30,282 bases of DNA, taken from the NCBI GenBank assembly GCA_046726135.1, contig JBKOZY010000466.1:1-30282 (forward strand), written 5' to 3'. This stretch comes from Pseudomonadota bacterium (lineage in GTDB: Bacteria > Pseudomonadota > Alphaproteobacteria > Rhizobiales > Aestuariivirgaceae). This document shows, piece after piece, positions 1 to 30,282 of this stretch (positions within the stretch are counted from its first letter, which is position 1; the number at the start of each line of letters is the position of its first letter). Under the pieces are notes generated by a model. That model was not told where the DNA came from, made no database searches, and saw only the letters and a program-made list of their open reading frames with translations. Position numbers and translations under genes: made by a program.

Positions 1-104
1 ATGCACCCCAGCAGAAAACACCCCGATGACTGAACCGCCTGTACCGGCACCGAACCGAGAGCGACGGCCACCGCCAGCGCGCCCGCGAAGATACCCCTTC
101 TCAT
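1..104 (-). CDS. 5' end of a probable secreted protein (runs off the left edge; not in the ORF track)
   Basis: ATG at 104 preceded by GGGGGAGGGATC (SD). Reads MRRGIFAGALAVAVALGSVPVQA-VQSSGCFLLGC..., a basic n-region, hydrophobic h-region and VQA cleavage-like site, with no stop before the edge. Confidence 0.65.
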   Translation of the reverse strand, partial: MRRGIFAGALAVAVALGSVPVQAVQSSGCFLLGC

Positions 105-299
105 GATCCCTCCCCCGATCTGATGCGACGAATCCGCTCCAAGGCGCCCGGCCCGCCTTCCGCCGGAAGACTGCCAAAGCCGCAGGTCAGCATCAATGAC
201 CGGCGCGCCACAGGCGCCAGTCTCAAAGGCAGGTGTGGCAGATCAGCAACGCAAATGGGCGGCTGAGCCACCCCTGGAGCAGCGATCAGCCGCCCCGCC

Positions 300-1214
300 C
301 TACTCTTGAGAGCCTGCTCTAGCGCCCTCGACGATCTCCTCGATGAAGGCCGGGAGCGCGAAGGCCGCCTTGTGAACCGCCGGCGTGTAATAGCGCGTCG
401 CGAGGCCCGCGCCGGCAAAGCGCGCCTCGAGACCATCGAGCGGCACCGCGCGATTGGCCGGGTCGTCGCTGCCCCAGCCGAGCGCCATGAAGCCGCCGAC
501 ATAGTTCGGGACCACCGCGAGATAGCAGCCGGCATCGTCGAACAGCCGCGCGAAACTGCCGACCGTGCTCGCAAGCTCGGCGGGCTGCAGGAACGGCACG
601 CCATTCTGGGTGACGAGGATGCCGCGCGGCTTCAGGAGGCGCTTGCAGTCGCCATAGAACGGCCGGGTGAACAGCACCTCGCCAGGACCGACCGGATCGG
701 TGGAATCGACGATGATCACGTCGAATGCCGCGCCGGCGTTGGCCGCATAGTCCTTGCCGTCGCTGATGACCAGCTTAAGCCGCGGATCATCGAAGCAGCC
801 GCGATTGAGATCGGCGAGATGGGTCCGCGCGAAGTCGATCACCGAGGCGTCGATCTCGACCATGACCAGCCGCTTGACACTTCCGTGCTTCAGCACCTCC
901 TCGGCGAGCCCGCCATCGCCGCCGCCGATGATCAGCACATCCTCGGCAGCGCCATGGGCGAGGAGCGGCACATGCGCCATCATCTCGTGATAGACGAATT
1001 CATCCCCCATGGTGACCTGGGTCGCCCCGTCCAGCGCGACCAGCCGGCCGAGGCGGTCGGTGTCGACAACGATCAGCCGCTGATGCGGGGTGGCGGAGTC
1101 GAAGAGCACCTGCGAGACCCGGTACTCGGTGGCGAGCCCGTCCTTCTCATGCAGGGTCTCGCGATACCAGACCGAGCCGTCGGGCCGTCGCACCAGGCTC
1201 TCCTTGCCGCTCAC
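300..1214 (-). CDS. speE: Polyamine aminopropyltransferase (spermidine synthase), ~304 aa
   Basis: Motifs LDGATQVT..DEFVYHEM, IIGGGDGG and DVIIVDSTDPVGPG. The likely GTG start at 1214 overlaps the speD stop (GTGA). The longer ORF to 1556 is a shadow over speD. Confidence 0.93.
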   Translation of the reverse strand: MSGKESLVRRPDGSVWYRETLHEKDGLATEYRVSQVLFDSATPHQRLIVVDTDRLGRLVALDGATQVTMGDEFVYHEMMAHVPLLAHGAAEDVLIIGGGDGGLAEEVLKHGSVKRLVMVEIDASVIDFARTHLADLNRGCFDDPRLKLVISDGKDYAANAGAAFDVIIVDSTDPVGPGEVLFTRPFYGDCKRLLKPRGILVTQNGVPFLQPAELASTVGSFARLFDDAGCYLAVVPNYVGGFMALGWGSDDPANRAVPLDGLEARFAGAGLATRYYTPAVHKAAFALPAFIEEIVEGARAGSQE

Positions 1215-1702
1215 CGGAACGCGCCCTCGCCACGCAGATGCTCGGTCACCCGGATCTCCTTGGGGCGAAAGGCGCGCTTCAGCACCTTGACGCAAAGCTC
1301 CGGGCGGGCGTCGCCGCACATGAAGATGTCGAGGGCGGCGTAGCCGCGCTCCGGCCAGGTGTGGATCGAGATATGACTCTCGGCCAGCACCGCCACCCCC
1401 GACACGCCGGAGTTCGGCGTGAAGTGATGCAGATGGATATGGAGGAGCGTCGCCCCGGCGGTGTCGACGCATTCCCGCAAGGTGCGATCGATCAGCTCGA
1501 TGTCGTCGAGGCGATCGGCACCGATCAGGTCGATGATGAGATGGGTTCCGGCGCATTCGACGCCGTTCTTGACGACGAAATGATCGAGCCCGTCCGCCGC
1601 GCCATGCGGCAGCTCGTCACCCGAATAGACATAGTCGGCAGAGAACGCAGCCGATCGCTTCAGGGCTCTGCCTTCATCAAAGAGCACGGAATCATCGGAC
1701 AT
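1211..1702 (-). CDS. speD: S-adenosylmethionine decarboxylase proenzyme (short class 1B type), 163 aa
   Basis: GVSGVAVLAESHISIHTWPE pyruvoyl self-cleavage motif and ALDIFMCG. ATG at 1702 follows GGGAAGG. Coupled to speE. Confidence 0.92.
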   Translation of the reverse strand: MSDDSVLFDEGRALKRSAAFSADYVYSGDELPHGAADGLDHFVVKNGVECAGTHLIIDLIGADRLDDIELIDRTLRECVDTAGATLLHIHLHHFTPNSGVSGVAVLAESHISIHTWPERGYAALDIFMCGDARPELCVKVLKRAFRPKEIRVTEHLRGEGAFR

Positions 1703-1766
1703 GTTCAAGGGACCTTCCCGCAAGCACAACCCTCGCCCGACCACTACGGGCAATCACCTCAGACGC

Positions 1767-1920
1767 AAAAAAACCGGCCCATGTGCCACTCGGCTTGTCA
1801 CCTCCGGAACGGGGTTTCCGGAACCGCTCTCCCGCCCACCGCGATCGAACCGCGATTGTGGAGAAGGCCACCAGCCCTTGCGCTGGCAATGACAAGCCGG
1901 TTGCTCACGAAGCCGGCTTG
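1767..1920 (-). promoter_or_regulatory. Candidate structured cis-regulatory 5' leader RNA of speD-speE
   Basis: Perfect 10-bp inverted repeat (1791-1800 / 1890-1899) enclosing three hairpins, a competing 8-bp inverted repeat (1893-1900 / 1913-1920) and a U7 tract at 1773-1767. Confidence 0.5.
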
Positions 1921-1930
1921 CGTTGGCGGC

Positions 1931-1959
1931 ATTTAGGGGCGATCCCCCAAACAATCAAG
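1931..1959 (-). promoter_or_regulatory. Sigma70-type promoter for speD-speE
   Basis: CTTGAT-N17-CTAAAT, 5/6 and 5/6 matches to the rhizobial CTTGAC-N17-CTATAT consensus. Confidence 0.6.
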
Positions 1960-1992
1960 GGCTTTTTTGCCGTCTGCGCGGGCCGCCCCGCA

Positions 1993-2017
1993 GGAACATT
2001 CCGCGGCATCGGAAGTT
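1993..2017 (+). promoter_or_regulatory. Putative sigma-EcfG/RpoE2 (general stress) promoter for the glycoside hydrolase
   Basis: GGAAC-N16-AGTT (equivalent to GGAAC-N18-TT), 27 nt before the ATG at 2045. Confidence 0.5.
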
Positions 2018-2044
2018 CATCGAAACTCACGCGAGCGAGGAACG

Positions 2045-3520
2045 ATGCTCGACCGTCCAAGGGCGTCCGCCACCGGTGCAAGGCCGAGCGGTCCGCGCCT
2101 CGCCTGGATCGAGGTGGCGCCCGATGCGCCCTATTTCGTCACCGGCGACGGGCGCGACTGGACGCCGATCGGCCAGAATGACGCGGTGAGCTGGGAAGGA
2201 CTTTCGGGCCTTTATCGCCGGCGCGATCGCGTGGCGGCGCGCCGCTATCTCGAACGCCTTGCCGATCACGGCGTCACCACGCTCAGGCTGATGCTCGAAT
2301 ATGCCGAGGTTCCGGATTTCCTGCTCGAGGACCCGATCGGGCGGTTTCGCCCCGAGATGGTGCAATTGTGGGATGATCTGTTCGCGCTGCTCGAGGAGCT
2401 TGGCCTCAGGGTCCTGCTGACCCCGTTTGATACTTTCTGGACCTGGCTCAAATTCGCCGAGCATCCTTACAGCCGGGCGCGCGGCGGTCCGCTCGATCGT
2501 CCCTCGCGCGCACTGCTCTGCGCCGCGACCATGAACGCCATCAAGGCGCGGCTCGCCTTCGCCACCAGGCGCTGGGGCGCGAGCGGTGCTCTCTTCGCTT
2601 GGGACCTGTGGAACGAGATCCACCCCGGCCAGGCCGAGGAGAGTGCTGAGCCATTCCCTGTCTTCATCCAGGAGCTGAGCGATCATCTGCGCCGGCTCGA
2701 GCGCTCCATCCATGGCCGCGCCCATCTTCAGACGGTGTCGCTGTTCGGACCGGAGATGAAATGGCGTCCACACATCCCCTTTGCCGACACCATCCTTCGC
2801 CATCCCGCGCTCGATTTCGCCAATCTCCACATCTATGAGGAAGGCACCATCGATGATCCCGCGAACACCGTCGACCCGGCGGTGGCGATGGGTCGGCTGG
2901 TCGCGGAGCATATCGGCGAGACACCGAAGGGCCGGCCGTTCTTCGACTCCGAGCACGGACCCATCCACAGCTTCAAGGACAAGAAGATCACGCTGCCCGA
3001 GCCGTTCGACGACGACTATCACCGCCATGTTCAATGGGCCCATCTCGCGGCTGGCGGCGCGGGCGGCGGCATGCGCTGGCCCAACCGGCATCCCCACCGC
3101 CTGACGCCGGGAATGTTGGCCGCCCAGCACGCAATGACGAAGTTTCTGCCGCTCATCGCCTGGCAGCGTTTCGACCGGCGCAATGTCAGCGCCGCCGTCA
3201 CCTGCCGCGATGCTCGAGGCCGTATCGTCGAAGAGAAGGTGGTCGCGCGCTTTGCTGCTGCAAGCACGGACCAGGCGATCGCTTATTTGCTGCGCCGCGA
3301 CATCATCGGCGGCGACGGCCGGCTTCAACGCGGCGCGCCGCCGCTGTCACTTGCGATCACTGTTCCAGAGCTTGCGCCCGGCCGCTATCGCGCCACGCTG
3401 TTCGACACCGAGCGCGGTGCGATCCTCGAGTCGGCCGAGGTGGTTTCCGAACGCGAATGCGGCGCAATCCTGTCGGTGGCGGTTGGCACCGACCTCGCCA
3501 TTGCCTTCACGAGGAAGTGA
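2045..3520 (+). CDS. Clan GH-A (GH5-like) glycoside hydrolase, ~491 aa, no evident signal peptide
   Basis: AWDLWNEIHP (acid/base N-E motif), ANLHIY and FFDSEHGP (nucleophile-like Glu). SD GAGG at 2037-2040 before ATG 2045. Confidence 0.7.
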   Translation: MLDRPRASATGARPSGPRLAWIEVAPDAPYFVTGDGRDWTPIGQNDAVSWEGLSGLYRRRDRVAARRYLERLADHGVTTLRLMLEYAEVPDFLLEDPIGRFRPEMVQLWDDLFALLEELGLRVLLTPFDTFWTWLKFAEHPYSRARGGPLDRPSRALLCAATMNAIKARLAFATRRWGASGALFAWDLWNEIHPGQAEESAEPFPVFIQELSDHLRRLERSIHGRAHLQTVSLFGPEMKWRPHIPFADTILRHPALDFANLHIYEEGTIDDPANTVDPAVAMGRLVAEHIGETPKGRPFFDSEHGPIHSFKDKKITLPEPFDDDYHRHVQWAHLAAGGAGGGMRWPNRHPHRLTPGMLAAQHAMTKFLPLIAWQRFDRRNVSAAVTCRDARGRIVEEKVVARFAAASTDQAIAYLLRRDIIGGDGRLQRGAPPLSLAITVPELAPGRYRATLFDTERGAILESAEVVSERECGAILSVAVGTDLAIAFTRK

Positions 3521-3526
3521 ACGGGC

Positions 3527-3736
3527 TTAGTCGCGGAGCTCGCGCGAAATATCGGCGTGGAGGGCCTGCAGGCGCTCCATCACGAAGCTTCCCACCTCGC
3601 CCGAATACATCATGCCCTCCAGCTCGACCTTGAGCTGCGTCAGCTTCTCGCGATGGGCCGACAGCGCCCAATCACCGGCCTCGCTCCAGCTCCAATCGGC
3701 ATTTTTCGCTGCAGGGCCAAGGGTGTACTCAAGCAT
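3527..3736 (-). CDS. Small hypothetical protein, 69 aa
   Basis: GGGAGA SD 5 nt before the ATG, fills the gap between two genes, and has an upstream promoter-like sequence. Confidence 0.6.
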   Translation of the reverse strand: MLEYTLGPAAKNADWSWSEAGDWALSAHREKLTQLKVELEGMMYSGEVGSFVMERLQALHADISRELRD

Positions 3737-3810
3737 GCAGATCTCCCTGTGCTGCGGGCGCTTAAGATGTTTTACCCGCGTTTTTCTGAACGTCGCCCGA
3801 AATCATGGGC

Positions 3811-3839
3811 ATTATACGGCAGGACGGTTGACGTTTGAA
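3811..3839 (-). promoter_or_regulatory. Sigma70-type promoter for the 69-aa ORF
   Basis: TTCAAA (3839-3834)-N17-TATAAT (3816-3811), with a perfect -10 hexamer in high-GC DNA. Confidence 0.55.
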
Positions 3840-3872
3840 CGACATCGCGTCGCACCGGTTAGCAAAGTTCTT

Positions 3873-6176
3873 CTAGATCCTGCCACCCAGACGGGCGCGG
3901 TCCTGAGCCTCGACGGCGGCGAGCGCCGTCATGTTGATGACGCTCCTGGTGGTGGCGGCGGGCACCAGAACATGCGCCGGCAGGGCGGCGCCCACCAGGA
4001 TCGGCCCGACCGGCGTGCCGTCGGCAAGCTCCATCACCAGCTGATAGGCGAGGTTCGCCGCATCGGAGTTCGGCATGATGAAAGTGTTGGCCTCGCCGCG
4101 CAGCAGCGAATGCGGATTGAGCCGGTCGCGGAGCTCTTGATTGAGCGCGGTGTTGCCGTGCATCTCGCCATCGACCTCGAAATCGGTGCCCTGCTTGTAG
4201 AGGATCGCCGTCGCCTCCCGCATCTTGGCGGCACTCTCCGACTGGGCCGAGCCGAAGCTTGAATTGGCGAGCAGCGCCACTTTGGGATCGACGCCGAAGC
4301 GCCGCACCAGAGCGGCGACGCGGCGGGACAGATTGGCAATCCCCTCGGCATCGCGGTCGCGGTTGCCCTAGGTGTCGGCGAAGAAATAGAAGCCGCGATT
4401 GACGATGGCGATCGACACGGTGGCGAACTCGGCGAGATCGCCGGCATAGCCGATGATGTCGCGGATGTGCTCGAGATGGCGGTAGAAGCGCCCTTCGAGC
4501 CCGCAGATCATCGCATCGGCATCGCCGCGCCGCACCGCCACCGCGGCGATCACCGTGAAGTTGGTGCGCATCAGCGTCCGCGCCGCATCCGGCGGCACGC
4601 CCTTGCGCCCGGCACAGGCGACCAGCGTCTCGACGTAGCTCGGATAGCGGGGGTCATCGGCGGGGTTCACCAGCTCGAAGTCGCGGCCCGGTCGGATCGC
4701 CAGGCCGAACCGCTCGAGGCGGCTCTCGATGACGTCCGGCCGACCGATCAGGATGGGGATGGCGAAGCTGTCCTGAATGGCGGCGGCGGCTGCCCGCATC
4801 GCCCGCTCGTCCTCGCCCTCGGCGAAGATGATCCGCTTAAGATGGCTGCGAGCGCGCGAGAACACCGGCCGCATGACGAAGCCCGAGCGGAAGACGAAGC
4901 GGCTGAGCCTTTCGTGATAGCTGTCGAAATTGACGATCGGCCGGCGCGCCACGCCGCTGTCGATGGCCGCCTTGGCGTCGGCGGGAGCGATATAGAGGAT
5001 GAGGCGCTGGTCGAATGGCGCGGGAATGAGCGAGTCCGGCCCGAACAGCCGCGTCTCGCCGCCATAGGCCGCCGACACCAGCTCCGAGGAGGACTCATGC
5101 GCCAGCGCCGCGATCGCCTTGACCGCCGCAAGCTTCATCGCCTCGTTGATGGTGGTGGCGCCGACATCGAGCGCGCCGCGGAAGATATAGGGAAAGCACA
5201 GGACGTTGTTGACCTGGTTCGGATAGTCGGATCGGCCGGTGCAGATCATCGCATCGGGCCGCGCCGCCCGTGCCAGGTCAGGCATGATCTCCGGCACCGG
5301 ATTGGCGAGCGCCAGGATCAGCGGCTTCGCCGCCATGCTTTGGAGCATCTCGGGTCTCAGAACGCCGCCGGCCGAGAGGCCGAGGAACACATCGGCACCG
5401 ACGATGCATTCGGCGAGCGTCCGCGCCTCGGTCGGCTGGGCATAGACCGCCTTCCAGCGGTCCATCAGCTGCTCGCGGCCCTGATAGACCACGCCCTCGA
5501 TGTCGGTCACCCAGATGTTCTCGCGCCGCATGCCGAGCGCCACCAGGAGATTGAGGCAGGCGAGCGCCGCCGCCCCTGCCCCGCTGGTCACTAGCTTGAC
5601 CTCGCCGATGTCCTTGCCGGCCAGCTCGAGCGCATTGAGAACCGCCGCGCCGACGATGATCGCGGTCCCATGCTGGTCGTCATGGAACACCGGGATCTTC
5701 ATCCGCCGCTTGAGGTTCTCCTCGATCTCGAAGCACTCCGGCGCCTTGATGTCTTCGAGATTGATGCCGCCGAAGGTCGGCTCGAGTGCTGCCACCACGT
5801 CGCAGAACAGCGCCGGGTCGCGGGCGTCGACCTCGATGTCGAAGACATCGATGCGGGCGAATTTCTTGAACAGCACCGCCTTGCCTTCCATCACCGGCTT
5901 GGCCGCCAGCGGCCCGATCGCGCCGAGGCCCAGCACCGCCGTGCCATTGGTGATGACGGCGACGAGATTGCCCCGCACCGTCAGTCGCTCGGCTTCATCG
6001 GGATCTTCCGAGATCGCCTCGCAGGCCGCGGCGACGCCCGGCGAATAGGCGAGCGCCAGGTCGCGCTGGTTGGACAGCGGCTTGGTGGCACGGATCTCGA
6101 GCTTCCCCGGTCGCGGCTCCAGGTGATAAAGGAGCGCGTTCTCGCGCAGCTCGTCGATGATTGTCCGCGGCGCCAT
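3873..6176 (-). pseudogene. maeB: NADP-dependent malic enzyme with fused PTA-like domain, interrupted by one in-frame TAG at 4368-4370
   Basis: [29 protein letters not shown] and TGRSDYPNQVNN motifs. ORFs 4368..6176 and 3873..4307 are in the same frame and read FADT*GNRDRDAEGIA...VRRFGVDPKVALL, where homologs read ADTYVN...VRRFG. Full length would be 767 codons. Confidence 0.8.
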
Positions 6177-7957
6177 CAGCGGGATTCGGGAAGATTGAGC
6201 CGGATATGCAGCTCGCGCAGCTGGCGGCTCGACACCTCGCTCGGCGCCCCCATCAGCAGGTCCTCGGCCTGCTGGTTCATCGGGAAGAGCGTCACCTCCC
6301 GAAGATTGGTCTCGTCGCACAGCATCATCACGATGCGGTCGATGCCGGGAGCGATGCCGCCATGCGGCGGCGCACCGTAATGCAGCGCCCGGTACATGCC
6401 GCCGAACTTCTCGAGCAGCACCTGCTCGGGATAGCCGGCGATCTCGAAAGCCCGCCGCATCACATCGGGGCGATGGTTGCGAATTGCCCCAGACGACAGC
6501 TCGATGCCGTTGCAGACGATGTCGTATTGGAAGGCCAGGATGTCGAGCGGATCCATGGTGTCGAGGGCCTCGAGACCACCCTGTGGCATGGAGAACGGGT
6601 TGTGGGAGAAGTCGATCTTCTTCTCCTCCTCGTTCCACTCATACATCGGAAAGTCGACGATCCAGCAGAATTCGAAGCGGTTCTGATTGACGAGGTCGAG
6701 CTCGCGGGCGACGCGGTTGCGCGCGTCGCCCGCGAATTTGTAGAACTTCTCCGGCCGGCCGGCGACGAAGAACGCCGCATCGCCGACTCTGAGGCCGAGC
6801 TGGCGGCGGATCGCCTCGCTGCGCTCCGTCCCGATATTGCGGGCGATCGGACCGGCACCGCTCTCCTCGCCCTCGCGCCAGAAGACGTAGCCGAGCCCCG
6901 GCTGGCCCTGGGATTGCGCCCAACCGTTCATCCGGTCGCAGAAGGCGCGGCTGCCGCCCTTGGGCGCCGGGATGGCCCACACCTCGACCTTGGGATCTTC
7001 GGCAATCATGGAGGCGAAGACCCTGAAGCCCGAGCCGGTGAAATGCGCCGTCACTTCCTGGAGCTCGAGCGGGTTGCGCATGTCCGGCTTGTCGGAGCCA
7101 TATTTGCGGATGGCCTGGCGATAGGGGATGCGCGGAAACTTGGCGGTGACCGGCTTGCCGTCGGCGAATTCCTCGAAGACGCCGCGCAGCACCGGCTCGA
7201 CCGCGTCGAAGACGTCGTCCTGGTTGACGAAGCTCATCTCGATATCGAGCTGGTAGAACTCGCCCGGCGACCGGTCGGCGCGGGCATCCTCGTCGCGAAA
7301 GCACGGCGCGATCTGGAAATAACGGTCGAAGCCCGAGATCATGATGAGCTGCTTGAACTGCTGCGGTGCCTGCGGCAGGGCGTAGAACTTTCCCGGATGC
7401 AGCCGGCTCGGCACCAGGAAGTCGCGGGCGCCCTCCGGGCTCGAGGCGGTGAGAATCGGGGTCTGGAACTCGAAGAACCCCTGGGCCCGCATGCGCCGCC
7501 TGAGGCTGTCGATGATCTCGCCGCGCCGGATGATGTTGCGATGGAGGCGCTCGCGGCGCAGGTCGAGAAAACGGTAGCGCAGGCGGATGTCTTCGGGATA
7601 TTCCTGGTCGCCGAACACCGGCAGCGGCAACTCGCCGGCTTCCGACAGCACGGATATTTGAGCCGCGAAGATCTCGACCTGGCCGGTCGGGAGGTCGGGA
7701 TTGTCGGTGCCCTCAGGCCGGGGCCGGCACTTGCCGGCGACCTGGATCACCCATTCCGAGCGCAGCCCTTCGGCAATGGCGAAGGCCGGCGAATCGGGGT
7801 CCACCACGATCTGGGTTATGCCGTAATGGTCTCTCAGATCGATGAATTTCAGGCCGCCATGGTCGCGCACCCGGTGGACCCAGCCGGATAGGCGAACGTC
7901 CGTTCCAGCATCGCTCGGCCTCAGCGCACCGCAAGTGTGTGTTCGGTAGCCGCTCAT
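6176..7957 (-). CDS. aspS: Aspartate--tRNA ligase, probably non-discriminating Asp/Asn type, 593 aa
   Basis: [43 protein letters not shown] and [14 protein letters not shown] motifs. SD GAGGAG before ATG 7957. The stop overlaps the maeB start (TGATG). Confidence 0.96.
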
Positions 7958-7998
7958 CGCTCCTCGTGCCTGCAATTCCGTGGTATTTGCGCGCGCGG

Positions 7999-8029
7999 TT
8001 AGAGCACATGGCTCCTGCGCTTTGTCAAG
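7999..8029 (-). promoter_or_regulatory. Possible sigma70 promoter for aspS
   Basis: Perfect (C)TTGACA at 8029-8023, followed at 17-18 nt by a weak GCTCTAAC -10 region. Confidence 0.4.
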
Positions 8030-8162
8030 AACGGCGGTAGGTGCACGGGGCCGGCCCGGCTTTGCCGTGGAAACCAAAGGCTTTTCCGGACCGCGTTCAA
8101 TTTCTTGCAATCTGCCTTGATTTTCGCGGCCGGCTCAGGCTTCCTGAGCCTGGGAACGATCA

Positions 8163-9350
8163 ATGGAAATTGTCACTTCAACGCCAGCCCTCGAGAGCCT
8201 CTGCTCTCAACTCTCACAGGAAGACTTCGTGACCGTCGACACGGAGTTCATGCGAGAGCAAACCTACTGGCCAGAATTGTGCCTCGTCCAGATTGCCGGG
8301 GCGGAGCATGAGGCGATCATCGATCCGCTGGCTCCCGACCTCGTGCTCGAGCCGTTCTGGCAGCTCATGGTGGACCGGCGCGTGGTCAAGGTGTTCCACG
8401 CGGCGCGTCAGGACGTCGAGATCGTCTATTCGCGGGCCGGCGTGATCCCCGCACCGCTGTTCGACACCCAGGTCGCGGCCATGGTGTGCGGCTTCGGCGA
8501 CCAGGCGAGTTACGAGGTCCTGGCCCGCAAGCTCGCCCGCACCCAGATCGACAAGACCTCGCGCTTCACCGACTGGAGCCGCCGCCCGCTGTCGCAGAAG
8601 CAGCTCGCCTATGCGCTGTGCGACGTCACCCATCTGAGAACAATCTATCGGCGGCTCAAGGCCGAGCTCGATGCATCCGGTCGCGAGGGCTGGCTCGAGG
8701 AGGAGATGGCCCAGCTGAGCCACGCTGGCAATTATCGCACCGAGCCGGTCGATGCCTGGAAGCGGCTGAAGTTCAAGCCGCGCAACCGCAAGCAGCTGGC
8801 GATCCTGATCGCCGTCGCCGCTTGGCGGGAACGCGAGGCGCAGGCGCGCAACATCCCGCGCAACCGGGTGATCAAGGACGATGCCATCATCGAGATCGCC
8901 ATGCAGGCGCCAGCCAGCATCGAGGCGCTGAGAGAGCTCAGGGCGCTGCCCCGCGGCTATGCCTCCTCGCGGCTCGGCGAAGGGCTGCTCGTTGCCATTC
9001 GCGAGGGCTTGGCAATCGACCAGGCCAAGCTGCCGCCGATCGCCGACGAGCAGCGACCGCTGCCCGAGGGCACGGCGGTGATCGCCGACATTCTGAAGCT
9101 CGCCCTCAAGGTGGTTTGCGATGCTCACGGCATTGCGCCGCGGCTCGTCGCCTCGAGCAGCGACATCGAGGCGATCGCCGCCGGCGAGGACAGCGACGTG
9201 CCGGCGATGAAGGGCTGGCGGCGCAAGCTGTTCGGCGAGACGGCGCTCGAGATCCGCGCCGGCCGTTCGGCCATCGGCCTCAAGAACGGCCGCAGCGCCA
9301 TCTTCCCCGTGACCGGCGAGCACAGCAAGCGCAGCGCCGCCGCCGAGTAG
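8163..9350 (+). CDS. rnd: Ribonuclease D, 395 aa
   Basis: DEDD motifs VTVDTEFMRE.TYWPELCLVQ, KVFHAARQDVE, FDTQVAAM and YALCDVTHL, plus an HRDC region RNRVIKDDAIIEIA. Confidence 0.95.
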   Translation: MEIVTSTPALESLCSQLSQEDFVTVDTEFMREQTYWPELCLVQIAGAEHEAIIDPLAPDLVLEPFWQLMVDRRVVKVFHAARQDVEIVYSRAGVIPAPLFDTQVAAMVCGFGDQASYEVLARKLARTQIDKTSRFTDWSRRPLSQKQLAYALCDVTHLRTIYRRLKAELDASGREGWLEEEMAQLSHAGNYRTEPVDAWKRLKFKPRNRKQLAILIAVAAWREREAQARNIPRNRVIKDDAIIEIAMQAPASIEALRELRALPRGYASSRLGEGLLVAIREGLAIDQAKLPPIADEQRPLPEGTAVIADILKLALKVVCDAHGIAPRLVASSSDIEAIAAGEDSDVPAMKGWRRKLFGETALEIRAGRSAIGLKNGRSAIFPVTGEHSKRSAAAE

Positions 9351-9392
9351 GTCTCTCTGCATTTTCCCCTTTGCCCCGTGTCCGCGGCTGGA

Positions 9393-9460
<68 letters not shown>

Positions 9461-9463
9461 ACC

Positions 9464-10981
9464 CTACCCGATCACCACCTTGCCGGTGCGGCCGAGCAGG
9501 CTCGCCAGCGCATCGAGCCGCTTCTGCACGGTCTCGCCCATGAGATCGGCATGGGAGCGACGCAGCCCCAGGATCAACCCCTTGTCGGGCGCGGCCTGCA
9601 AGGTGATCTGCGGCAGCAGGCCCGGCATGGCGGCAGTCAGCACATAGGCGAGCCGCATCGCCGCGGCGAGCACCCGCGCCCGCTCGATCCAGTCGTCCCG
9701 GAGCAGCCTCAGGAGCTCGCCCGGCGCATCCTCGCTCGAGGGCCCCTCATAGCGGTAGAACACCGCGAGCGCGATGAAGACGCGCGAGGGGTGGTCGATG
9801 CCGACAAAGGCCGCCTGGGTGATGGTCATGAGCGAGCGGCCGCCGCGATAGTCGGGATGGGCGCGCCAGGAGATGTCGGCGAGCATGCAGGCGGCGCGCC
9901 GCAGCCGGGCTTCGTCGGCGCTTTCCTTGATCATCCCCTGTTCGACAAGCTGGTTGGTCCATTCGGCAAGCTCGATCTCATGGCTCGGCGAGCGCGAATA
10001 GCGGCGGGCAAAGTCCCAGCAGGCGGCGAGCAGCGGGTCGCCCAGGCGCTTGCGCTTGTCGAGCTTGGAATAGAGCAGGCCTTCGCGCAGTCCATGCGCC
10101 GAGACGATCACCGCCTTGGGCTTGCCGGCGGTCAGGATGCGGTCCAGCACCAGCGCCCCGAATGGCAGCGTGTCGGCGCGGCTGCGCGACAGGGCCCGCA
10201 CATCCTTCAGCGATGCCGGCGACAACCCCGCCACCAGGCTTGCCACCGAGCGCGCCGAGTCGCGCGCCATCGTGTAGTAGTGCAGCACCGTCAGCGGATA
10301 GCCGGTCTGGCGCATGTGAAGGCGGGCAAGGTTGCGCCAGGTGCCGCCCACCGCATAGAAGAACCGGCCGCGAAGCCGGTCCATCAGTGCGGTTTGCTGG
10401 AGCTGGCCATCGATGATGTTGCGGGCTTTCGCCACCGACCCGCCCGACATGTCGATGAGCCTCAACGGCCCAAGCGGCAGGGTCACGCCGTCGCGGATCG
10501 CGCCGTCCTTCACATCGACGAGCTCGAGGCTGCCGCCGCCGAGGTCGCCGACAATGCCGTCGGCGGCGGGAATGCCGGAGATGACGCCGAGCGCCGCGAG
10601 CTGCGCCTCATCCCTCCCGGCGAGAATGGTGATCGGGGCGTCGAGCGCCTCCTCGGCATTGCGGATGAAGCTCTGTCCATTGGCGGCCTCGCGGGCCGCC
10701 GCGGTCGCCACCGCAAAGACCTCGATGACGCCGATCTGTTTGCCGAGCGCGCGGAACCGCCGCAGCGCCGACAGTGCCCGCTCGATGGCATCGGCCGGCA
10801 GGTTGCCGGTCAGCGACACGCCGCGACCGAGACCGCACAGGATCTTCTCGTTCACCACCGGCGTCGGCGCGCGCCTGAGACCGTCATAGACCACGAGACG
10901 CACCGAGTTCGACCCGATGTCGACAACCGCCACCGGTCGAAAGCGCAGGGAGCCGCCTTCCAAGTCCTTGACGAAAGTCAC
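9464..10981 (-). CDS. ppx: Exopolyphosphatase, Ppx/GppA family, 505 aa
   Basis: [38 protein letters not shown] and C-terminal [14 protein letters not shown]. Overlaps the ppk1 stop by 4 nt. Confidence 0.93.
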
Positions 10982-13203
10982 TTCCGCGCCTTGACCTTTT
11001 TCGAGATGTCTCCGGAGATCTCGGGCGGCAGCCGGTCCTTGAGCGAGCTGCCGCGGCCCGACAGCGACGGATTGTTCATGAAATACTCATGGGCGTTGAA
11101 TGGCTCCTCGCCGGGCTGAAGCTCGATGCGCCGCCACGAGCCGTCGGCAAGAAGCTCCCAGCTCTGCTGGTTGTCCTTGAGATTGGCCACCATGATCTGG
11201 TCGAGCACCTGGGTGTGAACCGTGGGGGTGAAAATGGGAACGAGAGTCTCCACCCGGCGGTGAAGATTGCGCGGCATCCAGTCGGCCGAGGAGATGTAGA
11301 CGCGGGCCCGCGGATGCGGCAAGCCGAAACCGGAGCCGAAGCAGACGATGCGCGAATGCTCGAGGAAACGACCGATGAGGCTCTTGACACGGATATTGTC
11401 GGACAGGCCGGGGACGCCGGGCCTCAGGCAGCATATGCCGCGAACGACGAGGTCGATCTGGACGCCGGCATTGCTCGCGACATAAAGCGCATCGATGAGC
11501 CCGGGATCGACCAGCGAGTTGAGCTTGGCCCAGATCTGGGCCGGGCGCCCCGCCTTGGCATGGGCGATCTCCTCGTCGATATGCTCGAGCAGCCGCTGCT
11601 CAAGCGTCAGAGGCGAGATCGAGATCCGCTCGAGCTCCTCCGGCTGGGCATAGCCGGAGACGAAGTTGAAGAGCCGCGCTGCATCGCGGCACAGCGCCGG
11701 ATCGGTGGTGAAGAAGGAAAGGTCGGTATAGATCTTGGCGGTCACCGGATGATAGTTGCCGGTGCCGTAATGGACATAGGAGCGCATCTGCCCGCCTTCG
11801 CGGCGCACCACCATCGACACCTTGGCGTGGGTCTTGAGCTCGATGAAGCCGAACACCACCTGCGCGCCGGCCCGCTCGAGGTCGCGCGACCACTGGATGT
11901 TGGCCTCCTCGTCGAAGCGCGCCTTGAGCTCGACCAGCGCCATCACCGACTTGCCGGCCTCCGCCGCCTTGGAAAGTGCCGCGACGATCGGGCTGTCGCG
12001 CGAGGTGCGGTAGAGCGTCTGCTTGATGGCGACGACATCGGGATCGGCCGCCGCCTGCCGGATGAACTGCACGACCACGTCGAAGGATTCATAAGGATGG
12101 TGGACGATGATGTCCTTCTGGCGGATCGCCGCGAAGCAGTCGCCGCCATGATCGCGGATGCGCTCCGGGAAGCGGGCGTTGAACGGCTTGAATTTGAGGT
12201 CGGGCCGCTCGTCCAGGATGAGCAGGCTGGTATCGGCATAGCCGATCAGGCCCGAGCAGGCGATGATGACATCGTCGCTGACCTGCAGCTCCTCGGCGAT
12301 GAATTTGCGCAACGCCGCCGGACACGCGGCGTCGACCTCCATGCGAATCACCACGCCGCGCCGCCGCCGCTTCAACGCCGTCTCGAACAGCCGGACCAGA
12401 TCCTCGGCTTCCTCCTCGATCTCGATATCGCTGTCGCGAATGATGCGGAACAGCCCCTGGCCAAGCAGGTCGTAACCCGGGAACAGCCGCGGGATGAACA
12501 GGGTCAGCAGCTGCTCGAGCGCCAGGAAACGGGCGCCGGCGCTGATCGACGGCAGCCTCACGAAACGCTCGAGCTGGTGCGGGATCGGCAAGAGCGCGTT
12601 CATCCGGTCGCCGTCCTTGCGGCGCTTCAGCTCGGCAGCGAGGAAGAAGCCGCGGTTCGGGATGAACGGAAAGGGATGTGCCGGATCGATGGCGATGGGC
12701 GTGACGACGGGCAGGATCTGATCGAGAAAGCGCTGGTCGAGCCATGCCTTGTCCTCGCGCGCCAGCTCATGCGGCTCGAGCACGGTGATGCCATTGTCGG
12801 AAAGCTCGCTCCTCAGCTGATGCCAGCGGGTGTCCTGCTCGCGCATCAGCTCATTCGCCTCGGTGCGGATGAGGTCGAGCCGCTCGGCGGCGGTCAGCCC
12901 GTCCTCCGAGATCTCGACGACGCCGAGCCGCATCTGGCCGACCAGGCCGGCGACACGCACCATGAAGAACTCATCGAGATTGTTGCCGCTGATCGACAGG
13001 AAGCGGAGCCGCTCGAGCAGCGGATGGCGCGGATTGCGCGCTTCCTGGAGAACGCGATAGTTAAAGCCGAGCCAGGAAAGCTCGCGATTGATGAAGCGTG
13101 ACGGGTCCTCGAGCAGCGACTTCGCGTCGGCGCGCCGCGACAGCGCCGTCACCTGAGAGCTCGCGGCCATCGTCTCGACCGGTTCGCGGCTTTCACTCGT
13201 CAT
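10978..13203 (-). CDS. ppk1: Polyphosphate kinase 1, ~741 aa
   Basis: [65 protein letters not shown] and SADWMPRNL motifs. Confidence 0.97.
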
Positions 13204-13915
13204 GGTCAGCCCCTTCCGGTTTTTCTCGCCGCGCCAGCACGCGGGCGATGAGGTTGCGGGTCACCTCCGATTTTTCCGCGAGCGATCGCGAGTCGATCTC
13301 GGCAACAAGCTCCCGGGCTTCGCCAAGCGAACGATGCATGCGCAGCAGGATGAACCCGATGGTGGGCTCGTCGACCGGCAGCTGGCGGTCGGCGAACAGC
13401 TTGATCAGCACGCCGCGCAGCAGATCATCGTCCGGGCCGCCGATCGGTGCGACATAGGCCGCCTTGAGCCGCGACGCGAGATCGGGGAGCCGGACCTCCC
13501 AACGCGACGGGTCGGTGCGGCTGGTGATCAGCACGTGGCTTCTGGTCTCGCGCGCCAGGTTGATGAGATGGAACATCGCCCGCTCGTCGAGATTGGGACC
13601 CGGCGCATCCTCGACCACCAGCGCATTGGGCTCGAGAAGAGTGGGCACCCGTTCGACCGTCAGCTCATGGATGCCGATGCGGTGGCCGTCGCTGTCGCGC
13701 CGCCAGATCTCCGCCAGGTGGCTCTTGCCGCAGCCCGCCGGCCCGGTCAGCACCAGCACCCGGTTCGGCCAGTCGGGCCAGCGATCGATCGCCGCGAGCG
13801 CCGCGCGGTTGGCATCGGAGACCAGGAAGTCGTCGCGGCCGCTCGCCTCGACATGCGGCAGATTGAAGGCCAGCTGGCCCTCGCGCGAGGCATCGCCACG
13901 AGCGGTCGGCATCAC
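13193..13915 (-). CDS. hdaA: DnaA-related AAA+ protein, HdaA/Hda-like, ~240 aa
   Basis: QLAFNL clamp-binding-like motif, DDFLVSDAN, Walker [11 protein letters not shown] and LPDLASRL. Sits at the usual position upstream of ppk. Confidence 0.85.
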
Positions 13916-14469
13916 CAGCTCGTATCCCGGTTCTGCCCGTCGCCAGCCATATGGGCGATCCAGTTCACCATGTACTGCGCACCTGACACAACCGTGAGAA
14001 AACCGACAACGACGCTTCCCCAGAGTATCAGAACTGGGTGGGGCTCGGCAAAGGCCAGGGCGCCGATAATCATCGCGGCGAGGGTGATCTGAACGGTGGT
14101 GTTCGCCTTGCTGAGGAACAGCGGCTGCATCCGCACCGGCTTGCCGACCACCCAGGACAGGATCACCGCGCCGACGATCATCACATCGCGGCTGACCACC
14201 AGAATGACCAGCCAGTCGGGCAGGAAGCCCTGGAGGCCGAGGGCGACATAGATGCTGACCAGCAGCAGCTTGTCGGCCAGGGGATCGAGATAGGCTCCAA
14301 GCTCGGTGACGCTGTTGTAATTCTTGGCAATGAAGCCATCGACCGCATCGGTGATGCCGGCCGCGACGAAGATGGCGAAGGCAAATCCGAAATTGCTGGA
14401 AATGATCAGCCAGATGAGCAGCGGCACCATGAGGATGCGGGCAATCGTCAGCAGATTCGGCACGCTCAT
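13912..14469 (-). CDS. CDP-alcohol phosphatidyltransferase (PgsA/Cls-like), ~185 aa
   Basis: MSVPNLLTIARI start and the signature AGITDAVDGFIAK...TELGAYLDPLADK; hydrophobic. Confidence 0.88.
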   Translation of the reverse strand: MSVPNLLTIARILMVPLLIWLIISSNFGFAFAIFVAAGITDAVDGFIAKNYNSVTELGAYLDPLADKLLLVSIYVALGLQGFLPDWLVILVVSRDVMIVGAVILSWVVGKPVRMQPLFLSKANTTVQITLAAMIIGALAFAEPHPVLILWGSVVVGFLTVVSGAQYMVNWIAHMAGDGQNRDTSW

Positions 14470-14486
14470 CGGGAGAACATCATGCT

Positions 14487-15560
14487 CTAATAGCTCTGCA
14501 GCACCCATGAATTGCCATGGAGCCGCAGAATCATCCGCTGCATCTGCAGCGAGGCCTGGAGCTGCTGGAACGGCACCGTATAGCTCAGTCTGATGATTGC
14601 GCCATTGCCGGAGATGGTGCTGATGTCGACGCCGGCCACCCCGGGGGTCGACATCAGCCTGCCCCGGGTCACGCTGAATTCTGAAGGGTTGGAGAACGGC
14701 ACGGCGATGTTCAGGCTTGCCGCCTGAACCTCGGCCCGCGCTTCGGTGACGGTCTGCTGCTTCCACTTCTGGATCATGATGCGATGAAAGCGCTGGGCGG
14801 CGCTTTGCGCGGCGGCGGCAACCCCACCGCTCTCGACGGTGTAGGTCTTGTCGAACAGGACCCGGCCGAGTGGCGTATCGCCCTGCATCTTGGCATGGAT
14901 CGCATTCTCGCCCACCGGCTCGGCAACGGCGACGAGCACCGACTCGGCCTGATAGCGCAGCCTGAGCGCCTCGAGCTTGTCGGCATCGCCGGCGAGCGCC
15001 TGGTCGACCGACACCGCTTCGGCATCGTTGAGATCGCCGAGCGGCACCATGATCGGCACCACCGCGTTTTCCGCCTTGAGATCCTGCCAGGCCCGTCGCC
15101 AGGGATTTTCATCCCAGGCGGTGGCGCCGTCGCCCGTCGACCAGACCGGCACCACGACGATCCGCGGCGCCTGCTTCTCGGTGAAGGCGACGCCGGCCCG
15201 GGCCAGCGTTTCGCGCACCTTGTCGGGGAGGAAGTTGATGGTGAGCTTGCCGATGTAACGCCCAGGCCCCGTGCGCTCCTCCTCGATCGACAGGCTCGCC
15301 AGCATGCGGCCGATCTGGCCCGGCGGCAGATCCTTGAGCTTGGCGTCGGCGCCGTCCTCGGCAATGCGGTCGAGCAGGACGCCGAACGCCTTGACCTGAG
15401 CTTCGGAAATCGCCTTCATCTTGGCCGAGGCGGCGTCCCTGTCGGTGGCGTCGACCTTGACGCCCGTCACCCGGTACACGGCATCGTCGGCCTCGGCGCG
15501 CGATGCCGCAATGAGCAGCAAAAACGTGAAGATCAATGTCCAGAACAGCGGTCGATCCAC
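14487..15560 (-). CDS. DUF2066-like exported protein, ~357 aa
   Basis: GTG start after a GGAG SD. Signal peptide ...AASRAEA, then VYRVTGVKVDAT...AK..A..EAQ..AF..LL. Its position next to the pur genes and the pgsA-like gene fits this family. Confidence 0.65.
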   Translation of the reverse strand: MDRPLFWTLIFTFLLLIAASRAEADDAVYRVTGVKVDATDRDAASAKMKAISEAQVKAFGVLLDRIAEDGADAKLKDLPPGQIGRMLASLSIEEERTGPGRYIGKLTINFLPDKVRETLARAGVAFTEKQAPRIVVVPVWSTGDGATAWDENPWRRAWQDLKAENAVVPIMVPLGDLNDAEAVSVDQALAGDADKLEALRLRYQAESVLVAVAEPVGENAIHAKMQGDTPLGRVLFDKTYTVESGGVAAAAQSAAQRFHRIMIQKWKQQTVTEARAEVQAASLNIAVPFSNPSEFSVTRGRLMSTPGVAGVDISTISGNGAIIRLSYTVPFQQLQASLQMQRMILRLHGNSWVLQSY

Positions 15561-15806
15561 CCGAGACTCCTGGCCGTCCAAAGCCGCCCGTCTTCCGAGC
15601 CGTTGCTATTCCCTTACACTCATGGAGACCGTCAGAAAAAGCGATTTTGATGGCAGTGACGGCGCCTCGGACCGCCGAAAACGCCATCCGCAGGCCAAGT
15701 TTCATAGAAAAGACAACGGTCATATGACCGCCTCCGCCTCGCCAATGTTCTCAACCGCTTTGACGCAGGTGTGGATATCTCGGTCGGCACGGCTCGGTTG
15801 CGAAGC

Positions 15807-16484
15807 ATGAAACGGCGACCCGTCGCGATTCTGATCTCCGGGCGCGGGTCCAACATGGCGGCGCTGATCGCGGCGACCCAACGGCAGGATTATCCGGCGG
15901 CGATTTCCATCGTCATCTCCAATCGTCCGGAGGCCCCGGGTCTCGAGCGCGCGGCGGCCGAGGGGGTGGCAACGGCAGTGCTCGACCACCGCTCGTTCGC
16001 CGATCGCTCGCGCTTCGATGCCGAGCTCAGGAAAATGATCGACGGATCGGGCGCCGAGCTCGTGGCCTGCGCCGGCTACATGCGGATCATGACACCGCCT
16101 TTTGTCGAGGCCTATGCCGGGCGGATGATCAACATCCACCCCGCCCTCCTGCCGCTCTATAAGGGGCTCGATACCCATGCTCGGGCGCTTGCCGACGGGG
16201 TGCGGATCCATGGCTGCACTGTCCATTTCGTGACAACGGAGATCGACAGCGGTCCGATCATCGCCCAGGCGGCAGTGCCGGTGATGCCGGGCGACACGCC
16301 GTTGACCTTGGCCGCGCGGGTCAATGCCGCCGAGCTCAAGCTCTTTCCGGCCGCTTTGGAGCAGGTTGCCGCCGGCAATGTCTGGCTGGAAAACGGCCGG
16401 GTGGTCAGTCGCAACGACGACATCGCCGACCCCCTCGCCCGATTGTTCTCGCCGTCGCTGCCGGAGGAGCTTGCGAAATCTTGA
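15807..16484 (+). CDS. purN: Phosphoribosylglycinamide formyltransferase, ~225 aa
   Basis: VAILISGRGSNM, LVACAGYMRI, INIHPALLP, HGCTVHFVT and DSGPIIAQ motifs. Confidence 0.95.
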   Translation: MKRRPVAILISGRGSNMAALIAATQRQDYPAAISIVISNRPEAPGLERAAAEGVATAVLDHRSFADRSRFDAELRKMIDGSGAELVACAGYMRIMTPPFVEAYAGRMINIHPALLPLYKGLDTHARALADGVRIHGCTVHFVTTEIDSGPIIAQAAVPVMPGDTPLTLAARVNAAELKLFPAALEQVAAGNVWLENGRVVSRNDDIADPLARLFSPSLPEELAKS

Positions 16485-16603
16485 GCCCACCCAATCTAAC
16501 ACTTGGTGAGTGCGGCATTTGTCGAATCTTATGGGAGCGATTATCGCCGCATTCGGCTGTACACTGGCGTTTGAACGAGGCCCAAGTGAGCAGGGGACGG
16601 ACG

Positions 16604-17428
16604 ATGTGTCACCGGGGTTGCGAAAGGATAGCGCTGGCCGCGGTGATCGTGCTTTTCTTGAGCATGTTGACGATTCATCAGGCGGCCGCCGCGGAGCTGG
16701 CCGTCGACCTCGAGCTGGTCATGGCGGTCGACATCTCGCTGTCGATGGATGAGGACGAGCAGCGGTTGCAGCGCGACGGCTATGCCGCCGCCTTTCGCCA
16801 TCCCGAGATCATCGAGGCAATCCGCAGCGGACCGCATGGTCGCATCGCCGCCACCTATGTCGAATGGGCCGGCGAGAACTTCCAGCGCACCGTCGTGCCG
16901 TGGACGATGATCGACGGCGCGGCGACTGCGCTTCCCTTTGCCGACAAGCTCGCCGCCGCCCCGATCGAGCAGACCTATCGCACCTCGATCTCGGGCGCGC
17001 TGCTCTATGCCGGCGACCTGTTCGACGGCAATGGCTATCAGGGACGCGCCGTCATCGACGTGTCGGGCGACGGCGCGAACAATCAGGGAATCTCGGTCGA
17101 GATCGCCCGCGACCAGGCGGTGCGTCGCGGCATCACAATCAACGGCCTGCCATTGCTGCTCAAGCCCGGCAGCTTCGATGGCTATTTCGAGATGGTCAAT
17201 CTCGACGACTATTACGAGGACTGCGTAATCGGCGGTACCGGCGCCTTCATCGTCCCGGTCCGCGCCTTGTCCGAATTCGTGCCGGCCATCCGCCGCAAGC
17301 TGGTGATGGAGATCGCCGGCCGCGTGCCGACCATCACCAAGGCGGCCACCACGGTGCGCGAGCGCTCCGACTGCCTGGTCGGCGAGAAAATGTGGAACCA
17401 GTGGATGGAGCGGTTCTATCGCGAGTGA
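16604..17428 (+). CDS. DUF1194 (vWA-like) exported protein, ~274 aa
   Basis: DLELVMAVDIS.SMD..EQRLQRDGYAAAF, VIDVSGDGANN, ITINGL and YYEDCVIGGTGAF. N-terminal signal-like segment; SD AGGGGA. Confidence 0.8.
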   Translation: MCHRGCERIALAAVIVLFLSMLTIHQAAAAELAVDLELVMAVDISLSMDEDEQRLQRDGYAAAFRHPEIIEAIRSGPHGRIAATYVEWAGENFQRTVVPWTMIDGAATALPFADKLAAAPIEQTYRTSISGALLYAGDLFDGNGYQGRAVIDVSGDGANNQGISVEIARDQAVRRGITINGLPLLLKPGSFDGYFEMVNLDDYYEDCVIGGTGAFIVPVRALSEFVPAIRRKLVMEIAGRVPTITKAATTVRERSDCLVGEKMWNQWMERFYRE

Positions 17429-18612
17429 GCCGCCTCGGCCGTCGCCTCGATCTGGCCGGACGTGGCGAGCCGGAGAATGGTGAAGCCCAAGACCGCCGAC
17501 ACCAGCGAGCCGCAGAGAACACCGAGCCGCACGCCGGCGAGCTCGTTCTCGCCGCTGAAGGCGAGCATGCCGATGAACAGGCTCATGGTGAAGCCGATGC
17601 CGCCGAGGCAGGCCGCCCCGACCATATGGGCGAAGGTGCAATGCGCCGGCAGCCGCGACCAGCCTGATTTCACTGCGAGCACCGTCATGCCGAATATGCC
17701 GAGCGGCTTGCCGACGATGAGGCCGGCGGCGATCGCAAGCGGCAAGGGCTGGAGCAGGCTTGCGATGCCGAAGCCGTGGAACGTGACGCCGGCATTGGCA
17801 AAGGCGAAGAGCGGCAGGATCAGCCATTTGACATAGGGGTGAAGCGCATCCTCCAGCCGCTCGATCATCGGCACTCCTCTGTTGCCCCGGAGCGGTATGG
17901 CAAAGGCGAGCGCGACGCCGCTGAGGGTCGGGTGAATCCCTGAGCTGAGCACTGCCAGCCACAGCAGCATCCCGACCACCACATAGGGGAAGATCCGGGT
18001 CACCCCGAGCCGGTTGAACAGGATCAGCACGGCGAGCGCCAGCGCCGAGACACCGAGCGCCGGCAGGTACAGCGCACTCGTGTAGAACACGGCGATAATG
18101 GCGATCGCGCCGAGGTCATCGAGCGTCGCCAGCGCCAGCAGGAACACCTTCAGCGATAACGGCGCCCGCGACCCGAGCAGCGCCAGCGCCCCGAGCGCAA
18201 AGGCGATGTCGGTCGCCGCCGGGATGGCCCAGCCGCGGAGCAGCGCGCCGCCCTCCGCCTCATAGGCGATCAGCGTGTAGATCGCCGCCGGCATCGCCAT
18301 GCCGCCCGCTGCCGCCAGCAAGGGCAGCATGAGCTGGTCGCTCGATGACAGGTGACCTTCGAGGGCCTCGCGCTTGATCTCGAGCCCGACCAGGAAGAAG
18401 AACACCGCCATCAGGGCATCGTTGATCCAGAAGACGAGCGGCTTGCTCAGCTGCCAATCGCCGACCGCGATCGTTCCCGGCAACGTCAGGAACGCCTGAT
18501 AATACGGGGCGAGCGTCGAATCGTTGCTGACGATCAGCGCGGCGATCGCCGCGCTGACAAGAATGAAGCCTGCGGTCGCCTCATGGTTGATGAAGCGGAT
18601 GAGAGCCTGCAT
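17416..18612 (-). CDS. nhaA: Na+/H+ antiporter NhaA, 398 aa
   Basis: WINDALMAVFFFLVGLEIKRE, GWAIPAATDIAFALG, LATLDDLGAI and GIGFTMSLFI motifs. Confidence 0.95.
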   Translation of the reverse strand: MQALIRFINHEATAGFILVSAAIAALIVSNDSTLAPYYQAFLTLPGTIAVGDWQLSKPLVFWINDALMAVFFFLVGLEIKREALEGHLSSSDQLMLPLLAAAGGMAMPAAIYTLIAYEAEGGALLRGWAIPAATDIAFALGALALLGSRAPLSLKVFLLALATLDDLGAIAIIAVFYTSALYLPALGVSALALAVLILFNRLGVTRIFPYVVVGMLLWLAVLSSGIHPTLSGVALAFAIPLRGNRGVPMIERLEDALHPYVKWLILPLFAFANAGVTFHGFGIASLLQPLPLAIAAGLIVGKPLGIFGMTVLAVKSGWSRLPAHCTFAHMVGAACLGGIGFTMSLFIGMLAFSGENELAGVRLGVLCGSLVSAVLGFTILRLATSGQIEATAEAAHSR

Positions 18613-18718
18613 TGCCCGCGCTGTCCCTGCTCAACGATCGCCGATCGGTGGAAGTTTAGGCATGAGCCGAGCTGCAACAAGCTTAATCGAGAGCTCGATC
18701 CTCAACCGTTCCGCGCGG

Positions 18719-20590
18719 TCAAAGCGCATCGATCGTGGTCTGGAGCTCGAGCCACAGCTCCTCCTGGTGCTCGAGATCGGCCGCCAGCCGGCTGCGCAGC
18801 TGGGCGAAATCGGCGGCTTTCCGCGGCTCGTCGCGATAGATCGCGGGATCCTCGAGGGCGCGATCCAGCACCGCGATCTTGTCCCTGAGCTCGCTCATGG
18901 TCGATTCGGCATCGGCGACGCGGCGCCGCAGCTGACCGGGATTGCCGCGGCTCGACCGCGCGATGCGCGGCGTCGCCTCGGCGCCCCGCGGGTTCGTGGC
19001 GGCACGCGTCTGACGCTCGAGCCGCGCTCGCTGCAACACCAGCTCGGCATAGGAATCGAGGTCGCCATCATAGGGCTTGATAGTCCGCTCGCCGGCGATC
19101 CACAGCCGGTCGGCGCAGGTCTCGATCAGATGGCGGTCATGGCTGATCAGCACCACCGCGCCGGCAAATTCGTTGAGAGCGTGGACCAGCGCCTCGCGGG
19201 CATCGACATCGAGATGATTGGTCGGCTCGTCGAGCACCAGGAGATGCGGCCCGTGAAACGCGGCGAGCGCGAACAGCAGACGTGCCTTCTCGCCGCCGGA
19301 AAGATTTTCGGCCGGCGTGTCGGCGAGGGTGGAGCCGAAGCCGTAGAAGCCGAGCCGCGCCCGCCGCTGTGCCTCGCTGGCGTCAGGCATCAGCCGCCGC
19401 ATGCTGTCATAGGGCGTGGCACTCCCCTCGAGCTCGTCGAGCTGATGCTGGGCGAAATAGCCGACGCCCAATCGCGAATGGCGGTGAATCTGACCGGCCG
19501 CCGGCATGAGCTTGCCGGTGATCAGCTTGGCGAAGGTCGACTTGCCGTTGCCATTGGCGCCGAGCAGCGCAATGCGATCGTCATCGTCGATCCTGAGATT
19601 GAGCCGCGTCAGCACCGGCGGGTTGCCGTCATAGGCGGCCGCCACCCCATCGAAGCGGATGAGCGGCGGGTTGAGCGGCTTTGCCGGATCGGGAAAGCGG
19701 AAAGGATGGACCCGGTCCTCGACAATGGCGGCGATCGGCTCGAGCTTGGCCAGCGCCTTGAGCCGGCTCTGTGCCTGCCGCGCCTTGGAGGCCTTGTAGC
19801 GGAAGCGCTCGACGAAGGCCTCCATGTGACGGCGGGACTCCTCCTGCTTCTTCCTGAGCTTGGTGGTGAGCGCCTGCTGCTCGCGGCGCTGTCGCTCGAA
19901 GCTGTCGTAATTGCCCTGATAGAGGGTGAGCTTGCCGCGCTCGAGATGAAGGATCGAGCCCGCAACATCATTGAGGAGGTCGCGGTCATGGCTGACGATC
20001 ACCACGGTTGCGGGGTAGCTGCGGATATAGGATTTGAGCCAGATCACCCCTTCGAGGTCGAGGTAGTTGCTCGGCTCGTCGAGCAGCAGCACATCGGGCG
20101 CGGCAAAGAGCGCCGCCGCCAGCGCCACCCGCATGCGCCAGCCTCCCGACAGCGCCGAGCACGGTGCGTCGATCTGGTCGAGAGTGAAGCCGAGGCCGGC
20201 GAGGATCTGTGCCGCCCGCGCCGGCGCTGCATGCGCATCGATATCGACGAGCCGCGTCTGGATGTCGGCGATGCGGTGCGGGTCGGTTGCCCGTGCCGCC
20301 TCCTCGACCAGCGCCGCCCGCTCGACATCGGCGGCCAGCACCGTGTCGAGAAGGCTCGCCTCGCCGGACGGCGCTTCCTGCGCCACCGTGCCGATGCGGG
20401 CATGGCGCGGCACCGCGACCGCCCCGGTCTCGGGCACCGCATCGCCGAGGATCAGCCTGAGCAGCGTCGACTTGCCGGCGCCGTTGCGACCGACCAGCCC
20501 GACCTTGTGCCGGCTCGGAATCACCGCGCTCGCAGCGTCAAGGATGAGGCGACCGTCAATGCGGTAGGTCAGCTCGTTGATGTGCAGCAT
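18719..20590 (-). CDS. ABC-F family ATPase (YheS/Uup-like), 623 aa
   Basis: Two ABC cassettes ([27 protein letters not shown] and [26 protein letters not shown]), no transmembrane segments, C-terminal coiled coil. Confidence 0.93.
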
Positions 20591-20605
20591 GGGCCAGTTA
20601 AAGCG

Positions 20606-20822
20606 AGGCAGTAGGCATTAGGCAATAGGCAGTAGGCAGTAGGCATTAGGCAATAGGCAGTAAGTGTTGCTCTTCCCTACTGCCTATTTGCCTACTGCCT
20701 ATTTGCCTACTGCCTATTTGCCTACTGCCTATTTGCCTACTGCCTACTTGCCTACTGCCTATTTGCCTACTGCCTATTTGCCTACTGCCTATTTGCCTAC
20801 TGCCTACTTGCCTACTGCCCTA
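20606..20822. repeat. Heptamer palindromic element, copy 2 (expanded array)
   Basis: Left arm 20606-20661 = (AGGCAGT AGGCATT AGGCAAT AGGCAGT)x2. A 14-nt spacer follows. Right arm from 20676 = 9 full copies of the 15-mer CCTACTGCCTA(T/C)TTG plus a partial copy. Confidence 0.97.
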
Positions 20823-23168
20823 ATCGCCCCGGCCGGCAAGCAGCGGCGTGATCCGGCGCACCGTCACGCGGCGGTTTTCCGGCTCTTCCTCCTCGATCGG
20901 GATCTTGAGGAACTGCTCGCCATAGCCGATGGTCTCGAGATTCTGCGGCGCGATGTTGAAGAACTCGGTCAGCGACTGCTTCACCGAGTCGGCACGCTGC
21001 TGCGACAGATCGAGATTGTAGGGATCCGACCCGACGGCATCGGTGTGGCCCTCGATCATGAAGACCTCGTCCGGATTGGCGATCACGATCTTCTCGAGGA
21101 TGCGGCCGATCCGCTCGACGTTCTCAATCTCCTCCTCGCGGACGAACGCCTCGTTGAACCCGAAATGGATGGTGTCGATCTCGACTCCCGGCATGGTCTG
21201 GCGCAGTGCCGGACGCTCGCGAATCTCCTCCACCGAATAGCGGCGATCGATCTCCCTCGTCGGTGGCGCGATGAGCTGCTCTTCGATCATCTCGTCATCG
21301 ACCTCGGCGGCAGCGATATTGGGCCGCGGCCGCGGCGGCGCACCCGGCACGATCACGATGTTGATCCCGCCCTCGCGGCGATATTCGTCATAGCGATCGC
21401 GACGGCCGGCGATCAGGCGCATCCTGAGCTCGCGACGATCGGACCTGAGCCCATCCTCGATGCGGAACCGGTCAGGCCCACGCATATTGCGGTCGTCGAG
21501 CACCATGCGGGCAGCATCGATCCGCCGGTTGAGCTGGCGCACGTTGAGCGCCTGCGAGGGACGCCGGTCCTGCAGCAGCCGGCGCGTCAGCTCGTCGCGC
21601 CCGAACGAGCGGCCGCGGTCGCCATAATCGAAGCCCCCCTGGTCACCGCCCTGATCGGCGCCCCATTGACGATCGCGCTGGCGGTCCTCGCGCTCGGCGA
21701 CCCGGTCGCGCAATGCGTCGCGGTCCTCGCGCAAACGATCGCGCAGCCGCTCGGACATTTCATTGGACAGACCCTCGGCGGCAAGCACGCCGCGTGTCCG
21801 CTGAACCCGGTCGCGCAATTGCTGGTCATCGAGACCGTTTGCCGGCCGGCGGTCCGAAAGAAGCCGCCGCGCCTCGCCCTCCGCCGCCGAGGGCTGATCG
21901 AGCCCGCCGCCGGGCATGGCCCCGCCATTCACTTCCTGAAGGCGGTTGCGCAGCTCCCGGCTATCCTCGTTGAGCCGCGCCTCGATCTGGCCGCGCTGAC
22001 CCTGCCCCGACTGCATGAGCGAGCGCCCCGTTCGGATGCGATAGCGCAGCTCGCGATCGTTCAAGGTCGCAGCCGCCCGGCGGTCTGAGAAATAGCGGTC
22101 GGGATCGCTGCCCGCCTGCTGACCGCCCTGTTGCGAGCCCTGGTCCTGGCCGCCCTGCGGCATGCCAGGCTGGCGATTGCGATCCTGGCGACCGCCCTGG
22201 CCCTGCCCCATGCCCTGTCCTTGATCCTGGCCGAGACTGCCCTGTTGCTGGCCGCTGCCCTGATCCTGACCCTGACGCTGATCGGCGCTCTGGGCCTGAC
22301 CGCCGCGATTAGCAAGCTCGTTCTGCGCCTCGGCGGTGAGCGACTGGACGCGCCCGCGCACCTTGTCGCGCAGATCGCGTTTGCCGAGCAGCGACCGGCC
22401 GACAGCGATCCGGCGGCGCAACTCGGCATCGCTCAGCGATCTGGCGGGACGGCGATCGTTGAGGAAGCGCATGGCATCGCGCATGCCGACCTGGTCGCCC
22501 TCGGGCGCCGGCTGCTGATCGGGCTGCGCCTGCTGCGGCTGCTGTTGCTGCTGCTGTTGCGGTTGACCCTCGAGCTGCGGCTCCGGCTGTCCCTGCTGCT
22601 GCTGTTGTTCCTGCTGGCCCTGCTGCTGTTGCTGTTGCTGCTGTTGCTGACGACGCCGCCGCTGCTGCTTGGTCTCGCCCTGGTCCTGCCCCTGCTGCTG
22701 CTCCAATTGCGGCTGTTGCTGACCCTGGTCCTCGGCGCCCTGTTGCTGCTGTTGCTGACGACGCAGCCGCTGCTGCTTGGTCTCGCCCTGGTCCTGCCCC
22801 TGCTGCTGCTGCTCGAACTGCGGCTGTTGCTGACCCTGGTCCTCGGCGCCCTGTTGTTGCTGTTGCTGACGACGGCGCCGCTGCTGCTTGGTCTCGCCCT
22901 GGCCTTGGCCCTGGTCCTCGGCCCCTTGCGGCTGTTGCTGCTGTTGCTGCTGTTCCTGCTGACCCTGCTGTTGCTCCTGCTGGCGCTTGCGCTTCTTCTT
23001 CTTGTTGTCCTGATCTTCGCCGGTCCCTTGATCCTGCTGGGAATTCTGGTCCTGGACCTCGCCTTCCGATTGTGCCAGGAGCACGTCATTGGCCTTGGCC
23101 GGCAGCACGGAATGAGCGCTGGCTGTCAAGAGAGCAACGGTGAATCCGGCAATCAGAGCGCGCGACAT
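20820..23168 (-). CDS. Large secreted OmpA-like peptidoglycan-binding domain protein with a Q/G-rich region and four repeated domains, ~782 aa
   Basis: Strong SD AAGGAGGAG before ATG 23168 and signal peptide ending PAKA. C-terminal OmpA_C motifs IHFGFNEA, FMIEGHTDAVGSDPYNLDLSQQRADSV, GYGE and NRRV. No beta-barrel or lipobox seen. Confidence 0.88.
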   Translation of the reverse strand: MSRALIAGFTVALLTASAHSVLPAKANDVLLAQSEGEVQDQNSQQDQGTGEDQDNKKKKRKRQQEQQQGQQEQQQQQQQPQGAEDQGQGQGETKQQRRRRQQQQQQGAEDQGQQQPQFEQQQQGQDQGETKQQRLRRQQQQQQGAEDQGQQQPQLEQQQGQDQGETKQQRRRRQQQQQQQQQQGQQEQQQQQGQPEPQLEGQPQQQQQQQPQQAQPDQQPAPEGDQVGMRDAMRFLNDRRPARSLSDAELRRRIAVGRSLLGKRDLRDKVRGRVQSLTAEAQNELANRGGQAQSADQRQGQDQGSGQQQGSLGQDQGQGMGQGQGGRQDRNRQPGMPQGGQDQGSQQGGQQAGSDPDRYFSDRRAAATLNDRELRYRIRTGRSLMQSGQGQRGQIEARLNEDSRELRNRLQEVNGGAMPGGGLDQPSAAEGEARRLLSDRRPANGLDDQQLRDRVQRTRGVLAAEGLSNEMSERLRDRLREDRDALRDRVAEREDRQRDRQWGADQGGDQGGFDYGDRGRSFGRDELTRRLLQDRRPSQALNVRQLNRRIDAARMVLDDRNMRGPDRFRIEDGLRSDRRELRMRLIAGRRDRYDEYRREGGINIVIVPGAPPRPRPNIAAAEVDDEMIEEQLIAPPTREIDRRYSVEEIRERPALRQTMPGVEIDTIHFGFNEAFVREEEIENVERIGRILEKIVIANPDEVFMIEGHTDAVGSDPYNLDLSQQRADSVKQSLTEFFNIAPQNLETIGYGEQFLKIPIEEEEPENRRVTVRRITPLLAGRGD
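22600..22930 (-). repeat. Intragenic tandem repeat (108 and 111 bp periods, ~3 units) with CAG-rich poly-Q tracts
   Basis: GGTCTCGCCC anchor at 22671, 22779 and 22890, encoding QGETKQQRRRRQQQQQQGAEDQGQQQPQ-type units. Confidence 0.9.
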
Positions 23169-23254
23169 TGTCTTTCTCCTCCTTGCAATCGGCCGGATAT
23201 ATTGCCGCAATTGAGGCAAAAATCGGTTGTATCTGTAACCGACCTGCAGCACAC

Positions 23255-23280
23255 GGAACTCGCCGACTTTGGCGCGCGTT
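23255..23280 (+). promoter_or_regulatory. Sigma-EcfG (general stress response) promoter
   Basis: Exact GGAAC-N17-CGTT (23255-23259, 23277-23280), 33 nt upstream of the microprotein ATG. Confidence 0.7.
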
Positions 23281-23313
23281 AGGCCAGCAAGTTCAACCCG
23301 TCTGGAGGCTGCC

Positions 23314-23391
23314 ATGCGCGGCGCACTTCTCTGGCTTGTGGGGATTCCGATCCCCATCATCATCCTGCTCTACCTCTTCAACGTGATCTGA
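23314..23391 (+). CDS. 25-aa single-pass membrane microprotein MRGALLWLVGIPIPIIILLYLFNVI (not in the ORF track)
   Basis: GGAGG SD 5 nt before the ATG, fully hydrophobic helix, TGA at 23389-23391. Resembles the LLWLxGxPIPIIILL small proteins I recall from alphaproteobacteria. Confidence 0.75.
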   Translation: MRGALLWLVGIPIPIIILLYLFNVI

Positions 23392-23395
23392 CGTC

Positions 23396-23599
23396 ATGGC
23401 CAAATCCACCGATCGCAAACCGTCGCAGACGGTCAAGGCAGCGGAAGCCGAGGCGCATACCACCGGCAAGGACAAAACCGAATATGGCCGGGTGTCGCGC
23501 AGCAAGCATGTGACCGACCGCAAGACGGTCAAGGCCAATCCGGCGTCCGACGGTTCGCCAGACCGGGCTCCGGGCGGTGACACGGAGAATACCGACTAG
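23396..23599 (+). CDS. Small hydrophilic hypothetical protein, 67 aa
   Basis: Starts 4 nt after the microprotein stop, GC3-rich codons, internal TDRK..TVKA duplication, followed by two hairpins. Confidence 0.6.
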   Translation: MAKSTDRKPSQTVKAAEAEAHTTGKDKTEYGRVSRSKHVTDRKTVKANPASDGSPDRAPGGDTENTD

Positions 23600-23600
23600 G

Positions 23601-23656
23601 CGGTCCGAAGCAGGACCGGACGGCAGGCGCTCGTCGTGTCCCTCGACGGGCGCTTG
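23601..23656 (+). terminator. Two tandem hairpins after the small-ORF pair (possible terminator or 3' stabiliser)
   Basis: CGGTCC-gaagca-GGACCG (23601-23618) and CAGGCGCTCGTCG-tgtccct-CGACGGGCGCTTG (23624-23656; 13 bp with 2 G-U pairs). The U tract is weak. Confidence 0.4.
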
Positions 23657-23683
23657 CTTCATGGCTAAGACCCTCGCTATAAG
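23654..23683 (+). promoter_or_regulatory. Possible sigma70 promoter for ndk
   Basis: TTGCTT-N18-TATAAG, 27 nt before the ATG at 23711. Confidence 0.45.
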
Positions 23684-23710
23684 GCGCCCGCAATCTCGAT
23701 GGGGGACCAC

Positions 23711-24133
23711 ATGACGGCCGAACGCACGCTGTCGATCATCAAGCCGGACGCAACCAGGCGCAATCTCACCGGGCGGATCAACGCCATGATCGAGGATGCC
23801 GGCTTGCGCATCATCGCCCAGAAGCGGGTGCTGTGGTCGAGGGCCGATGCCGAGGCATTCTACGCCATTCACCGCGAGCGCCCCTTCTACCGGGACCTCG
23901 TCACCTTCATGTCGTCAGGCCCGATCGTGCTGCAGGTTCTCGAGGGCGAGGACGCGGTGGCGAAGTACCGCAAGGTGATGGGCGCCACCGATCCGGCCAA
24001 GGCTGAGCCCAACACCATCCGGCGCGAATTCGCCCAGTCGATCGAGGCCAATTCCGTCCATGGGTCGGACAGCGCCGCCAATGCCGAGACCGAGATTGCC
24101 ATGTGCTTCACCGCCGCCGAGATGATCGGCTGA
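23711..24133 (+). CDS. ndk: Nucleoside diphosphate kinase, 140 aa
   Basis: [30 protein letters not shown] and the catalytic NSVHGSDS. Confidence 0.97.
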
Positions 24134-24136
24134 TCG

Positions 24137-24655
24137 ATGGCGCGATCATTGTGGCGGCGCCTGCCCTGGTGGACCATTCCCTATATCGCCAGCATCGTCA
24201 TGGTGAACTGGCTGTTCGTCACCCTGCCGATGGTGCCGACGCCATGGGGCGACTGGACCTTCGCCAATATCGTCGTCGGCTTCGTGTTCATCCTGCGCGA
24301 CACGGCGCAGCGCCAGCTCGGCCATTACGTGCTGCTCGCCACCGCGCTTGGCGGCCTGCTCACCTGGCTCACCGTCGATCCGTCGGTGGCGCTGGCCTCG
24401 GTGACCGCCTTCATCATCGCCGAGATGGCCGACTGGGCTGTCTACTCCTTCACCAAACGGCCACTCCATGAGCGGATCCTGTGGTCGTCGGCCTTGTCGG
24501 CGCCGCTCGACACCATCGTCTTCCAGCATATGATCGGCATTCTCACCCCAGCCGCCTTCTCGATGGAGACCACCTCGAAGATGCTCGGGGCCATCGCGGT
24601 GTGGCTGGTGCTCAGGCGTCGGATGCGGCTCGCTCTCGAGGCGCCCACAAACTGA
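24137..24655 (+). CDS. VUT-family (YhhQ-like) membrane protein, candidate queuosine-precursor transporter, 172 aa
   Basis: YIASIV.VNW, GFVFILRD.AQR, ALAS..AF..AE..DW.VY and SAPLDTIVF pattern typical of Vut_1 proteins; starts 3 nt after ndk. Confidence 0.72.
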   Translation: MARSLWRRLPWWTIPYIASIVMVNWLFVTLPMVPTPWGDWTFANIVVGFVFILRDTAQRQLGHYVLLATALGGLLTWLTVDPSVALASVTAFIIAEMADWAVYSFTKRPLHERILWSSALSAPLDTIVFQHMIGILTPAAFSMETTSKMLGAIAVWLVLRRRMRLALEAPTN

Positions 24656-24713
24656 CCTGGGCTATGCCGCCCCTCCGCGGTGATGCGGTGGCAGAGCGCC
24701 TTTCAGTCGCCGT

Positions 24714-24758
24714 TAGGCAGTAGGCCGTGAGCGGTGCGCTTCCCTACTGCCGACTGCC
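24714..24758. repeat. Heptamer palindromic element, copy 3 (short, degenerate)
   Basis: TAGGCAG TAGGCCG - tgagcggtgcgcttccc - TACTGCC GACTGCC, between the convergent VUT and DMT genes. Confidence 0.75.
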
Positions 24759-25682
24759 TCACATCGTCGCCGTTTCAGGCGCCTGGCGCGGCCGGCCGAG
24801 CCGGCTTTCGCGATAGGAGATGTAGACCGCCGAGCCGATGAGGATGGCGACGCCGAGGATCGTCCACCTGTCGGGGAAATCGCCGAATGCCAGATAGCCG
24901 ATCACCGCCGCCGAGATCATTTCCGTATAGGCGAGCGGCGCCAGCGTCGGAGCGCTGGCGAAATCATAGGCGCGGACCATCGCATAATGGCCGATCGCCG
25001 CAACCGCACCAACCGCCGCCAAGAGTCCCCAATTCTCCAGACCCGGCGGCTGCCACACCGCCGGCAAGGCGAAGCTGACCAGGATGGCGCCGATCAGAGT
25101 CGTCTGGAAATTGTTGATGAGCGCATCGATCGAGCCGGCGATCTTGCGGGTCAGCAGCATGAACACCGCCATCGACAGGCCGGACGCCAGCGCCCACAGC
25201 GTCCCGACATTCGCCCCGTGAAGGCCCGGCCTGATGATGATCAGTGTGCCGATGAACCCGACCACCACCGCGCTCCACCGGCGCACCCCGACATGCTCGC
25301 CGAGCACCAGCGGCGACAGTGCGGTGACCACCAGCGGCATGATGAAGAAGATGGCGAGCGTGTCGGCGATCGGCAAATAGCGCAAGCCGGTGAAGAACGA
25401 CATGGTCGACAACACCATGAGCACGCTGCGCGTCACCTGTATCACCGGCCGCTGCGGCGTGATCGCGCCAGCGACGCCATGGCGGATCAGCACCGCCGGC
25501 AGGGTGAACAGCGTCGAGAACACCATGCGGCCCCACACGATGAGGAGCACCGGCAGGACCTGCCCGAGATGCTTGCCGATGGCATCCATGATCGGCAGGA
25601 TCGCCATCGCGAACAGCATCAGCGAAATTCCCGTCGAGGCGCGTGACGCCGCATCGTGATCGGCGATGGGCGTGCTGACCAT
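24759..25682 (-). CDS. DMT/EamA family transporter, 307 aa
   Basis: About 10 hydrophobic helices with F.GLRYLPIADTLAIFF.MPL.VTALS..VLGE.VG.RRW and APTLAPLAY.E motifs. Confidence 0.9.
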   Translation of the reverse strand: MVSTPIADHDAASRASTGISLMLFAMAILPIMDAIGKHLGQVLPVLLIVWGRMVFSTLFTLPAVLIRHGVAGAITPQRPVIQVTRSVLMVLSTMSFFTGLRYLPIADTLAIFFIMPLVVTALSPLVLGEHVGVRRWSAVVVGFIGTLIIIRPGLHGANVGTLWALASGLSMAVFMLLTRKIAGSIDALINNFQTTLIGAILVSFALPAVWQPPGLENWGLLAAVGAVAAIGHYAMVRAYDFASAPTLAPLAYTEMISAAVIGYLAFGDFPDRWTILGVAILIGSAVYISYRESRLGRPRQAPETATM

Positions 25683-25689
25683 CGGCGCT

Positions 25690-28110
25690 TCAGCCCTTCA
25701 GCCGCGCATTGTCGGGATCATAGGCCGGCTCCCGAAGGATCCGTGCCGCATGACGCTCGCCATGGAGCTCGACCGCAAATGCGTCGGTGCTCGTCGCCAG
25801 CGCCGGCTCGACATAGGCGAAGGCGAGCGACTTCCCGACCGCATGGCCGAAGGCGCCGCCGGTGGTGATGCCGACCAGCCGGCCGTCATGATGGACGGGC
25901 TCGTTGCCGCGGCAGTCGGAGTCGGTGGCAGCGACCTCGAGATAGACGAGCTGGATGCGCGGACCGTCCTGCTTCGATTGCACAGTGCCGGCCTTGCCGA
26001 CGAAATCCTTTCGGAGATCGACGAAGCGTTCCATCGCCCCTTCGATCATCGTCACCTCGCTGGTGAGCTCGCCGCCCCAGGCGCGATAGGCCTTCTCCAT
26101 GCGCAGCGAGTTCATCGCATAGGTGCCGAACAGCGTGATGCCATGCCGCGCCCCCTCGCGCATCAGCGCATCGAACACGCTCGGCATCGATGCCATCGGG
26201 CAATGGAGCTCATAGCCGAGCTCGCCGACATAATTGATGCGCAGCGCCCGCACATCCTCGACGGCGGCGACCGTGATGATCCGCCCGGTGAGCCACGGGA
26301 AGGCGGCATTGGCGAGCTCGACCTCAGTCAGCGACTGGAGCACCTCGCGCGACTGCGGCCCGGCCAGGATCAGCGTGCCATAGGCCTCGGTGACATTGGC
26401 GAGCGCGCAGCCGCCGTCTGCCGGCAGGCCCCGCCGCAGCAGATCCTCGTCCTGGAGCTCGGCGGTGGCGGCCGACAGCAGGAAATAATGATCTAGCCCA
26501 AGCCGCGTGATGGTGAGCTCGCTCTCGATGAAGCCGGCCTCGGTCAGCATATGGGCCAGCACGATTCCGCCGTCGCGGCTCGGGATGCGGTTGGCGCACA
26601 AGCGCGACAGCGCCGCATGGGCGCCGCTTCCCTTGAGCTCGAACTTGGCGAAGCTCGACAGGTCCATGAGCCCGACCGCGTTGCGCACCGCCAGGCACTC
26701 CTCGCGCACCGCCTTGAACCAGTTGCTGCGGCGGAACGAGTAGTGCTCGCCCTCGCCGCTCTTGTCGTACCAGCGCGGCCGCTCCCACCCCATGACCTGC
26801 TGATATTGCGCACCCGCCGCGCCGAGCCGCTCGTACAGGCTCGACTTGCGCACCGGCCGCCCCGCCGCATGCTGCTCGCCAGGCCGGTAGCAATAATACA
26901 TGTGGTGATAGTCCTCGATGGCGGTGACCTTGGCATAGTCGCCGGCCGCCCACCGACCGAACCGCCGCGGATCGAATTCGCGCATATTGATCTCGGCCTG
27001 GCCGTGCACCATCCATTGCGCGAGATATTTCCCGGCGCCGGCGCCTTGGCAGATGCCAATCGATGCGCCATTGGCCATCCAATAGCCGGGCGCGCCATGG
27101 GCCGGGCCGAGCAGGAAATTGGAATCCGGCGTGTGGGTGATGGCGCCGGAGATCACCGATTTGAGACCGGCGCGATTGAACAGCGGCAGCCGCTCGCCGG
27201 CCTTTTCGAGCCATGGCATCAGCCGCTCGAGCTCGGGCGGCACCAGCTCCGATTCGAAGTCCCACGAGGGCGGGCCGCCATCGAAGCACAGATGCGCCCC
27301 CGCCGTCTCGTAGGGTCCGACCAGCACGCCATTGGTCTCCTCGCGGATGTAGCAATGCGACGAGGGATCGCGCAGCACCGGCATCTCCCTGTCGAGATCG
27401 ATGAGCTCCTGCAGTGGCTCGGTGATCACATAATGGTGGAGGAGATTGGCGATCGGCACGGTATGGCCGGTCCACGCGCCCACCACATCGGCATAGGAGC
27501 CGGCGGCATTGACCACGTGCTCGCAGCGGATAGTGCCGCGCTCGGTGACGACCTCCCATTCGCCCGACGGCAGCCGGCGGATGTCGGTGGCGCGGCAGCG
27601 GCGATAGATGGTGGCGCCGCCGCGACGGGCGCCGGCTGCCATCGCATTGGTGACGTCGGCCGGCGCGACATGGCCGTCGGTGAAGGTGATAAAGGCCGCC
27701 TTGACGTCGTGCGTCTCGACCAGCGGATGATAGGTCTTGATCTCGTTGGGCCCGACGATCGCCGCCTCATAGCCGACGAGCCGCGACAGGCCGTGGACAT
27801 ATTTGAACCAGTCGACCTCCTCGTCGCTAAAGGCGAGCCTCACCCCGCCGCAGCCATGCCAGGAAACCGCCACTCCGGTCAGCGCCTCGAGCTTGGGATA
27901 GAGTTCGGTGCCATAGACGTGCATCTTGGTGAGGTTGAGCGAGCCGTTGAAATGCGGGCACTGGCCGGCGGCGTGCCAGGTCGATCCCGAGGTCAGCTCG
28001 CCCTTCTCGACCAGCACGACATCGCCCCACCCCTCCTCCACCAGATGGTAGAGCAGCCCGACCCCCATGATGCCGCCGCCGACAACGACCACACGCGCCT
28101 GCGATTTCAT
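25690..28110 (-). CDS. GcvT-family FAD-dependent oxidoreductase (dimethylglycine/sarcosine dehydrogenase-like), 806 aa
   Basis: VVVVGGGIMG FAD motif, ELTSGSTWHAAG (covalent-FAD His), ITHTPD, then folate-binding GcvT domain DLSSFAKF, ELGYELH, SLRMEKAYRAWG.EL. Confidence 0.9.
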   Translation of the reverse strand: MKSQARVVVVGGGIMGVGLLYHLVEEGWGDVVLVEKGELTSGSTWHAAGQCPHFNGSLNLTKMHVYGTELYPKLEALTGVAVSWHGCGGVRLAFSDEEVDWFKYVHGLSRLVGYEAAIVGPNEIKTYHPLVETHDVKAAFITFTDGHVAPADVTNAMAAGARRGGATIYRRCRATDIRRLPSGEWEVVTERGTIRCEHVVNAAGSYADVVGAWTGHTVPIANLLHHYVITEPLQELIDLDREMPVLRDPSSHCYIREETNGVLVGPYETAGAHLCFDGGPPSWDFESELVPPELERLMPWLEKAGERLPLFNRAGLKSVISGAITHTPDSNFLLGPAHGAPGYWMANGASIGICQGAGAGKYLAQWMVHGQAEINMREFDPRRFGRWAAGDYAKVTAIEDYHHMYYCYRPGEQHAAGRPVRKSSLYERLGAAGAQYQQVMGWERPRWYDKSGEGEHYSFRRSNWFKAVREECLAVRNAVGLMDLSSFAKFELKGSGAHAALSRLCANRIPSRDGGIVLAHMLTEAGFIESELTITRLGLDHYFLLSAATAELQDEDLLRRGLPADGGCALANVTEAYGTLILAGPQSREVLQSLTEVELANAAFPWLTGRIITVAAVEDVRALRINYVGELGYELHCPMASMPSVFDALMREGARHGITLFGTYAMNSLRMEKAYRAWGGELTSEVTMIEGAMERFVDLRKDFVGKAGTVQSKQDGPRIQLVYLEVAATDSDCRGNEPVHHDGRLVGITTGGAFGHAVGKSLAFAYVEPALATSTDAFAVELHGERHAARILREPAYDPDNARLKG

Positions 28111-28188
28111 CTCGACCCAATGCTCCCGTTCTTTTGCGCTCCCTATAGCCGAGGCATAGCTCCCCAGTCCAATCGAGTGGAACGAGGG

Positions 28189-28258
28189 AAAGGGCAGTAG
28201 GCAGTCGTGATGAACACCCCCGCACTGCCTATCTGCCGAATGCCTACTGCCCCTTTTT
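28189..28258. repeat. Heptamer palindromic element, copy 4 (overlaps the holC stop)
   Basis: Perfect 12-bp arms GGGCAGTAGGCA (28192-28203) / TGCCTACTGCCC (28241-28252), with internal CTGCCTAT and CTGCCGA units, flanked by A3 and T5. Confidence 0.85.
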
Positions 28259-28717
28259 CACCTCTTCACCCCGTCCCCGGCTCCAGCGCCCCTGCTCATC
28301 CTCGCGCCAATAGACCGGCTGATGCCCGAGCGACACCGTCCGCCGCCATTCGCCGCGGGCCGCCTGAAGTGCCGCCTCGTCGCGGGCATCGAACAGATAG
28401 ATGATCCTTTCGAGCCGCTCGTCGACGACGATCGGCACGCCATCGAGGTAGATCCTCAACTGGGCGCCATTGGGCGAATCGGTGCCGGCGGTGATCCACA
28501 CCGGCTGGCGCTCGGCATGACCGTCCCGCACCGTGCCATGCGCCAGGAACGAATCGTCGCTGAAAGTCCACAGTTCGTTCGACAGCCATTCCACCCGCTC
28601 GTCGCTGCCCGCCTGCACGACCACGCGCCAGTTGCGCTCCAGCGCCCTTTTCAACAGCGTCGGCAGCACGCGCTGCAGCGGCTGGCATTCGAGATGATAG
28701 AAATGGACCTCTCCCAT
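28244..28717 (-). CDS. holC: DNA polymerase III subunit chi, 157 aa
   Basis: EVHFYHL, LP.LL.RALERNWRVVV, LWTFSDDSFLAHG, QPVWIT and YW....GRW motifs; close to pepA, as is typical. Confidence 0.92.
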   Translation of the reverse strand: MGEVHFYHLECQPLQRVLPTLLKRALERNWRVVVQAGSDERVEWLSNELWTFSDDSFLAHGTVRDGHAERQPVWITAGTDSPNGAQLRIYLDGVPIVVDERLERIIYLFDARDEAALQAARGEWRRTVSLGHQPVYWREDEQGRWSRGRGEEVKKGQ

Positions 28718-28850
28718 GCCCTCTCTTGCTGCCCGAAAAACCAGTGGTCAAGTGCCGCTTCGTCGTTGCAGCCGCGCCCTCGGTGAATAGACTCAGGCCC
28801 GCGTAACTGCAGGGGTAAGTGAAAGAAATACAGGGCTTGGGGAGGCTCTC

Positions 28851-29546
28851 GTGATGGGGTCACGGGCGGCGCAGCTGGCTGCGCTCATTTTTCTGCTCAC
28901 ACATCTTGGCGGTCCATCGGCTGGGGCGATGGGCCTGTGCGATTGCTGCGGCAACAAGGCGGCGCTGACCTCGGACTGCCGGTCGGCCTGCGCCGCCGCC
29001 AAAGAAGAGATTCCTATGTGCCGGCCAGTGGTGATCTATGACGGCGATGCCGGGACGCCGTCGGGCGACAATGCGCTGGCGGTGGGTTCGCTCAAATACC
29101 TCAGCATGGGACGCCCGGATCGTCCGGCGCTCGAGCGCTACCGAAAATGGTTCGAGCTGTGGCGCAGCCGCGCCGAGGAGAAATTCCGGGCGGCGGTCGT
29201 CCGCAGCGCGAGCGGCGAAGACAGCATTGCCGAGTTCGCCCAGGCCGAGGCCGAGCGCGATCAGGTGCTGGTGAACTACCAGCATGGCATGCGCCGCTAT
29301 ATCGAGATCCTGCGGGCCGGCCGCCCCGAGCGGGTTGACATGGTTCTCGCCACGGCTCTATCGGCCAAGGCAGGGGTGGTTGCACCGCGCCGTGCGATGC
29401 CCCGCAGCCAGCGCGCCGCGCGGCGGAAAGTCGCTCAGCAGAAGGGCGTTCAGCAGAAAGGCGTTCAGCAGAAACTGGTCCGCGTTGCTGACAGTACCGC
29501 CAAGGTCTGCACAGGAAACTGGGTAAACGCCGCCTGCTCGCCATAG
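28851..29546 (+). CDS. Hypothetical Cys-rich exported protein, ~231 aa
   Basis: GGGGAGG SD before GTG/ATG, signal-like N-terminus ending SAGA, CDCC..C..C..C cluster, basic tail with QQKGV repeats and two terminal Cys. Confidence 0.7.
   Translation: MMGSRAAQLAALIFLLTHLGGPSAGAMGLCDCCGNKAALTSDCRSACAAAKEEIPMCRPVVIYDGDAGTPSGDNALAVGSLKYLSMGRPDRPALERYRKWFELWRSRAEEKFRAAVVRSASGEDSIAEFAQAEAERDQVLVNYQHGMRRYIEILRAGRPERVDMVLATALSAKAGVVAPRRAMPRSQRAARRKVAQQKGVQQKGVQQKLVRVADSTAKVCTGNWVNAACSP
29436..29474 (+). repeat. Intragenic 15-bp tandem repeat, ~2.6 copies (QQKGV)
   Basis: CAGCAGAAGGGCGTT CAGCAGAAAGGCGTT CAGCAGAAA. Confidence 0.8.
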
Positions 29547-29549
29547 ACC

Positions 29550-29606
29550 AGGCAGTAGGCAGTAGGCAGGGCGTGGAGCGCGATCACTGCCTACTGCCTA
29601 TTTGCC
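29550..29606. repeat. Heptamer palindromic element, copy 5 (overlaps the pepA stop)
   Basis: AGGCAGT AGGCAGT AGGCAG - ggcgtggagcgcgatca - CTGCCTA CTGCCTA TTTGCC; 14-bp perfect inverted repeat. Confidence 0.9.
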
Positions 29607-30282
29607 GACTGACTCGTAGTGATCCGCAACCAGCCGGTTGAGAAGGCGCACCCCCCAGCCGCCGCCCCATGACTGGTTGATGGCGTTCTTCGTCGCATCC
29701 ATGCCGACTCCGGCGATGTCGAGATGGGCCCAGGGCTGGCCGTTGACGAAGCGCTGCAGGAACTGAGCGGCGGTGATCGAGCCGGCATTGCGCCCGCCGA
29801 TGTTCTTCACGTCGGCGATGTCGCTGTCGATCAGCTTGTCATATTCCGGGGTGAGCGGCAGGCGCCACACCTTCTCGCCGGTCTCGATCCCGGCCTCGAT
29901 CACCCGCTCGGCAAGCTCGTCATTGTTGCAGAACAGGCCGGCATATTCCTTGCCGAGCGCCACCAGGATGGCGCCGGTCAAAGTGGCGAGATCGAGCATG
30001 AATTTCGGCTTGAACCGATCCTGGCAGTACCACAGCGCATCAGCGAGCACGAGGCGCCCCTCGGCGTCGGTGTTGAGCACCGCAATGGTCTGGCCCGACA
30101 GCGATTTCACGATGTCGCCTGGCCGCTGGGCGCTGCCGGATGGCATGTTCTCGACCAGCCCGATGATGCCGATCACATTGGCCTTGGCCTTGCGCAGCGC
30201 CACTGCCTTCATCACGCCGGCGACGCAGGCCGCGCCCGCCATGTCGCCCTTCATGTCCTCCATGCCGGAGGCCGGTTTGATC
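29598..30282 (-). CDS. pepA: Leucyl aminopeptidase (M17), 3' part; the start lies beyond the right edge
   Basis: [47 protein letters not shown] and WAHLDIAG motifs. Confidence 0.96.

Follow-up and report, generated by a model that had tools for sequence, protein, structure and literature searches.

A conserved four-way-junction leader RNA upstream of speD-speE in Aestuariivirgaceae, a candidate transcription attenuator of an uncatalogued family

Introduction

Does the RNA that precedes speD control the expression of the speD-speE gene pair and, if so, how would it do this? The question is raised by a locus within the stretch of DNA analysed here (30,282 nt, hereafter the window), in which a gap of 342 nt between speD and a divergent ORF (2045-3520) is occupied, on the minus strand, by the leader RNA of speD-speE. 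To our knowledge, only one class of polyamine-sensing riboswitch has been validated to date, a re-tuned SAM-I aptamer, and little is established about how bacteria other than the Firmicutes detect polyamines through RNA. A first-pass annotation of the window had described the leader as a four-way junction with mutually exclusive pairings, and had read it as a switch in which P1 and the junction act as antiterminator and a short local hairpin acts as terminator. Here we examine the leader in the window and in its relatives, and arrive at a wiring in which these parts are assigned different roles.

Results

The leader and its parts

The features of the locus are given below in the direction of transcription.

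1958-1953 and 1936-1931, minus strand: promoter, with -35 TTGATT and -10 CTAAAT respectively, conserved in relatives; predicted transcription start at about 1925-1922
1920-1912, minus strand: element 1 (e1), CAAGCCGGC; 5' strand of the putative long-range terminator stem or, alternatively, of P0
1920-1913, minus strand: 5' strand of P0, CAAGCCGG, the 3' partner of which (CCGGCUUG) lies inside element 2
1911-1901, minus strand: L0, the loop of P0; its 5' part pairs with 1790-1779 and extends the terminator stem
1900-1888, minus strand: element 2 (e2), CCGGCUUGUCAUU; 5' strand of P1 plus the junction UU or, alternatively, 3' strand of P0
1887-1870, minus strand: hairpin P2, GCCAGC-GCAAGG-GCUGGU, with covariation
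1868-1823, minus strand: hairpin P3, GCC..UUCUCC..CGCGG-loop-CCGCG..GGAGAG..GGU, with covariation
1822-1803, minus strand: hairpin P4, UCCGGAA-ACCCCG-UUCCGGA, with covariation
1800-1791, minus strand: element 3 (e3), UGACAAGCCG; 3' strand of P1 (closing helix of the four-way junction)
1790-1779, minus strand: spacer S34, the 3' portion of which lengthens the terminator stem by pairing with L0
1778-1774 and 1773-1767, minus strand: element 4 (e4), GCCGG followed by U7; putative 3' strand and release site of the terminator
1751-1735, minus strand: hairpin P5, GCCCG-UAGUGGU-CGGGC, downstream of the putative terminator
1719-1713, minus strand: Shine-Dalgarno sequence (SD), GGGAAGG
1702-1700, minus strand: start codon of speD, ATG
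1702-1211, minus strand: speD, S-adenosylmethionine decarboxylase (Bacillus-type, pyruvoyl; PF02675, E 1.5e-36; TIGR03330, E 1e-38)
1214-300, minus strand: speE, spermidine synthase (TIGR00417, E 1.8e-84; NF002010, E 3e-101)

The four-way junction is the minimum free energy (MFE) fold of 1930-1690 in RNAfold (-112.4 kcal/mol; z = -2.68 against dinucleotide shuffles). It is closed by P1, in which CGGCUUGUCA (1899-1890) and UGACAAGCCG (1800-1791) form 10 perfect pairs, and encloses P2, P3 and P4; P3 runs from an invariant GCC/GGU base through UUCUCC/GGAGAG and an internal loop (ACAA / GUGGGCG) to a distal hairpin. All of the sequences and helices quoted in the first-pass annotation are present where it had placed them on the minus strand, as is the hairpin that it had drawn ahead of the SD (P5, 1751-1735). 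With a transcription start near 1924 and the speD ATG at 1702 the leader would be about 220 nt long. The proposed promoter and start are supported by the motif CTTGAy-N17-CTAwAT, which lies at a fixed distance of 9-10 nt 5' of CAAGCC in nearly all relatives for which upstream flank is available, although a simple promoter scan left the promoter of the window's leader unflagged. Given this conserved spacing, the transcript is predicted to start 2-4 nt before e1. The GTG start codon of speE overlaps the stop codon of speD (GTGA, 1211-1214), suggesting translational coupling of both enzymes. The divergent ORF upstream of the promoter (491 aa, plus strand) matched no Pfam or NCBIfam family at E<=0.001.

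A cmscan against Rfam 15 returned no match in the whole window at gathering score, nor in 1600-2100 at E<=10, and this excludes the SAM-I to SAM-VI, SAM/SAH and speF leader families and the polyamine-linked motifs (e.g. ldcC) that Rfam holds. The earlier statement that the leader belongs to no recognised family is thereby borne out, and full-text literature searches turned up no earlier description of a comparable speD leader. That this structure exists and is absent from the catalogues we regard as almost certain. A tRNA or tRNA-like element was also considered and rejected: ARAGORN found none in the window, the tRNA and tmRNA families of Rfam gave no match, and relatives do not keep the GUUCGAU loop seen in the window.

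Distribution and gene context

Comparison of the leader with 60 relatives by blastn showed that it is present in all five other genomes of the same genus (85-93% identity). Outside the genus, four genomes from g2, g7 and g9 matched across the junction core at ~73% identity, and g17 gave shorter matches at 77%. speD was found downstream in 11 of these 13 loci, and one of the remaining two ended at a contig edge. A covariance model (R1) built from 12 sequences identified 30 carriers among 151 genomes from the same GTDB family, each with a single full-length copy on the sense strand, and these represent 7 of 20 genera (E values of 1e-18 to 1e-40); the second matches in G006 and G025 were antisense hits at the same locus. 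The carriers are Hyphomicrobiales named 'Aestuariivirgaceae bacterium' and 'Anderseniella sp.'. No match was obtained with R1 in 150 other genomes across the order, or with model R2 in the sample of the class (150 genomes, 150 families), and this narrow distribution (one family among the sampled genomes) limits the general reach of our observations. Pattern searching of genome contigs with the P1 strands alone yielded mostly chance matches and five real ones, and a pattern scan of metagenomes yielded 37 matching stretches, 28 of which passed the covariance model. The combined alignment (A3) comprises 58 sequences, 49 of them distinct; 19 of the 49 were retrieved with a pattern that demanded intact e1 and e2, and 30 genome hits are free of that selection.

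The link to speD-speE is exclusive. The speD start codon lies 50-74 nt downstream of the element in every unique locus with flank (47 of 47), and speE follows speD in most loci whose flank extends that far. The speD upstream regions of two sister genera (g4 and g20) gave no significant leader match with filters off, which shows that the element is not obligatory for speD in the family. The speD genes of genomes of this type (G008, G027, G061, G070 and others; L220-L226) are 51-77% identical and are without the leader motif.

Two subtypes of the leader can be distinguished by P3, which in the first, that of the window, is long and contains a conserved internal loop (ACAA / UGGGCG). In the second, P3 is short and P4 mostly ends in a GCAA loop; the distal part of P3 is variable, and is absent in this short subtype. 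A metagenomic copy (L177:3184-3442) carries an insertion of ~110 nt in the loop of P2, with the P2 stem kept and the U tract weakened (GGUAUUUU), and is either insertion-tolerant or decaying.

Covariation and strand specificity

In the 49 distinct sequences of A3, 95.7% of cells pair, compared with 87.6% in column shuffles, and 14 pairs have changes on both sides; when the partner is slid by 1-3 columns, pairing falls to 33-53%. Covariation in relatives, which the first-pass annotation had named as a check, is strong for P2, P3 and P4. All cells of P2 pair (100%), and compensatory double changes occur at six of its seven pairs, as seen in GCCAGC/GCUGGU, GUCGGC/GCCGGC, CCCCGC/GCGGGG, CUCAGC/GCUGAG and UGCGAU/AUCGCA. 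P3 covaries at three of its five modelled pairs, and P4 has double changes at two pairs with 100% of cells paired. There are 321 G-U pairs as against 6 A-C pairs, and the antisense score is about a quarter of that of the sense strand (42.6 and 170.5 bits in L063), which together place the constraint on the RNA strand and not on the DNA. The leader is a conserved and structured 5'-leader domain with covariation that is tied to the genes of one pathway, as is generally expected of a riboswitch.

While the remainder of the leader covaries, four segments (e1-e4) are near-invariant. The sequence of e1, CAAGCCGGC, is identical in all 49 sequences and pairs with 1778-1770 in every one of them. e2 is nearly invariant and can form either 10 bp with 1800-1791 or 8 bp with 1920-1913. 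In e3 the near-invariant stretch is UGACAAGCC (1800-1792), and the changes in P1 that occur there are one-sided (A/G, C/U), with the pairs kept throughout.

A predicted long-range terminator stem

The RNAalifold consensus pairs e2 with e3 (P1) and e1 with e4, so that the junction is nested within the e1:e4 stem. In each of the 49 sequences e1 and e4 pair; in the window GCCGG pairs with CCGGC of e1 and is followed by the U7 tract. The stem is lengthened by covarying, lineage-specific pairs between the segment that follows e1 and the segment that precedes e4 (UCGUG/CAUGA, CACU/AGUG, CACG/CGUG, CCUGA/UCAGG, CAUGG/CCAUG and CCAACAUG/CAUGUUGG), and with this extension the duplex reaches -14.6 to -27.7 kcal/mol across the 49 sequences. 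Native extensions are on average more stable than cross-clade combinations (-6.25 and -4.80 kcal/mol, respectively; p = 2.5e-4, with the caveat that the sequences are related). A G+C-rich stem directly at five or more U, as in an intrinsic terminator, is thus present in the form of a long-range stem, and a scan of the minus strand for local-hairpin terminators found no adequate hairpin before the U tract. It is unusual for a terminator that its stem should close over a domain of ~100 nt.

The first-pass annotation had assigned the role of terminator to a local pairing of e3 with e4 (AAGCCG/CGGUUU). This hairpin is possible in the window, where it is weak (about -7 kcal/mol), but it is not conserved in other genera: the mean energy of e3:e4 is -6.4 kcal/mol, and the pairing is broken where e3 reads AAGCAG, AAGCAA or AAGUCG, that is, in most genera. 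Since e1:e4 is universal and extended and e3:e4 is broken, the terminator is best read as the long-range stem closed by the 5' end of the transcript. Much of the switch that had been proposed is retained, namely the four-way junction, the mutually exclusive pairings, the U-tract terminator and a conserved leader located in cis, and it is the assignment of roles that is not supported. Because the terminator encloses the junction, the folded junction would be the termination-competent state, which reverses the logic predicted before. The junction state is compatible with termination and, judging from the sequences, is probably required for it.

The competing hairpin P0 and the energy balance

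The alternative pairing of the 5' strand of P1 with 1920-1913, suggested earlier, corresponds to P0, an 8-bp helix of CAAGCCGG and CCGGCUUG that competes with P1. P0 is paired in 99.5% of cells, a figure that is partly built in by the pattern selection of 19 of the 49 sequences on e1 and e2, and it shows no covariation, both of its strands being invariant; the length of L0 varies between lineages from 10 to 15 nt. Mean duplex energies are -16.0 kcal/mol for e1:e2 and -14.8 kcal/mol for e2:e3. A single substitution in e2 of L043 weakens P0 and P1 equally (-9.5 and -9.3 kcal/mol), and one in L016 weakens both, P0 more so (-11.2 kcal/mol, P1 -15.3). For a nascent RNA that ends just past e3, ddG(P1-P0) is +0.13 +/- 1.9 kcal/mol (48 sequences; totals of -41 to -69 kcal/mol), and at full length, with e4 included, the state with P1 and the terminator is favoured by -14 +/- 3.6 kcal/mol. 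In these calculations the energy profile is that expected of a kinetically controlled switch. A DNA operator reading of the inverted repeat CAAGCCGG/CCGGCTTG was rejected in view of its variable spacing (10-15 bp) and the strong strand asymmetry. P0, P1 and e1:e4 are invariant and so lack true compensatory support; a protein site or descent from a repeat element, among other causes, could also account for their being conserved.

A similar dispersed repeat

R1 also produced weak matches (33-42 bits, model positions ~32-131) at several places per genome in two sister genera, which represent an intergenic repeat of ~100 nt (e.g. L166:95-215, equivalent to G012:C2:100778-100898; L163-L170). The repeat is an imperfect palindrome, for which a four-way junction and a single long hairpin are alternative folds. 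In common with the leader it has an outer stem (CUUGUCAU/AUGACAAG), a junction U(U), hairpins with GCCGG/CCGGC and CCGGA/UCCGG and the four-helix layout, but it occurs in many copies, is palindromic and is not tied to speD, whereas the leader is single-copy, non-palindromic and flanked by e1 and e4. Repeat loci gave no match in Rfam or in the PLSDB plasmids, and no tRNA with ARAGORN. The many dispersed copies that characterise REP and MITE elements are not found for the leader, which has one copy per carrier. The junction of the leader may have been recruited from such a repeat. This origin would suit a structural or cation-sensitive module as well as an aptamer and so tempers a riboswitch reading, and the resemblance of the core to a multi-copy repeat makes for a weaker case for a dedicated metabolite pocket.

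Discussion

A model for control of speD-speE

Our data suggest a transcription-attenuating speD-speE leader of an uncatalogued family, with a nested terminator and an OFF-switch logic, and as a whole this model seems to us to have slightly better than even prospects. In the model the transcript would begin 2-4 nt 5' of CAAGCCGGC (e1), which would first pair with CCGGCUUG of e2 to give P0, after which P2-P4 would form. Emerging e3 (UGACAAGCCG) would nucleate on the unpaired UGUCA toehold of e2 and displace e1, whereupon P1 would close over the four-way junction, and the freed e1, held near the 3' end by P1, would zip with the spacer and with the GCCGG that precedes U7. The outcome would be a terminator stem of 12-15 bp around the whole junction, at which transcription is predicted to stop before speD; if P0 persisted, no competent terminator could form and speD-speE would be transcribed. 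With P0 and P1 so closely balanced in energy, any factor that stabilises the junction in its folded form would be expected to turn the operon OFF, and a few kcal/mol of such stabilisation would decide the outcome. That the leader controls speD-speE by premature termination we consider likely, and we lean towards the folded junction being the OFF state.

With regard to the effector, a product of the pathway would be favoured, spermidine or another polyamine in the first place and dcSAM or MTA thereafter. The chance that the effector is a specific small molecule at all appears to fall a little short of even, and that it is spermidine or a close polyamine in particular is rather unlikely. In its fullest form the proposal is of a new riboswitch class for spermidine or another product of SAM decarboxylase and aminopropyltransferase, with an aptamer inside the terminator that was exapted from a dispersed repeat, and with closure of P1 by the ligand transferring the 5' end of the mRNA out of an anti-terminator hairpin and into the terminator; we think of this as possible but doubtful.

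Leader-peptide attenuation was considered and rejected, as no conserved upstream ORF was found: the ORFs of the leader vary in frame, length and peptide from lineage to lineage. L0 contains an AUG in one subtype only, and there a 3-nt indel region alters the peptide.

Alternative explanations

The same RNA and terminator could respond instead to a protein bound at the junction or at the repeated ACAAGCC elements, or to generic polycations (Mg2+, polyamines). The folding of four-way junctions is strongly cation-dependent, and several properties of the leader agree with such an effector: its most conserved nucleotides are helix strands (e1-e4) and not loops or bulges, its junction core resembles a repeat that has dozens of matches per genome, and L177 tolerates a large insertion in the loop of P2. 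The subtypes differ in P3 and in the loops, and few unpaired nucleotides besides those of the junction are universally conserved. However, no gene for an RNA-binding protein is linked to the leader, its neighbours being speD, speE and the divergent ORF that lacks a Pfam family, and with loop and spacer lengths that vary a rigid protein site is not obvious. We judge an effector of this kind to be unlikely.

In the wiring proposed by the first-pass annotation, a ligand that stabilises the junction would switch the operon ON, by way of P1 and the junction as antiterminator and the 3' strand of P1 with CGGUUU as local terminator. AAGCCG/CGGUUU reaches about -7.6 kcal/mol in the window, and when P0 is forced the Anderseniella subtype folds a UUGGC/GCCGG hairpin that adjoins the U tract, both of which would fit this scheme. 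It is made improbable by the loss of e3:e4 pairing in the genera with altered e3, and by the retention of e1:e4 throughout A3 along with its complementary extensions, in a consensus fold that nests the junction in the terminator.

Another reading that we hold to be improbable is that of a stand-alone small RNA of ~150 nt with its own promoter and terminator, which would act in trans or bind protein, and for which the position before speD would be incidental or would serve supply by readthrough. Promoter, highly structured rod-plus-cloverleaf RNA and strong terminator do together make up a complete unit, and the folded terminator state is favoured by 14 kcal/mol at equilibrium, but the leader was never found away from speD in the 47 loci with flank, and the invariant P0 alternative is left unexplained by a static small RNA. 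The region past the terminator is also against it. Between the U tract and the ATG there are ~65 nt that contain a conserved hairpin and the SD, which leaves no space for a separate speD promoter. At the position of P5 almost all of the 24 representatives have a hairpin, the sequence of which is unrelated from one to the next; when each was folded separately, z averaged -2.1. Structure that is kept past the terminator, together with the lack of promoter space, argues that speD-speE are expressed by readthrough, as the attenuation model would have it, and a conserved pre-SD block in this region likewise counts against a free-standing small RNA. The block, CAUCUACUGGUUGGGGAGGGACCC, includes the SD and lies 25-30 nt before the speD ATG (e.g. 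L021:1447-1480). It is near-invariant outside the window's genus, far above what an SD would need, and the window's genus differs there (equivalent positions 1703-1730).

Finally, that a REP/MITE-like repeat copy was simply fixed in the speD leader with no regulatory role is very unlikely. The leader model does match the sister-genus repeat at 33-42 bits, with CUUGUCAUUGCC...GAUGACAAG and the four-helix layout in common, and blastn finds 42-54 repeat matches in each of three genomes and 12 in another. The leader, however, occurs once in each carrier, at a constant place with respect to promoter and speD across seven genera, its compensatory changes preserve the four-way junction and not the long palindrome of the repeat, G-U pairs far outnumber A-C pairs, and the window's genome has just a 32-nt fragment of the repeat elsewhere.

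Comparison with known systems

The attenuation model places the leader beside several known systems, from each of which it differs. As the first-pass annotation had correctly stated, a SAM-I-variant riboswitch that senses spermidine occurs upstream of polyamine genes, including speD and speE, where it acts through an intrinsic terminator as a genetic OFF switch (Salvail et al., 2023; PMC10853860). Like the leader, it has a four-way junction closed by P1 and polyamine genes downstream, a resemblance of shape and context only: the leader has no match to RF00162 at E<=10, the junction sequences differ and the phylum is a different one. The 5' strand of the terminator lies upstream of the junction in the leader and downstream of it in the spermidine riboswitch. 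SAM-I aptamers carry a K-turn in P2 and a pseudoknot that joins the P2 loop to J3/4, neither of which is evident in the leader: its P2 is a plain hairpin of 6-7 bp in every sequence, and inspection by eye of the loops of P2 and P4 revealed no consistent loop-loop complementarity. By analogy, OFF logic driven by an end product would match that of the validated spermidine riboswitch (Salvail et al., 2023).

Polyamine genes are likewise preceded by conserved, structured RNAs in the case of the speF leader (RF00518), which is from alphaproteobacteria too, and of the ldcC, potC, odc1 and potE motifs. The downstream genes differ, and the leader described here has no match to any Rfam family, these motifs included where they are part of Rfam. 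It is an independent, covariation-supported RNA dedicated to speD-speE and, as such, a concrete and easily testable candidate. The likeness of its core to a multi-copy repeat also hints that regulatory RNA domains may be recruited from repetitive DNA.

In terms of layout the nearest parallels are found elsewhere. In the HMP-PP riboswitch (thiS motif) the aptamer is embedded in the terminator, the MFE structure is the terminator and readthrough depends on an alternative fold that excludes it (Atilho et al., 2019; PMC6478431), so that, as proposed for the leader, sensor and intrinsic terminator are nested and not in series. There, however, a tiny aptamer competes with the terminator stem and the ligand switches expression ON, whereas in the leader the 'loop' of the terminator is taken up by a junction of ~100 nt with which the terminator is compatible, and the competitor is a 5' hairpin. 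Attenuators of the trp type also employ four short segments with overlapping complementarity to decide the fate of a U-tract terminator, in the arrangement 1:2 plus 3:4 versus 2:3; the leader would use 1:2 versus 2:3 plus a nested 1:4, and has no conserved leader peptide. This layout departs from the order of aptamer followed by expression platform, as the 5' end of the transcript would close the terminator around the sensor and a 5' hairpin would serve as anti-terminator and, if true, it would widen the range of architectures for which search pipelines could look.
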